Shown piece after piece: positions 1 through 64,000 of a stretch of 64,000 nt of DNA. The notes beneath the pieces are model-generated. The model was not told where the DNA came from. It searched no databases and saw only the letters and a program-made list of their open reading frames with translations. The stretch's first letter is position 1. Every line of letters starts with the position of its first letter. Origin of the DNA: an uncultured Fibrobacteria bacterium (GTDB lineage: Bacteria > Fibrobacterota > Fibrobacteria > UBA11236); contig OY970309.1 of the NCBI GenBank assembly GCA_963716395.1, forward strand, positions 1,120,001 to 1,184,000. Reading direction: 5' to 3'. The translations under genes and the position numbers were made by a program.

Positions 1-661
1 AACGTGCTATCCGGCTCAGCGCTGAAAGTCCACAATTCACCGGTTCCATTTATCACCTTTCCAGTTGCTTTTCCGGTCGGGGAAAATGATTCGGAAAAAA
101 TTAGGCGCTGGTTCCCTTTACTCGGATCTTCTTCGCGGGTCGCCTGTTCTTTCTTAGACGCAAATTACCGTTGGGAAAATACTCTTCGTCCGAAATAATT
201 AACCCTTTATGGCATTGCGCCACCAATTTCTTATTGCCATTGGGCCACCATTCCTGCCATAAGCCCTCTTCTTGGCCGGAGTCGTTGTAGTTTTTGATTA
301 AAGATGGGTGGCCGGGGGAGTAAAAGGATTCGGACTCTCCATTTAGTTTTCCGTTACTATAATTCTTTCGAGAAATGATATTTCCAAGAGTGTCCCATAT
401 TAAACACTGGCCCTCTTTTTTACCATCAATAAAAAAGACACTATCATGTATTCTCCATTTTTTATCATAGCTTAACAGCATCCCGTTCCTAATTTTTCCT
501 TTATATTCAGAAACAAAATTAAAATTTTTAGATAATCCGCAATCAACTCTTAATTCGATTTCACCATTAGTGGTTTTGTGCTTTTCAATTTGTCCACATT
601 CATAAGCGCATACGAAACAAGGGAAAACAAATATCCCAAAAAAGGAAACACGAATTACCAT
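1..661 (-). CDS. MORN-repeat (YwqK-like) partner/immunity protein, cassette U5; 3' end beyond window, frameshifted near 100-150
   Basis: ORF 101..661: hydrophobic N-terminus, YECG..VDC Cys pair, DGKKEG/NGKLNG MORN-like repeats, conserved YSPGHPSLIKNYNDSGQEEGLWQEWWPNG block; A-type tail continues to base 1. Confidence 0.75.
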
Positions 662-1014
662 AAGCTATCCAAATTATTTTGGGCCAGTAAGGCTCTAAAC
701 GCGATTAAAAAATCTGCATTCGCTTCTTGTGGGTCTCCATTTTCATCAACAAATCCAACTGCATTGCCAAAATCCTGAATCCGCTCTATCCCCGCCTTCA
801 GCGCATCCGCTTTTTGTTTTACAGACACCGGATCTTCATCACCCGATCCGGGTGGCGGCAAAGGCAATTGCGACACAAAGCGCAACACCCATTTGAGAAT
901 GTGATTGCCGTTCGGTGATTTCGAAGCCCCCTCGGTAGATTTCAATATATCAAGTATGACCGGAAAATCCGCATCTTCGCGTGTTTGCATCAAGGTGATG
1001 ATGGCCTGGGCCAA
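655..1014 (-). CDS. Orphan effector C-terminal cassette U5 (conserved 75 aa + variable tip IERIQDFGNAVG...NNLDSLW)
   Basis: Matches effector C-terminal segment at 6462-6686; overlaps ATG of downstream partner gene. Confidence 0.75.
   Translation of the reverse strand: MAQAIITLMQTREDADFPVILDILKSTEGASKSPNGNHILKWVLRFVSQLPLPPPGSGDEDPVSVKQKADALKAGIERIQDFGNAVGFVDENGDPQEANADFLIAFRALLAQNNLDSLW
790..1014. repeat. ~225-bp direct repeat, copy 1 of 6
   Basis: ccccgccttcagcgcatcc...gatgatggcctgggccaa recurs at ~1907, 3035, 4180, 5300, 6462. Confidence 0.95.
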
Positions 1015-1016
1015 AC

Positions 1017-1794
1017 CTATTGCAGCAACTTTTCCACGGTTTGTGAGTCGGCCTCCTGATTGCTCACTTCGAAGCCGTCTTTATAAACTTCGTGCAAGAC
1101 GCGATGTTTGTGCGTGACGCTGTCCGGCTTGGCATCGAATAGCCACGTTTCTCCTGTTCCATTCACCACCCTGCCGGTAGATTTTCCCGCGGGTGAAAAA
1201 GTTTCATAGAAAACCACCTTCGCGTCTTCCTTTGAGGGCTTCGGCTGATACGCTGTTTTTTCCTTTAATCGCAAAACTCCGTTTGGAAAGTATTCTTCAT
1301 CCTCAATCACTTCACCTTTATGACATTGCGCCACCAATTTCTTATTGCCGTTGGGCCACCATTCCTGCCATACAGCCCTCTTCCTGACCCGAGTCGTTGT
1401 AGTTTTTGATTAAAGATGGGTGGCCGGGGGAATAGTAATTTTCATCCTTGCCGATTTGGATTCCGTTTCGATGTTCCCTGCGTCCAACAATATTACCAAG
1501 GGAATCCCAGAACAATGAAACCCCATTTTCTTTTCCATTGATATAAAAACTGCTGTCTTTCTTTCTCCAAAGACTATCATAGTCAACTTGGAAACCATTC
1601 TGAACTTCTCCTTTATACTCTAAAACTGAAATTACGTCGTATTCTTTTTTACCGGAACAGTCGACTTCTAATTCCACTTTCCCATAACGTCGCTTGAAAA
1701 TTTTTTTCTCTCCGCAAGTATAAGAAGATGGTTTACATTGCCCAAAACTGAGGAAAACAAATAAAATCAAAATTAGTCGATTACTGAATCCCAT
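1017..1794 (-). CDS. MORN-repeat partner/immunity protein, cassette U4 (B-type tail); single +1 frameshift at ~1373
   Basis: ORFs 1342..1893 (from MGFSNRLIL) and 1017..1337 join if the extra C at ~1373 (tacagccc vs taagccc in other copies) is removed. Confidence 0.75.
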
Positions 1795-2131
1795 TTTCTT
1801 CGAGCAAATTATGGAATTGGTGCAAAAACCCAGCGTTCCGGTTTTGTTTTCTTCTGTTTTCATCAAAGTACCCTTCACCCTCGCCAAAATCATTAATCCG
1901 TTTAATCCCCGCCTTCAGCGCATCCGTTTTTTGTTTTACAGACACCGGATCTTCATCACCCGATCCGGGTGGCGGCAAAGGCAATTGCGACACAAAGCGC
2001 AACACCCATTTGAGAATGTGATTGCCGTTCGGTGATTTCGAAGCCCCCTCGGTAGATTTCAATATATCGAGTATGACCGGAAAATCCGCATCTTCGCGTG
2101 TTTGCATCAAGGTGATGATGGCTTGGGCCAA
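1781..2131 (-). CDS. Orphan effector C-terminal cassette U4 (tip IKRINDFGEGEG...EENGIQ)
   Basis: C-terminal part of ORF 1781..2287; TTG at 2131 equivalent to other cassettes. Confidence 0.72.
   Translation of the reverse strand: MAQAIITLMQTREDADFPVILDILKSTEGASKSPNGNHILKWVLRFVSQLPLPPPGSGDEDPVSVKQKTDALKAGIKRINDFGEGEGYFDENRRKQNRNAGFLHQFHNLLEENGIQ
1907..2131. repeat. ~225-bp direct repeat, copy 2
   Basis: Near-identical to 790-1014. Confidence 0.95.
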
Positions 2132-2133
2132 AT

Positions 2134-2921
2134 CTATTGCAGCAACTTTTCCACGGTTTTGGCGTCGGCCTGTGCGTTGTGGACTTCGCAGGCCATTCTT
2201 GAAGATTTCTTGCTCCACCCTATAACGCTTTAACGTGCTATCCGGCTCAGCGCTGAAAGTCCACAATTCACCGGTTCCATTTATCACCTTTCCAGTTGCT
2301 TTTCCGGTCGGGGAAAATGATTCGGAAAAAATTAGGCGCTTGCGTTCCCTTTACTCGGATCTTCTTCGCGGGTCGCCTGTTCTTTCTAGACGCAAAATTA
2401 CCGTTGGGAAAATACTCTTCGTCCGAAATAATTAACCCTTTATGACATTGCGCCACCAATTTCTTATTGCCATTGGGCCACCATTCCTGCCATAAGCCCT
2501 CTTCTTGGCCGGAGTCGTTGTAGTTTTTGATTAAAGATGGGTGGCCGGGGGAATAGTAATTTTCATCCTTGCCGATTTGGATTCCGTTTCGATGATTCCC
2601 TGCGTCCAACAATATTACCAAGGGAATCCCAGAACAATGAAACCCCATTTTCTTTTCCATTGATATAAAAACTGCTGTCTTTCTTTCTCCAAAGACTATC
2701 ATAGTGAACTTGGAATACCATTCTGAACTTCTCCTTTATATTCTAAAACTGAAATTACGTCGTATTCGTTTTTTAGCCGGAACAGTCGACTTCTAATTCC
2801 ACTTTCCCATAACGTCGCTTGAAAATTTTTTTCTCTCCGCAAGTATAAGAAGATGGTTTACATTGCCCAAAACAATGAGGAAAACAAATAAAATCAAAAT
2901 TAGTCGATTACTGAATCCCAT
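2134..2921 (-). pseudogene. MORN-repeat partner, cassette U3 (N-domain as U4, A-type tail); multiple indels, possibly sequence errors
   Basis: 2553-2921 is nearly identical to 1432-1794 with scattered insertions; tail resembles 1-210 and 5527-5850. Confidence 0.65.
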
Positions 2922-3259
2922 TTTCTTCGAGCAAATTATGGAATTGGTGCAAAAAACCCAGCGTTCCGGTTTTGTTTTCTTCTGTTTTCATCAAAGTACC
3001 CTTCACCCTCGCCAAAATCATTAATCCGTTTAATCCCCGCCTTCAGCGCATCCGCTTTTTGTTTTACAGACACCGGATCTTCATCACCCGATCCGGGTGG
3101 CGGCAAAGGCAATTGCGACACAAAGCGCAACACCCATTTGAGAATGTGATTGCCGTTCGGAGATTTCGAAGCCCCCTCGGTAGATTTCAATATATCGAGT
3201 ATGACCGGAAAATCCGCATCTTCGCGTGTTTGCATCAAGGTGATGATGGCTTGGGCCAA
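2908..3259 (-). CDS. Orphan effector C-terminal cassette U3 (tip duplicate of U4; +1 in an A-run near 2951-2956)
   Basis: ORF 2936..3259; equals U4 if one A is removed. Confidence 0.65.
3035..3259. repeat. ~225-bp direct repeat, copy 3
   Basis: Near-identical to 790-1014. Confidence 0.95.
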
Positions 3260-3261
3260 AT

Positions 3262-4054
3262 CTATTGCAGCAACTTTTCCACGGTTTTGGCGTCGGCCTC
3301 CTGCATTGCTCGACTTCGAAGCCGTCTTTATAAACTTCGTGCAAGACGCGATAACGCTTTATGCGTGAAGCTGTCCGGCTTGGCACTCGAATAGCCACGT
3401 TTCTCCTGTTCCATTCACCACCTTGCCGGTAGATTTTCCGGTCGGGTGAAAAAGTTTCATAGAAAACCAGGCGCTTCGCGTCTTCCTTTGACTCGGGTCT
3501 TCGTCGCTGATACGCCTGTTTTTTCCTTTAGATCGCAAAACTACCGTTTGGAAAGTATTCTTCATCCTCAATCACTTCACCCTTTATGACATTGCGCCAC
3601 CAATTTCTTATTGCCATTGGGCCACCATTCCTGCCATAAGCCCTCTTCTTGGCCCGAGTCGTTGTAATGTGATTAATGTGCTCGGCTTATTGGGGGCGTA
3701 AAATGTTGTGCGAACTCCGACGGGATATCCATTTACATAATGGGTTTTTTCAACAATATTTCCAAGTGAATCCCAGACTAAACAATTTCCGTTCTTTTTC
3801 CCCTCCACATAGAAGCAACTATCGTGTTTTATCCATCGGACAGGCCCTGAATTTGTTTTGTTAAAGCTCATGGATATCCCGCTTCGCCGGCCATTTTGAT
3901 ATTCGGATACGAATTTCGTATTCGTGTCGAGTTTACAGTTCACACGTAATTCAACTGTTCCATATGGTTTTGAATATGTTGCCCTGGTACCGCATTCATA
4001 TTCATCCGAAAAACAGATTTGAAAAAGAAGAGCGATAATCAGCAACCTGATCAT
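3262..4054 (-). CDS. MORN-repeat partner, cassette U2 (distinct N-domain, A/B hybrid tail); frameshifted after ~3668
   Basis: ORF 3608..4054 MIRLLIIALLFQICFSDEYECG..VNC; tail fragments in ORFs 3359..3571 and 3084..3398. Confidence 0.7.
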
Positions 4055-4404
4055 AAACCACTCAAACCATTTTTTTGCATGAGGTCAGCAAAATCTGATA
4101 AAAAGTCCTCGTCTTTATCTCGATATTTATCTGTTGGTTTAAGATTTTTTGCGAGCCCGTAATTATTTAACAACTGTTTCCCCGCCTTCAGCGCATCCGC
4201 TTTTTGTTTTACGGCCACCGGATCTTCATCACCCGATCCGGGTGGCGGCAAAGGCAATTGCGACACAAAGCGCAACACCCATTTGAGAATGTGATTGCCG
4301 TTCGGTGATTTCGAAGCCCCCTCGGTAGATTTCAATATATCGAGTATGACCGGAAAATCCGCATCTTCGCGTGTTTGCATCAAGGTGATGATGGCCTGGG
4401 CCAA
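4051..4404 (-). CDS. Orphan effector C-terminal cassette U2 (tip KQLLNNYGLAK...KNGLSGL)
   Basis: Intact 117-aa ORF; ATGA overlap with partner gene. Confidence 0.75.
   Translation of the reverse strand: MAQAIITLMQTREDADFPVILDILKSTEGASKSPNGNHILKWVLRFVSQLPLPPPGSGDEDPVAVKQKADALKAGKQLLNNYGLAKNLKPTDKYRDKDEDFLSDFADLMQKNGLSGL
4180..4404. repeat. ~225-bp direct repeat, copy 4
   Basis: Near-identical to 790-1014. Confidence 0.95.
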
Positions 4405-4406
4405 AC

Positions 4407-5177
4407 CTATTGCAGCAACTTTTCCACGGTTTGTGAGTCGGCCTCCTGATTGCTCACTTCGAAGCCGTCTTTATAAACTTCGTGCAAGACGCGATGTTTG
4501 TGCGTGACGCTGTCCGGCTTGGCATCGAATAGCCACGTTTCTCCTGTTCCATTCACCACCCTGCCGGTAGATTTTCCCGCGGGTGAAAAAGTTTCATAGA
4601 AAACCACCTTCGCGTCTTCCTTTGAGGGCTTCGGCTGATACGCTGTTTTTTCCTTTAATCGCAAAACTCCGTTTGGAAAGTATTCTTCGTCCTCAATCAC
4701 TTCACCTTTATGACATTGCGCCACCAATTTCTTATTGCCATTGGGCCACCATTCCTGCCATAAGCCCTCTTCTTGGCCGGAGTCGTTGTAGTTTTTGATT
4801 AAAGATGGGTGGCCGGGGGAATAGTAGAATTCTTTCTTCCCAATCTGTACTCCCATACGATGATTTTCGCGGCCAACGAGGTTGCCGAGCGTATCCCAAT
4901 AAAGACATTCGCCGTTTTCTTTTCCGTCCACAAAAAAACTGCTGTCTTTTTTGCGCCAAAGACTATCGTAATGTATTGCAATGCCATTTTGATTATCGTT
5001 TTTAAATTCTAATACGGATATATTGTTGTCTGTTTTATCAGACAAAAAGCTACAATCGACTTGCAGTTTTACTAGGCCGTAGGGTTTTTTAACAGTATTC
5101 GATTCGCCACATGAAAATGGGTTACCAGTATTCGCGTTTATCATGGATGCTGCGATTAAATAAAACAGAAATTTCAT
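4407..5177 (-). CDS. MORN-repeat partner/immunity protein, cassette U1, intact 256 aa (B-type tail)
   Basis: Signal peptide MKFLFYLIAASMINA, FSCG..VDC Cys pair, repeated G(K/V)xxG..YY..G MORN-variant motifs. Confidence 0.85.
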   Translation of the reverse strand: MKFLFYLIAASMINANTGNPFSCGESNTVKKPYGLVKLQVDCSFLSDKTDNNISVLEFKNDNQNGIAIHYDSLWRKKDSSFFVDGKENGECLYWDTLGNLVGRENHRMGVQIGKKEFYYSPGHPSLIKNYNDSGQEEGLWQEWWPNGNKKLVAQCHKGEVIEDEEYFPNGVLRLKEKTAYQPKPSKEDAKVVFYETFSPAGKSTGRVVNGTGETWLFDAKPDSVTHKHRVLHEVYKDGFEVSNQEADSQTVEKLLQ

Positions 5178-5524
5178 TTTATCGAATTTGTTTCTAAAAG
5201 TATGTGAATGTGCGCCAGAAAAACGTCGTTTCGTTTCGCCGGATCCCCTCTTTCGTCTACATATCCTTCACCTTTCCCGAACTTTTCAATCCGCTCTATC
5301 CCCGCCTTCAGCGCATCCGCTTTTTGTTTTACAGACACCGGATCTTCATCACCCGATCCGGGTGGCGGCAAAGGCAATTGCGACACAAAGCGCAACACCC
5401 ATTTGAGAATGTGATTGCCGTTCGGAGATTTCGAAGCCCCCTCGGTAGATTTCAATATATCGAGTATGACCGGAAAATCCGCATCTTCGCGTGTTTGCAT
5501 CAAGGTGATGATGGCCTGGGCCAA
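5174..5524 (-). CDS. Orphan effector C-terminal cassette U1 (tip IERIEKFGKGEG...ETNSIK)
   Basis: C-terminal part of ORF 5174..5683; ATGA overlap with 4407..5177. Confidence 0.75.
   Translation of the reverse strand: MAQAIITLMQTREDADFPVILDILKSTEGASKSPNGNHILKWVLRFVSQLPLPPPGSGDEDPVSVKQKADALKAGIERIEKFGKGEGYVDERGDPAKRNDVFLAHIHILLETNSIK
5300..5524. repeat. ~225-bp direct repeat, copy 5
   Basis: Near-identical to 790-1014. Confidence 0.95.
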
Positions 5525-5526
5525 AT

Positions 5527-6343
5527 CTATTGCAGCAACTTTTCCACGGTTTTGGCGTCGGCCTGTGCGTTGCTGCACTCGCAGGCCATTCTTGAAGATT
5601 TCTTGCTCGACGCTATAACGCTTTATGCGTGAGCTATCCGGCTCAGCGCTGAAAGTCCACAATTCACCGGTTCCATTTATCACTTTTCCAGTTGATTTTC
5701 CGGTCGGGGAAAATGATTCGGAAAAAATTAGGCGCTTCGCGTCTCCCTTTGACTCGGATCTTCTTCGCGGGTACGCCTGTTCTTTCCTTTAGATCGCAAA
5801 TTACCGTTTGGAAAATATTCTTCGTCCGAAATAACTTAACCCTTTATGGCATTGCGCCACCAATTTCTTATTGCCATTGGGCCACCATTCCTGCCATAAG
5901 CCCTCTTCTTGACCCGAGTCGTTGTAGTTTTTGATTAAAGATGGGTGGCCGGGGGAATAGTAATTCTTCACTCCTTGCCGATTTGGATTCCGTTTCGATA
6001 ATTCCCTTTCCGCACGATACTTGACCCAAGCGTATCCCAGAACAATCAAATTCCATTTTTTTTACCGTTAAGATAAAAACTGCTGTCGTTTTTTTAGTCG
6101 CGCTATAAGACTATCATAGTGAACTGGCAATACCATTTTGAATCCGCCTTTGATATTCGAAAACCGAAATTATGTTATCCTCTAATTAGTCTGCAATCGA
6201 CGCGAAGCTCCACTTCGCCATAGGAACGTGCTTGAACTTTTTCTTTTTCTCCGCAAGTATAAGTTTGCATGTGCAGATAGTTTGAGATGACTAACACAGG
6301 AAAAACATAAAGCCTTAGATTAATCGAGCTATCTTAATCCCAT
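5527..6343 (-). pseudogene. Cognate MORN-repeat partner of the full-length effector (U0), heavily frameshifted as given; start approximate
   Basis: Recognisable pieces: ..TCGEK..YGEVELRVDC.., YSPGHPSLIKNY block at 5846-5956, mostly A-type tail. Confidence 0.6.
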
Positions 6344-8997
6344 TCTCTTTGAGTAGATTATGAAATTCGGATACAAAAAACCGGCATTTGCAGTCCTGCT
6401 CTTTATTGTTCTCATCGAACATTTACCCCTTCGCCCGCTCCAAATTCTTAATCCGCTTTATCCCCGCCTTCAGCGCATCCGCTTTTTGTTTTACAGACAC
6501 CGGATCTTCATCACCCGATCCGGGTGGCGGCAAAGGCAATTGCGACACAAAGCGCAACACCCATTTGAGAATGTGATTGCCGTTCGGTGATTTCGAAGCC
6601 CCCTCGGTAGATTTCAATATATCGAGTATGACCGGAAAATCCGCATCTTCGCGTGTTTGCATCAAGGTGATGATGGCCTGGGCCAAACCTTCGGGAGGAA
6701 CACTTTTATAAATGGTTTGGCGCAGAGGAGCGCCCACAATTTGCTCTTTCACGATGGCTAAATCATGCAGATTTTCCGACAGCCAGTGTTTAAAATTGCT
6801 CACCCGATTGATGGCATAATCGGCGCCCATGGCTAGGGTTATTTTCCGATTCCGCGACTAAGGCGAAGCTATAGTTCTTGTACGCCGTGAAGGCGTCGTC
6901 GATTTCCTTCACATAATGAGAATCGACGGAGTACAGCAAATGCCCTAAAAATTCGCAGCCTTGCTTGGCGTCGACTTCCCAGGTCAAACCGCTGCCGCCG
7001 CCCAAACCCCAAGCCAGGCTCCAGGCAAAATGAAAACGAAACCGCCCGGCACTATAACTCACATGAAAGGATAAGTCGGCCGCAGCGCCGGCCGTGCCTT
7101 TCAGTTCGCCTTCGATCTCGGCCAAATCCGCAAATTCTTGGTGCGCGTCCGGACTCCATTGCGCCGAGAAGGTTATGCCGGCCGTGCCTTGCACGCCGGC
7201 CACCGCATGCACATCGGCTTTGGCCGAAGTTTCACTTTTGGACTTCGATTCCTGGTTGTCGGATTTCTTGTCCTGGCTCAAATCCACGGCCGGAAAGGAA
7301 ATGCAGCCGTTGGCCGATAGGCCCACGAACAATCCGGCTTTGCCGTCTATGCAGATCCGCACCAGGCATTGACCGTTGTTCTCGCGGCAAGAATTTTGGG
7401 CTTTGGGATTGCACAAAGTGGGCAGCAAATCCAATCCTTCGCGCTGGGGCAGAAAAATCTTGCCTGAAAGTTTGCCCTCAAACAAGGCGAAAGACGCGTC
7501 GCCCGAAGCCTGCAAGGAAATTTTTTTGTCTTTGAGATCAAATTCCGCTTTTCCGCTATAACCCAGGGCATAACGCCCGAGGGCCGCTTCGGGGGTGAAC
7601 TGAAACACATCGTTAGGGTTGGTTTTTTGATCCGACTTTCGCGGCCATTTCCAGACGCCGCCGACGACAGGTTCGCTTTCAAACAACTTGGCCTTCAGTT
7701 TCCCTTTCCATAGGGATTTGTCCTCCCCGTCACTTTTATTTCGCTTCAGCAATTTGTCCAGGCGCTTCTGCAAGGATTGATCCGAGGCCTTGACCCATTT
7801 CCCGGGAATTTTGCGGCCGTCTTGGCGCCAAGCCGCAGGCACGTGCACGAAATCCGTCGGCTGGCCCCAACGCGGGTTTTTCTGCACGGTCAACAATTCA
7901 TCCAAACCTTTTTCGACATCGCCGCCGGGCTTGCCTTCGAACAGTGCTTCCCATTCTTTCCGCACCTTTTCCAATTCCTGGGTGCGCGCTTTGGAATCGC
8001 TTTGCTTCCAGGCCTCGGCGGTTTTGCCCCGCAAAGCCTGGGATTTGTTCACATGGGTCGAAAAGGCATTGAAGTCCTCCTGCACTTCCAACATCAGGTA
8101 TTCTTCATTCCGCGGACTATAAAAAATGCAGCCATCAAAATCATCCTCGGTGATTTTCAACCCCCCGCTCTTCACTTCGAGCTTGGGCGAGGATTTTTTG
8201 GCCTTGAAGTAGAACGCATCGCCCGGCTTCAGCGGACCCATGCGCGTTTTTTCCGGCACACACCATTTGGCCACGGCGGCATGGTCGTTGCGTTTTTTCC
8301 CCACGGTTCCGGAATAGGTATTCACCATTTCATCCGATCCGCTTTGGCCTTTGCGGAATAGTTCGAAATGAATGAGATCGCCGGGCATGAGCCCGTCGGT
8401 ATCGACTTTGAAATGCACGATGTCGCCGATGGCGGCTTCGGTGAGAATGCTTTCTGAACTGCCGGGCTTGGTATCGTCTTCGATGTAAGCAAAACCCGGG
8501 TTCAAAAGCGCCGGTTCCGCCTCTTGGCTTTGCGCCGCCGCTGCATCCGCATCCTCGGACTTTTTCCTTTTAGGGTTGGCGCGGGCCAAGGCGCGCGTAT
8601 AGGCCCAATACAGGGCGTGCACGGCATGGTCGAGATGCGAGCCGGGAGCGACCACCAGCCACGATTCCCGGTGGTGCGGAATTTCGTGGGCGAGAAGGTG
8701 AAGGGGAGAATCTTCGGGGCGGCGCGGATATCCCGTGACGCGGGGAGGTCCGGTGCGGTACAACTCTTCCAACTCGTTGCGGTTCAACCTTTGCAAAACC
8801 CTTTCGAGGTCCAGCTGCGTCTGGTTTTTCAGCCAGGCCGGGCATTCCTTCGGCAGCCTGGGACAGGGGCCGAGGTAGTGAAATCCCCGTATGCGCGGGC
8901 TGCCCCCCAGGTAACGGCAAGGTTTCCAGGGGCAATCTTTACAGCAAGGCGCCGGGTAGGGCAAAGCTTCGGAAGGTACGGAAGCGGTTTCAGGCAT
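6315..8997 (-). CDS. Large putative polymorphic effector/toxin (~890 codons if frameshifts near 6843 and 6380-6440 are repaired); end approximate
   Basis: ORF 6790..8997 (735 aa) joins ORF 6423..6830 by removing one T from the run at 6842-6845 (..AESE-ITLAMGADY..); the C-terminus carries the 225-bp repeat and its own tip; SD-like GAAGG upstream of ATG. Confidence 0.7.
6462..6686. repeat. ~225-bp direct repeat, copy 6 (inside full-length effector)
   Basis: Same repeat, in frame after ..KSVPPEG. Confidence 0.95.
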
Positions 8998-9139
8998 GGC
9001 CCTTCATTTCCTCTAAACGGCCGAACATCTGCTCCGACAATCTATGATCCTTTTATTCACCCGGGCCCTCGGAAATGGGAATCAATTGCGCCGATTTGGA
9101 ATCCTAAACGACTTGGGTTACCGATCCATCGCGCATCTT

Positions 9140-9331
9140 TCACACGGCCTGCTCCACCTTGTCTTCCTGGGTCAAGTCGGCCGCGAAAAGCTCATCATCG
9201 GGATTCACCTTTTTCGGGTGACGGCTGACCAGACGGATATTTGCAGGGTAGGCGGACAATTCTTTGGCCAGCGGCGAACCGATGGAGCCACCGGCCCCCA
9301 GAATGGTTTGTCTTGCTTGCGTTTGCGCCAT
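9140..9331 (-). pseudogene. Truncated NAD-dependent epimerase/dehydratase (N-terminal Rossmann fragment)
   Basis: QTILGAGGSIGSPLAKEL..IRLVSR..ADLT..VEQAV, then stop after 63 aa. Confidence 0.7.
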
Positions 9332-9563
9332 GTTCGCGCCTTTCTTGCCTAGGGTTGGATAAAAACAAACAAAGGATCGGCCGTTGGATCCATCGATGAT
9401 TTCATTTCGATTTCGGTGCACACGGAAATCCAGATCCGAAAATTCCCGCTTTTAGAGCGCCGGAAAGCGATGAATTTCCACAAACCCTTCCCTTCGCGGG
9501 CTAAAGGGTGGAAAATGATACTTGTCCCGGAACCCGCCGTTCGTGTGACCCAAAGGGGAGAAC

Positions 9564-11360
9564 ATGCTTTCTTCGGTTTTCAACAAACAGGAGTTGACGG
9601 CGACTTTTGACGCGCTTTCGTTGCAGGGCCAATCTTTGATCGAGGTTGCGCTTTTCAATCCGAGCACTTTGAAGTCGGAAGGCCGCGGCTTCTTCAATGA
9701 TTCCGATTTTTTGTGCGAAGCCGCCAACCCGCATCTCGGCCGCTTCAATTTCGGAATCACCCCCTTCGCCTATGCGCCGGATCGTCTGCCCTCGCGCAGC
9801 AGCTACAACCAATTCGACCGCTCCCTGATCGATCACAACACCGAAAGTAGCCGGGTACATTCCGCCACCCTTTCCTTCTGTTTTCGTCCCGACGCCTTGC
9901 GCGAGCTGGGCGCCGCACCGGACCCGCAGCAAGGCGTGGTGCAAATGGCTTATGCCGTCACCGGCATTTTGGAACGGTTGGGCCTGCATTCGTTTTCGCT
10001 GGAATACAACCCCACTACGTTGGTGGTGCGCTTTTTACCGCGCCTTTTGCAGAATCGGGCCGACGCCTTTCGTTCGCAATTGGGCCCTTGGACCCGATCG
10101 TTTCTGGAGCGGGTCGACAAGGAAATGACGCCGGCCGAACACAAGCAATTCACCTTGGCCGCGGCCGCGCTGGGTCAGGTTTTCGATCCCGTGCCGGGCC
10201 TGCCCGGCGTGTTCAACGACAACAAAGACCTAATTACCGTGTGGAGCCTGTCGCCGCCGCGCCCGGCCGAGGAAAGTTATTTCGACGAGCTGCTCGATCT
10301 TTGCCTGCGGCCGACCGACTCCCGGAAAAACGGGGTCGACGTATACGCTCCCGCCAACCTGCAGGGTTTGAGCCAGGGGTGGGACGACCGCGATGACGAA
10401 CCGATGCTGGGCGGCGTCGGCACCATGAAATCGACGCGGTCAGAAACCGCGCACGCCCCTGAGGCCCAAGCTTTCTCCGACCGCAAGCAACAGGAAGAAG
10501 TGCGCGAGTTGGCTGATGCTTTTCAGCACGCGGCGGAGGCTTGCTGGACTTGGCCGCTCTATAGCCAGGCTTTCTCGACCCGCTACCGCGGTTTGCAATG
10601 CGGCCAGGTCATGCTGATGCAAGCCGATCCCTTCGCCGGTGCTCTGGCCTTCGACTTTTTGTTGCAATGCGCCGAACCCTGGGCCAAGGAGGGCAAGGGC
10701 CAGGTGGTGGCCTTTACGAAAAAGAAATCGGCCGGCGATCTGGCGCTGGCGGCGTTGGCCCGCCAGTATAAAACCCATCCGCTTTCCGAGGCCAGCCAGG
10801 CTGGCCGCAACGCCGCGGAATGGGCGCGCAATTATGCCGGCCTGTTCACCGACGCGCCCATCTTTCCCGTCTGCGCTCCCAACGAAAGCCTGGAAAGCCT
10901 GTTCAATTATCTGGATCACGATTTTCAATTGCGTCATCGGCGCAAAGGCGGCGATGCGCCGCCCGTCGCAATTCTGGTCGACGACTTGCATGGGTTTCGG
11001 CAGGGCGACGAAACCGAAACTTACCGCGGGCTGCTCCGCCTGCGGCAAAAGCTGCGCGATCTGAACGCGACCTTGTGGATTACGCAGCTCGTTCCCCAGG
11101 CGCAAATGCCGCAGTCCCGAAGTTTCCTGAGCCTGGCCGACTTTCACGCGCGTTTCGCCAGCGGCGGCGAGGTGGCGGCCAACGACTCCGGGGCCTGGGA
11201 AAAATCCTTCGCCCTGGATGCAGCGCTGCAAAAGGCGCTGCCCGATCTTGCGCTGGTGCGCATCGGCTTCGCGGCCCAAGGGTCGCATCGGCATTACCCC
11301 AGCGCTTACCTCTACCATCGCCCCACCTGCCTGTATAAGGAAATCGCCGTGCCATCCTAG
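9564..11360 (+). CDS. Hypothetical protein with degenerate DnaB/RecA-like C-terminal domain
   Basis: 598 aa; RGLQCGQVMLMQA, AILVDDL (Walker B-like), LRQKLRDLNATLWITQL, LSLADF resemble DnaB_C motifs; no GKT. Confidence 0.6.
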   Translation: MLSSVFNKQELTATFDALSLQGQSLIEVALFNPSTLKSEGRGFFNDSDFLCEAANPHLGRFNFGITPFAYAPDRLPSRSSYNQFDRSLIDHNTESSRVHSATLSFCFRPDALRELGAAPDPQQGVVQMAYAVTGILERLGLHSFSLEYNPTTLVVRFLPRLLQNRADAFRSQLGPWTRSFLERVDKEMTPAEHKQFTLAAAALGQVFDPVPGLPGVFNDNKDLITVWSLSPPRPAEESYFDELLDLCLRPTDSRKNGVDVYAPANLQGLSQGWDDRDDEPMLGGVGTMKSTRSETAHAPEAQAFSDRKQQEEVRELADAFQHAAEACWTWPLYSQAFSTRYRGLQCGQVMLMQADPFAGALAFDFLLQCAEPWAKEGKGQVVAFTKKKSAGDLALAALARQYKTHPLSEASQAGRNAAEWARNYAGLFTDAPIFPVCAPNESLESLFNYLDHDFQLRHRRKGGDAPPVAILVDDLHGFRQGDETETYRGLLRLRQKLRDLNATLWITQLVPQAQMPQSRSFLSLADFHARFASGGEVAANDSGAWEKSFALDAALQKALPDLALVRIGFAAQGSHRHYPSAYLYHRPTCLYKEIAVPS

Positions 11361-11403
11361 TTCCGCGCAGCGACGGCCAAACGGGGATGGGTATCTTTTC
11401 TCC

Positions 11404-12285
11404 ATGCGCCGCCAACTCGGCTTTTTGTTGCTCGAAGCCTTTCGCGGCCTGCGGGCGAACCGCTTTCTTTCCGTCACCTCGATCATCACCATCGGCATTT
11501 GCAGCGCGGTGCTGGCGGTGCTGCTGTGCGGCCTTTCGCTGGTTTGGTCGCTGGACGCGGCGCGCGGCGGAGCGGCCGTGTCGCTGCGTGTGTTCACCAA
11601 GCCCGATGCCGAAGACAGTGCCGGTCTGGCGCATTTGCAGGCGGAGCTGCTGCGCTTCGGCGGCTTCGATTCAGTGGTGTTCGTCAGCAAAGACCAAGCG
11701 CTGCTCGAATTCCGGCGCGAGTTCGGCGACGAGATGCTGCAATATCTCGACGCCAATCCCCTGCCGCCTTCGTATTTGCTGTACCCGTCCGAAAAACCGC
11801 TTTCCGCCGCGCGTGTGCGCGAACTGCGCCAGCGGATTCTGCTCTTCCCCGAAGTCGAAGAGGTTTCCGGCAACGCCGAGCATTTGCAATGGCTCGATCG
11901 CTGGCGGCTGCCGCTGCAAGCGGGCTCCTTTCTGCTGCTGGCGTTCGTGGGCGGCGCCCTGGCGCTGATCGTGCACAACGCCGTGAAGCTCAACCTGTAC
12001 GCGCGCCGGGCTCTGGTCGAAAACATGAAATATTGCGGTGCTTCCGAGGCGTTCATTCTCACGCCCTTCGTGCTCGAAGGCGTGCTGCTCGGTCTGGGCG
12101 GCAGTCTGCTGGGCGTGGTCTGCCTGATCGGCCTGTTGCATGCGGGGCGGCTTTTGGCGCCGGATTTGTTGCAGTCAACCCATACGGCTCGGTTGTCGGC
12201 GGCGCTGATGGGGGCCGCGGCCGGCATCGCCTTGTTGTCCAGCATGCGCACGGTGCGCGCCTTTTTGCGGGGAAACGCCGATTGA
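11404..12285 (+). CDS. ftsX: Cell division permease FtsX
   Basis: EAFRGLRANRFLS, FVSKDQAL, NPLPPSY, MKYCGAS..FILTPFVLEG motifs; four TM segments. Confidence 0.9.
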   Translation: MRRQLGFLLLEAFRGLRANRFLSVTSIITIGICSAVLAVLLCGLSLVWSLDAARGGAAVSLRVFTKPDAEDSAGLAHLQAELLRFGGFDSVVFVSKDQALLEFRREFGDEMLQYLDANPLPPSYLLYPSEKPLSAARVRELRQRILLFPEVEEVSGNAEHLQWLDRWRLPLQAGSFLLLAFVGGALALIVHNAVKLNLYARRALVENMKYCGASEAFILTPFVLEGVLLGLGGSLLGVVCLIGLLHAGRLLAPDLLQSTHTARLSAALMGAAAGIALLSSMRTVRAFLRGNAD

Positions 12286-13433
12286 AGGGATTATGGCTCG
12301 TCGTCTTGCTCGGCATCGCCGGCAACCTGCGCGATTACGATCGCGAAATCACGCACCAACGCCAAGAACTCGACGCCCTGCGCAGCCAATTGGAGGCCGG
12401 GCAAAAAGAATTGGCTGCGCTCAAGGCGCGCAAATCGGCCACACTGGAAGAATTGGATCGCCTGTCGGGCCATATCGCCCTGACCCAACGCTACCTCCGG
12501 CAATTGCAGGTCCTGGAACAACAGTTGCAGCAATCCGTCGCGGCCACGCGGCAATCCCTCGACAGCATCGACCGCCGCCTGCAGTTGCGGCAGCGCGTCA
12601 TGGCGCAGCGCGTGCGCCTTCTCTTCATGGCGGGGCCGCCCGAAAACCTGTTGCTCGCGCCCCTGGGCGAAGGCGATTTCTTCCAGCGCGCCTACCTCGT
12701 GAAACGCATCGTGCGCTACGATCACACGCTGGCGGAACAGTGCCGCCGCGACCGCGATCTCAAACGGCAGACCCTGGCCCAGCTCGCGGCGCGGCGCGCC
12801 GAGTTGGTCCAATTCCAGCAGCGCCGGCGGAGCGAGATGGTGCGTTACACGCGCGCGCAGAACGACGAAGAGAACACCTTGCACGCACTGGAGCACAGCG
12901 AAAGCGCCAAGGCCGAGACCCTGCGGCAACTTCAGGAAAACGCGCGCGCGCTCAACGACATCATCGCCGCTCTGGAAAAGCGGCGGCGCGAAGAACGGCA
13001 ACGCAGCCGGCGCAAGGCCCTGGTGCTCGAGAAGAGCACGCATTATTGCGCGCCGGTGGACGGGCCGGTGGTATCGCGTTACGGCATGCAATACCACGCC
13101 TCTCTGGGCATCAGCACCCGCAACCTCGGCATCGAAATGGAGGCGGCGCCGGGCACGCCCGTGCGCGCCGCCGTTTCCGGAGAAGTGGCTTTGATTACGC
13201 GCATTCCCGGCTACGGTCCCGGTGTCATTCTCGACAACGGTTCGGGTTACTTCACCATCTACGCCAATCTCGGCGCCATCCGGGTGCGTCTCGGGGAGCG
13301 CGTCAAAACCTGCCAGGAAATCGCCGCGGTGGCGTCAGATGCCGCCAATGTTTATTTCGAAGTGCGACAAGGCACACGCACTTTGGATCCCACCGCCTGG
13401 CTGAAAGGCGAAGAGGAGAACGCTTCTAAATAG
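12282..13433 (+). CDS. envC: EnvC-like murein hydrolase activator (coiled coil + degenerate M23)
   Basis: TTG overlapping ftsX stop; long coiled coil; NLGIEM, GYFTIYANL, VYFEVR..LDP lacking the Zn-binding His residues. Confidence 0.8.
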   Translation: MKGLWLVVLLGIAGNLRDYDREITHQRQELDALRSQLEAGQKELAALKARKSATLEELDRLSGHIALTQRYLRQLQVLEQQLQQSVAATRQSLDSIDRRLQLRQRVMAQRVRLLFMAGPPENLLLAPLGEGDFFQRAYLVKRIVRYDHTLAEQCRRDRDLKRQTLAQLAARRAELVQFQQRRRSEMVRYTRAQNDEENTLHALEHSESAKAETLRQLQENARALNDIIAALEKRRREERQRSRRKALVLEKSTHYCAPVDGPVVSRYGMQYHASLGISTRNLGIEMEAAPGTPVRAAVSGEVALITRIPGYGPGVILDNGSGYFTIYANLGAIRVRLGERVKTCQEIAAVASDAANVYFEVRQGTRTLDPTAWLKGEEENASK

Positions 13434-13458
13434 TGGAACTATTCGCGCAGACGCGAAA

Positions 13459-13494
13459 CGGCAAACCGCATCCAGGCCTGGAAGCGGTTTGCCG
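13459..13494. terminator. Hairpin between convergent genes, probable intrinsic terminator
   Basis: CGGCAAACCGCaTCCA-GGCC-TGGAaGCGGTTTGCCG flanked by AAA and AAATAAAAA. Confidence 0.7.
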
Positions 13495-13528
13495 GAAATA
13501 AAAAATCGCGCGCTGCGAAGTGCTTGAT

Positions 13529-14029
13529 TCAGGTAATGTGGCCGAAACCTTCGGCGAGAATCTCGATGCCATGCGCCATGCGCGCCAACCCCTTGAGAAT
13601 CTTCTGCTGCGCCTGCTTGGCGAAAACGGGCGCGGACGCCGCGGACCGCCCGCGCACCGCTTTGCCCGGCCGTTTGCCGACCGATTTTTTGGCGCGCGTG
13701 GATCCGGGTTTGGCCATTCCGGCTTTCTTCATCCATCCCCGCAAGGAGATATAAGAAATGCCGAATTTTTTCAGCGCCTGGCCCACGCTGCCGCGCTCGG
13801 GATTATCGTGGAGCCATTCCAGCACCTGGGACTTGAACTCGGGACTGTAGCGTGTGCCCGTGCTTTTCGCTTTCGCCGCGCGCTTCTTGGCGACTTTGGC
13901 AGCCGGCTTACCGGTCTTCTTCGCGACTTTTTTACCCCGGCCTTTTTTAGCGGCTGACTTGACGGCCGACGCCGCAGGCGGGGCGGCGTCGAATTCCATC
14001 GCCCCGTGGTTTTCTTGCATCGATTCCAT
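13529..14029 (-). CDS. Lys/Ala-rich basic protein with central HTH (putative nucleoid-associated or regulatory protein)
   Basis: AAKKGRGKKVAKK low-complexity arms around RYSPEFKSQVL..SVGQALKKFGISYISLRGW. Confidence 0.7.
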   Translation of the reverse strand: MESMQENHGAMEFDAAPPAASAVKSAAKKGRGKKVAKKTGKPAAKVAKKRAAKAKSTGTRYSPEFKSQVLEWLHDNPERGSVGQALKKFGISYISLRGWMKKAGMAKPGSTRAKKSVGKRPGKAVRGRSAASAPVFAKQAQQKILKGLARMAHGIEILAEGFGHIT

Positions 14030-14128
14030 GTGTTCGGGCTCCTTCCGGATGGATTACTTGTGCGGAACAGAACGGTATTCAATTCGTTGCTCGAATTATG
14101 AAATCCGATCTGAATAATGACAATCTAA

Positions 14129-15157
14129 TTATTCAATTTTCTTTTGCGCGGAGCCCCATAAAAAATAAACCGGAGCGCATAGGAACGCGATCAGAAACAC
14201 GATGGTGTGCACCAGCGCCGGAATCTCAATGCCCCCATGCGCTACCCCTACCGCGTGGTAAAGTAGCGCCCCGCCCGCTTCACCCACTCCCAAACCGGCC
14301 GGAGAAATGGGAATGCCGTTGAGTAACGTCAAAGTGGGCACGATGAAAGCATGCAGTTTGAAGGGCAGCGAAATTTCCAAGGCCTGGGCGCACAACGCGT
14401 ACACTCCTACCAGGCAGAGATGCACCAGCATGGAGATGCCGATCACGCTCCAGAACACGAGGGGCGCGTCGCGCAGGGCCACGAGGGAAGCCAGAAACCC
14501 TTTGAGAAAACTGCCGCGCGGATGCGCGCCGGGCTCGAGCGCGGCCCGGTGCAGCCAGGCGGGTTTCCACGGCGACAGATAGATGGACACGAAAATGGCC
14601 GACGCGAGCGAGACGCCGAGAAAGGTCACGATTTGGGTGCTGAGCATGCGCGACACTTCCCACAAATGGTGGTTGAGGATGTTGGTGACGGCGCCCAGCC
14701 ATAACAATCCGAGGAGACCGGCAAAACGATCGATCACGATGGTGCCCAGGGCCGCGGCGCCTTCGGCTTTGTCGCGGCCGCGCAACAGATAAAAACCTTT
14801 GATGATATCGCCGCCGTTACCGCCCGGCAACACGCCGTTGAAGAACAGCCCGATCATGTGCAACTTCAGCACGAAGCCCGCCGACACCTCGACCTTGGCT
14901 TCGCGCAGCAACCAGAACCAGCGCAGGAACGACAACCCTTCCAAGATAGGACCGTAGAGGCAGAAGGCCGCCGCATACCACCAGGGATGGCGGGTGATGG
15001 CCCGCGCCAGCAAATGCGGTTTCAAAGCGCCGGTGTGGATAAAGAAATAGATGGCGAAAACGCCCAAGCCGATGCGAATCCCTTGTCCCAGCCATTGATT
15101 CCGGAACAGCGATGGTTTTACGGGCGAAGACATGCAATTCGAAGAAGTGGAAGACAC
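14129..15157 (-). CDS. UPF0104 / lysylphosphatidylglycerol synthase TM-domain (flippase-like) protein
   Basis: RW..LL, FFNGVLPGGNGGD, DR..GL, PISPAGLGVGE motifs. Confidence 0.85.
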   Translation of the reverse strand: MSSTSSNCMSSPVKPSLFRNQWLGQGIRIGLGVFAIYFFIHTGALKPHLLARAITRHPWWYAAAFCLYGPILEGLSFLRWFWLLREAKVEVSAGFVLKLHMIGLFFNGVLPGGNGGDIIKGFYLLRGRDKAEGAAALGTIVIDRFAGLLGLLWLGAVTNILNHHLWEVSRMLSTQIVTFLGVSLASAIFVSIYLSPWKPAWLHRAALEPGAHPRGSFLKGFLASLVALRDAPLVFWSVIGISMLVHLCLVGVYALCAQALEISLPFKLHAFIVPTLTLLNGIPISPAGLGVGEAGGALLYHAVGVAHGGIEIPALVHTIVFLIAFLCAPVYFLWGSAQKKIE

Positions 15158-15217
15158 ATCAATGTTACAAAATGCTATCCGCGCCGACGACGCAGTCGCC
15201 GCGACGCGCTCCTTACG

Positions 15218-15865
15218 TTACTTCGAAGTCAACAGTTCGGTCGGGGCCGTCAGCGCCCGGCAAAACGAGAGGCGATGAAGAGGGCTCAGCCCGTGCCGTT
15301 GCAGCGCGCGGCGATGTGCAACGGTGCCGTAACCTTTATGGCGCGCGAATCCGTATTCGGGATAACGGCGATCCCATGCACACATGGCGCGATCGCGCGT
15401 GACCTTGGCCAATATCGAAGCGGCGGCGATGGCCGCCGAAAGCCCGTCGCCGCCGACGATGGGGAGTTGGGGCGCTTCCGCGCCCGGAACCATTTGGTTG
15501 CCGTCGACCAGCAGCAGCGCGGGACGAAGGCCCAGCGCCGACAGCGCGCGCCGCATGGCGAGAAAGGTGGCTTGCAGAATGTTGAGGCGATCGATTTCTT
15601 CGCAGCTCGCTTCGCCGATCCCGAAGGCCAGGGCCCGCTGTTGGATGACCGGAAACAGCGCCTCGCGCGCCGCGGCGCTCAGGCGTTTGGAATCGTCCAC
15701 GCCGGGAATGGGTTCCATGTCCGCGGCAAACGCCACACAGGCCGCCACCACGCTTCCGGCCAAAGGGCCGCGTCCGGCTTCGTCGATGCCCGCCAGCGCG
15801 CCCGAGGCCGGCCGCAAGGTGCAATCATGTTCCCACAGATTTCGCTCCGGCGCGCTGCGCTTCAT
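15218..15865 (-). CDS. rnhB: Ribonuclease HII
   Basis: GIDEAGRGPLAG, DSKRLS, IAAASILAKVTRD, HKGYGT. Confidence 0.97.
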   Translation of the reverse strand: MKRSAPERNLWEHDCTLRPASGALAGIDEAGRGPLAGSVVAACVAFAADMEPIPGVDDSKRLSAAAREALFPVIQQRALAFGIGEASCEEIDRLNILQATFLAMRRALSALGLRPALLLVDGNQMVPGAEAPQLPIVGGDGLSAAIAAASILAKVTRDRAMCAWDRRYPEYGFARHKGYGTVAHRRALQRHGLSPLHRLSFCRALTAPTELLTSK

Positions 15866-16545
15866 GGCGCCGGGGCATCCAAGGCGCGCATGCGCCGCAG
15901 CCAATCGGGATGGATGCGCACCGCCTCGCCGGGTTGCGAACTTTCGGTCGGCACCAGATCGCCGGCGGCGAAGGCCCGCAGCACGCGCCAGTAACTGGCA
16001 TGTTCCACCGCCACAACCATCCGGGCCAGGGCGTCAGCGTCGACGCCCCCAGGCACCGGCACCACCCGCTGCCACAGGATTTGTCCGGCGTCGTAAGCTT
16101 CATTCACCATGTGGATGGTGATTCCCGTGAACTGGCAGCCGCGCCGGATCACGGCTTCATGCACCCGGTGCCCGTAAAAGCCGGGTCCCCCGAAAGCGGG
16201 CAAAAGCGCCGGGTGAATGTTGACGACGCGGTTCGGCAGCCGGCGCAGCAAGGCTTCGGGAACTTTTTTCATGTATCCGGCCAGCACCAACAAATCCACG
16301 GGATGCCGTTCGATCAATTCCATCAATTTGGCGGCCACGCCGTCTTCGGAACCTTCGGTGCGTTCGCTGACGTGATAGGCCGGCGCGCCCGCCTGGCGGG
16401 CCCGATCCAGCGCCAAAGCCCGGCTGTTGTTTCCGGCGACGAAGGTCAATTGGGCCGGCAAGTCTCCGCTGCGTATGTGCTCGAGCAAAGCCTGCAAATT
16501 CGATCCGCCGCCTGAGGCCAATACAGCGAAGCGCACTGGATGCAT
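15862..16545 (-). CDS. purN: Phosphoribosylglycinamide formyltransferase
   Basis: AVLASGGGSNLQA, VLAGYM, NIHPALLPAFGG, YDAGQI. Confidence 0.97.
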   Translation of the reverse strand: MHPVRFAVLASGGGSNLQALLEHIRSGDLPAQLTFVAGNNSRALALDRARQAGAPAYHVSERTEGSEDGVAAKLMELIERHPVDLLVLAGYMKKVPEALLRRLPNRVVNIHPALLPAFGGPGFYGHRVHEAVIRRGCQFTGITIHMVNEAYDAGQILWQRVVPVPGGVDADALARMVVAVEHASYWRVLRAFAAGDLVPTESSQPGEAVRIHPDWLRRMRALDAPAP

Positions 16546-16599
16546 GCGGCAAAAGTATCTAAAAGCAGAATGGTTCCACGCTCGCCGGAGCGCGGCGAA

Positions 16600-17925
16600 T
16601 CAACGCGTGGTGTAGCGCTGCACCGTGGTTTTCTCGAACAACCCGATTTGGCCTTGCACGTTGAAGCGTAGGAGATCGCTCCCCACTTCGAAACGCAGGC
16701 GTTCGATGCCGGGCAAAAGCACGTGCAAGCCGACATAACCACTGCGGGCGAAGTCTCCGGGGGCCGGCGAATTGCCGTTCCACAAACTGGCGGCATCGAG
16801 GCCCGCCACGGCCTGCACGGCGTAGTTGAGGCTCCACCACTTCAGACTTTGCACCCTTTCGGTCACCAGGTCAAAACGGTATTCGGCGTTCAGCAAACAT
16901 TCGCTGCGCCCTTGAAACGAGTTCTCGGAAAAACCGCGCAAAGAATTGGCGCCGCCGGCGTGAAAATCGTCGTAGCGCCCTTCGCCGTCGGCCGGTCCGC
17001 GGCGAAATTGATACAGGCCGTCGACGACCAAGCCCTGCCGCGTCGACAGCGGAGCATAGGCGCGCACATCGATTAACTCTTCCCAATAATCCGCGGGACC
17101 GCCCAAGGCTCCGCCGTTTTCGGTGAGCCGGGTTTCGGCGAAAAACCCGCGTCGGGGCAGATAGGCCCGATCGCGCGTGTCAAAGCGCAGACCCGCGCCC
17201 AGCCGCGGCACCTCGTCGCCGCCGGAGCGCAAGGTGATGCCGTCGGCGCCGCGAATCCAATACCATTCGCCCAGCCACACGGCGCCGAAGTGTTCGGTCC
17301 AGGGCCAATACCCTTCGCACTTGATTCGATGGGAGTACTCGTGGAACGAATCGTAGGGATTGTAACTGTCGACATGTATCCAGGCGGCGTCGAATTCGAT
17401 GGGTCGGCCGAATAATTGCCGTCCCGAAACCGAGGCCTGGTATTCGGTGGTGCCGAGGAAGCGCGCCAGCAGGTCGACCTGTTTGGCGGTGCCGAGAAAA
17501 TTCAGGGCCAGCACATGCGGCCCGATGCTCCAGCCGTCTTGATCGGTTTTATCGACGGTGAGCAGCGGTACATAAGGCGGCAGTTCGACGAAGCGGTAGC
17601 GCAAAGCCACCGAGTCGCCGAAGGACCGGGCTTGCAGCGACACCGAGGCGAACACATCCAAATCTTTGAGGCGATTGCGTTCTTTCTCCCAATCGCGGCA
17701 GGAAAACTTTCGGCCCACGCGTTGCCGCAATTCCTGCAGCACGACACCCGGCCGCGTGATGCGCAGGCCTGCGAGCGACACCGAAGCCACGACGAGGCTG
17801 TCGGAGGCCGGGCATCCGGGCGCTTTGGCCACGGCCAGCCCCTGTATCAGGCAAACGCCGGCACACAAGGCGCGGCCCATTTTCGACATCGACGCTCCGG
17901 GGAACAATCCGCAAAAGGTGCTCAT
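16600..17925 (-). CDS. Omp85/BamA-TamA family outer-membrane protein with one POTRA domain
   Basis: GLRITRPGVVLQEL POTRA, NFLGT, DTRD..LPRRG, GGANSLRGF. Confidence 0.8.
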   Translation of the reverse strand: MSTFCGLFPGASMSKMGRALCAGVCLIQGLAVAKAPGCPASDSLVVASVSLAGLRITRPGVVLQELRQRVGRKFSCRDWEKERNRLKDLDVFASVSLQARSFGDSVALRYRFVELPPYVPLLTVDKTDQDGWSIGPHVLALNFLGTAKQVDLLARFLGTTEYQASVSGRQLFGRPIEFDAAWIHVDSYNPYDSFHEYSHRIKCEGYWPWTEHFGAVWLGEWYWIRGADGITLRSGGDEVPRLGAGLRFDTRDRAYLPRRGFFAETRLTENGGALGGPADYWEELIDVRAYAPLSTRQGLVVDGLYQFRRGPADGEGRYDDFHAGGANSLRGFSENSFQGRSECLLNAEYRFDLVTERVQSLKWWSLNYAVQAVAGLDAASLWNGNSPAPGDFARSGYVGLHVLLPGIERLRFEVGSDLLRFNVQGQIGLFEKTTVQRYTTR

Positions 17926-17966
17926 CCTGCGCAGGCCCTACAACCTTTGGCTGCTACTTTATCCCC

Positions 17967-19235
17967 ATGCCGCGTCCCGGTCCGCTTCGAGGTCTTTTCC
18001 TATGCCTGCTGGTGCAAACCGCCGGATGGGCCGACAAGCTCTTGCTTCCCATGGACCTCACCCAAACCAACCACCTCAAGGCCTACGGCCTCGCCTATTA
18101 CTCGCTGGCGCACGGACACAAGGTGGAATGGCTGCTCAATTACCGCGGCGGCAGTTTTTTGCTCGACGATGATCCCGACTTCGAGCGCGAAGCCGTGCGC
18201 CGCGACGTGCTTTTCGAAACCGTCGACCCCGAGGCCGAGGATCGCCTGCGCCATGAAATCGAAGTCTCGAACATGGAATCGGTGCCCCTGGAGAAAGCGC
18301 CACGCATCGCCGTATACACGCCGCTGACCCAGCAACCTTGGGACGATGCCGTCACCTTGGCGTTAACCTATGCCGAAATTCCCTATGACAAGATTTACGA
18401 TCGTGAAATTCTCGCGGGCCGGCTCTCCCATTACGACTGGCTGCATTTGCACCACGAAGACTTTACCGGGCAATACTCCAAGTTTTACGCCGCCTTTCGC
18501 GGCGCGCCCTGGTACATGCGCGAAGTCGCGGCCCAGCAGCAGCTCGCGCAGGAACTGGGATTTTCCAGCGACGCCGTTCTGAAAAAAGCCGTGGCCCTGG
18601 CTATTCGCAGCTATGTGGAGAAAGGCGGCTTTCTCTTCGCCATGTGCCTGGCCACCATCACCTTGGATATGGCCCTGGCCGCCGTCAAAACCGACGTGGT
18701 GGGCGTTCCCTTCGACGGCACGCCCCCGGATCCGAATTACCGGAAGAAGCTCGATTACAGTTTGTGCCTGGCCTTTACGGGGTTCACATACGATACCGAT
18801 CCCATGTCGCCCAGCTTCGGCGATCTCGACTATAACCAGGTCAACGCCGGACCGCTCCGGCGGCGGCCGGCCAATGATTTTTCCCTGTTCGCGTTCAGCC
18901 CCAAAATCGATCCTGTACCGTCCATGCTGGTGCAAGATCACACCGATTACGTCAAGGGGTTTTACGGCCTGGCCACTTCATTTCCCAAGTCGCTGATCAA
19001 ACCGTCGGTGACCATCCTCGGCGAAGAGGTGGGCCAGCCCGCCGTGCGTTACCTGCATGGTACCTTGGGCAAAGGGCAATTCACCTATTACGGCGGGCAC
19101 GACCCCGAAGACTATTCGCATGCCGTGGGCGACCCGCCCACCAATCTCGATCTGCACAAGAACTCGCCCGGGTACCGTCTCATTCTGAACAACGTGCTGT
19201 ATCCCGCGGCGCGGCAGAAAAAGAGAAAGACGTGA
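17967..19235 (+). CDS. Secreted class I glutamine amidotransferase-like protein (family often labelled 'asparagine synthetase B' in FCB genomes)
   Basis: Signal peptide; NHLKAYG, WDDAVTLALTYAEIPY, WLHLHHEDFTGQY, FAMC, GHDPED. Confidence 0.75.
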   Translation: MPRPGPLRGLFLCLLVQTAGWADKLLLPMDLTQTNHLKAYGLAYYSLAHGHKVEWLLNYRGGSFLLDDDPDFEREAVRRDVLFETVDPEAEDRLRHEIEVSNMESVPLEKAPRIAVYTPLTQQPWDDAVTLALTYAEIPYDKIYDREILAGRLSHYDWLHLHHEDFTGQYSKFYAAFRGAPWYMREVAAQQQLAQELGFSSDAVLKKAVALAIRSYVEKGGFLFAMCLATITLDMALAAVKTDVVGVPFDGTPPDPNYRKKLDYSLCLAFTGFTYDTDPMSPSFGDLDYNQVNAGPLRRRPANDFSLFAFSPKIDPVPSMLVQDHTDYVKGFYGLATSFPKSLIKPSVTILGEEVGQPAVRYLHGTLGKGQFTYYGGHDPEDYSHAVGDPPTNLDLHKNSPGYRLILNNVLYPAARQKKRKT

Positions 19236-20290
19236 ACGCGCCCGCGAAGTCGACTCCCGCCGGAGCCGTGCTCGGCGCGTTGGATCGATTCTTCGCGGCC
19301 GAACCCGAGGTTCTGGATTGGGGAACGGTCGGTGTGAACGGCCCTTTGCCGCATGCCGAAGAACTCGCGGATTGGGTCGCCCAGGGGCTGCATGCCGGAC
19401 TGCGGTATATGGAGGCCCATCTCGAACAACGCCAGTCACCGCAGCGGCTTTTTCCCTGGGCCCGCAGCGCCGTGCTGTTTTCCCTGCGCCCGCCCGCGGC
19501 CTGGGGAGCGAATACGGGAAGCTTTCGGGTGGCCGCGTATGCGCTGGGCGAAGATTACCATCGCCGCGCCCGCCACGTTCTCGCCGCCGCGCAGAAACTC
19601 TTGGCCGAACTGGATCCGGCGCTCCGCGTTGCGGGCTTTGCCGACACCTGGCCGGTGTTCGAACGCGATCTCGCCGCCGAAGCCGGCCTGGGTTGGCGCG
19701 GCAAAAACACCTGCCTGATCGACAAACGCCAGGGTTCGGGGTTTTTACTGGCCGGATTTTTTCTCGCAGCCGAATTGCAAGCACGACAGGCGCCGGCCAC
19801 CGACTTCTGCGGCCAATGCACGGCCTGCCTGGATCAATGCCCCACGGGCGCGCTGCTGGAACCGGGCCGGCTCGACGCCGGCAAATGCATCAGTTATTGG
19901 ACCATCGAAGCCAAGGGCGAAGTGCCCGCGTCGATGGCGGATCAAACCGGCGGCTGGATTTTCGGCTGCGACATTTGCCAGGAAGTTTGCCCCTGGAATC
20001 ACAAGCACAAAGCCCGCGAGGCTTCGCCGCCGCCGGATTGGCCCCTGACGCCGGCCGCTTGGCTGTCGCTGTTGCGCCCGGGCGGCGGCTTTCAAAGCCG
20101 CTTCCGCCGCACGCCGCTGGCGCGGGCCGGAAGAAAAGGCATGCTCCGCAATGTGCTGATCGCCCTGCGGCAAAAGCCTCCGGACGCATCCGTCGCGGAT
20201 TTGATCGCGGTCATGGCGGACGAAGAGACGGATCCCGTGCTCCAAAACGAATTGCAGCGCACGCGCGCACATTTCGCCAACGGGGCGTGA
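19232..20290 (+). CDS. queG: Epoxyqueuosine reductase
   Basis: YALGEDYH, AGLGWRGKN, CGQCTACLDQCPTGA, CISYWTIE, FGCDICQEVCPWN. Confidence 0.95.
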   Translation: MNAPAKSTPAGAVLGALDRFFAAEPEVLDWGTVGVNGPLPHAEELADWVAQGLHAGLRYMEAHLEQRQSPQRLFPWARSAVLFSLRPPAAWGANTGSFRVAAYALGEDYHRRARHVLAAAQKLLAELDPALRVAGFADTWPVFERDLAAEAGLGWRGKNTCLIDKRQGSGFLLAGFFLAAELQARQAPATDFCGQCTACLDQCPTGALLEPGRLDAGKCISYWTIEAKGEVPASMADQTGGWIFGCDICQEVCPWNHKHKAREASPPPDWPLTPAAWLSLLRPGGGFQSRFRRTPLARAGRKGMLRNVLIALRQKPPDASVADLIAVMADEETDPVLQNELQRTRAHFANGA

Positions 20291-20304
20291 AGTTCGGATC
20301 GCGC

Positions 20305-22809
20305 TCAGTTCTCGGGCAGCATTTTCTTGTCGCCGCCCCACTTGCGAAAGGATCGGAAGTATTGCTCGGCTTCGTCGGGCTTGGATTTCAACACGGCGAC
20401 TCCGGCATAATAATACCCCATGGGATCTTCCGGGCAAAGCTGCATAACGCGGCGGCTGCTGGTCGAAACCGATTCCAGTTGCCCGGACTCCTGCGCGAGT
20501 TTGGCCGCTTCCACCCAGAGACTGCACGACAAAGGTTTGGCCGCCAGCCCCCGTTGCACCGTCGTGTTGGCTTGGGCCGGGCGTTTGCCGGCCGCCAGAG
20601 CTTCGGCCAAGGCGACCAGGCCATCTTCGTTCCGGGGATCGATTCCCAAAGCCTTTTGCGCCGTGGCCTGGGCTTCGGCGATCTGGCCCTTCTGCAGGCG
20701 AAAGCGCGCTTGCAAAGCCAGGGCTTCGGGCAGGGGAGACGCTAACAGAGAAAGCGCCAGATGATGGATTTCGGCTTCGGGCATGCCGCGGGCCTCGAAA
20801 GCCAAAGCCATTCCGTAAAAACCGCGCGCCTCCCAAACCGGATCGGTGTATTGCGACAACTCCTTGAAATCGTTTTCCGCGTCGTCTTCATTCCCCAGCT
20901 TGACCTGGCAAAGACCCAGGTGATAAAGCGCCTCCGGATATTCCGCCCGATAGCCGAGGGCCGCTTCGAATTCGCCGCGCGCATCCTTGAGCCGGTTTTG
21001 CAGGGCGTAGGTCAAACCGAGGTAATAGTGATATTCGGGATTGTGGGAATCCTTCCCCAGCAATTGGCTCAGCAACTTTTCGCCTTCGTCGAGATTGCTG
21101 GTGAAAGTGTGGGCGGCGGCGAGGGCGATTTGCGCCTTGGCCCGCGCATAACGCACTTCGTCCGCATGCAAATAGGGAGAGCCCCCGGAAAGCTCCAAGG
21201 CTTTTTCGGGTTGGCCCAGGCGCGTCAACAAGTCCATGTGGTGCGCCAGCGCCGGGGCCGAAGGAAAGCGCCGTTCGAGCGCGGCATAAACCGAAAGGGC
21301 CTGGTTCGGGTTTCCGCTCTTGGCCAGGCAATCCCCGTACAACAGCAGGCCGGTCGGCGACAGATCGGATTGCGCCGGGTCCAGCGCCGCCAGCGCCTGC
21401 TTGAAATCGTCGCGATCCATTTCCAACCGGGCCAGGGCTTCGGCGTAGCGCCCGTCCGCGGGTTTGAGTCGGTTCGCCCGCCGGAAAAAATCTTCGGCTA
21501 CGCCCGGTTGGTTCCGCTTGAGCGCGACCCGGCCCAGCCAATACACGGGTTCGGGATCGCCGGGCGATTTCTTGCCGAGTTTTTTAAATCGACCTTCGGC
21601 GCCGTCGACATCGCCTTGCTCCATTTGAACGCGCGCCAAATCGATTTGCACCTCCGGATCGGCGTCGCCGAAAGCGACGGCCTTCTGCAACACAGCCCTC
21701 GCTTCGTCGAACTTTTTCACTTCCACCAGGCACCGGCCGAACATCGCCAAGACGCCGGCATCCCGGCAATCGGCGCAGGCGATGCGAAAATAGGGTTCGG
21801 CGCCGGCATAATCGTATGCCTGAAACCGCTGCCGGGCCAGGCCCAAGGCCGCCTGGGCGTCGGCCGACGACGAATCGGGCGGCATCGCTTCGCGCCGTGT
21901 GCCCGCACTTTCGCCGGCCGGTCCCCGGTCCGTCGCCGCGGACGCGGTGCTCCCCGGGTAAACCGGAGGGTTGTTTGCGCGGCTGCCGGGCGCTGTTCCC
22001 GGTTGTGACAAGCGTTGCGATTCGATCTGGTACGCGTCGCGGTCGTCGGTGCGGTCGGAAAACAGCCCGGCTTTGCGGTAGCATTCCGCCGCTTCTTTGC
22101 CGTTGCTCTTGGCAAGCGATCGACCCAACCCCGCCCAATAATCCGCGGTCTCCGGCCACTTCTTCAGCAAGCGGCGGTAAACCGCCGCGGCTTTGGCGTT
22201 CTCCCCGGCATGCAGCTCGGCGGCCGCGAGTTTTTCCAACACCACGTTGTCGACTTCGGGGAAATGGGCCAGATCCCGCAAGGCCGCAAGATAGGCTTTG
22301 GGAAATTTTTCCTTGCCGGCGGTTTCCACCGCGTAAAGAAATCGTTCGGCCAGCTTGTGGTCTTCGGGCTTTTTCTCCACCAGCAGACTGAGAATGTCGA
22401 CCTCCCGATCGATTTTGCCCGCACCTTCCAGGGCCGACAGGTATCGGATCAGAAAGGCGGCGTCGCCGGGCTGCAGGGCCTGCGCCTGGGCAAAGGCATC
22501 GACGGCTTCGTCGAACCCGCCCTCTTCCAGAGAGGCATCGGCCAACCACTCCCAGGCATCGCGGTTGCGGGGTTCCTTATCCACGCATTGGCGCAAAGAG
22601 GGAATGGCCCGGCTGATATCGCCCGAGTCGTAAAACGATTTGCCGCGCTGGCAGAGCATGTCGGCAGACGATTTGCGGGCCTCGTGGGCCTTATGCGATC
22701 GGGAGGTGGCCCAGGCACAGAGCACGGCGACGGCGCACAACGCGGGAACCTTGACCGGAAGCGGCGGCCGATTCTGCGTTTGGATGCGAGCGGTTTTTTT
22801 CACTGCCAT
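20305..22809 (-). CDS. Tetratricopeptide-repeat protein with N-terminal membrane anchor
   Basis: 834 aa with many TPR-like units (e.g. PEYHYYLGLTY, PEALYHLGLC) and a Pro/Ala linker. Confidence 0.85.
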   Translation of the reverse strand: MAVKKTARIQTQNRPPLPVKVPALCAVAVLCAWATSRSHKAHEARKSSADMLCQRGKSFYDSGDISRAIPSLRQCVDKEPRNRDAWEWLADASLEEGGFDEAVDAFAQAQALQPGDAAFLIRYLSALEGAGKIDREVDILSLLVEKKPEDHKLAERFLYAVETAGKEKFPKAYLAALRDLAHFPEVDNVVLEKLAAAELHAGENAKAAAVYRRLLKKWPETADYWAGLGRSLAKSNGKEAAECYRKAGLFSDRTDDRDAYQIESQRLSQPGTAPGSRANNPPVYPGSTASAATDRGPAGESAGTRREAMPPDSSSADAQAALGLARQRFQAYDYAGAEPYFRIACADCRDAGVLAMFGRCLVEVKKFDEARAVLQKAVAFGDADPEVQIDLARVQMEQGDVDGAEGRFKKLGKKSPGDPEPVYWLGRVALKRNQPGVAEDFFRRANRLKPADGRYAEALARLEMDRDDFKQALAALDPAQSDLSPTGLLLYGDCLAKSGNPNQALSVYAALERRFPSAPALAHHMDLLTRLGQPEKALELSGGSPYLHADEVRYARAKAQIALAAAHTFTSNLDEGEKLLSQLLGKDSHNPEYHYYLGLTYALQNRLKDARGEFEAALGYRAEYPEALYHLGLCQVKLGNEDDAENDFKELSQYTDPVWEARGFYGMALAFEARGMPEAEIHHLALSLLASPLPEALALQARFRLQKGQIAEAQATAQKALGIDPRNEDGLVALAEALAAGKRPAQANTTVQRGLAAKPLSCSLWVEAAKLAQESGQLESVSTSSRRVMQLCPEDPMGYYYAGVAVLKSKPDEAEQYFRSFRKWGGDKKMLPEN

Positions 22810-23065
22810 GCTTTTCCCCCGCTTTGGGTGGGCCGCGTTTTAATGGGAATTGCTGCCGCATATCCTGCCGGGGCAGGTTACGGAAGGGCATCGGAAAACG
22901 CCGCGATTGATATTCGGCGCTTAACCGATCTTTAACCTAATCAGATTCCAGCGGGTCGGCAGGCCACGGATTCAATTTCGGGAATATCAGCGGCGCGTTT
23001 CTCCCCATTTTGTCGGAGAAGCGTGGAATCCGCCGGCTTGCGTCAACCCGAAATAGGGAAGACGT

Positions 23066-24151
23066 TTACCGGATTTCCACCGGTTTTCCCGTGGCGGCCG
23101 AAGCATAGATGGCGTCGATGATTTTCATCAGCTTCACCGCCTCGTCGGCCGTATTCAGCGGCTCTTCCCGGCCCAGCAGCGCGAGCGCGAAGTTTTGGGC
23201 CGAACGGCTGCGGCCCATCGCCACATCGCCTTCGAAAATGAGGTTGCGATTCACGGGGAACCCGTTTTCCTGGGTGTACAGTTCGCAGGTGTCGATGCTG
23301 GTGGCGTCGATGCCTTCGACCCGGAACAATCGCTGCATTTTGCCCCCGGCCTTCTGTCCCTGGAATACCACCGAAACCACTTCGCGTTCATTCATCTCGG
23401 CCCAAGAGTTGCGCAAAGAGAGAACCTGTCCGGTTTTGAAGGTCACGAATCCGTGCGCGGCGGCTTCGACGTCGGTGACTCCGCCCTGGATGTCGGGAAT
23501 GCCCCAAGGCCCTTTGAACTCTTGGTTGTCGATCAAATCGCTGAAGGTTTGCCCCAGCACAAAAGCCGGCTCGGGATATCCCATGAAATGCAACGCCAAA
23601 TCGATCATGTGGATCAAATCGATCAACGGGCCGCCGCCGGAGAGTTTTTTGGTGGTGAACCACCCGCCGAAACCCGGAATGCCGTTGCGGCGAATCCAGG
23701 TGGCTTGCGCCGAATTGATGCGGCCCACCGTGCCCGAACGGATATAGTCGCGCAGGGCGTAGGCTTCGGGGCGCGCGCGGTTGTTGAAATTGAACATCAA
23801 GGTCTTGCCTTGCTTCTTGGCCGCATCCGCCATTTCGGCGACATGCTTGGCGTTCAGGGCGGGTGGCTTTTCGCAGAACACATGCTTGCCGCGGGCCAGC
23901 GCTTCGAGCACCAACGGATGGTGGAAGGCATTGGGCGTGATGATGGAAACGGCGTCGAGATCGGGAAGAGCCCCGTACATTTCGCCGGCTTCGGCAAAGG
24001 TCATGGAGACGCCGTATTTTTCCGCGGCTTGCTGGGCGGCGGCCGTGTTTTTGTCGGTGATAGCCACGACTTCGGCGCCGGCGCTGCGGAATCCCGCCAC
24101 GTGATAGGCCGCCATCCATCCCGCGCCGACAATGCCGATTTTCAGTGCCAT
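23066..24151 (-). CDS. Gfo/Idh/MocA family oxidoreductase
   Basis: IGIVGAG, TPNAFH, HVFCEKPPA, GGGPLID. Confidence 0.93.
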   Translation of the reverse strand: MALKIGIVGAGWMAAYHVAGFRSAGAEVVAITDKNTAAAQQAAEKYGVSMTFAEAGEMYGALPDLDAVSIITPNAFHHPLVLEALARGKHVFCEKPPALNAKHVAEMADAAKKQGKTLMFNFNNRARPEAYALRDYIRSGTVGRINSAQATWIRRNGIPGFGGWFTTKKLSGGGPLIDLIHMIDLALHFMGYPEPAFVLGQTFSDLIDNQEFKGPWGIPDIQGGVTDVEAAAHGFVTFKTGQVLSLRNSWAEMNEREVVSVVFQGQKAGGKMQRLFRVEGIDATSIDTCELYTQENGFPVNRNLIFEGDVAMGRSRSAQNFALALLGREEPLNTADEAVKLMKIIDAIYASAATGKPVEIR

Positions 24152-24188
24152 CTGCGCCTCTTTTGGTTAAGCACCGGGAGCGGAGTTT

Positions 24189-25343
24189 TCACACTTCCAT
24201 CCGCGTCCATTTGCTGTGGGATTTGTTGCTGGCCAGAAGCGCCTCGATGAAGGCGACCCCGATGACGCCGTCTTCGACCGTGGGGTGATCGCAGACGGGG
24301 ATTTTCTCTCCGGCCTTGGCCGCCCGAATCCCGCGAAAGGCTTCGCGGTAAATGTTGGCGAAGGCCTCGATATAACCGTCGGGATGTCCCCAGATCAATC
24401 GGGCCGCGGCCTGCGCTTCGGGGGCCAGATTGCTGTTGCCTTTCGAGTAGCGGGTTTGCGTGCCGGCCGGATCCTTGACCAGCAAATAATTCGGATCTTC
24501 CTGCTTCCATTCCAGGCCGAGCTTGGTGCCGTAAACGCGGATGCTCAGGGGATTTTCCTCGCCCGCAGAAATCTGCGAGGCGTAGAGCACGCCGCGCGCG
24601 CCGCCCTTGAAGTGCAAGAGCAAGTTGCCGTCATCTTCGAGGCCGTTGCCTTTGACGAAGGTGGTGAGATCAGCGCACACCTCGTCGATTTCGAGTCCGG
24701 TGATATAGCGCACCAGGTTTTCCCCGTGGGTTCCCAAATCGCCCATGCAACCCGAACCGCCCGCGATTTTCGGATCCATGCGCCACATGCCGATGGCGTT
24801 GCCGGGGCTGGTGATAAGTCCGCTCATCCACCCTTGCGGGTATTCGCACACCACCTTGTTGATGGTGCCGAGCAAGCCGCTTTTCACCATGTGGCGCGCC
24901 TGCTTGACCATGGGGTAGCCGGTGTAATTGTGCGTGAGGGCGAACACCTTGCCGCTTTTCCGCACGACTTCGCGCAGGGCTTTGGCGTCGGCCAAGGTGG
25001 TGGTCAGGGGCTTGTCGCAAATCACGTGGAAGCCCGCTTCCAAGCAAGTTTTCGCCGCTGCGAAATGCCCGCTGTTCGGAACCACGATGGAGACGAAATC
25101 GATGCGCTGGTCGGCCGGCAACTGGCTTTCTTTCTCGGCCATTTCGGCGAAGCTGCCGTAGACGCGCGCGGGGTCCAACCCCAGTTCTTCGCCCGACTTT
25201 TTCGATTTCGCCGCGTCCCGCGAAAAGGCGCCGGCCACATATTCGGCCTCGCCGTCCAAGGTGGCCGCCATGCGGTGCACGGGGCCGATGAAGGCGCCGA
25301 TGCCGCCGCCCACCATGCCGCCTTTGAGTTTGTTTTGTGCCAT
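24189..25343 (-). CDS. Gfo/Idh/MocA family oxidoreductase
   Basis: GMVGGGIGAFIG.VHR, HVICDKP, HNYTGYPMV, GHPDGYIEAFANIY. Confidence 0.93.
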   Translation of the reverse strand: MAQNKLKGGMVGGGIGAFIGPVHRMAATLDGEAEYVAGAFSRDAAKSKKSGEELGLDPARVYGSFAEMAEKESQLPADQRIDFVSIVVPNSGHFAAAKTCLEAGFHVICDKPLTTTLADAKALREVVRKSGKVFALTHNYTGYPMVKQARHMVKSGLLGTINKVVCEYPQGWMSGLITSPGNAIGMWRMDPKIAGGSGCMGDLGTHGENLVRYITGLEIDEVCADLTTFVKGNGLEDDGNLLLHFKGGARGVLYASQISAGEENPLSIRVYGTKLGLEWKQEDPNYLLVKDPAGTQTRYSKGNSNLAPEAQAAARLIWGHPDGYIEAFANIYREAFRGIRAAKAGEKIPVCDHPTVEDGVIGVAFIEALLASNKSHSKWTRMEV

Positions 25344-25398
25344 AGGTAATGTTTCCGTCTAAAGGTTTGTGGATACTGGATGTTAAAAAAGGGTCATC

Positions 25399-26640
25399 CT
25401 ACGATCGATAGGCTTGGCGGCCGAAGCCCTGCACGGGAATGCCCTGCGCGGCCAGCACTTCGTGATGCAAGGCGAACATGGCCGCGGCCGCCTCGTCGAT
25501 GGCGCGCGTGAAGGCGAGCGAACCCTTGAGAATGGGCCCGAGCTTGGCCTGGTCTTGAATGCGGGCCTTCGGGTATTCGTGCTCCACCACCAAATAGGTG
25601 TGGGCGGGATCGATGTCCAGCAGTTCGCGCGCGGCCAATTGGTGATCGAGCCAATCGACGCTGCGGTTCTGCAAATACGCCAGCGGATCATGCTTGGCCG
25701 TGCCCGGCAATTCGTGTTCGCACAGCACCACCTGTTTTTTCCAGGCGTTGGCCTGATCGGCCGGGTTGGGCGAAGGTTTGCCGTTCATCCAATCGCCGCG
25801 CTGCATGGTTTGTCCGCCGTAACCCCAGGCCGACACGCCTTTGGCGTCGACCACCTGGCCCTTGACGTGGAAACCCGCAATCAGGAAGTTATACCCTTCA
25901 TCTTTCAAATACTGGAACAGCGAACGCGTGTCCTGCCCCATCAAAATGGCATGCGAGGGATCGTAGTGGATGCGGAACTGGTCGCCCACCCCGTGCTTCT
26001 CGCAGATCTTGTGCAAGGCGATCCACGGCCCGGGGGCGTAAGCGATGTTGTTATGCCATTTGTCGGTGACGTTCCAGCCCGGCATGGGGCATTGCTCGAC
26101 GCGGTAGACCAGGCCGCGGGCCTTGGCCTCTTTGAGCAGGGGCACGAACACCTCTTCGAACATGACGAGGTTCGGGTCCATGTCGATTTCGGGATTGCGG
26201 CCCACGAAGCCGCACACCGCATCGGTGCCGAGCAGTACGGCCGCGTCGAACAGGCGCAGCATGAAATCCAGCTTCTTCTTGCGGACGGTGGGGTTGGGAT
26301 GCAGCAGGTTGTCGAAATAGGCGAGGTCGGAAAGGCCCACGCCCGTGGCTTTCATGGCCGCATGCACGCGCGCCGCGCGTTCCTTGGTGAAGGGCTTGCG
26401 AAGATCCAACGTGTTGGCCACGGGATCGAGCATGGCTTCGGGCGGCACATCGCTTTCACTGGGATGCAGGGCCGCGGAAAGCTGGATATTCGGCGAACCG
26501 ACATCTTTAGCGAATTGCAACCACTCTTCGACGGCCAAATCGGGATCGGGATCGCGCTTCGCGCGCGGCGTCAATTCCTGCAAAGCCGCGGTGAGAACGC
26601 TCAATTTCATGGGTTTGGGTTCAAAGCTTTTTATTGCCAT
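25399..26640 (-). CDS. Sugar phosphate isomerase/epimerase (AP-endonuclease-2 TIM barrel) family protein
   Basis: [28 protein letters not shown] metal-binding motifs. Confidence 0.85.
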
Positions 26641-26895
26641 CGCAGCACTCCTTCTTGCAAAGAATAAAGACGCTCCCGCTGCCGAACCGCCGGGAACATC
26701 GTTTTAGTAGGGATACTTAACTTATTAAGAATCTGCCTTCGGAAGCATGGGGTCCGGAGCGTTCCTCTGGATGCGCCTTTCCCTGGCGCGGGCGTTGGGT
26801 TTCGGCCGCGTCGGCGCCCTGCAGGTAACTACGATTAGCTACGGAAAGGCCGGCGCGGAATCGCCGGAGGCTCTCTTTCGCCGATCCCCCCGCGC

Positions 26896-27903
26896 ATGAA
26901 AAAAAACACGACCCTCAAAGATATTGCCCAGCGTCTGGGGATTTCTCCGGCCACAGTGTCCCGCGCCTTGGGAGACCATCCCCATATCAGTGCGGAGCGA
27001 AAAGCCGCCGTATGGAAAATGGCGCGGAAACTCAGTTATCACCCCGACTCGGTCGCGCAAAGCCTGAAAAGCGGAAGCACCCACACCCTCGGGGTGATTG
27101 TGCCCGCCATCAAACACCACTTTTTCTCCGAAGTGCTCGACGGCATCGAAGAGGTGGCGTTCAAGTCGGGCTACACCGTGCTGTTGTGCAAGTCCAACGA
27201 AGACCATGACCGCGAAGTCGTCAATGCCCGCATGCTGGCCTCCAAACGCGTGGCAGGGATCATCGTCTCCCTGGCGCAAAACTCCCGTGACACCGATCAC
27301 TTCTCCGAGTTGATGCGTCGCAACCTTCCCGTGGTTTTCTTCGATCGCGTGCCCGAAAAACTGAAAGCCCCCAAGGTCGTGGTCGATGATTACGCGGCCG
27401 CGTTCGCCTTGACCGAATATCTCATTCGCGCGGGTTACCGGAGGATTGCCCATTTGTCGGGCCCCGAATCCCTGCTAATCACCAAACTGCGCCGAAAAGG
27501 GTTTGAAGACGCGTTGAAGAAACACGGGCTTTCCGCGCCTGCGAACTATCTGATCTTCGGCGGCTTGGAAGAAGAAGACGGCAGAAGCGAAGGCGAACGA
27601 ATCTTGGCGCTTCGTCCCCGGCCCGATGCCGTATTCGCCGTAAACGATCCTGTGGCCTTGGGTGTGTACCGGGCCTGCCACCGCGAAAAAGTGCGCATCC
27701 CGGAAGATTTGGCCGTGGCGGGGTTCAGCGACAATCCCATCTCAGCCTTGCTGAATCCACCCCTGACCACGGTGGCCCAACCGGCCTACGAGATCGGGGT
27801 GGCCGCGGCCAAAATGCTGTTGGAGAGAATCCGCGCGGGAAAACCGGCCAAATCCGAGTTGGTCGTATGCCGCACCAAATTGGTTATCCGCGCGAGCGCC
27901 TAG
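26896..27903 (+). CDS. LacI family transcriptional regulator
   Basis: TLKDIAQRLGISPATVSRAL HTH; IPEDLAVAGF, PPLTTVAQP. Confidence 0.97.
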   Translation: MKKNTTLKDIAQRLGISPATVSRALGDHPHISAERKAAVWKMARKLSYHPDSVAQSLKSGSTHTLGVIVPAIKHHFFSEVLDGIEEVAFKSGYTVLLCKSNEDHDREVVNARMLASKRVAGIIVSLAQNSRDTDHFSELMRRNLPVVFFDRVPEKLKAPKVVVDDYAAAFALTEYLIRAGYRRIAHLSGPESLLITKLRRKGFEDALKKHGLSAPANYLIFGGLEEEDGRSEGERILALRPRPDAVFAVNDPVALGVYRACHREKVRIPEDLAVAGFSDNPISALLNPPLTTVAQPAYEIGVAAAKMLLERIRAGKPAKSELVVCRTKLVIRASA

Positions 27904-28019
27904 TTATCGCCCCCCGGGGCCAAAATTCCCCAGGTTTTCAAAAATATGCCGCCGCATTAACCGAGGAAAAAATTCGGAAAAGACAAACACGCCGCGAAGC
28001 CGGCGGATTATATTGCCCT

Positions 28020-28035
28020 ATGCAAACGATTACAT
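28020..28035. promoter_or_regulatory. LacI-family operator
   Basis: ATGCAAACGATTACAT fits the TGnAAnCGnTTnCA palindrome, ~30 bp upstream of the alpha-galactosidase ATG. Confidence 0.7.
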
Positions 28036-28063
28036 AAACGGATTACGCGAAGGGGACGAGAAA

Positions 28064-29524
28064 ATGAAGCAGACGGATCGGATGGTGCGGAATGTCTGGG
28101 TTTGCGGAGGGATGGCTTTGGCTTTGGCCGCCACGGACGGTGTTGCGCAACTCGGGAAAACCCCGGCCATGGGATGGAACAGTTGGAACAACTTTGCCTG
28201 CAATGTCTCACAGACCCTCTTGGAAAACCAGGCGAATGCCATGGTGAGTTCGGGAATGGCGGCGGCGGGCTATCAATACATCAATGTCGATGATTGCTGG
28301 ATGGGCGGGCGTGACGCCAATGGAAATATTCAGGCCAGCAGCCAATTCACCAACAACAGCCTGGCCACCGTGGCCGCTTACATCCATTCCAAGGGACTCA
28401 AGTTCGGTACCTATACCGATGTGGGTAACCATACCTGCGCCAGCAATGGGGGGCCGGGCCTTCTCGGCCATGAAGGCCAGGATATTAAGCAATTCGTGAA
28501 TTGGGGCGTTGATTATGTGAAAGTTGATTATTGCAATAGCACCACCGCCCAACAGCAGAATCCCGCCGCGGCGTATAAGATCGTAGGGGATTCCATCGCC
28601 TTCTATACGAAAAGCCATCCCCTGTATTTCAGTATTTGCAATTGGGGTCAGGGAAATCCCTGGACGTGGGGCCGTCAGGATGGAGGCAACCAGTGGCGGA
28701 CCACCGGTGATATCAATGCCAGTTGGGGATCGGTTACCGGAATTATTGACCAACAAGTGAATCTATATACCTACTCCGGACCCGGAACTGCGGGCCAAGA
28801 GGGGGGCTGGAACGACCCCGATATGTTGGAAGTCGGCCGGGGTTTGACTCCGGATGAAGATAAATCGCATTTCGCCATCTGGTGCCTGTTGGCGGCGCCT
28901 TTGATCGCGGGCAACGATTTGACGAACATGTCGACCGCCACCAAAGCCATATTAACCGATACCGAGTTAATCGCCGTGGATCAGGATTCTCTGGGGATTC
29001 AGGCGCAGCGCATTTCCTCGGCCAACAACTTGGAAGTATGGGCCCGGCCATTGACCGGCAACGCGCGCGCGGTGGGCCTGTTCAATCGCTCCGGCGCCAC
29101 CGCCACCATCACGGTGAATTGGTCGGATCTCAACAAGTGGAGCGCCTACCCCTGGACCACCAGCCAATCCGTGACCGTGCGCGATTTGTACGGCCACACC
29201 GACGTGGCGACCAACCAAACCGGCAGCTACAGCGCTTCGGTTCCTTCGCATGGCATCGTGGTGGTCAAGCTCAGCGCTACCCCCGTTCCGATCCTGCCGT
29301 TGGCCGGGCCAACGAATCTTTCCGGCATCAAATTGGGATCCAATTTCATCCGTGTGAATTTGCCCGGCTATCACAGTCTGCAAATCCTGGATCTCACCGG
29401 TCGCGTGCTTTGGAGCCGTAGCGGAAACGGAGCTTCGGAATATGGTTTGCCCGGGCTTTCGGCCGACGGCAGCCGCATTCTTCGCGTCGTCACGCCGGAA
29501 TCCAGAACCGACCTCCGGTATTGA
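28064..29524 (+). CDS. GH27 alpha-galactosidase, secreted, with C-terminal sorting-like domain
   Basis: TPAMGWNSWN, NVDDCW, DYVKVDYC, WRTTGDI, WNDPDMLEVG. Confidence 0.95.
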   Translation: MKQTDRMVRNVWVCGGMALALAATDGVAQLGKTPAMGWNSWNNFACNVSQTLLENQANAMVSSGMAAAGYQYINVDDCWMGGRDANGNIQASSQFTNNSLATVAAYIHSKGLKFGTYTDVGNHTCASNGGPGLLGHEGQDIKQFVNWGVDYVKVDYCNSTTAQQQNPAAAYKIVGDSIAFYTKSHPLYFSICNWGQGNPWTWGRQDGGNQWRTTGDINASWGSVTGIIDQQVNLYTYSGPGTAGQEGGWNDPDMLEVGRGLTPDEDKSHFAIWCLLAAPLIAGNDLTNMSTATKAILTDTELIAVDQDSLGIQAQRISSANNLEVWARPLTGNARAVGLFNRSGATATITVNWSDLNKWSAYPWTTSQSVTVRDLYGHTDVATNQTGSYSASVPSHGIVVVKLSATPVPILPLAGPTNLSGIKLGSNFIRVNLPGYHSLQILDLTGRVLWSRSGNGASEYGLPGLSADGSRILRVVTPESRTDLRY

Positions 29525-29705
29525 TGGTGCATGCATGCCTTCGGCATGAGCCGCATCCGACGGGCTATGCGTGGTCTGTTTGTTTACCGACAAATGGGCG
29601 TAAATGGGCGCGGTGCTTTCCTTACCTAAACCGTAAGGAGGGAGCGGCGCTTCGAATTCCTTTCTGCAGCGGCGAGGGAAATGTTTCCGACGAAGGAATT
29701 AAACG

Positions 29706-31157
29706 ATGAAGAACAAAATACTGCGCATGGCGGGGCTGCTCATCACCGGAATCGGCATGTGTTGGGGGCAGGAAGCTGCTCAGGATTCCACGCCCGCTCT
29801 CGGTTTTAAATCCAGCGGCTATGTGTACTACGAAAATTACCGCTTATGGAAAGCGGATTATAGCGGCAACATTTATAAAGGCGATTGGTTCAATGACGTC
29901 TTGGGCGGATTCGTCCTGGAAAACAACATGAGTCCTCGGCTCAAAACCCGCGTGGCCCTCGAAGCCACCTTCAACCGCCCCTTTCCCGAACAATTCAACC
30001 AAGACGCCTCGCTGACCACTTCGCCGAGCGCCTACGTGCAAGAGGCCAAGGCCATCTACTCCTTCGGCGATGTCCAAAATCCTCCGGTGGAATTGGAGGT
30101 GGGATATTTCATTTATGACTATAACAGGGATCAACATAACCTCGGCGAATACCTGTTCCGCAGCGGGATTTATCCCCTCATTCTCAACACCAGCTTCGAA
30201 TTGCCCGCCGAAAAACTGCTGGGATTCCGCCTGGGTAACAAGCCCTTCGAAGGATTTCACCAGGATTTATTGCTGACCAGCGATTACAAGTATTTTCCCA
30301 AGTCGGATTTTTCCCTGTCCTACGTGGCGGATTACAGCGCCGGAAAAGTTTTGACCTTGGGCGCCGGCATTTCGCTGGTGAATGTCTTTCCGGTGCGTCC
30401 CAGCCTGGAAGCGCCGCATAGCGACAACAACACCTATATCCAGATTCCCGCCCAGACCTGGACGGATGCCAACGGGGTGCAACACCAAATCTCCGCCCCC
30501 ATCAATATTTTCAAAACCGATTTGAATACCATGCAGAACGCCGACAGCATTTCCTATGTGAATCCTACGACGTTTTCGCGTGATATCGATCCGCAAATCC
30601 AGCACACCACGACCTATTTCACCTCCCAAGGCGTCAAACTGATGGGCCGATTCACTTTGGATCCCAAGCCGCTCATGGGATCCCCTGCCTGGCTGGGCCC
30701 GGACGACATGAAGCTTTACTCCGAAGTCGCCGTGTTGGGCGTGAAGGATTACCCGTTCCTGTACGGCGACATCTGGCAACGGATTCCCGTCATGGTGGGT
30801 TTCGATTTTCCCGCCTTCCACCTCCTCGACGTGCTGGGGCTGGAGGTGGAATATTGCGGCAACCAATGGCCCAACGACTGGCAAAAGCTGTTGCGCGAAG
30901 GCTTGCCGCAGCCGGGCGACCAGAACTTCAGCTATTCCAATTACGATCCCGCCGATTACGCCAACGATCATTGGAAGTGGTCAATTTACCTGCGCAAGGA
31001 ACTGAGCCACGGGCTGTTTGTTTCCGCCCAGATGGCGAGCGATCACCTGCGCTTGGCGGATCAAAACGGCTGGACCTATGAAAGTTTGATGAAAGACACC
31101 GGCTGGCCCTTTACCCGGGAATGGTGGGGTATCGTCCGGATTACGGCCAAGTATTGA
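29706..31157 (+). CDS. Hypothetical outer-membrane beta-barrel protein
   Basis: Signal peptide, aromatic-rich amphipathic strands, C-terminal WWGIVRITAKY. Confidence 0.7.
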   Translation: MKNKILRMAGLLITGIGMCWGQEAAQDSTPALGFKSSGYVYYENYRLWKADYSGNIYKGDWFNDVLGGFVLENNMSPRLKTRVALEATFNRPFPEQFNQDASLTTSPSAYVQEAKAIYSFGDVQNPPVELEVGYFIYDYNRDQHNLGEYLFRSGIYPLILNTSFELPAEKLLGFRLGNKPFEGFHQDLLLTSDYKYFPKSDFSLSYVADYSAGKVLTLGAGISLVNVFPVRPSLEAPHSDNNTYIQIPAQTWTDANGVQHQISAPINIFKTDLNTMQNADSISYVNPTTFSRDIDPQIQHTTTYFTSQGVKLMGRFTLDPKPLMGSPAWLGPDDMKLYSEVAVLGVKDYPFLYGDIWQRIPVMVGFDFPAFHLLDVLGLEVEYCGNQWPNDWQKLLREGLPQPGDQNFSYSNYDPADYANDHWKWSIYLRKELSHGLFVSAQMASDHLRLADQNGWTYESLMKDTGWPFTREWWGIVRITAKY

Positions 31158-31194
31158 ATGCTTTCCCCGCTCCGCGGTGAAAAGATCGACCTCA

Positions 31195-32196
31195 ATGCAT
31201 CCTCCCGCTTCCAGCAAGATCTGGCACCCTTACTTACAGGAATGGGTGATCCTGGCTCCGGCCACCGACGCCCGGCCCTGGAACGGAACCGTCTTGCGGA
31301 GCGAAGGGAATTCCGGGCCCGAATTCGATCCCGGCTGCCACCTTTGTCCCGGCGCACGCCGATCGATGGGTGCGGTGAACCCGCGCTACTCCGGCGTTTT
31401 TGTGTTTGACAACGATTTCCCGTCTTTGACCTTGGATGCGCCGGCCCGGGGCGTTTGCCGGGTGGTTTGCTTCGATCCCCGGCACAACGTCACCTTGGCC
31501 GAGATGCTACCCTCCGCCATCGAAGCGGTGCTGCGAACCTGGGCGGATCAGTTCCGGGAGCTGTCGGCCCTTCCGGGGCTGGAATACGTGCTGCTGTTCG
31601 AGAACAAGGGCAAGGAAATCGGTGTCTCCAATCCCCACCCGCACGGGCAGATCTACGCCACCGATTTCATTCCCCGCATTCCGCAAACCATGTATGGAAG
31701 CGCGACGAAATTCACTTCGGAATCCGGCGGCTGCCTTTTTTGCGACGTGCTCGCGAAAGAGTTGAAAGAGGGAAGCCGGGTGATCGCCCGCAATCAGCAT
31801 TGCGCCGCCTTCGTGCCCGCCTTTGCCCGCTTCAAATACGAAGTACACCTCATGCCGTTGCGGCATGTTCCCTTTTTGACCTCGCTGGATGACGCCGAAA
31901 TGCGCGCCCTGGCCGAGCTGTATCGCGACGTGCTGGTCCGCTACGACCGCTTGTTCGGCCGCCGCATTCCCAATATCACCCTGTTCTACAACGCTCCCTG
32001 CCAAGCGGGGCTCGATCCGGCGCCTTGGCATTTTCACCTGCAATTTGCGCCGCCCGTGCGCTCCGCCGACACGCTGAAATACCTGGCCGGATTCGAGACG
32101 GGGGGAGGGAACATCATCAATCCGTCCCGGCCCGAGGAATCGGCGGAAGAGTTGCGGCGCGCCGGTGTAAGTCGCGTCACGGAAGCCCCGGTATGA
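31195..32196 (+). CDS. galT: Galactose-1-phosphate uridylyltransferase
   Basis: RPW.G, CHLCPG, FDNDF, FENKG..GVSNPHPHGQ, KYLAGFE. Confidence 0.95.
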   Translation: MHPPASSKIWHPYLQEWVILAPATDARPWNGTVLRSEGNSGPEFDPGCHLCPGARRSMGAVNPRYSGVFVFDNDFPSLTLDAPARGVCRVVCFDPRHNVTLAEMLPSAIEAVLRTWADQFRELSALPGLEYVLLFENKGKEIGVSNPHPHGQIYATDFIPRIPQTMYGSATKFTSESGGCLFCDVLAKELKEGSRVIARNQHCAAFVPAFARFKYEVHLMPLRHVPFLTSLDDAEMRALAELYRDVLVRYDRLFGRRIPNITLFYNAPCQAGLDPAPWHFHLQFAPPVRSADTLKYLAGFETGGGNIINPSRPEESAEELRRAGVSRVTEAPV

Positions 32197-33389
32197 ACGG
32201 GCTGGAGCAAATCCGCCGGACGTTCCGCGCAGAATTCGGAGCCGATCCCGATCTCGTGGCCTCGGCCCCGGGCCGCGTCAATCTCATCGGCGATCATACC
32301 GATTACATGGGCGGCCTGGTTTTGCCGGCAGCCATCGATCGGCAGGTGCTGTTCGCTCTGCGCCAGGCTCCGGGAGACATCGTCATCGGGTATTCCCTCG
32401 ACTTTCGCGAAAAGGTCCGCTTTCGCGTGGGCGACTTCGATCCCGGCCATCCCTGCCGTTGGCTGCGCTATATCCTGGGCGTGCTGCGCGAGCTGAGCCT
32501 TGCCGGGATCGAACCGGGCGGTTTTTCCTTCTGCGTTTCCGGCAACGTGCCCCAAGGCGCCGGGCTTTCTTCTTCGGCCGCGCTGGAAGTGGCCACGGCC
32601 CGGGCCGTGCTGGATCTGCTGCAACATCCGCTTCCCAAACAAGAAACGGCGCTGCTTTGCCAGCGGGCGGAAAACGAGTTCGTGGGCATGCGCTGCGGAA
32701 TCATGGATCAGTTCATTTCCACCTTGGGCATCGCCGATCACGCCCTGCGGCTCGACTGCGCCACCTTGGAATTCGAGGCGGTGCCCGCCGCCGTTCCCGG
32801 GCACACCTGGATGGTTATCGATTCCGGAAAGAAACGCGGCTTGGTCGATTCCGCATACAATTTGCGCCGCACCCAATGCCAAAGCGGGTTGCAAAGCCTA
32901 CAAGCGCGGCTGCCCGCGCTGCGGCAACTGGGCTTGCGCGCCCTGACCGCGGAGGCTTTGCATGCCGCTTCGCCGGAGATCGATCCCGTCATCGCGCGCC
33001 GGCTCCGGCACGTCGTCACGGAAAATCTGCGCGTGGAACAAGCCTGTGCGGCGCTCCGGCGCGGCGACCTCGACGCCTTGGGCGAAAACCTGTACGCTTC
33101 GCATCAAAGCCTGCGCGATGATTTCGAGGTTTCCTGTCCCGAGCTGGATGCCTTGGTGGAAATTCTCCGGCGCGTGCCGGGAACCGTGGGCGCGCGTCTC
33201 ACCGGCGCCGGCTTCGGGGGCTGCGTTCTCGCCTTGTTGCGCGACGACGCGGTGGAGCCGGCCGTCGCCGCCATTCAGCGCGAATATCCCGCCAACTTCC
33301 CCGGCTCCCAACCGGTTGCCGCCTGGCCCCTTCGTCTGGCCGACGGAGCGAAAACCATCTTCACTTCCACCCCGTCGCTCCGTCTCTGA
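32193..33389 (+). CDS. galK: Galactokinase
   Basis: APGRVNLIGDHTDY, GAGLSSSAA, CGIMDQ, GARLTGAGFGG. Confidence 0.97.
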   Translation: MNGLEQIRRTFRAEFGADPDLVASAPGRVNLIGDHTDYMGGLVLPAAIDRQVLFALRQAPGDIVIGYSLDFREKVRFRVGDFDPGHPCRWLRYILGVLRELSLAGIEPGGFSFCVSGNVPQGAGLSSSAALEVATARAVLDLLQHPLPKQETALLCQRAENEFVGMRCGIMDQFISTLGIADHALRLDCATLEFEAVPAAVPGHTWMVIDSGKKRGLVDSAYNLRRTQCQSGLQSLQARLPALRQLGLRALTAEALHAASPEIDPVIARRLRHVVTENLRVEQACAALRRGDLDALGENLYASHQSLRDDFEVSCPELDALVEILRRVPGTVGARLTGAGFGGCVLALLRDDAVEPAVAAIQREYPANFPGSQPVAAWPLRLADGAKTIFTSTPSLRL

Positions 33390-33426
33390 AAGCGGCGGAT
33401 AAACCCACCCACGCGAGGAAATCGGC

Positions 33427-34956
33427 ATGCAATTGAATTGGATCGATTGGTCGGGATTTGCGTTTTTCTCCGTGATCGTGGTGGTGTATGCCATGTACAA
33501 GTCACGCCGCGAAAACACCTCCCAGGATTATTTCCTCGGCGGCCGGGGCATGGGCTGGATTCTGGTGGGGTTCTCGCTGATTTCTTCCAACATCTCTTCG
33601 GAACATTTCGTGGGCATGTCGGGCCAGGCCTTCGGCGGCGCGGGTCTCGCCATCGCGAGCTATGAATTCATCGCGGCCGCGACCTTGGTGTTCATCGCGT
33701 TTTTCCTGCTGCCGCTGTACCTGAATCTCGGCATCTACACCATGCCCGAATTCCTCGAATACCGCTATGGCCCGGCGCCGCGCACCTTGATGGCTTTTTA
33801 CATGATGATCGCGTATTGCGGCGTGGTTATGGTCACGGTTTTGTACGCGGGCGCCATCGCCCTCCAGGCCATGTTCGGCCTCAACCTTGCCTACGGCGTG
33901 TGGATTGTGGGCCTGTGCGCGGGTATCTACACCGCCTTCGGCGGCCTCAAGGCCGTGGCGTATTCCGATCTGCTGCACGGCGCGGCCTTGCTCTTGGGGG
34001 GAGCCGTGGTCACCCTCATCGGGTTGCACCGGGTGGGAAGCGTGGCGGAATTTTTTCATCAGAATCGCGACAAATTTCACATGATTTTGCCCGCGAATAA
34101 TCCCAGCATTCCCTGGACCGCGCTGCTTTTGGGCATCTGGATTCCCAACATCTATTACTGGGGATTCAACCAGTTCATCACCCAGCGCGCGCTGGCGGCG
34201 AAAACCGTGGCCCAGGGGCAATTGGGCATTCTGTTCGCGGCCCTGCAGAAAATCTTCACCCCCTTCATCATCGTGCTGCCGGGCATCATCGCCTATCAAT
34301 TGTTCCGCGACAAAATCAGCAACGGCGATTTGGCCTACCCCACCCTCATCCGGGAAATCATTCCCATCGGCTTGCGCGGCATGTTGCTGGCCGCCCTGGC
34401 GGGGGCCATCATGAGCAGCCTGGCCGCCATTCTGAATTCGGCGTCCACCATTTTCACGTTGGATTTCTACAAGCGCTTCTACAATCGCGAGGCCGACGAC
34501 AAAAAAGTCGTCGTCGTCGGCCGCCTCTCCACGATTTTCTTCACGGTGTTCGCCTGCCTGCTGGCGCCTCTGCCGGGGCGGTTCCACGGAGTTTTCAACT
34601 ACATCCAGGAGCTGTGGGGCTGCTTTTCCCCCGGCATCACCGCGGCCTTTCTCTTCGGTCTCGTCTTCCGGCGCGCGCCCACTGCGGCGGCCATGACCGC
34701 TCTCATCGGCGGCGTCTTCATCTATTCGTTTCAGCGGTGGATGTTCCCCAGCGTCGCCTTTCTGAACCAAATGGCCATTACTTTTGTGATCCTACTTGCG
34801 CTGATGGGCGTGATTACGGCCGTGAAACCCCTCGCCGAGCCGGTCCTGCTGCAACGGCGGGAGTTCGCCGTCGATGTGCGCCCCAGCCTTTTGGCCAAGG
34901 CCCTGGGCGTCGTGGTCCTGATTTTGGTGGCAGGGATTTACATCGTACTGAGGTGA
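33427..34956 (+). CDS. Sodium:solute symporter (SGLT-like galactose/glucose transporter)
   Basis: YFLGGR, SNISSEHFVGMSG, YWGFNQFITQRALAA; many TM helices. Confidence 0.93.
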   Translation: MQLNWIDWSGFAFFSVIVVVYAMYKSRRENTSQDYFLGGRGMGWILVGFSLISSNISSEHFVGMSGQAFGGAGLAIASYEFIAAATLVFIAFFLLPLYLNLGIYTMPEFLEYRYGPAPRTLMAFYMMIAYCGVVMVTVLYAGAIALQAMFGLNLAYGVWIVGLCAGIYTAFGGLKAVAYSDLLHGAALLLGGAVVTLIGLHRVGSVAEFFHQNRDKFHMILPANNPSIPWTALLLGIWIPNIYYWGFNQFITQRALAAKTVAQGQLGILFAALQKIFTPFIIVLPGIIAYQLFRDKISNGDLAYPTLIREIIPIGLRGMLLAALAGAIMSSLAAILNSASTIFTLDFYKRFYNREADDKKVVVVGRLSTIFFTVFACLLAPLPGRFHGVFNYIQELWGCFSPGITAAFLFGLVFRRAPTAAAMTALIGGVFIYSFQRWMFPSVAFLNQMAITFVILLALMGVITAVKPLAEPVLLQRREFAVDVRPSLLAKALGVVVLILVAGIYIVLR

Positions 34957-34966
34957 GCCGCGTTTT

Positions 34967-37633
34967 TTAAACCTCGGTGAACACGGCATCTTCCACGTCG
35001 GGGTCGCCGCCCTCGCCTTTGGCCGGCGTGGCTTTGGGGACGCTCCCGTTGAAGAGAAAATCCCCGTCGCGGAAATCGATGGCCACGTGATCCCCGGCCT
35101 TGAGCTGGCCCGCGATCACGGCGCGGCTCAGCGGGTTTTCCAACCGCGTCTGGATGAAACGGTTGATGGGACGCGCGCCGAATTGCGGGTCATGGCTCAA
35201 TTCGGCGATGGCGCGCGCGGCCTTGGGGGTGATCTCGGCGCTGATGCCGCGCTCGCGCAAACGCTGGCGCAAATCTTCGAACCGCAGCCGGGCCACCTCC
35301 ACCAACTCCTCGAGCGACAGGGGGTGGAAGGCGATGATCTCGTCGATGCGATTGATGAACTCGATGCGAAAGAATTTTCGGACTTCGGGCATGAGTTCGG
35401 CCGCGGTCACGGGTTTCTTCGCGGCCGCGAAAAGATGCGACCCGATGTTCGAAGTCATGACCACGATGGTGTTGCGGAAGTTCACGGTGCGCCCCTGGCT
35501 GTCGGAGAGCCGGCCTTCGTCCAATACCTGCAACAGCGCGTTGAACACGTCGGGATGCGCCTTCTCGACTTCGTCGAGCAACACCACCGAATACGGCTGG
35601 CGCCGCACGGCCTCGGTGAGCTGGCCGCCTTCTTCATAGCCCACGTATCCCGGCGGCGCGCCGATGAGCTTGCTCACCGAATGCTTTTCCATGTATTCGC
35701 TCATGTCGAGGCGGATGACGTACTCCTCGCTATCGAACAGAAATTCGGCCACGGCCTTGGTGAGCTCGGTTTTGCCCACGCCCGTGGGGCCGAGGAATAA
35801 AAAGCTGCCGATAGGGCGATGCGCGCGGCCCAGGCCCGAGCGGTTGCGCAAGATGGCATCGCTCACGGCCGCGATGGCGTCCTTCTGGCCGATGACGCGT
35901 TTGCCCAGATGCGCGGGCAGAGTCAAGAGCTTGTCCTTTTCGGTTTCCTGCAGCCGGGTCACGGGAATGCCGGTCCAGCGCGAAACCACCTCGGCGATTT
36001 CGTCTTCGGTCACCTCTTCATGGAATTCCGAAGCGCCCACCCGGCTTTGCGCCGCGCGTTCCTCGGCTTCCAGCAATTTTTTCTCGGCGTCGCGCAAGGT
36101 CTTGTATTTCAGCTCCGCGGCGCGGTTGAGATCGTATTGGGCCTCGGCCTGCTCGATTTGGCGGCGGATGGAATCGACTTCGCTTTGACGGGCGCGCACG
36201 TCCTGGATGAAGCGGGCGCGCGCCTCCCATTGGCGTTTCATGCCTTCGACCTGCAGGTTCAAATCGGCGATGTCTTTTTGCAGGACCTGGAGCCGCTCGC
36301 GGCTCTTGTCGTCTTTTTCGGATTTGAGGGCTTTTGCTTCAATCTGGTATTGGAGCAGCTTGCGCGACAGCGAGTCGAGCTCTTCAGGCATGGTGTCGAG
36401 CTGGGTCTTGACCATGGCCGCGGCCTCGTCCATGAGATCGATGGCTTTGTCGGGCAGAAAGCGGTCGGCGATGTAACGCGACGATAGTTTCACCGCCGCG
36501 ACGATGGCACCGTCCTGAATGCGCACGCCATGGTGGCGGTCGAAGCGCTCTTTGATGCCGCGCAGAATCGACACGCTTTCTTCTTCCGATGGCTCGTCGA
36601 CGGTCACGGGCTGAAAGCGCCGTTCCAGGGCCGCGTCTTTTTCGATGTGCTGTTTGTATTCGTTCAAGGTGGTGGCGCCGATGCAATGCAATTCGCCCCG
36701 CGCCAGCTTGGGCTTGAGCAGGTTGCCGGCGTCCATGGCGCCGTCGGCCTTGCCCGCGCCCACGATGGTGTGCAGTTCGTCGATGAAGAGCAAGGTGTTG
36801 CCCTGGTCACCTTCCAATTCCTTGAGTACGGCTTTGAGCCGCTCCTCGAATTCGCCGCGGAACTTGGCCCCGGCGATGAGGCTGCCGAGATCGAGGCTGT
36901 AGACCTTTTTCCCTTTGAGCGATTCGGGTACGTCGCCGCGCACGATACGCTGCGCCAACCCTTCCACGATCGCGGTTTTGCCCACGCCCGGTTCGCCCAC
37001 GAGAACCGGGTTGTTTTTGGTCTTGCGCGACAAAATGCGGATCACCCGCCGGATCTCCTCTTCGCGGCCGATGACGGGATCGAGCTTGCCCGCGCGCGCC
37101 AGGGCCACGAGGTCCTGCCCGTATTTCTCCAGCACCTGGTATTCGTTCTCGGCGTTGGCTGAATGCGCGCCCGGGGCTTCCTGGCCGCCGGAGTTTCGAT
37201 TCCGCATGATGGCTCCCTTGAGGGCGTGAAAGTTCAACTGGTGTTTTTGCGCCACGCTTTTCCACTCGAACATGTCCGAGCGATCGACGAGCGCCAGCAG
37301 CAAATGCTCGACCGTCACATAGCTGTCACCCAGGTCGCGGGCGATGGCCTGCGCGCCGCGCAGCACCTTGTGTACGTCGGGGGCAACCCGCTCTTCGCCG
37401 CCGGCGCCTTCGACCTTAGGCAGCCGCCCGACGGCCGCTTCGGCGTCTTCGGCCAGGGTGATGGGCTGCACGCCGCAATCGCGCAGCGAGGCGTCGAGCA
37501 CATCGAAGCCGACGCGCAAAACGCCGCAGGCCAGATGCAAAGACGTCAATTCGACGTCGCGGTTCTTGTCTTTGATCTCCTGGGCTTTTTGCAGCGCCTC
37601 TTGCGCCAGATGAGTCAACTCCTGCATATCCAT
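34967..37633 (-). CDS. clpB: ATP-dependent chaperone ClpB
   Basis: Two AAA modules ([16 protein letters not shown]) with coiled-coil M-domain (RAAELKY). Confidence 0.97.
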
Positions 37634-37902
37634 AAAAGTGAGCAAAGGCGATGCCGGAACGGTGAAAATCTTGCCGCTGCAAATCCGAACCGATCCGGCC
37701 CATCGGCGCAGGAACTAAAAGATTCTGCCGACGGCTGCGTTCGACATCGTAACGTCCATTGCGACAAATGACTAAAACCGTGCAAGAATGACACGAATCG
37801 CCTTCGGCAGGCGGACGGAAGGAAATTCCTACAAGTCGGAGAAGTTTTCCCTTCAGCTTTGGCTTACAGCTTCGAAATCCCGATTTTCGGCCGGCTTAGG
37901 AG

Positions 37903-37917
37903 TGGTATGGAAATTGC
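37903..37917 (+). promoter_or_regulatory. Putative sigma-54 (-24/-12) promoter of flgB
   Basis: TGGTATGGAAATTGC = GG-N10-GC with TTGC. Confidence 0.6.
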
Positions 37918-37931
37918 CTTGATCCTGGCCT

Positions 37932-38357
37932 GTGAATATACGCGACTACCTCTTCGGCGGTTTGACCCGGCAAATGGAGTATAAAAGCCTGGACGCCGGC
38001 GCCTTGCGCAACCGGGTCATCGACGAAAACATCGCCAACGCCACCACCCCCGGGTATCAGCGCAAAGAAGTGGTCTTCGAAGACGAATTGAAAAAGGTTT
38101 TCCAAAAAAAAATCGCGGGCAACGCCGATCAGCCTGACCAGATGCCCATCCCCACCGGCGCCGATGTCGCCAAAATCCAGCCCCAGGTGGTGGTGCCCAA
38201 AGATGCGACCTTGCCCGGCGAAATCAACAATGTGGACATCGACAAGGAAATGTCCAAGCTCGCCGAAAACCAAATCCAATACGATTTCTCGCTGCGCTTC
38301 GTGACCTACGATAACTCCCAGTTGCAATCGGCCATCAGCGGCAATCCGCCGCAATAA
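37932..38357 (+). CDS. flgB: Flagellar basal-body rod protein FlgB
   Basis: LRNRVIDENIANATTPGY, NNVDIDKEMSKLAENQIQY. Confidence 0.92.
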   Translation: MNIRDYLFGGLTRQMEYKSLDAGALRNRVIDENIANATTPGYQRKEVVFEDELKKVFQKKIAGNADQPDQMPIPTGADVAKIQPQVVVPKDATLPGEINNVDIDKEMSKLAENQIQYDFSLRFVTYDNSQLQSAISGNPPQ

Positions 38358-38559
38358 TTCGCCCCGGGGATTCCGTCATCGCGCCGAATCCGGCGCCGGC
38401 AACTCGCGGCAGAAGCGGGACGAATTTTCGCGGTGATTTTTATTGCAGTCGCGTTGCAAATTCGGTTTCGTTGCCTGTGAATTTCAAAAAACTCAGTTGC
38501 GCCAAACTGGCACGCCGCGGCGGCAAAGCCTTGCGGAAAACGCCGTTATTTTGTTCTGC

Positions 38560-40053
38560 ATGATACAGACGTTGACCCAATCAAAGGGCGAGGTTTCCCT
38601 ACCAACGTTGTTTGCGCGCGTGCGGGAAATCCGCGATCATGTTGCGGCCGAAGGCCAAGCCATGTTCCTGCGGTGGAAGCCGCGCATTCGCCGCGCTTCG
38701 TTTTTGCCGAGCGCCTTGAACTTGGCGCATTACATTGTGCTGCGCCGCATGGATTTGCGGGAATTGCAAACCGATTTGCCGCGGTTCGGCTTGTCTTCGC
38801 TGGGCCGCTGCGAATCACGCGTGTTATCCAATCTCGATGCGGTGCTGGCCACCTTGGCGGCGTTGGCCCAAGATGCGGGCACACCACGCCATCCCACGCG
38901 CGATGAATTTCTGCGCGGCGAAAGCCGGCTCGATCGCGAGGCCCGGCGCGTGTTGGGGCCGAACCCCGAACCGCAGCGCGTACGCATCATGGCAACGTTG
39001 CCTTCCGAGGCGGTGAGAACTGCTTCGCTGATTAAATCGCTGCTGCAACGGGGTGTGGATTTATTCCGCATCAATTGCGCGCACGGCGACCGCGACGAAT
39101 GGCGGGCCCTGCTGCGCGCGGTGCGCAGGGCCGAAAAGGAAACCGACCGCAAAAGCCGGATCTTCATGGACTTGGCGGGTCCGAAAATCCGCACGGAAAC
39201 CGTGAACGCGGTCCGGGGCAAAAGGGTGTTCGTCGGCGACACCCTGTTATTGGCTCGCCGTCGGGAGGACGCGGAGCGCTTTTCCGCCCCCAGCGTAACG
39301 TGTACGTTTCCTGCAATTTTCGCGTCGCTGCGCCCCGGATCGGAACTCTGGTTCGATGACGGCGTGCTGGGCTGCCGGGTGGAAAAAATCCAGCCCGCCG
39401 GTGCCTGGCTGCGCGTGCGACAGGCTCCTCCCGACGGCAAAAAGCTCAAACCCGACAAGGGCATCAATCTGCCGGGGCTGGAATTGCCCACGGGTCCACT
39501 TACCGACAAGGATCGCGAAGACCTCGATTTTCTCATGTCCGCGGCCGACGTCATCGGATATTCCTTCGTGCAAAACGCCGACGACATCCGCGACTTGCAA
39601 GAGGAGATGGCTTTGCGACTGCGGCCCGGCCAGGTTGCTCCGCCCCTCGTGGCCAAAATCGAAACCCGCCAAGCCGTGCTCAATCTGCCCGAAATCATGG
39701 TGCAGGCCGCCGGCCGCGGGCCCTTCGGCCTCATGATCGCCCGCGGCGATTTGGCGGTGGAGATCGGCTATTTGCGTCTGGCCGAAATCCAGGAAGAAAT
39801 TCTGTGGCTGGCCGAGGCCGCCAACGTGCCCGTGATTTGGGCCACCCAGGTTTTGGAAAAACTGACGCGCGACGGCGTGCACTCACGCGCCGAAATGACC
39901 GACGCGGTCATGGGCGAGCGGGCCGAATGCGTCATGCTCAACAAGGGGCCGTTTCTTCCCGAGGCCGTCAGCGCACTGGCCGACGTGCTGACGCGCATGG
40001 AGGCACATCAGCACAAAAAGACGCCACGCCTGCGGGCCTTGAAATCGTGGTAA
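38560..40053 (+). CDS. pyk: Pyruvate kinase (N-terminally extended type, no C-terminal allosteric domain)
   Basis: RINCAH, DLAGPKIRT, KGINLPG, AKIET, MIARGDL, WATQVLE, ECVMLN. Confidence 0.9.
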   Translation: MIQTLTQSKGEVSLPTLFARVREIRDHVAAEGQAMFLRWKPRIRRASFLPSALNLAHYIVLRRMDLRELQTDLPRFGLSSLGRCESRVLSNLDAVLATLAALAQDAGTPRHPTRDEFLRGESRLDREARRVLGPNPEPQRVRIMATLPSEAVRTASLIKSLLQRGVDLFRINCAHGDRDEWRALLRAVRRAEKETDRKSRIFMDLAGPKIRTETVNAVRGKRVFVGDTLLLARRREDAERFSAPSVTCTFPAIFASLRPGSELWFDDGVLGCRVEKIQPAGAWLRVRQAPPDGKKLKPDKGINLPGLELPTGPLTDKDREDLDFLMSAADVIGYSFVQNADDIRDLQEEMALRLRPGQVAPPLVAKIETRQAVLNLPEIMVQAAGRGPFGLMIARGDLAVEIGYLRLAEIQEEILWLAEAANVPVIWATQVLEKLTRDGVHSRAEMTDAVMGERAECVMLNKGPFLPEAVSALADVLTRMEAHQHKKTPRLRALKSW

Positions 40054-40113
40054 CGCTTTCGTCACCGACGGATTTCGGCGCGTAGTCGCCGGTCTCTGAA
40101 AATCGCCAATATT

Positions 40114-40485
40114 TCAAATCAACTTTTTATACGCGGCCGCATCCATCAATTCTTTGGCCGTGTGTTCGACGGTCACCTTGATGATCCAGCCTTTGCCGTA
40201 AGGATCCTGATTGATGATGCCGGCATCGCCGGCTAGTTCGGCGTTGACTTCGGCCACCACCCCGGAAACGGGGGCATAGAGATCGGCCACGGTCTTGACG
40301 GCTTCGATGGTGCCGAAGCCCTGCCCTTCATCCACGCGCGCACCCACCTTGGGCAATTCGACGAAGACGATGTCGCCCAATTCGCGTTGCGCGTGGTCGG
40401 TGATGCCCACGGTCGCGGTCACGCCTTCAAGGCGCATCCACTCGTGATCTTTGGTGTACAATAGGCTCTCGGGAACCTCGGACAT
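40114..40485 (-). CDS. gcvH: Glycine cleavage system H protein
   Basis: YTKDHEW, GITDHAQ.ELGDIVFVELP, EAVKTV lipoyl-lysine motif. Confidence 0.97.
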   Translation of the reverse strand: MSEVPESLLYTKDHEWMRLEGVTATVGITDHAQRELGDIVFVELPKVGARVDEGQGFGTIEAVKTVADLYAPVSGVVAEVNAELAGDAGIINQDPYGKGWIIKVTVEHTAKELMDAAAYKKLI

Positions 40486-40520
40486 ATATCCTCCTTGCGG
40501 AAGCGCGGATTCTTCGGGAA

Positions 40521-41192
40521 TCAGGGGGCCGATCCCAGCCGGTTCTCCGCTTTTTGCAGTGCGGCCTCGGCGGCTTGAGCCCCGTGGCGAAAATTTTCCT
40601 GTCGTTCTTTTTCTTCGGTATCGTCTTCCGATTTGAAGAACCGTTCCAAATTATGGGCGGAGGAGATCAAGGATTCGATGGCGGCGCTGATGGCGTCGGA
40701 GGAAGCCTCAAGGCCCGGAGGCAAGGCGGCCGTGACTTCGGCGAAGTGTTGTTTCAGGTTTTGCGCTTCGGCAGAATAGGCCTGGGCGTGGTTTTGCATG
40801 GTCTGATATTCCTCGTCGCTGACATCGGCCACGTCGGAAAGGTTCACCGACGCAAGATTTTGCTGCAGACGTCGCGCGGTTTGCAGCACGCTGCGCAATT
40901 GCGTCCGGCCCTGAGCCAGAGCGGTTTCGCGCTTGGAAGCGGCCAGACCCACGGTATCCGGAGGCGGAGGCGGCGGGGGTTTGGGCGCTTCGACCACCGG
41001 AGCCGGCGGAGGCGTGACCACGTCGTTCAAGGCTAGATAGCGGCTGGTGTGGAAAACCGCCGCGGCCAGACACAGGATGGCCAGCAGCGAGGAAATCACC
41101 ATGCGCACCGAATCCCGCGCATTGATGGCGCCGATGACGGCGGTGGCCGAAATGGCGTACAGCAGGGTCAACAACAAAGGTTGGGAAGTCAT
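40521..41192 (-). CDS. Hypothetical membrane protein (two TM helices, Pro-rich linker, helical bundle)
   Basis: Start MTSQPLLL within ORF 40521..41579; PPPAPVVEAPKPPPPPPP linker. Confidence 0.7.
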   Translation of the reverse strand: MTSQPLLLTLLYAISATAVIGAINARDSVRMVISSLLAILCLAAAVFHTSRYLALNDVVTPPPAPVVEAPKPPPPPPPDTVGLAASKRETALAQGRTQLRSVLQTARRLQQNLASVNLSDVADVSDEEYQTMQNHAQAYSAEAQNLKQHFAEVTAALPPGLEASSDAISAAIESLISSAHNLERFFKSEDDTEEKERQENFRHGAQAAEAALQKAENRLGSAP

Positions 41193-41321
41193 GGAACCAT
41201 CTTCCTTCCCGGTTGGGAACAATCGCTGTATACGGGGGGATGCATACCGAAAAATCTTTTGGGAATATAAGATTTGGGGGTAGGGCCTACAAGCAAGAGT
41301 TTTTCGAGGCGGAGCGGATCC

Positions 41322-42671
41322 ATGCAAAAACGCCCTGAATGGCCCGAACCCATTGCGGTGCTCGGCTACGGCGTCGAAGGACGCAGCACTTTGCGCCATT
41401 TGCAGGCCTGGGGCTATCGCCGTATCGAAATTTTGGATCGCGCACCGCCGCCGCCCGACGCGCCGGCCGGAATTCCCTTCCGCAGCGGGGTGGATTATCT
41501 CCGCGGCCTCGCCGGGGTGCAGACCGCGTTCCGATCTCCGGGGATTCGTCCCTTCGGCCCCGAGTTCGAGGCTTTTCATGCCCGGGGCGGCGTGCTAACC
41601 TCGCAGGTCGAAGCGGTCTTCTCTCTGGCCGGCCGCCAACGTATTATTGGTGTTACGGGCACTTTGGGCAAGGGCACCTGCTGCTCGCTGCTATCGGCCA
41701 TGCTGGAACGCGCGGGCATCGCCCACCGCCTGGCCGGTAACATCGGTGTTCCGCCCCTCGACGCCTGGGAGACCGGGCGCGCGGAAGAGCGGCTGCTGCT
41801 CGAACTCAGCAGCTTCCAACTCTCCACGTTGCAGCCAAGCCCGGCCGGGGCCGTGGTGCTCAAAACCACCAGCGAACACCTCGACTGGCACACTTCGCAG
41901 GTGGAATATTGGGAGCACAAGGCGCATCTCACGCGCCATCAAAGGCCGGGTGATTGGTGCGTGTTCTATGCCGACGCCGAAGGGTCGGCCTGGATCGGGG
42001 CGCAAGGCGAGGGGCATAAAATTCCCGTGGGGCGCGACGGGACCATGCGCCTCCGCGCCGAAGGCATCCATTCTGCGGAATTCGGCTTCGACCTGCGATT
42101 GGAGGAAACGCGCCTGCTGGGCGCTTTCAATTTGGAAAACCTGGCCGCTGCCGCTGCCGCGGCCTTGACCCTCGGCGCATCGCCCCAAGCCGTGCGTACG
42201 GCCGCGCAGAAGTTTACGCCCCTGGAGCATCGCCTGGAATTCGTGGCCACGGTGCAGGGTGTCGCGTACTACAACGATTCGTACGCCACGCGCCCCGAGG
42301 CGGCGATCGCGGCCGTGCACGCCTTGCGCGGCGCCCCTTTGGGACTCATTCTCGGCGGCTCGGAGAAACACGCCGACTTCGGCGAATTGGCGGCCGCGCT
42401 GGCGGGCGAACCCGACCTCTGCGCCGTCGCATTGCTCGGTCAAACCGCGGAGCGGCTGGAAGTGGAATTGTCGCAAGCCGGAGCTTTGGCCGGCCGGGCC
42501 AGCCGGCGCTGCGCTTCCCTGCCGGAGGCCATGGATTTTCTGCGCCGGGAAATTCGCTCGGGCGCCATTCTGTTGTCTCCGGCCTGCGCCTCTTTCGGGC
42601 TTTTCGCCAATTATAAGGAACGGGGGAAAGCCTTCAAAAACTTGGTGGCGGGGTTGGGTTCGCAGGCCTGA
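41322..42671 (+). CDS. murD: UDP-N-acetylmuramoyl-L-alanine--D-glutamate ligase
   Basis: GVTGTLGKGT, ELSSFQL, EHLDWH, EHRLE, YNDSYAT, LSPACASF. Confidence 0.95.
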   Translation: MQKRPEWPEPIAVLGYGVEGRSTLRHLQAWGYRRIEILDRAPPPPDAPAGIPFRSGVDYLRGLAGVQTAFRSPGIRPFGPEFEAFHARGGVLTSQVEAVFSLAGRQRIIGVTGTLGKGTCCSLLSAMLERAGIAHRLAGNIGVPPLDAWETGRAEERLLLELSSFQLSTLQPSPAGAVVLKTTSEHLDWHTSQVEYWEHKAHLTRHQRPGDWCVFYADAEGSAWIGAQGEGHKIPVGRDGTMRLRAEGIHSAEFGFDLRLEETRLLGAFNLENLAAAAAAALTLGASPQAVRTAAQKFTPLEHRLEFVATVQGVAYYNDSYATRPEAAIAAVHALRGAPLGLILGGSEKHADFGELAAALAGEPDLCAVALLGQTAERLEVELSQAGALAGRASRRCASLPEAMDFLRREIRSGAILLSPACASFGLFANYKERGKAFKNLVAGLGSQA

Positions 42672-42717
42672 AGCGCGGGGTATATTATGGCATTGCTTTG
42701 CCCGGAACCGGATTTCC

Positions 42718-43224
42718 ATGCTGCCTGAAGAACACCAACGCATGATGCTGGCCTATTTGGCGGGATTGTCCAAAGAACGGCGCATGCGCACTTTGGAGGA
42801 TTTGGCGGCGTTGAATGCGCGCGAACTGCTGCTGTTGGCGCAGAAAGTCGACGACGCGGCGCTGGGACTGTTCGTGCAATTGTTGAAATGCACCCGGCAG
42901 GGAACTTCGCTGTTCGAAAGGCTGATGGGCGACCACGAAGAAGAGAACCGCTCCCTGGTCGACGCTTTTTTCAACCGCTACCTCAACTCCGTGCTGTCCT
43001 TCGCCGAAGAGACCAAGGGATACAACCCGCTCGAAGTGTACCTGCCGCCGCACGTCTTCGACGACTTGGTGTTCGTGCAAAGCCGGCAGCCGTTTTTCCT
43101 GCGCCAGCGCATCGACGTCATCAACGCCTACTTCGACGGCGTGTTCGAAGGCCGGCACGAGTTCAAACCCGATGAACAGGAAAAAGCCTGGTCGTATTTC
43201 TGGAATAAGGTGATGTCGCGATGA
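42718..43224 (+). CDS. Hypothetical protein
   Basis: 168-aa ORF with protein-like composition; stop overlaps clpS start. Confidence 0.7.
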   Translation: MLPEEHQRMMLAYLAGLSKERRMRTLEDLAALNARELLLLAQKVDDAALGLFVQLLKCTRQGTSLFERLMGDHEEENRSLVDAFFNRYLNSVLSFAEETKGYNPLEVYLPPHVFDDLVFVQSRQPFFLRQRIDVINAYFDGVFEGRHEFKPDEQEKAWSYFWNKVMSR

Positions 43225-43571
43225 AGCCGTCGCTCCCGGCGGCCCCGCGCGGGCAGGGAGAAGTCGCGCCGGATCGCGAGGCGTCGACCGACACCCTGCC
43301 CCAACCCGCCGCGCCTTTCAAAGTGGTGCTGTTCAACGACGAAGAGCACACGTATGATTATGTGGTGGAAATGCTGACGCAGGTGTGCAAATTGTCGCGG
43401 GAGAACGCCTTTCGCTGCGCCGTCGAGGTGGATCTCACCGGTCGCACCATCGTGTATTACGGGTCGCATACCGAATGCGGGGCGGTCTGCGCGCGGATTC
43501 TGGTTTTCGGTCCCGATCACCGCCTGCCGCAAAGCATGGGATCGATGAACGCCGAGGTTCAAGGGCATTGA
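43221..43571 (+). CDS. clpS: ATP-dependent Clp protease adaptor ClpS
   Basis: FKVVLFNDEEHTYDYVVEML..EVDLTGR. Confidence 0.88.
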   Translation: MKPSLPAAPRGQGEVAPDREASTDTLPQPAAPFKVVLFNDEEHTYDYVVEMLTQVCKLSRENAFRCAVEVDLTGRTIVYYGSHTECGAVCARILVFGPDHRLPQSMGSMNAEVQGH

Positions 43572-43737
43572 ACCCGACGGCCGATTGGAACTTCTTGAGG
43601 TGAGGCGTGTTTTTAGCAGGAAAAGAAAATTTTACCCTTAAGGCTTACACAAAATTTTTCCCGCGCTTGGGCTTGCCAATACTTTCAGTTGTTATTTTCC
43701 CCCACAGTTACCACAATATGTTGGGTAGGAGGTCGCT

Positions 43738-44103
43738 TTGAAAAACATCACCAAGCAAGACCTTATCCAAGAGGCGTCCAAGTCGAGCGGACATTCCCAA
43801 ACCGAAACCCGTGCCGCAGCGGAGCAGTTCATGAAGGTGATCTCCGAAATGCTGTACGACGGGAAGTGCGTTGAAATCCGCGGCTTCGGAACCTTTTACA
43901 CCAAGGAGCGCAAGCCGCGTCCGGCGCGCAATCCCCGCACCGGCGAAGTCTGCCCGCTGGGCCGGCGCCGCGTGGCCCTGTTTCGGTTTTCACCGGACGT
44001 GCGCCACCACATCCATGAGCTTCCCGAACTGCAAGAGGCGCTGGGGATGCCCCGCGACGTCGAAGTCGAAGACGCTTTGACGGGCGCCCGCGAACTGGGT
44101 TAA
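43738..44103 (+). CDS. HU/IHF family DNA-binding protein
   Basis: TKQDLI, VEIRGFGTF, ARNPRTGE; SD GGAGG before TTG. Confidence 0.93.
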   Translation: MKNITKQDLIQEASKSSGHSQTETRAAAEQFMKVISEMLYDGKCVEIRGFGTFYTKERKPRPARNPRTGEVCPLGRRRVALFRFSPDVRHHIHELPELQEALGMPRDVEVEDALTGARELG

Positions 44104-44165
44104 CCGCCGCGTTTCCCATGGGTTTCGCGCGTGCCCCCGCAGGCGCGAAATGATACACTCGCTGC

Positions 44166-45509
44166 GTGGCGCCGGCGCCCCGCGTTGTTTTCATCGTCTG
44201 CTCATTGCTGGCCGGCCGCGCCGCCCAGGCACAGCCTCTGTTTTTCATCGGACGCGCCGACGCCGCTTTACAGGGCGCTTTTTCTTATGAGTTTCTGCGC
44301 TCCCCCCTGGATTATCCGGCCGGGCAAGGCCAAGTCGTCGCCGATTTCAATCTGCCGGTGGATGCGGCTGGCGGCACACAGCGCTGGATCGGCCGGCTTT
44401 TCGATTCCAGCGTCGTGGTGCCTTCGCTGTTCGGACGCGTGCAGCAAGTTCTCAACGCCGGCATTTCCGCCTCGGCGCCGGTGGGCCCGGGCGTGTTGTT
44501 TTTCGCGGCCGGCGAAAACGCCAGCCTGCGCGTCACCGCCGCATTGGGTGACGCCACCTTCGCCCTCGATACCACGCTGAGCGCCGGAACGGTGCGGCTC
44601 AAGGGCAGCGTCTATTTGCCGCTGCTTTTCGACGTGCACTGGCGTTCGATGACGCTGGGCTATGCCTGGCAGCCCGCCGACTGGCTGCGGGTGGGATTCC
44701 AGGTGCACCGCCACGAGGTATTGGCTTCGGTGGGCGGCGATTTGAGCCCGGATCTTGCGGGAAGAGTGGAAACGTCGGGGTTGGCTTTCGACGTACAGTA
44801 CACTTCCGATCAGGTCTTTGGTAACGCCGACGGTACCTATCGCGGGGTGGCCTACAACCCGGAAATGGCCGTACAGGCCGGACCGGTACGCGCCGTGGCG
44901 CGCCTGCCGGCTTCTTTAAAGGCCACCGGGCAGATGGTGATGAACTACCAGGTGCCTTTTTTCATCGATGCCGAAACCTTTCAACCACAAATCACCCAGG
45001 CCGATTCCTTCCTGACCCCGGCCAATCTGAGCCGCCTGCTCAACGGCGAAACCAATGCCCGCACCTGGGTGTTTCGCGATCCGCTGCGCTTCACCCTGCC
45101 CGGCAGCGTCACCCTGGCCCTGGAACTGTGGCGAAACCGGCTGGAGCTTTCTTACACCAAAATCTTTGGTTCGCTCGGCGTCGCATCCGAAGCCTCGCCC
45201 GCCGACACCGATGCGACGGCCCTGCATTCGCAGGGATATCTCGACGCTGCGGTGGCCGCCGACAATCTGTTTCTCCTGCGCTGGGAAACGGCGTTTTTCC
45301 ACGGTTGCCTCGGCCTGCATTCCCTGAACCTTTCCTACCGCAACCAAGCCAACCTGTTGTCGGGATATTCGCCATGGGAATGGGACGGCGATCCACTGGC
45401 ACCCGTGGTGCAATTCGGATTCTTATGGGGCGACCCTTTGCAATTCCACCTGGACTTCGACATCACGCCCGTGCCCGCTTTGCGCACAGGTGTGGGGTAC
45501 CGCTTTTGA
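44166..45509 (+). CDS. Hypothetical outer-membrane beta-barrel protein
   Basis: Signal peptide (..RAAQA), amphipathic strands, terminal LRTGVGYRF. Confidence 0.7.
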   Translation: MAPAPRVVFIVCSLLAGRAAQAQPLFFIGRADAALQGAFSYEFLRSPLDYPAGQGQVVADFNLPVDAAGGTQRWIGRLFDSSVVVPSLFGRVQQVLNAGISASAPVGPGVLFFAAGENASLRVTAALGDATFALDTTLSAGTVRLKGSVYLPLLFDVHWRSMTLGYAWQPADWLRVGFQVHRHEVLASVGGDLSPDLAGRVETSGLAFDVQYTSDQVFGNADGTYRGVAYNPEMAVQAGPVRAVARLPASLKATGQMVMNYQVPFFIDAETFQPQITQADSFLTPANLSRLLNGETNARTWVFRDPLRFTLPGSVTLALELWRNRLELSYTKIFGSLGVASEASPADTDATALHSQGYLDAAVAADNLFLLRWETAFFHGCLGLHSLNLSYRNQANLLSGYSPWEWDGDPLAPVVQFGFLWGDPLQFHLDFDITPVPALRTGVGYRF

Positions 45510-45516
45510 GGAGGGT

Positions 45517-48500
45517 ATGCAGCGTTTTGCCGCCGCCTTGATCTTGGCGCTGCCGCTGCCGGCCGCCTGCGGCGCCCTGCTGTTTCTGCAGGCGCCGCCC
45601 GCCGAGGTGTTGTCGGATTCGGCGGTGACGCTTTCGCTGGCTCCGGCTCCGGGAACCTCGGCGGCGTTGGATTCTTGCGGGGTCTATACCGCACCGGTCT
45701 CATTGGGGGCCACGCTCGGCGGGCGCTTGGCTTTGTCCGAGGTCGTGGATGCGGCCGTCGCGCAGCCGCCTTCGCTGCAACTCACCTTCACGCCGGCGGC
45801 CGGGGCGCAACTTTCGCTCGGCGTTCACTATGTGATCGCCGCTTGTCAGGACGGAGCGGCCCTGTCCCCGGAATTCCCCCTGCGCGTGGTCACGGCCGCC
45901 GCCCCGGTCATCTTGACCCCGCAGACCCAGGACGTTTCGGCGCGGCCCGAGATTTCCTGGACGCCGGTTCCCGGCGTTCCCGCGTACCATCTGCTGCTCT
46001 CCGATCAGCCCTTGCACATCGACGCGCAGGCGGGCACGGTTTCGGGCGCCAGCATCATTTGGCAGGCCATCGTGTCAGGAGATCACATTTTGTACGGCGA
46101 TCCCGATCCTTCCGGAAACTTTTCCCAAATCGAGGCTCCCCCGCTTTCGGCCGGCGTGCCATACAATCTCGCCATTCTCAACAATTACGACGGCGTCAAC
46201 CCGCTCAACACGTCGACGCGCGCCGAAGCCTTGAAGTTTTTCACTTATTCCGCGGCGGGCTCTGCGCTTTCGCCACCGCGCTGGTTGGCCCCGGCGGCGG
46301 GCACGGCCTTCGCGGCCCCGCGCGACAGCCTCCTCACTTTTCGCTGGACCTCGTCTTCGGCCGCGGGTCAAAACGCCAACACCTATCAAATCTACGTCTA
46401 CGCCTCGGCCTCTGAAAACGGCATCGCGATTTTGCGCCCGGTATGGCAAACCGAAACCACCGACACCACGGCGACCTTCGCCCCGGCGGGCGTGCTGCTG
46501 CCGGGGAATTACGTCGACAAGGTGTTTGCGCTGTCTTCCGGATCCGCAGCGGGCAGCGTCAGCGACACGAGTTTTTTCAGCTATGCGGCGGCGGTGCAGA
46601 CCCTGCAATTGGGGGCGCGCACGGTGGCGGCTTCCGGCGATACCATGCGCCTCGCCAATGTGCGCGTCACGGTGGCGGCGCTCGATGGGTCGAACTCATC
46701 GCTGCCTTTGTACACCTTGGCTTCGGGGTGGTTGAGTACGGACTTCGCCCTGGGGCAATACCGCGCGACCTTCGCCGCCGACGGTTACCCAAGCGTGGTG
46801 CTCAACGTATCGCTGACGGGCGGTGCCGCCGTGACCCTCGACCCGGTGCTCGCGGCCGCACGCTGCCGGGTGACGGGTTCCGTGGCCGACGCCTCCGGCC
46901 CGTTGGGGAATGCAACGGTGACGGCGATCGGAGCCGATGGTTCCCCCGTGACGGCGCACAGCGACGCCCTGGGAAATTTTTTACTCGGTCTTGCTCCCGG
47001 CCCCCTGCGTTTGGCTTTCACCCAGGACGACTACGACGAAACCGACACGGCCCTGACCGTGGCCGAAGGGCAGTCGGTGAACCTCGGGATGGTGACCCTG
47101 CATCCGTCGGCAGCCTCGCTGTCGGGCCTGGTGCGCACGCCGGCCGGCGTCCCGATTGTCGCGGCCGAAGTGGACCTCGAAGACACCACGGGCGCGGCCC
47201 TGCGATCCTTGACCACCGACGGCCAGGGTCTTTTCAACCTGTTTATGCCCCGCGGCGTTTACCGCGTGGCCGCGTCGCGAACCGGCTACGCCTCCGCGAC
47301 GCAAACAGTTTCGCTGACGGCCGCGGCCAACCTGGTGTTCAACCTCACGCCCGGCGCCTCGGTGATCAATGTTCACGTGACCCAAATCACGAAATTGCCG
47401 AACGGCGACAGCATCGCGGCCGATTTGCCCGGAGCGACGGTTTCGCTGCGATCCGTGTCCGGCGGTGCGGCTAACTCCGGCCTCACCGACGCCAACGGTG
47501 CGGCCGCGTTGTCGGCGGCAGACACGGGTTGGTATTGGTTGTCGGGATCGCAGGCCCAGACCTATGCCGATTCGGTCCAGGTGCACGTGGCGCTGGCCCC
47601 GTCGACGGTAACGGGTCGGTTATCCTTGCTGCGGTACGCCTCGGTGTCGGGACGGTTGCGCCTTTGGCCCGACACGACCGTCGATCCGGCGCGCCTGCAA
47701 ATCTCGCTGCTGCCCACCGGAACCGGTGCGGCGATCACCGGATCCCCGGTGGCTGCCGCCCCGGCCGACAGCTTGGGGCGTTTTGCCTTTGACCTCGGCC
47801 ACGTCGCCGCCGGAACCTATACCGTGACCTGTGGGTTACCCGGTTATGCGCCCGATTCCGAACCCGTGATCGCCGTGGCCCGGGGCCTGGGCCCCGACAC
47901 GTTGCAGTTGACTTTGCGCATAACGACGTCGCAGGCGGCGTTCCAGTTCCGCCGTGGGGCCGCGATCTTGCCGGGAACCGTGCGCCTGCGGTCGCCTTTT
48001 CCTTCCACCTTCGCGGCCGATCAGAAGCAGACCTTGGGAGCGGGCGCCTATCTCCTCGACGCCGAGCCGCAAGACACCACGGCCCTGCCCCTGCGGGCTT
48101 ACTCCGTGCTGGTGTCCGGCCCCGGACCCTTCGACACCACGGTGGCGCTCCCTTTCCCCGCTTGGCGCGACTCCGGTGCCCTGATGCAGGGCGGCCGCGT
48201 GCTGGTGCCCTACCATCTCGACACGGCGGCCGATGCGGGTTCCGTGGCTTATGCCGCGGCTGCGGGGAAATGGGACACCCTGGTCCTGGCGTCGTCGCAG
48301 CTCCGCGCCGGTATGGATACGGCGGTGTTTCCCGCGCCGCCGCAAGGCGGATGGCTGCAATACGCGCTCGACTTGCGCTTCGGCAACCGCGACTACGGCC
48401 AAGGGGCGACGGGTGCGCCCTATCGCATCGCCGCTCCGCGCGACACGGCCTTGGCCGTTTTGACCGTGGCCGAGGGTGACTCGCTGCTCCTGCCGGACGG

Positions 48501-49836
48501 CGCCGACGGCCGCATCACTGTGCATGCCTGGAGCGCAGCCGGCGACGAACTCGACGCCGGAGTGCTGCGGACCGGCACGGTGACGGCGCGGTTATCCGCG
48601 GGTTTTTCCGGAAGCCTTTCGTCGTGGCAGGGCTTGAGCGGCACGGTGCACGCCGCCGTGCCGGTTCCCAAACCCGGCGCCGTCGCGGCCACGGGCTGGG
48701 ATAGCCTGTATGTTACCGTCACCTACGCGAATCACCGCGCGTCGCTCCCGGTGCTGCTGCGCGGCGTGGCGCTGGCCGTGAACCGCCTGGCGCTGACTTC
48801 GCTGGGCGGCGGTCCGGATTTTTCCCGGCCACAACCCGTGCCCCTGCACGTGTCGGCTTTCGACACCACCACCACTCCGCCCACCCTGCTGGCGGCCAAT
48901 CCCGAATTCGCGGTGGAACCGGCGGAAGCGGGCGCGGTGCGCAACGGATCGCTGCAACTCGACAGCACCTTCCTCGGCCCGGTGCGCGTAATCGCGCGCC
49001 AGGCCGGGCCAAACGGAGCCTTGCAGGCCGAATTGTTTCCCAATCCCGATTCGTTGCAAAGCGGCCTCAATGTGGGCCAGAGCTTGCAGCCCGGCGCAGG
49101 AATACACCGCTTTCATTACACCCGCGAGGTGGAAGTGGTTTGCCCCGACAGTCTTTTTCCCCAAGGCGGGCTGCTGCGGCTTTTTCCCCATGCCCTGGCG
49201 CGTACCTTCGCCAGTCTGCCCACATCGGCGCTGCAAAACGGATTGGCCTACGAACTTTCCAACCCGAAGGGGACGGCTCTGGGCGACTCCGTCGAAATCC
49301 GGTTAACGCCGAACGCGGGATTTTCGGGCTACGCCGCCATCCGGCGTTTCGACGCGGCGCAATTGCAGTGGTTCGAGGTTACCGACACCGGCAGCGGAGC
49401 GGCGAACGGATACGGCTTGCCCTATGCGGCGGCCCGCGTCGGCGGACTCGACGGACAGTACTACGGTCTGTTCGCAGCCTCGCCGCCGCTCGGGCTGGCC
49501 GATTTCGAAGTCATTCCCAACCCCTTTTCGCCGCGGGTTACGGCCGTGCGCGACGGCAACAACCGGCCCGGCGCGCGCATTCTCTTCACCCCCGAAGCCG
49601 ACAGTAGCTCGGAAGTGACGGTGACTCTGCGCATCTACAACCTGGCCAATGAACCCGTGCGCACCTTGATCAATTACCAGACCTACCCCAAAACCCCGTC
49701 CGAAGTTTACTGGGACGGCCGCGACGACGACGGCCGGCGCGTGCGCAATGGGCGCTATCTGCTTTCGGCCATACTGACCCCGACGGGCGGCGGCAAAACG
49801 CGCTGCCTGGTGAAACCCATCGTGGTATTCGAATGA
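45517..49836 (+). CDS. Large secreted multi-Ig protein (carboxypeptidase-regulatory-like repeats, C-terminal FlgD-Ig/sorting domain)
   Basis: Repeats such as GSVADASGPLGNATV..SDALGNF and TTDGQGLF..GVYRVAASRTGY; end PNPFSP..LRIYNL..YWDGRDDDGRRVRNGRY. Confidence 0.8.
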   Translation: MQRFAAALILALPLPAACGALLFLQAPPAEVLSDSAVTLSLAPAPGTSAALDSCGVYTAPVSLGATLGGRLALSEVVDAAVAQPPSLQLTFTPAAGAQLSLGVHYVIAACQDGAALSPEFPLRVVTAAAPVILTPQTQDVSARPEISWTPVPGVPAYHLLLSDQPLHIDAQAGTVSGASIIWQAIVSGDHILYGDPDPSGNFSQIEAPPLSAGVPYNLAILNNYDGVNPLNTSTRAEALKFFTYSAAGSALSPPRWLAPAAGTAFAAPRDSLLTFRWTSSSAAGQNANTYQIYVYASASENGIAILRPVWQTETTDTTATFAPAGVLLPGNYVDKVFALSSGSAAGSVSDTSFFSYAAAVQTLQLGARTVAASGDTMRLANVRVTVAALDGSNSSLPLYTLASGWLSTDFALGQYRATFAADGYPSVVLNVSLTGGAAVTLDPVLAAARCRVTGSVADASGPLGNATVTAIGADGSPVTAHSDALGNFLLGLAPGPLRLAFTQDDYDETDTALTVAEGQSVNLGMVTLHPSAASLSGLVRTPAGVPIVAAEVDLEDTTGAALRSLTTDGQGLFNLFMPRGVYRVAASRTGYASATQTVSLTAAANLVFNLTPGASVINVHVTQITKLPNGDSIAADLPGATVSLRSVSGGAANSGLTDANGAAALSAADTGWYWLSGSQAQTYADSVQVHVALAPSTVTGRLSLLRYASVSGRLRLWPDTTVDPARLQISLLPTGTGAAITGSPVAAAPADSLGRFAFDLGHVAAGTYTVTCGLPGYAPDSEPVIAVARGLGPDTLQLTLRITTSQAAFQFRRGAAILPGTVRLRSPFPSTFAADQKQTLGAGAYLLDAEPQDTTALPLRAYSVLVSGPGPFDTTVALPFPAWRDSGALMQGGRVLVPYHLDTAADAGSVAYAAAAGKWDTLVLASSQLRAGMDTAVFPAPPQGGWLQYALDLRFGNRDYGQGATGAPYRIAAPRDTALAVLTVAEGDSLLLPDGADGRITVHAWSAAGDELDAGVLRTGTVTARLSAGFSGSLSSWQGLSGTVHAAVPVPKPGAVAATGWDSLYVTVTYANHRASLPVLLRGVALAVNRLALTSLGGGPDFSRPQPVPLHVSAFDTTTTPPTLLAANPEFAVEPAEAGAVRNGSLQLDSTFLGPVRVIARQAGPNGALQAELFPNPDSLQSGLNVGQSLQPGAGIHRFHYTREVEVVCPDSLFPQGGLLRLFPHALARTFASLPTSALQNGLAYELSNPKGTALGDSVEIRLTPNAGFSGYAAIRRFDAAQLQWFEVTDTGSGAANGYGLPYAAARVGGLDGQYYGLFAASPPLGLADFEVIPNPFSPRVTAVRDGNNRPGARILFTPEADSSSEVTVTLRIYNLANEPVRTLINYQTYPKTPSEVYWDGRDDDGRRVRNGRYLLSAILTPTGGGKTRCLVKPIVVFE

Positions 49837-51392
49837 AACGCGCGCATCCGGTTATTTCTCCGCCGGCGGCGGGCCTTCCGAGCCTCGGCGTCCGACTCCT
49901 GTGCCTGGTGTTGGGTTGCGCCGGAACTCCGGTTCGGGCCGTCGCTTCGCAATTACCGGTGCTGATCGCGCCGCCGGTGCAGACGACGGATCCGGTTCCC
50001 GCAGGCTTGCAGGCGGCCCTGATTTTGGGCGCGGGCCAAACCGGCCGCTATGCGGCCTTTGCGGTGGAAGCGCGTTTGTCGGCGGGGAAGCTACGCCCCT
50101 GCTTTGACCCGCGCTGCGCCGAGCGCCTGGCGCGCAAAACCAAGGCCGACGCCGTACTGCTGACATCGCTGCGCCGCGCTCCCGATGGCAGGCTGCGTCT
50201 TAGCCTGGTGCTGTATGTTCCGGCCGCGGAGCATCTACGCGCCTTGCGGCGCCTCGCGACTCTCGACAGCTTGCCGGCGGTGGCGCGGGCGGCGGCCGCC
50301 GATTTGACCGCGGGGCGAAACGTCGAGGCCGAAGGCCGGTGGGAGGATGTTTCCTGGTTGTCGCCGCGTGATTCCACGCATTACGGGCGCTTCGTGCGCT
50401 ACGGTTTGTTGGCCGCGCTGGCGGCCGCGGGCGGCGTGGCCCTGGCGGAAGAACAGCAGCGCGCCGATCCGGTTTCGGCGTCACCGCTCGCCCTGGCTCC
50501 CGATTCGGGGTCGGAATCGGATTTGCGCGGGTTTTTCGCCTCGCCGCCGCTGGACGCGCGGGCACAGGGCTTGGGCGGCGCGGGCGCAGGCCTCATGCCC
50601 GAAGCCTTGGCCGTGCTCAATAATCCGGCGGCGCTGGGCCTACTCGAACATCCCGACGTGGTGCTGGCCCACAGCCAGGCGGCCGACGGCTCGCCGCTTT
50701 TGACCGCGGCTTTCGCCGCGCCGACTTCGGGGTCGTGGAGCCAGGGCGTCGCCCTGCATTATGCCGGCGACGGATTGGAATCGGAAGCGACCTTAGGTTG
50801 GGCCGGCGCCTATGACGCGGGGTCGTGGACCGAAGCGCTGGCGGGCGTGTGGTTCGGGGCCGCCGGCAAGCTGTACCTGGCCCAGGTGGGCGAAGAGGGC
50901 ACGGGCCAGGACCGCGCGCGTGGCCGGGTTACGGGACTCGGGCTGGATGTGGGCGCGGTGGTGCCGTTGGAAGAGCGGCTAAAGGTATCCTTCATGTTCC
51001 GGGATCTTCTGAGTTTCCTGTGGGAGCGCGACGATTTCACCAACGGAACCGCGTCCGAGGTTTTGCCCCCGGAGTTTCGCGCCGCCGCCGCGGCCACGGC
51101 GCCGGGGGAGCTGCGGTTTTTTCTCGAAGGCGACCGCGGCCTGCCCGAGGCTCCCGTACATATCCGCATCGGCGCCGAAAAAACGCTTTACCGCATTCTC
51201 GCAGCGCGGGCCGGATTTCACCAGGTGTTCGGCGCCCAATCGGTGCGCACCCTCACGGCCGGATTCGGCATCGACACGCGCGGCCTGCGAGCCGCCCCGG
51301 CGTTGTCGGTGGAATTCGCCTTTGAATACGGTTTGGGCGACGAACAGGACTTGGTTTCCGGGCAAGAGTTTTCGCTGGAGATGCAATTCTAG
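49833..51392 (+). CDS. Protein with C-terminal PorV/FadL-like beta-barrel
   Basis: DARAQGLGGA..LAVLNNPAALG, GLGLDVG, RIGAE..LAARAG, terminal FSLEMQF. Confidence 0.65.
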   Translation: MKRAHPVISPPAAGLPSLGVRLLCLVLGCAGTPVRAVASQLPVLIAPPVQTTDPVPAGLQAALILGAGQTGRYAAFAVEARLSAGKLRPCFDPRCAERLARKTKADAVLLTSLRRAPDGRLRLSLVLYVPAAEHLRALRRLATLDSLPAVARAAAADLTAGRNVEAEGRWEDVSWLSPRDSTHYGRFVRYGLLAALAAAGGVALAEEQQRADPVSASPLALAPDSGSESDLRGFFASPPLDARAQGLGGAGAGLMPEALAVLNNPAALGLLEHPDVVLAHSQAADGSPLLTAAFAAPTSGSWSQGVALHYAGDGLESEATLGWAGAYDAGSWTEALAGVWFGAAGKLYLAQVGEEGTGQDRARGRVTGLGLDVGAVVPLEERLKVSFMFRDLLSFLWERDDFTNGTASEVLPPEFRAAAAATAPGELRFFLEGDRGLPEAPVHIRIGAEKTLYRILAARAGFHQVFGAQSVRTLTAGFGIDTRGLRAAPALSVEFAFEYGLGDEQDLVSGQEFSLEMQF

Positions 51393-51515
51393 CACCGGTC
51401 TCCATTCACCCGCGATGGGCTGGAGCTGTCGGGCCCTTCGACAGGGCCCGGCGAAAACCGAGCCCGCCGAAGCGCGCGGCCAGGCACAACGACGGCTTGT
51501 TAAACTTCCCGGGGT

Positions 51516-51992
51516 ATGCTACCGGCGCAAACCGAAGCGTTTCTTGCCGATTATCTCGGATCGGAGCATTTTCTTTTTGTCGATCCGGGCTTGAAAGAAT
51601 CTGCCGAATCCGTGTTGCGCGCTTTCTTTTCCTCGGCTGCAAACCGCGGAGCCGGAACGCTGGAAGCGTTGACGGTCAAGGCGGCCGAAGCTGTGCTCAT
51701 GCAGGATTTGGGTCGGCTCGATTTGCCCGCAGCGGCCAAACGCGCCGTGCCCGATTTGCTCGGGGGTTTTTTCGGGTATTTGCACGACACCGGCCGCTAT
51801 CCCGCCGCCGGAGCCTGGCGCGAATGCGTGGAGGCCGCGGCGCCGCGCTTTTGCCGCGCCTTGCGCGACGATGGCAGCGTGCGCGGCCAGACCTTCAAGA
51901 AACAATACACCGACGTGGGGCGCAACGATCCCTGCCCCTGCGGCAGCGGCCGAAAATTCAAGAAGTGCTGCGGACCCCTGCTCGGGGTGTAG
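51516..51992 (+). CDS. SEC-C motif protein
   Basis: [20 protein letters not shown]. Confidence 0.88.
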
Positions 51993-52073
51993 CCGCCAGG
52001 TTACCTACGCCGGGTGCGGGCAAGTTCCAGCGTGGCCGGGGCCGCCGGCCGGGAGGATTGTACTTTTCGCCGC

Positions 52074-53066
52074 ATGCCCGACGCCGCCGGCCCCGATGAA
52101 CCGCTGCTGCGCGTCGAAAACCTGTCACTGGGGTTCCGCAACGGCGACCGTATGGTTCCGGTTACCGAGGGCGTAAGCTTTGAAGTGCGCCGGGGCGAAG
52201 TGTTCGGCCTGGTGGGTGAATCGGGCTGCGGTAAAACCGTGACCTGCCTGGGGCTGCTGCAACTGCTGCCGGGCGGCGCCGAAGCCGTGATCTCCGGACA
52301 GGCCCGATTTGCAGGTCGCGATTTGCTACGCCTGCCCCCGGAGGAAATGCGCGCCGTGCGCGGCGCCGAAATCGCCATGATTTTCCAGGAACCGTCGGCG
52401 GCCCTAAATCCTCTCTTGCCCGTCGGCCGCCAATTACGGCTGCCCTTTCGCTACCACCCCTTCGCCGGCGACCCCGATGCCCGCATCGCCGAGCTGCTCC
52501 GGCGCGTGGGTTTTTCCGAACCCGGCCGCGTGCTGCAAGCCTATCCCCACGAGCTGTCGGGCGGCATGCTGCAACGCGTGCTCATCGCCCATGCCCTGCT
52601 GCTGCGGCCCCGGCTGCTGCTGGCCGACGAACCCACCACCGCCCTCGACGTCACAGTGCAGGCGCAGATTCTGGATCTTGTGGCCGAACTGCAGCGCGCC
52701 TCCGAATTGAGCGTGATATTAATCACCCATAATCTCAATCTCGTGGCCCAATACGCCCATAAAGTGGCGGTGATGTACGCCGGCCGCTTGGTCGAAGAGG
52801 CGCCGGTAGCGGCGTTTCTGGAACGGCCGCTGCACCCTTATGCGCAGGGGCTGTTGCGGGCCCTGCCCTCGCCGCGCAGTGGCGAACCGCTGCAACCGAT
52901 TGCGGGCACCGTGCCGCCTCCGGATCGCTATCCCACGGGCTGCCGTTTTCGCGATCGTTGTCCGCGGGCCTTCGACCGCTGCGCTCTCGACCCCCCCTGG
53001 ATCCGGGTGGAGGCGGAGCATCGCGTGGCCTGTCACCTCTTCGGACCCGGCGCTCCGGACCTCTGA
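52074..53066 (+). CDS. Oligo/dipeptide ABC transporter ATP-binding subunit (OppD/DppD-type)
   Basis: GESGCGKT, YPHELSGGMLQRV, DEPTTALDVTVQAQI, GCRFRDRC. Confidence 0.93.
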   Translation: MPDAAGPDEPLLRVENLSLGFRNGDRMVPVTEGVSFEVRRGEVFGLVGESGCGKTVTCLGLLQLLPGGAEAVISGQARFAGRDLLRLPPEEMRAVRGAEIAMIFQEPSAALNPLLPVGRQLRLPFRYHPFAGDPDARIAELLRRVGFSEPGRVLQAYPHELSGGMLQRVLIAHALLLRPRLLLADEPTTALDVTVQAQILDLVAELQRASELSVILITHNLNLVAQYAHKVAVMYAGRLVEEAPVAAFLERPLHPYAQGLLRALPSPRSGEPLQPIAGTVPPPDRYPTGCRFRDRCPRAFDRCALDPPWIRVEAEHRVACHLFGPGAPDL

Positions 53067-53098
53067 TTCGCCGGCCGGAAAAGGTCGTCTTTTGCCGA

Positions 53099-54487
53099 TC
53101 AATACGCAGCGAGGTTCTTTCTGACGACCTTCGCCCCGGCCCGGAATTCGAGGATGTAACGGCCGCGGGAAAGCGATGCCAGCGGCAATTTCACTGCGTG
53201 ATTCCCCGCCGGCAGAAAAGCCTGGATCAGGTTCGCGACGACGGCGCCCTGCAGGTTCAAGAGCCGCAGGGTCACCGAAGACGCGTCGGGAACGCGATAA
53301 TGGATCACGCCCGCCTGCACCGTCAGCCCATTCAACAAAAAAATCCCATTGGGGCCGGAAGGCCGGATGCTCTCGCTGGAAAAGCTTCCGGATTTGGCGC
53401 CGGCCACGATCGCCTGCGCGATGGTCGGAAAATCCCAGGAAGGCGGGTTGGTCTTTCTGTTCAGGAGGTGAAAAGAGGCGCCGTCATCCCACCAGACCGG
53501 AAGCATGCCGTAGATCCGGCATTGTTGCGCGTAATAGAACGCATGCTGCACGCGCGAATTCAGGTCATCGCAATTCTCGGTGCCCCATTCGCCGACGATG
53601 GCGGTCCCATGCTTCGTGGCCACCATGCCTTGCTCCGATTGCAGATCGCTTCGGATGCCGGCCGAATCGGAGGCGGAACCCCAGGTGTTCGGACTGCAAT
53701 TCATGGAATAATTGACCGGGTCATAGGTGTGGATCGAGACGATGATATTGTCATCGACCATGGGGATGGTGCCGACCGAGACCGCGATGGGGGAGGCGGA
53801 AATGCCTTGCAGCACGATCATGCGGGTGGCGTTGTTCCCCCCCGTGGCGCGGATGGCGTTTACGGCCGCCTTCTGGTAGGCCGCCAGATTGGCGCGGCTG
53901 GCGGAATCCCCTCCGCCATACTCATTGGGGGCCCCATTCTGGGGTTCGTTGAAAATCTCGAAGACGACGTAATCTCCATAATCCTTGAAAGCATTGGCGA
54001 TCTGCGTCCAAATCGCGGCCACCTCGGTTGAAATCGCGGGCACTTGCGCGGGGGTTGCATTCAAGGGAAACCAGCCGCCCGTTGTCCCGTCATGATGGAT
54101 ATTGACCATGACGTACATGCTGTCATTGAGAGCGTAGTTGGCGATGGTCACGACCCGCGCGAGCCAGGTCGGATCGATAGTGTAGTTGGGAGCGCCGCCG
54201 AAATGGCCTTGCCAGGTTACCGGCAGCCGCATGAATTTGAATCCCATGGCATGCACCGCATCGATCATCGCCTGCGTCGTCACGGGATTGCCCCAACTGG
54301 TTTCATCGGGGGTGGCATCCATGGTATTGCCCAGGTTCCAGCCGACCAGCATATCCTGGACATATTGCTTCGGGGTCCAACCCCGCATGGGGGCATAGGC
54401 TACGCTGGCGGCGTGGAGATGGGGTACGCCAAGAGTTGCGATCAAGAAAAAGCTTAGCGTTTGGCGGATGGATACCCCTTTAGACAT
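53099..54487 (-). CDS. GH5 endoglucanase/xyloglucanase (GH5_4-like), secreted, with C-terminal sorting-like domain
   Basis: GWNLGNTMD, RLPVTW, NIHHD, FEIFNEP, VSIHTY, VGEWG, WWDDG. Confidence 0.93.
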   Translation of the reverse strand: MSKGVSIRQTLSFFLIATLGVPHLHAASVAYAPMRGWTPKQYVQDMLVGWNLGNTMDATPDETSWGNPVTTQAMIDAVHAMGFKFMRLPVTWQGHFGGAPNYTIDPTWLARVVTIANYALNDSMYVMVNIHHDGTTGGWFPLNATPAQVPAISTEVAAIWTQIANAFKDYGDYVVFEIFNEPQNGAPNEYGGGDSASRANLAAYQKAAVNAIRATGGNNATRMIVLQGISASPIAVSVGTIPMVDDNIIVSIHTYDPVNYSMNCSPNTWGSASDSAGIRSDLQSEQGMVATKHGTAIVGEWGTENCDDLNSRVQHAFYYAQQCRIYGMLPVWWDDGASFHLLNRKTNPPSWDFPTIAQAIVAGAKSGSFSSESIRPSGPNGIFLLNGLTVQAGVIHYRVPDASSVTLRLLNLQGAVVANLIQAFLPAGNHAVKLPLASLSRGRYILEFRAGAKVVRKNLAAY

Positions 54488-54859
54488 GGTAAACCCTTCG
54501 CAATGATTAGATGTTGGTTTCACCTTCGACTCGGTAAAATCCGGTGCCCCGATGGGATCGACCTTTCTACAACAGTATCTTGTAGCGGCTTCCTCGTTCA
54601 AAGCCTTTGGAAAGCTCGGCTAATTTTTTCCCTACCGTAGCGCCGAAGCGCTGTTTGTGCAGGGCTTTTCTAGGCGTGGACGCACGGGCGGTTTTTCCAC
54701 CCGGGTCCGCGCTGCGCCACCCCGGCTACATCTTCGGTCGATCAGGAAGGATATTTTCACTCGGGGGCCACAAATCACTTCTTCACGCATAACGGGTAAG
54801 TCCCAATCAAACCACGGTAAAACCGCGGACGCACGCCGCTTCGGGCGGGAACCTTGGCC

Positions 54860-55831
54860 ATGACTTCCGTTCCTCTGCTGTCCGCGCGCCGATTCCGCAC
54901 CTTCTTTCCCATCACCGGAGGTTTGTGGCGCCGCACCGTGGGGCAGGTTCAGGCGGTGCGCGACGTTACGTTGGCGATTTTTCCCGGCGAAGTGGTGGCC
55001 TTGGTGGGCGAATCGGGTTGCGGCAAAAGCACCCTGGGGTTTTCACTGCTGGGTCTGGTGCCGCCCACGGCGGGCGAACTTGAGCTCGACGGCCGGCGCG
55101 TCGATCTCCGCAAACCGTCTGCGTGGAAGCCCTTTCGCCGCGATTTTCAAATCGTCTTCCAGGATCCCTACTCCGCGCTTAACCCGCGCCTGACGGTCTT
55201 CGAACTTTTATCCGAACCTCTGCGCGTGCACAAACTGGTTCCGCCGGCGGAATTGCGGCCCGCCGCGGCGGAATTGTTGCGGCAGGTGGGCCTGGAGCCC
55301 GAAATGCTCGATCGCTTTCCCCATGCCTTTTCGGGCGGACAGCGCCAACGTCTTTGCATTGCACGCGCCTTGGGCCTGCGTCCCAAATTGCTGGTTTGCG
55401 ACGAAGTTGTGTCGGCCCTCGACGTGTCGGTGCAGGCGCAAATCGTCAACCTCTTGCTGGAATTGAAACGCCGCCATCATTTGGCTTTGCTCTTCATCAC
55501 CCATGATCTGTCGCTGGTGCGGGCCATCGCCAATCGCGTGCTGGTCATGTATCTGGGTCGCATCGTCGAAAGCGCGCCGGCCGAGGCCTTATTCCGCGCT
55601 CCCGCACACCCCTATACGCGGGCCTTGCTCGACGCCATTCCCACCTTGGATCGCGACCGCCGGCCCAAGCCTCTGGCCGGGGAAATTCCCTCGGCCTCCG
55701 ACCCGCCGCCAGGCTGTTCCTTTGCCGGCCGCTGCCCCCGCGCTCAGGATCGCTGCCGGCGCGCCAGCCCCGAATTGCATGAGCTGGGTGGCGGCCGCGA
55801 GGTCGCCTGTTTCGACCCGTTATCCGGGTGA
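54860..55831 (+). CDS. Oligo/dipeptide ABC transporter ATP-binding subunit (OppF/DppF-type)
   Basis: GESGCGKST, FQDPYSALNPR, FSGGQRQR, SALDVSVQAQI. Confidence 0.93.
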   Translation: MTSVPLLSARRFRTFFPITGGLWRRTVGQVQAVRDVTLAIFPGEVVALVGESGCGKSTLGFSLLGLVPPTAGELELDGRRVDLRKPSAWKPFRRDFQIVFQDPYSALNPRLTVFELLSEPLRVHKLVPPAELRPAAAELLRQVGLEPEMLDRFPHAFSGGQRQRLCIARALGLRPKLLVCDEVVSALDVSVQAQIVNLLLELKRRHHLALLFITHDLSLVRAIANRVLVMYLGRIVESAPAEALFRAPAHPYTRALLDAIPTLDRDRRPKPLAGEIPSASDPPPGCSFAGRCPRAQDRCRRASPELHELGGGREVACFDPLSG

Positions 55832-55994
55832 CGAAGGCCGTATCAAACTTGCGGCCAAAGGGTTCGTGTCAAATGCCGAACCAAATTCTGGAATTCTCGC
55901 CGTTTATCGACTGTGATTTTCCCTGCCGCCCACGTGCGTGGATCGAAGGTATTTTACCAAGACGAGGGGGCGGATTTTCAGCCAGGGGGAAGTC

Positions 55995-57440
55995 ATGGGT
56001 AATAAAAATTTTGGCACGGCGCTAACGATCCTTTTTGTGATGGCTGTCATGGGGTTGGCCGCGCCTTTGCCGACAACGGTGACCTTCACCAATTTTTTCG
56101 GAAACCAGGTCACCTTTCAGAATCCGCTGTATTTCAGCGAGATGCCGGGGAAACCCGGATATTACGTCGTGCTGGAGCAATATTTGGGACAGGTCAGCGT
56201 GGTGCACAAAGAGAATGGAACCTGGGTCAAAACCGTGATGGATACGGTAACCCTTGGTCCCGATGTCACGGCGCAAAATGAAATGGGTCTTCTGGGCATC
56301 GCCTTTCATCCCGACTACGCGACGACGCACAAGTATTATCTGACCTATAATCCCACTACCGCGGCGACCTGGTTGGTGGCCCGGCAAGCCGACACGTCGC
56401 TTATTCGCCGGGACACGACCGTGGCTTCGGTGCATTTTCTCACCATCAACAAGCCCTACACCAATCACAATGGCGGCACCATTGGATTCTCGCCCAAGGA
56501 TACGGGCAGCTATCTGTATTTCGGAACCGGGGACGGTGGCGGCACCAATGGCGATTCACTCAACCGAGCGCAAAGCCCCGATTCGCTGCAGGGAAAATTC
56601 CTGCGCATCGACGTCGATCATCCGGCCAACGGCAAACCTTACGGCATTCCGGCCGACAATCCCTTCATCGACAGCGCCGACTATGCCCCGGAAATTTTTT
56701 CGCTGGGCGAACGCAATCCCTGGAAATGGAGCTTCGATCCGGTGACGGGAATCATGTGGCTGGGGCATGTGGGGCAGGATTTGTGGGAAGCGGCCACCGT
56801 GGTTCCCAAAGGCAGCAACCTCGGCTGGCACGTGGTCGAAGGCGGGCATTGCTATGACCCGGCCACCGGCTGCAGCATGGCCGGCTACCAGATGCCCTTC
56901 ACCAGTTACGAACACGGCGCCTCGACCCTGTTCACGGGATATTGCGTTATCGGCGGTTACGTCTATCGCGGCAATCCGAATTCACCTTTTTACGGCGTGT
57001 ATTTCATGGGGGATAACAACAACGGCAAGGTGTGGGCGGTAAAAACCGACGGCGTGTCGGTGCAAGACAGCGCGTTGGAAGGCACGGTCAGCAATCTCAC
57101 TTCCTTTGGAACCGACTTGGCCGGCAATTTGTACGCCGTAAGCCGCGACGGACCGATCTATGCCCTGGGGGGGCCGGATCTCGTCCCTTCGGCAATTTCC
57201 CAGTTCGCGAAATCCACCCGTCAAAATTTTGCAAATACCACATTAACCTCTCCGGGGGCGCTACTGCCCACAAACTTGTTCGGCTCTTATATTTACGCAA
57301 ATCTGTATTCCCTGGCCGGGAGGCGAGTCGCGATCATCGAGCGAAATAACGCAATAGTCCCTAAAGATATGAAGGCCGGAATGTATATCTTGAAAACGGC
57401 TGGAAACAATTTGAAACCAAGCTTGCTGGTGGTTCAATGA
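55995..57440 (+). CDS. PQQ-dependent sugar dehydrogenase (GSDH beta-propeller) family protein, secreted, with C-terminal sorting-like domain
   Basis: EMGLLGIAFHPDY, NHNGG, YFGTGDGG, GKFLRIDVD, RNPWK, HVGQD. Confidence 0.88.
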   Translation: MGNKNFGTALTILFVMAVMGLAAPLPTTVTFTNFFGNQVTFQNPLYFSEMPGKPGYYVVLEQYLGQVSVVHKENGTWVKTVMDTVTLGPDVTAQNEMGLLGIAFHPDYATTHKYYLTYNPTTAATWLVARQADTSLIRRDTTVASVHFLTINKPYTNHNGGTIGFSPKDTGSYLYFGTGDGGGTNGDSLNRAQSPDSLQGKFLRIDVDHPANGKPYGIPADNPFIDSADYAPEIFSLGERNPWKWSFDPVTGIMWLGHVGQDLWEAATVVPKGSNLGWHVVEGGHCYDPATGCSMAGYQMPFTSYEHGASTLFTGYCVIGGYVYRGNPNSPFYGVYFMGDNNNGKVWAVKTDGVSVQDSALEGTVSNLTSFGTDLAGNLYAVSRDGPIYALGGPDLVPSAISQFAKSTRQNFANTTLTSPGALLPTNLFGSYIYANLYSLAGRRVAIIERNNAIVPKDMKAGMYILKTAGNNLKPSLLVVQ

Positions 57441-57450
57441 ATCGCCGGAT

Positions 57451-60400
57451 CTACTGTTCGTAGGCACCCATATCAACCCGGCCCGACTGCACACGCCGAG
57501 CGCCCGTGATATCGGTGGCGGGAAGATCCGCGGTATTGGTGTCGCCGGAATTGATACAAGGACTGTGGGCAAAGAGATTCAAGCCATCATCGGATGTAAA
57601 GTATTTTCCATCGAGGCCGGTGGGGGATGCGGAATTCTTAAAAAGAGGGTTATCTACTATGTTACCGGCCATCGATTGTATAACCCCCGCACCAATCTTT
57701 TGAATGGAATTTGTTCCGCCAGTAATGTCGGAATAACTAATTGATAAGCTATCGATACCTTCGGGGACAGATGCTGTATCTGACGCGACAACGATGCGAT
57801 AGATATCGCTTCCCCAAAAAATCGAATTCTTTACAGTAGCTTGCATGGCACTACCAGTCGGTGAATTTAGATATAAATCGCCACCGCTATTATTCATTGA
57901 GGAGTTATTCATAAATGTGCAATTACTCATATTTAACGTTGAAGCACTGCCATAGATCGCGCCTCCCGTTGACGCCGAGTTTGAAGTAAATACACAATTT
58001 TCCAAGGTTAAGTTTACCGATCCAGTAAAAGATATTGCGCCTCCTGACGACCCTAAATTCCCGGCATTTCCGGAGAAGAGGGTGTTCAATATTGTGGTGT
58101 TTCCGGAATTGATTCGAACCCCTCCGACACCGCCTGTTGATGAAGGATGGTTACTAATGAATTGACAAGACATAATGACAGGTGTGCCATCTTCGATATC
58201 CAAAGCTCCTGAGGGTCCTGTGTTGTCTTCGAAAATGCAATTGGATAAAGTCGGCGCCCCTCCTGATAAAACAACCGTTGCATATGTTTGGCTTGAATTC
58301 CTTAGGAAAATGCAATTCTGGATATTAGCGTTGGAACCACTATTCAGCATCGCTCCGCCTCCGTACTGCTGTTGTACATTATTATTGTCGCGGAACGTAC
58401 AATTAAACACTTGAGGTGAAACAAATGCGTTTTGCATTGCAGCATTGTATTCATAACCAGCCGTATATGCCTTTTCCAACACAAATCCATCCAAAGTCGC
58501 ATTATCGGCCCCGAAAACAATGATTCCCAAATTATCCGTACTGTCATTGGGATTGCCGCGCTCCCCGCTCAAAGAGGTTTCATTACTAACCCAGTCCCGC
58601 AGAGTACGGTCGTCCTCTTTACCTGAAAACCCGCCGTACATATTGACACCCGTTTTCATTACAAAGCTGGTGTCAAAGGTATCACTGTCGGAACGCCCTG
58701 CAGCAGGCTTATAAATCCCTTTGGCGACCCACAACTCCTGACCGCTTTGAGCTCGACCCAACGCTGTTTGCAAATACTTGTAGGCGGATGTCCACGAATT
58801 TCCATCGCCACCGGCAATGGCCGCGGCGTTCACGAATAGCACATTGCTTCTACGCGTCACGGTAATCGACATCGAACTCGAATTGCCCGCCGAGTCGGTA
58901 GCTGAATCTGCAATGACATTTACCCCTTCATTCAAAGACTTTGTTCCCGCAGCTTGCACAACACCATCGACACTCCATTGAACCTGCACGCTGCTTTGAT
59001 TGGTCACCAAGCTATCCGGGGGCGAAATAATGACAATTTCCGGCGGCGTAATGTCGATTCTGGCGATTCCACTGCTGTCCGGGGCCGACCAATTGCCGGC
59101 GACATCACGCTCCTCGATGTAAAGCACATGCCGCCCTTGGGAAAGATTTGAAGCGGGGGTAAACGACGAATCGGCTTTCCCCACGGTGTCCGAAAAAATC
59201 GCGGTGTCGAGTTTAAAGCGGTAATATCCGCATCCGCCGCTTCCACCCGATTTCCAGGTCCATGTCGGTTTTTGGTTCTTCGTTAACCCTGGAGCCGTAA
59301 CCGAGGGCTTATTGGGCGGCGTCTTGTCCCAAGTCACGGTGATGGAATCCGAAGCCGCATTGTTGGTCAAGGTATCGTGGTAAGTGCGCGTGATGCCGTT
59401 TTGCCCTTCTTTGGAAAAATGCTCGGTGGTGTCGCTGGTTTGCGCCGCGCCGTTCACGCTCCAACGCACGATAACAATGCTGTCACGCGTAACATAGCCG
59501 TTTGCAGGCGAATTGATCACCACCTTCAAGACACGAACCGAGTCGGCGATGCTGAGCTGGAGGGTCAGATGCGACGATGCCGGAGGCTTGTGGCTGTCGG
59601 TGGAAGTAATGGTCACGGTTTTCGCCCCCGAGTCCGAGAACGAAGGCGTGAAAGACCAAGTGAGCGGGTTTTGGCTGATGGAGCCGAGCGAAGCCGCGAA
59701 TGAAACCGAGTCGCCTTCGGCATCGCCGAGATACAGGCTGTCAAGCCGAAGCGACATCACCTTGCCTTGCTTGCCGGCGAGGCTTGCTGAATCCGCTTTC
59801 CACTTGGGCGCGCTATTCGAGTCAAGCACCGTAACCTGTATGTCCAGAGTGTCATACAGCGGGGGATGGCTTTGATCTTCGGTCACGAAATTAAACGTGG
59901 CGCTTACCGAATCGCCGCCCGAATCCACGCAGGCAAAGGCGGGTTTGAAGCTGAACGCGCCGCTGGTGGTGTCATAGCTCGGGTTGCCGCAGGCGGAGGG
60001 CAAGGGGTTTTGCAGATGCAGCAAACGCGCGCTGTCTTGGGCATTGGAATCCTTGGCCATGACATGCAGGGCAAGGGTTGCGCCTTCGTTGATTTGGAAG
60101 GAGGTGCTGCCGCTGTCAGGCAGGGCCAACCACATCAGCGGCTTATGATTTTGGGTATGCGCCGTGTCCGGCACAATCAACGTGTCGAGCTTGGGCGCAC
60201 CTGCCTTGCCGTTGGTGAAGGGCAGCTCCAACATAATGGCCAGGGAATCATGGCGATAACCGGTGAGGACGATTGTGAAATTATTGGAGGGCAAATGCCC
60301 GAGATTCAGGTTTTGAAGTTGCGAAGAGTCTTTGTAGGCATCATGGAAAACGACTTTTTGATTCGTGGTGTCGGTGCCATTGACCACCACGGCTTTGATT

Positions 60401-60555
60401 TGAATGGAGTCGTATTTACCTGCCGTGGCTTTGAGAGAATCGCCCACGGTCAGGGTCAGGATGGTATCTCCTCCGGAATTCGAAACATTGCAGGTCCACG
60501 CGAAAAAGGCCAAGGAGGCAAAGAAAACCAAGCGAATGAAATTTTTGCGAGTCAC
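57451..60555 (-). CDS. Large surface (lipo)protein: Ig/cadherin-like repeats plus C-terminal right-handed beta-helix
   Basis: Signal peptide ending FAWTC; Ig-like DKTPP/DITPP modules; GDGNSWTSAY..ELWVAKGIY, NC.F..N..GGA repeats, SPCINSG..VDMGAYE. Confidence 0.85.
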   Translation of the reverse strand: MTRKNFIRLVFFASLAFFAWTCNVSNSGGDTILTLTVGDSLKATAGKYDSIQIKAVVVNGTDTTNQKVVFHDAYKDSSQLQNLNLGHLPSNNFTIVLTGYRHDSLAIMLELPFTNGKAGAPKLDTLIVPDTAHTQNHKPLMWLALPDSGSTSFQINEGATLALHVMAKDSNAQDSARLLHLQNPLPSACGNPSYDTTSGAFSFKPAFACVDSGGDSVSATFNFVTEDQSHPPLYDTLDIQVTVLDSNSAPKWKADSASLAGKQGKVMSLRLDSLYLGDAEGDSVSFAASLGSISQNPLTWSFTPSFSDSGAKTVTITSTDSHKPPASSHLTLQLSIADSVRVLKVVINSPANGYVTRDSIVIVRWSVNGAAQTSDTTEHFSKEGQNGITRTYHDTLTNNAASDSITVTWDKTPPNKPSVTAPGLTKNQKPTWTWKSGGSGGCGYYRFKLDTAIFSDTVGKADSSFTPASNLSQGRHVLYIEERDVAGNWSAPDSSGIARIDITPPEIVIISPPDSLVTNQSSVQVQWSVDGVVQAAGTKSLNEGVNVIADSATDSAGNSSSMSITVTRRSNVLFVNAAAIAGGDGNSWTSAYKYLQTALGRAQSGQELWVAKGIYKPAAGRSDSDTFDTSFVMKTGVNMYGGFSGKEDDRTLRDWVSNETSLSGERGNPNDSTDNLGIIVFGADNATLDGFVLEKAYTAGYEYNAAMQNAFVSPQVFNCTFRDNNNVQQQYGGGAMLNSGSNANIQNCIFLRNSSQTYATVVLSGGAPTLSNCIFEDNTGPSGALDIEDGTPVIMSCQFISNHPSSTGGVGGVRINSGNTTILNTLFSGNAGNLGSSGGAISFTGSVNLTLENCVFTSNSASTGGAIYGSASTLNMSNCTFMNNSSMNNSGGDLYLNSPTGSAMQATVKNSIFWGSDIYRIVVASDTASVPEGIDSLSISYSDITGGTNSIQKIGAGVIQSMAGNIVDNPLFKNSASPTGLDGKYFTSDDGLNLFAHSPCINSGDTNTADLPATDITGARRVQSGRVDMGAYEQ

Positions 60556-60983
60556 GGCGATTCAAATCACAACCAAAAATCCAATGCGATAGAATAAAAG
60601 GCCGGGATGCCCGACTTCTCGGAAACGCCGAGGACATGTTTGAATCCGCCGAAGGCGGACGAGTTCGACAGGCCTTGCCGAGAAGTCGCCGACCGGCCCC
60701 GGGCATTTAGAATATGATTCGAATTCATTGAATGCTCCCAAGCTCATTTCACCACCTTAGGCCCGCCGCGGTGCAGGTACAAAACACTTGTTGGAAAGCC
60801 TAGAAAATTGGAATCCCGAGTGCCATTTCGAGTTACACAGTATCACGGCTTCGCAAATAAGAATTTTTTCAACCGAACGCATTCAAAAATTGGCGCTTTT
60901 CAGGGTGACGTAGGTCACAATTCACAGGATTGGTGAAGGGTTACCTTTTTCGGGGAACTTCGTAACCTAACCTCGGAGGCAAC

Positions 60984-62813
60984 ATGGGCAAACCCGCGGC
61001 GCGATTGACCGACAGCACAGCGCATGGCGGCCTGGTCACCGGCCCGGGCTGCCCGACCGTACTCATCGGCAAAATGCCGGCCGCCACCATGGGCGACATG
61101 CACGTTTGCCCCATGCTGACCCCGGGCGTGCCGCCCATTCCCCATGTGGGCGGGCCCATCACCTTGGGCAGCACCGGCGTATTCATCGGCAAGAAACCCG
61201 CGGCGCGCTTGGGCGATATGTGCGTGTGTGTAGGTCCGCCCTCGACCATCATCATGGGATGCATGACCGTGCTCATCGGCGAGGTGGGCAGCGGCTCGCA
61301 GGCCGCCAGCGCGGCCTCGGCATTAGCGGCGCAAGCGGCTAAAGCCACGGGCCCCAAGTCTTTGAAAGCGGGAGATCCTCCGCCGGTGCCGGAAGTGGCC
61401 ACGGAAAACCACATCATCGACTGCGAATTCACCGACGCGGCGGGCAAACCCTTGGCCGGCGTGGGCTATCGCATCAAAGACCCCAACGGAATGGAAATCG
61501 CGGGCGGCAGCACGGTGGAAGGCAAAGGGTATCATCCGGGTTACGCCAAAGCCGGGAGCTTCGAGATTCACGTTTTGTCGCTGAAGAACGCCAAGTGGAA
61601 GAAGAGCAAGGTGAAGATGGGCGAGGCCGCCGAGTTTTCGGTAGAAGCCGACTTGTTCGGAGACCACCCCGAAGTGTATGTGAACATCTACCAGTGCCGG
61701 GGCGGCCTGCGGCGCTGGGTGGCCAGCCAGGTGTTGCCGGTAAAAGGCGGCAAGGCCGAAGGCAAATGGCAGCCGAGTTATGAAGAACTGGGGGTCGAAG
61801 AAAATGACGCGGACGCGGCCGACGCTACGGATGCGGCGCCCCCGACCTATTCGGATCCGGCCACCTATGAATTCGTGTGCGACGGCAACGGCGTCATCGC
61901 GTTATCGGATGACATGCATTTTGTCGACGACCTGGAGATCGAGTTGTTGGACGCGAAGAACAAGGGTGTTCCGAATGCGGATTACGAAGTGGAATTCCCC
62001 AGCGGCGAGGTGAAAAAGGGAAAACTGGACGGAAGCGGCAAGGCGAAGCTGACCGAGGTGGAGCCGAGCCATGTCAAGATTCGGTTTCCGGGTGAAGACG
62101 AAAAGCAGAAGGAAAAGGAGAAAGCGGCGGGTAGTCCATCAAATTCATCAAGTGGGAAGAACAAAAACGAGACAGATGAAAAAGAAGACACTGGCGCGGC
62201 AAAGAAAAAACCGCCTGACAAGTTGGATATGCGCTTCCCGTTAGACGTGGACTTGCGCGAGATCATTAAAACAAAATTTTCATACCGCGAGGGAGAAAGG
62301 CAATTTGGAGCGCCCAGGAATGGTGGCAAGAGAGCTCATGCGGGTTGCGATTTATATGCCCCACTTGGAACGCCGATTTATGCAGTCGCGGACGGGACAT
62401 TCGCCAGATATGCAAATTTTTATGATCAAACCTGGGAAATCGAAATTAATCATGGGGAATTTACAGTTAGGTATGGTGAAGTGCAACCTCCTTGGAATCA
62501 GGCGTCCGAAATGTACGATTACCCTCCAGATCAAAACCAATGTAAAGGCATGCCCCATTTATTTAAACGAGATGAAATAATTAGCAAAGGTCAGTTGATT
62601 GGTTGGATTGGAGAATTACGCAAAGTTGATCACAATGGAAATGTTAAAACTATTAGACCTATGCTTCATTTTGAAATGTATTATAATCAAAGCCAAGGCC
62701 TTTTGACCGACTATTCAAATCTCACTTACGACTTTGTATCAGAAAAAAAATATATGCGAAGAAAGGACTTGCTCAATCCGGCAACGTTTTTGGATCAATC
62801 TTCGGATGCTTGA
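60984..62813 (+). CDS. PAAR-domain effector with C-terminal M23 peptidase toxin domain
   Basis: KPAARLTD, MPAATMGD, KPAARLGD; C-terminal RAHAGCDLYAP.GTPIYAVADG, VRYGEV, MLHFEMY; GC falls after ~62130. Confidence 0.88.
   Translation: MGKPAARLTDSTAHGGLVTGPGCPTVLIGKMPAATMGDMHVCPMLTPGVPPIPHVGGPITLGSTGVFIGKKPAARLGDMCVCVGPPSTIIMGCMTVLIGEVGSGSQAASAASALAAQAAKATGPKSLKAGDPPPVPEVATENHIIDCEFTDAAGKPLAGVGYRIKDPNGMEIAGGSTVEGKGYHPGYAKAGSFEIHVLSLKNAKWKKSKVKMGEAAEFSVEADLFGDHPEVYVNIYQCRGGLRRWVASQVLPVKGGKAEGKWQPSYEELGVEENDADAADATDAAPPTYSDPATYEFVCDGNGVIALSDDMHFVDDLEIELLDAKNKGVPNADYEVEFPSGEVKKGKLDGSGKAKLTEVEPSHVKIRFPGEDEKQKEKEKAAGSPSNSSSGKNKNETDEKEDTGAAKKKPPDKLDMRFPLDVDLREIIKTKFSYREGERQFGAPRNGGKRAHAGCDLYAPLGTPIYAVADGTFARYANFYDQTWEIEINHGEFTVRYGEVQPPWNQASEMYDYPPDQNQCKGMPHLFKRDEIISKGQLIGWIGELRKVDHNGNVKTIRPMLHFEMYYNQSQGLLTDYSNLTYDFVSEKKYMRRKDLLNPATFLDQSSDA
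62037..62131 (+). repeat. ~95-bp direct repeat preceding the toxin domain, copy 1
   Basis: ggcaaggcgaagctgaccgaggtggagccgagccatgtcaagattcggtttcc..aagcagaaggaaaaggagaa.gcggcgg. Confidence 0.93.
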
Positions 62814-62814
62814 T

Positions 62815-63321
62815 ATGCACAGACCCTTTAAAAAGGTTGTAATTATAATTACAGGAGCACTTTATATCTTGGCCAATGCAGCCGATTATTCTTTCAAAAT
62901 TCTTTCTAAAGACAATCCTGATCACCTCAAAGAAATTAAAAGGATGTACGTCGAAGGGAAATTAAAGCCCGAAGAAAATAATAGTTTCGGAGATGGGAAG
63001 AGAACAGATCTGGGCTATGAAATAATTTCAGAAAAACCCGATCTATGGTGTTTATGTTTTGCTTATTATCCGGGTCCAAGTCCGGATTCAAATCGGGTGC
63101 TTGACGCAATCGAGTGGAAGTCGAAAAGAGGAATTTTCATTGATATTACAGATTGTGCTTCCAAGCTCAATATCAACGAGATAATTCCGGCACTAGTTAC
63201 CAAAAAAAACGGAAAGACTATTGTTCTTAGGGCATGGGTAGGCAATCCCATGACTGAAAAATTCGAGGCCGTCCCAAAATCGGCTGTAAACTGTAGAGAC
63301 GAAAACGAAGACGAAGATTAA
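62815..63321 (+). CDS. Putative periplasmic immunity protein for the M23 effector
   Basis: Starts 2 nt after the effector stop; signal peptide; low GC; Cys residues; LRAW..EKFE..VNC end. Confidence 0.7.
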   Translation: MHRPFKKVVIIITGALYILANAADYSFKILSKDNPDHLKEIKRMYVEGKLKPEENNSFGDGKRTDLGYEIISEKPDLWCLCFAYYPGPSPDSNRVLDAIEWKSKRGIFIDITDCASKLNINEIIPALVTKKNGKTIVLRAWVGNPMTEKFEAVPKSAVNCRDENEDED

Positions 63322-63358
63322 TGGATTAGAGTTCATCACTAGGTAGAAGCGGAAAAGT

Positions 63359-64000
63359 TTGGATACCCAAGGCAAGGCGAAGCTGACCGAGGTGGAGCCG
63401 AGCCATGTCAAGATTCGGTTTCCCGGCGAGGATGCGAAGCAGAAGGAAAAGGAGAAGGCGGCGGGGGGTGGGTCGGGAGATTCTAACAAAAAAACCACCA
63501 TGGCTACAAATTGCGGAAGATGAAGCACGGAGATGGAAAGGACAATTAGAATCAGAGATTTCCAAATCCATGAATTATCATCAAGAAGTTGGGGTTAACA
63601 TTCCTAATCTCATCGGGAACGATCATCCTTGGTGCGCGTCATTCGTTAATTATTGTCTGCAAAAAACAGGGTTTAAAATTTCCCATCCTCCTGCACTTGC
63701 CCGATCGTTTTTAAACGATCCGAACTTTTTGTTGCTTGACCAGCCAATTTTCGGGGCAATTGCAGTAGTCGGAAACCATCACGTGGCTTTCATATACGCT
63801 TATGAATCGGCGACACGACTACCGATACTTCTCGGCGGTAATCAATCAGATCAAATCAATTTCAAAAGATTTTCAGGAGGAATAACCTACCACATTCCGG
63901 TGGATTATCATTACCACGAAGAAACGCTGACGGCTCTCAAAACAACATCGGCTGCGAAGTTAAATACTGCATTCGGAATCAGGCTTAACATTAAAGGATC
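63359..64000 (+). CDS. Orphan toxin cassette, TIGR02594/NlpC-P60-like peptidoglycan amidase; runs off window; +1 frameshift in A7 at 63488-63494
   Basis: Manual translation: LDTQGKAKLTEVEPSHVKIRFP.. then KKPPWLQIAEDEA..NDHPWCASFVNYCL..FGAIAVVGNHHVAF..LLGGNQSDQI; absent from the ORF track. Confidence 0.8.
63371..63466 (+). repeat. ~95-bp direct repeat, copy 2 (head of orphan cassette)
   Basis: Matches 62037-62131. Confidence 0.93.

Follow-up and report, generated by a model that had tools for sequence, protein, structure and literature searches.

We analyzed a 64-kb window of DNA from an uncultured soil Fibrobacteria bacterium ("the window" being this whole stretch of 64,000 nucleotides), and found that positions 1-8997 contain a main gene with a 735-aa open reading frame followed by six units of ~1.12 kb in tandem, with all features of this array located on the minus strand. 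The 735-aa frame (6790-8997) encodes the body of a putative effector, which matches the profile of its family (P0001, E 1.4e-222) and has a Cys-rich N-terminal region as well as coiled and long-strand beta regions, the last of these modelled on an orthologue. Comparison with an intact orthologue demonstrated a frameshift in the main gene at 6790-6830, where both frames overlap and an A-run contains one extra base; the gene continues in another frame (6423-6830, 135 aa) through a second variable segment, a conserved block and a truncated tip. The second variable segment, which we term VR1, lies immediately before the conserved block (6740-6865), and was delimited by comparing this gene with the main gene of a paralogous locus of the same type (type-1) elsewhere in the same genome. 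VR1 and the tip are the only stretches that differ between these two main genes, with 8 mismatches and 0 indels found over ~2.1 kb upstream of VR1. Both type-1 main genes are interrupted, the window gene by its frameshift inside VR1 and the paralogue by two frameshifts in the same segment of its own locus. A second effector subtype (type-2) is present at two further loci of the same genome, and shows the same design.

Each unit of the array consists, in order, of the conserved block, a variable tip of 39-46 aa, a partner gene with a variable N-domain and a conserved partner C-part. In the main gene, this block is ~75 aa long (GLAQAIITLMQ...ALKAG; 6462-6689), and further copies are located at 5300-5527, 4180-4407, 3035-3262, 1907-2134 and 790-1017. 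A repeat finder identified six copies of a 300-nt repeat (784-1083, 1901-2200, 3029-3328, 4174-4473, 5294-5593 and 6456-6755), with a copy-to-copy spacing of 1117-1162 nt. Homology of the orphan units to the main gene begins at GLAQ, right behind the stop codon of the preceding partner, i.e., each orphan is composed of a conserved-region fragment, a variable 3' end and a partner gene, as in the orphan cassettes of Rhs and CDI systems. The array extends 2.4 kb beyond the start of the window, where it contains two more units (A6 and A7) and a truncated one (A8).

Detailed examination of the six cassettes in the window (A0 to A5, counted from the main gene) showed that only one of them, A1, combines an unbroken tip with an unbroken partner (5177-5527 plus 4407-5177). 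Its tip of 41 aa (5177-5299) ends at a stop codon (5174-5176) that overlaps the ATG of a partner of 256 aa (4407-5177), the only unbroken partner in the window. The N-terminus of this partner is hydrophobic, its N-domain is variable, and it also has a Cys hairpin (5052-5111) and MORN-like repeats. In A0, the tip of the main gene (6426-6461) has an in-frame stop after 12 aa, with tip homology readable onward to ~6335, and the partner (~5516-6330) is shattered across three frames. Cassette A2 (3251-4179) contains the most divergent tip, of 42 aa (4054-4179), and a partner that is open for 148 aa (3611-4054) before several frameshifts. A3 (2123-3034) is a decayed copy of A4, with a tip frameshifted after 32 aa (2939-3034) and a fragmented partner; the two copies differ by indels within the first 760 nt, some of them away from homopolymers. 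In A4 itself (1006-1906), a 41-aa tip (1784-1906) is followed by a partner whose frame runs from Met 1794 over 150 aa to a single frameshift, behind which it resumes as 1017-1337. A5 (1-789) contains a 44-aa tip (658-789) and a partner that is open for 186 aa (101-661), then contains one frameshift and runs beyond the window start. When all type-1 cassettes of the genome are considered, 10 of 12 contain frameshifts or stops, and 2 of 12 are unbroken in both tip and partner. These lesions may be real decay or assembly error. The intact type-2 loci likewise have a damaged partner immediately behind the main gene, which is odd for an active toxin. The sequence-only reading of this DNA, from which our analysis started, had missed the frameshift in the main gene, VR1 and the fact that a single cassette in the window is fully unbroken.

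Divergence of tips and partner N-domains

An alignment of 11 full units, all from this genome, showed columns 1-210 to be 97-100% identical, columns 241-630 to be 28-60% identical, and columns 781-930 to be 82-99% identical, with the conserved block itself ~100% identical from unit to unit. The variable part is AT-rich, with a GC content of 33-45% in the tip and of 34-43% in the spacer and partner N-domain, against 51% in the block, 47-49% in the partner C-part and 59.8% in the genome; this low GC content suggests a foreign origin. The proposed AT-rich module of tip plus partner N-domain was recovered, but its length of 470-500 bp was a slight underestimate, the module spanning ~500-560 bp in alignment columns.

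The tips align with one another and with tips from other genera, and share a single helix-loop-helix pattern, which rules out that the alternative C-termini are unrelated toxin domains and agrees with the original suggestion that they are homologous variants. The three tips given as examples of a shared length and motif were located at 658-789 (IERIQDFG...), 1784-1906 (IKRINDFG...) and 5177-5299 (IERIEKFG...). The four unbroken tips in the window are 41-44 aa in length, and all tips are alignable, but the tip at 4054-4179 departs from the proposed motif. Pairwise comparison between copies gave pS values of 0.57-1.16 for the tip and N-domain and of 0-0.04 for the block, and showed the variable cores to be as divergent as orthologues from other genera. 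Where dN/dS could be computed it was 0.08-0.65, and never >1, a check that is uninformative because synonymous sites are saturated.

Tips and partner N-domains had been proposed to vary in step, and we observe that their divergences do correlate, also among units with identical flanks (r 0.56-0.78, n=6). A partial Mantel analysis of 10 intact pairs, controlling for block and C-part, gave r=0.49 (p=0.0016) for tip and N-domain, with the block and N-domain not significantly correlated (r=0.16); the tip also correlates with the partner C-part (r=0.60). Adjacency, i.e., linkage alone, could produce the tip-partner correlation. Taken as sequence evidence, these findings support joint inheritance of tip and partner N-domain, as a single AT-rich module with near-identical flanks.

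Linkage is also how the correlation would be explained if the array had no present function, and were the decaying remains of a tandem duplication of the effector 3' end and immunity gene. The type-1 copies in this genome do look largely decayed: lesions are present in most cassettes and in both main genes, indels between near-identical cassettes also occur outside of homopolymers, and the GC content points to foreign DNA, in an effector family that is absent from 11 of 11 searched genomes of the same genus. We consider this explanation unlikely, since simple duplication and decay cannot yield near-zero pS in the flanks beside saturated pS in cores that diverge as much as those of other-genus orthologues. 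Furthermore, two cassettes are fully intact, an orphan unit with the same boundary is found in another genus (G047), and some of the lesions may be consensus errors of metagenome assembly.

The effector family and the exported partner

A profile built from 13 homologues matched 999 cluster representatives at E<=1e-3, of which 309 remained at a stricter E<=1e-30, demonstrating a widespread family, and no Pfam or NCBIfam family matches the 735-aa effector body. Scanning 33 long family matches with Pfam identified Hcp in two (P0033 and P0109), the VgrG domain set in one (P0118) and DUF4280 in one (P0090). Of the same 33, 10 contain OmpA and/or PG_binding_1, 3 contain LysM, one contains Amidase_2 with M23 and SH3, one contains SLT, and 14 contain no domain. 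In addition, a relative with 46% identity (P0191) combines PAAR with the tip. Because members are fused to Hcp, VgrG, PAAR or DUF4280, we class the family as Type VI secretion system (T6SS) effectors. The window effector contains no Hcp, VgrG or PAAR domain and has no T6SS genes as neighbours, and it would be a T6SS effector by its homology to this family. The genome itself has a T6SS, for which genes of TssC/VipB (436 bits), Hcp (112 bits) and VgrG (247 bits) were identified, each above its curated cut-off. No toxic domain in the effector was recognized by Pfam or NCBIfam, Foldseek returned 0 matches at E<=1e-3 for either model, and the best VIA Z-scores (7.2 and 6.8) are within the chance range. 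With respect to VasX-like membrane-disrupting effectors, which have a VasX_N domain or a colicin-like pore domain, the relative P0079 reaches 25.9 bits on VasX_N (cut-off 27), the window protein gives no match, and the fold searches returned weak rows only.

The partners start with a hydrophobic N-terminus, taken by eye as a signal peptide, and two cysteines (C22 and C41, with 18 residues between them) are invariant in 32 of 32 aligned partners, in keeping with the signal peptide and Cys pair noted at the outset. The window partners score 16.8 (the A1 partner) and 24.3 bits against MORN_2, below the cut-off of 29.6, which is exceeded by the orthologous partners in G013 (30.4 bits; 49% identical to the window partner) and in the more distant G015 (77.3 bits). 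JGI names homologues of the partner YwqK antitoxin. In related genomes, 10 of 15 examined loci have a partner gene behind the effector, as do 4 of 4 close metagenome loci, these four having been found via the partner.

One partner weakly matches a Leptospira MORN adhesin family (22 bits; cut-off 250), and MORN repeats are general binding modules, so an exported accessory factor, i.e., an adhesin, anchor or co-effector that merely docks the effector C-terminus and has no immunity role, has to be weighed. We regard this as highly improbable. An effector that is cytoplasmic until fired and a partner that is exported would meet only in the recipient periplasm, which is the arrangement of immunity; a gene order with overlapping stop and start codons fits effector-immunity pairs; and orphan arrays are typical of immunity genes, as described for Vibrio cholerae (PMC5361080).

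Predicted interface between effector and partner

In the AlphaFold model, the C-terminal domain is all-helical and confidently folded, and its last two helices correspond to the tip. A complex was predicted for an intact orthologous pair from another genus (G013), which is 50% identical to the window cassette over block and tip. Three runs gave ipSAE values of 0.80, 0.70 and 0.68 (median 0.70), with a partner pLDDT of >=88 and >=59% of contacts common to the runs. The best of three controls reached 0.01, these controls being unrelated proteins, in a tool where close cousins of a true partner also pass. In calibration, the pass mark was reached by 116 of 157 solved complexes, compared with 2 of 215 mismatched pairs; these figures are rough here, where our own alignments were used. 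This pass is unlikely to reflect memorization by the predictor, because we found no solved relatives of either chain beyond the SET7/9 MORN domain.

In the predicted complex, the tip packs against the partner N-domain, and the partner does not bind chiefly to the conserved block: of the 29 predicted effector contacts, 15 fall in VR1 (model residues 530-572, predicted partner-contact helices), 12 in the tip and only 2 in the block. On the partner side, 24 of 42 predicted contacts fall in the N-domain and 18 in the C-part. Contrary to the suggestion that one short segment is decisive, the tip would not be the sole determinant, because VR1 supplies more than half of the predicted effector contacts. 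Contact positions are more variable than other positions in both the effector (entropy 3.45 versus 2.73 bits, p=4e-8) and the partner (1.74 versus 1.35 bits, p=0.002), as they are in the eight readable tips of this genome (2.08 versus 1.31 bits, p=0.002), although contact positions are surface positions, which are more variable in any case. Only 1 of 12 conserved tip positions serves as a contact. The lock-and-key specificity code proposed for tip and partner is partly supported by these computations.

Proposed function and comparison with known systems

Based on these findings, we favour as probable a T6SS effector-immunity locus of an unnamed, widespread effector family, behind which orphan "specificity cassettes" are arrayed in tandem. 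The effector would consist of a variable N-terminal part that serves in loading or anchoring, a constant body, with long amphipathic beta-hairpins that probably act against the envelope of the target cell, and an all-helical C-terminal domain in which a conserved 75-aa core lies between two hypervariable segments, one before the block and the other formed by the last 40 residues (the tip), as a helix-variable loop-helix. The gene next downstream would encode an exported MORN/YwqK-like protein, most likely the periplasmic immunity protein, with its N-domain set against the tip and its C-part against the pre-block segment. We infer toxicity, envelope target, immunity and cassette exchange from these features; in such an exchange, the conserved block and the conserved partner C-part would act as homology arms, tip and partner N-domain would be exchanged together, and the exchange would alter who is recognized with the action of the effector unchanged.

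A further step, which we put forward tentatively and consider rather doubtful, is that the cassettes are a working store of recognition alleles. Gene conversion from the block to the partner C-part would replace tip and N-domain in one step, switching the T6SS "identity" with the weapon kept, and a two-part code of pre-block segment and tip would be read by the periplasmic MORN-repeat protein. This is the logic of antigenic variation from silent cassettes, as in pilE/pilS, applied to kin discrimination, and cassette switching, if real, would link polymorphic-toxin biology with silent-cassette variation systems. Our analysis offers a function and a delivery route for a large family that is unnamed in the libraries, suggests that exported MORN/YwqK-like proteins serve in T6SS immunity in the periplasm, and names, through the predicted interface, candidate specificity residues. 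It also provides a compact model of specificity re-coding, in which ~40 effector residues and half an immunity gene, rather than whole toxin domains, would be exchanged.

Several known systems share parts of this design. YwqK, the antitoxin of the Bacillus subtilis YwqJ LXG toxin, is a protein of MORN_2 repeats whose gene lies just behind that of a polymorphic secreted protein, a position that the window partner shares. YwqK serves a Gram-positive LXG toxin, whereas the window partner scores below the MORN_2 cut-off, combines a putative export signal with a disulfide-type Cys pair, and follows a putative T6SS effector. In the colicin E DNase/Im pairs, the toxins are homologous, as are the immunity proteins, and specificity depends on a few variable residues at the interface, within a scaffold that is conserved; folds and delivery route differ from those proposed here, and colicins are not known to keep spare specificity modules in tandem.

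V. cholerae T6SS loci, as described by Kirchberger et al. (2017, PMC5361080), have an effector with its immunity gene, behind which further immunity genes, gained by transfer and homologous recombination, are lined up, with old modules retained downstream. The window resembles these arrays in having a row of spare modules in the same position, but its orphans also keep the effector 3' end, its units differ in a 40-aa tip and half an immunity gene, not in the whole effector family, and its variable core is flanked on both sides by conserved coding sequence. The silent cassettes downstream of Rhs and CDI main genes, according to Zhang et al. (2012, PMC3482391), begin with a conserved-region fragment and contain a variable C-terminus and the cognate protective gene, a composition that the window units share in outline. 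Rhs/CDI cassettes as described there swap unrelated toxin domains, whereas the window tips are all homologous and too short for enzymes; the constant effector body presumably carries the activity.

In Proteus mirabilis, a T6SS-exported protein, IdsD, binds its partner IdsE with an allele restriction that depends on short variable subdomains (Cardarelli et al., 2015, PMC4471559). A non-lethal self-recognition of this kind, in which the pre-block segment and tip form an injected identity tag that is read by the exported partner of the recipient, and in which a mismatch alters behaviour with no killing, would explain why a constant protein has short variable segments exactly at the predicted interface, and why no toxin fold was recognized. 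We judge it distinctly unlikely here, as relatives of the effector are fused to peptidoglycan-binding or -cleaving domains and T6SS spike parts, as in antibacterial effectors, and as the window partner appears to be a soluble, exported MORN-like protein, whereas the variable regions that set Ids specificity are predicted in that source to be membrane-spanning. For the T6SS effector-immunity locus that we favour, the likeness to IdsD/IdsE is one of logic only, i.e., short variable segments in otherwise conserved proteins, and the window locus differs from Ids as described there in that it stores spare cassettes in tandem.

Organization and integrity of the effector locus

The genome is a single contig of 3.75 Mb, and the whole effector locus of the window (G000:C1:1120001-1184000) is on the minus strand. 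The main gene, encoding the effector, begins with an open frame of 735 aa (6790-8997), continues in a second frame (6423-6830), and is followed by an array of six tandem units of 1113-1162 nt each. The array extends 2.4 kb past the window start, where it includes cassettes A6, A7 and A8, the last of these truncated. Elsewhere in the genome, at 382.7-389.6 kb, a paralogous locus comprises a main gene followed by four units. Alignment of the 11 full units from this genome demonstrated that columns 1-210, i.e., the conserved block of ~75 aa, are 97-100% identical, that columns 241-630, containing the tip, the spacer, and the putative signal sequence and N-domain of the partner, are 28-60% identical, and that columns 781-930 are 82-99% identical, with the remainder of the partner gene present in two allelic forms. 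GC content declines in steps from the genome average (59.8%) through the main gene (55.7%), the block (51%) and the partner C-part (47-49%) to the variable module, where the tip is at 33-45% and the spacer with the partner N-domain at 34-43%. The description of these units in the sequence-only reading, including its three example tips, was correct. Neither promoter-like sites (15 vs 11.4±3.2 in shuffles) nor terminator-like sites (15 vs 13.1±4.0) were in excess in 1-9300.

Many frames of 60-140 aa that repeat in each unit on the plus strand of 1-6700 mirror the conserved minus-strand coding and are not genes. Immediately past the far end of the array, outside the window, the next gene on the same strand (genome 1116753-1115203) is a 517-aa frame with short tandem peptide repeats (ISIANSMFSATGALSLTGAG-like). 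Inside the window, the plus strand encodes at 11499-13430 a protein of 644 aa that has Peptidase_M23 at its C-terminus, 2.5 kb from the effector gene, which is on the opposite strand.

Both tip and partner are unbroken in 2 of the 12 tip-bearing units, A1 (4407-5527) and B1 of the paralogous locus. The window's main gene is frameshifted by a single additional base within an A-run at 6790-6830; an in-frame stop ends its tip after 12 aa, and the partner that comes next is shattered. Two frameshifts interrupt the paralogous main gene, the A4 and A5 partners have one apiece, and cassettes A2 and A3 have several. Comparison of the near-identical cassettes A3 and A4 showed that the indels are not restricted to homopolymers. 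The two paralogous main genes differ by 8 mismatches and no indels over their upstream part of ~2.1 kb, which argues that general assembly error is low; a metagenome consensus of mixed strains could nevertheless concentrate errors in the variable parts, and the lesions may be real decay or assembly error. No RNA run was listed as containing the locus. In a single soil-metagenome study, three contig sets included the block together with portions of the main gene, but not the frameshift site at 6790-6830, and they provided no informative joints. The copies of the two loci (type-1) look mostly inactive in this genome.

The effector family, its probable delivery and its partner

Pfam, NCBIfam and PDB sequence searches with the effector and its C-terminal part gave no match, and the ESM Atlas returned only unnamed Bacteroidota clusters at 0.84-0.85, under the level counted as a match. 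A word-index search recovered only the protein itself, a paralogue from the same genome (865 aa, 43% identical) and a single weak match. Homologues are present in 13 of 40 other related genomes, and the family was absent from all 11 same-genus genomes examined. A profile of 13 homologues, searched against 1.84 billion representatives, matched 999 proteins at E<=1e-3, of which 309 reached E<=1e-30, and the tip was found in 28 of the 61 representatives matching the C-terminal profile; one homologue is annotated as from a Fibrobacteria MAG. Among the openly searchable papers retrieved on MORN or YwqK proteins and immunity, we found no description of the family or the cassettes.

A Pfam scan of 33 long profile matches (34 entries, as P0109 carries both Hcp and OmpA) identified Hcp in 2, the VgrG domain set in 1, DUF4280 in 1, OmpA and/or PG_binding_1 in 10, LysM in 3, Amidase_2 with M23 and SH3 in 1, SLT in 1 and VasX_N, under the cut-off, in 1, with no domain in 14. 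One Hcp-fused member ends in a tip, as does a 46%-identical relative that contains PAAR. Since TssC, Hcp and VgrG are also encoded in the genome under study, these fusions indicate that the family comprises T6SS effectors that would act in the periplasm or on the envelope.

The 865-aa paralogue represents a second subtype with two loci and orphan arrays of its own, outside the window (genome 3236202-3245483 and 1816986-1822019; L015, L016, L019, L020). Its main genes, of 865 and 884 aa, are both open; over the first 200 aa, identity to the window effector is 86%. In the orphan arrays, the conserved block is longer (~217 aa) and the tips are shorter (25-32 aa), and the MORN partners vary in their N-domains. 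In two related genomes, proteins of ~890 aa with a different C-terminal body (L037 and L038, in G024 and G017) also begin with the Cys-rich N-terminal region seen in the window effector, and each is followed by a membrane protein and a ~270-aa protein; look-alikes of these two downstream genes occur after the type-2 array of the genome under study (genome 3242915-3244577) without such an effector. At 60984-62810 on the plus strand of the window, a 609-aa protein with PAAR motifs and Peptidase_M23 is probably another T6SS effector, and an overlapping 195-aa frame (62734-63318, plus strand), which has no family match, may be its immunity gene.

Of 15 effector loci inspected in related genomes, 10 have the partner gene after the effector; so do 4 of 4 close metagenome loci, which were themselves found via the partner. 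Orthologous partners pass the Pfam MORN_2 cut-off and the window copies fall under it, several homologues are named YwqK antitoxin by JGI, and among solved structures the SET7/9 MORN domain is the sole relative. Read by eye, the hydrophobic N-terminus would be an export signal, and two cysteines, invariant in all 32 aligned homologues, would fit an oxidising compartment. Two homologous effectors with tips have no MORN partner next to them (L035 in G014 and L032 in G021); the gene after one encodes a lipoprotein-like protein of 176 aa without a family match, and the gene after the other an AraC-like regulator.

Divergence of tips and partner N-domains

When cassettes of this genome are compared with each other, pS ranges over 0-0.04 for the block, 0.57-1.16 for the tips and 0.74-0.87 for the N-domains. 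The cores are old alleles between homogenised flanks and not rapidly evolving copies. Tips within the genome share 17-59% identity, i.e., they are as distant as tips of different genera, and another genus (G047) has an orphan whose left boundary (PPEA...) is the same. Two cassettes have the second half of the N-domain in common but differ in the tip and the first half, showing that breakpoints also fall inside the N-domain. A dN/dS comparison, proposed as a check on the tips, was uninformative, with values of 0.08-0.65 where computable and NG86 unusable because synonymous sites are saturated.

Divergence of tip and N-domain is correlated in six cassettes of this genome with identical flanks (r=0.56-0.78, p=0.02-0.004) and, with block and partner C-part controlled, across 10 intact pairs (r=0.49, p=0.0016), where block and N-domain showed no correlation (r=0.16). 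The tip is also correlated with the partner C-part (r=0.60), and linkage can account for all of these correlations.

Predicted binding and comparison with known systems

An AlphaFold2 model of the intact orthologue from a related genome, G013 (residues 184-871, 70-row alignment), had a mean pLDDT of 69.6, with an all-helical C-terminal domain at pLDDT 84-98, tip included, in which the tip forms the last two helices. The central region, modelled separately (pLDDT 76.6), contains five antiparallel strands of ~25 residues each. Foldseek returned no matches at E<=1e-3 for either model, and VIA-align gave no clear match for the helical domain (best Z 7.2, generic helical repeats) or the beta region (best Z 6.8; outer-membrane barrels and pore forms, at large rmsd). 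These weak matches hint that the beta-sheet may be of a membrane type; the beta-periodicity hydrophobic moment of this region is higher (~1.1-1.5 vs 0.4-0.9), with windows over threshold no more frequent than in shuffles.

We predicted the complex of the intact G013 pair from the entire C-terminal domain (200 aa) and the partner in its mature form (236 aa), with separate alignments; this is a cognate pair only, from an orthologue that shares 50% identity with the window cassette over block and tip. The three runs gave ipSAE values of 0.80, 0.70 and 0.68 (median 0.70), compared with 0.01 for the highest of three controls; partner pLDDT was 88 or more, and the runs had at least 59% of their contacts in common. 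In calibration, 116 of 157 solved complexes passed this mark, as did 2 of 215 mismatched pairs, counts that are only rough for the G013 complex since our own alignments were supplied. In the predicted complex, the pre-block helices contribute 15 of the 29 effector contact residues, the tip 12 and the block 2. On the partner side, 24 of 42 contact residues are in the N-domain, and the most confident contacts join tip residues with partner residues 40-90. The pre-block contact segment corresponds to 6740-6865 of the window, where the two paralogous main genes differ.

Positions in contact vary more than the remaining ones in the effector family (3.45 vs 2.73 bits, p=4e-8), in the partner family (1.74 vs 1.35 bits, p=0.002) and among the eight readable tips of the Fibrobacteria genome (2.08 vs 1.31 bits, p=0.002), although surface positions are more variable anyway. 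Of 12 well-conserved tip positions, one is a contact, which suggests that the fixed letters of the shared tip motif are scaffold and its variable positions are contacts.

The sequence-only reading had proposed a lock-and-key code between tip and partner N-domain. The predicted contact between the two in the G013 pair agrees with this; however, the key has two variable parts, and the tip is not the sole one. Lock-and-key is thus the best-supported reading, with three changes: a two-part key, binding that is predicted, and type-1 copies that mostly look inactive.

By analogy, the locus would function in the manner of a T6SS effector-immunity pair that has orphan cassettes; its effector family had not been named before. 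Rhs/CDI orphans resemble its orphan cassettes; in Rhs/CDI, however, the alternative ends are different toxin domains, whereas the tips here are homologous, as the sequence-only reading had maintained. Colicin DNase/Im, an allele-restricted pair, is among the closest to the window locus in logic. Equally close in logic is the allele-restricted pair IdsD/IdsE (PMC4471559), and the effector-immunity pair with orphans in the immunity arrays of Vibrio cholerae can be likened to the locus in the window (PMC5361080).
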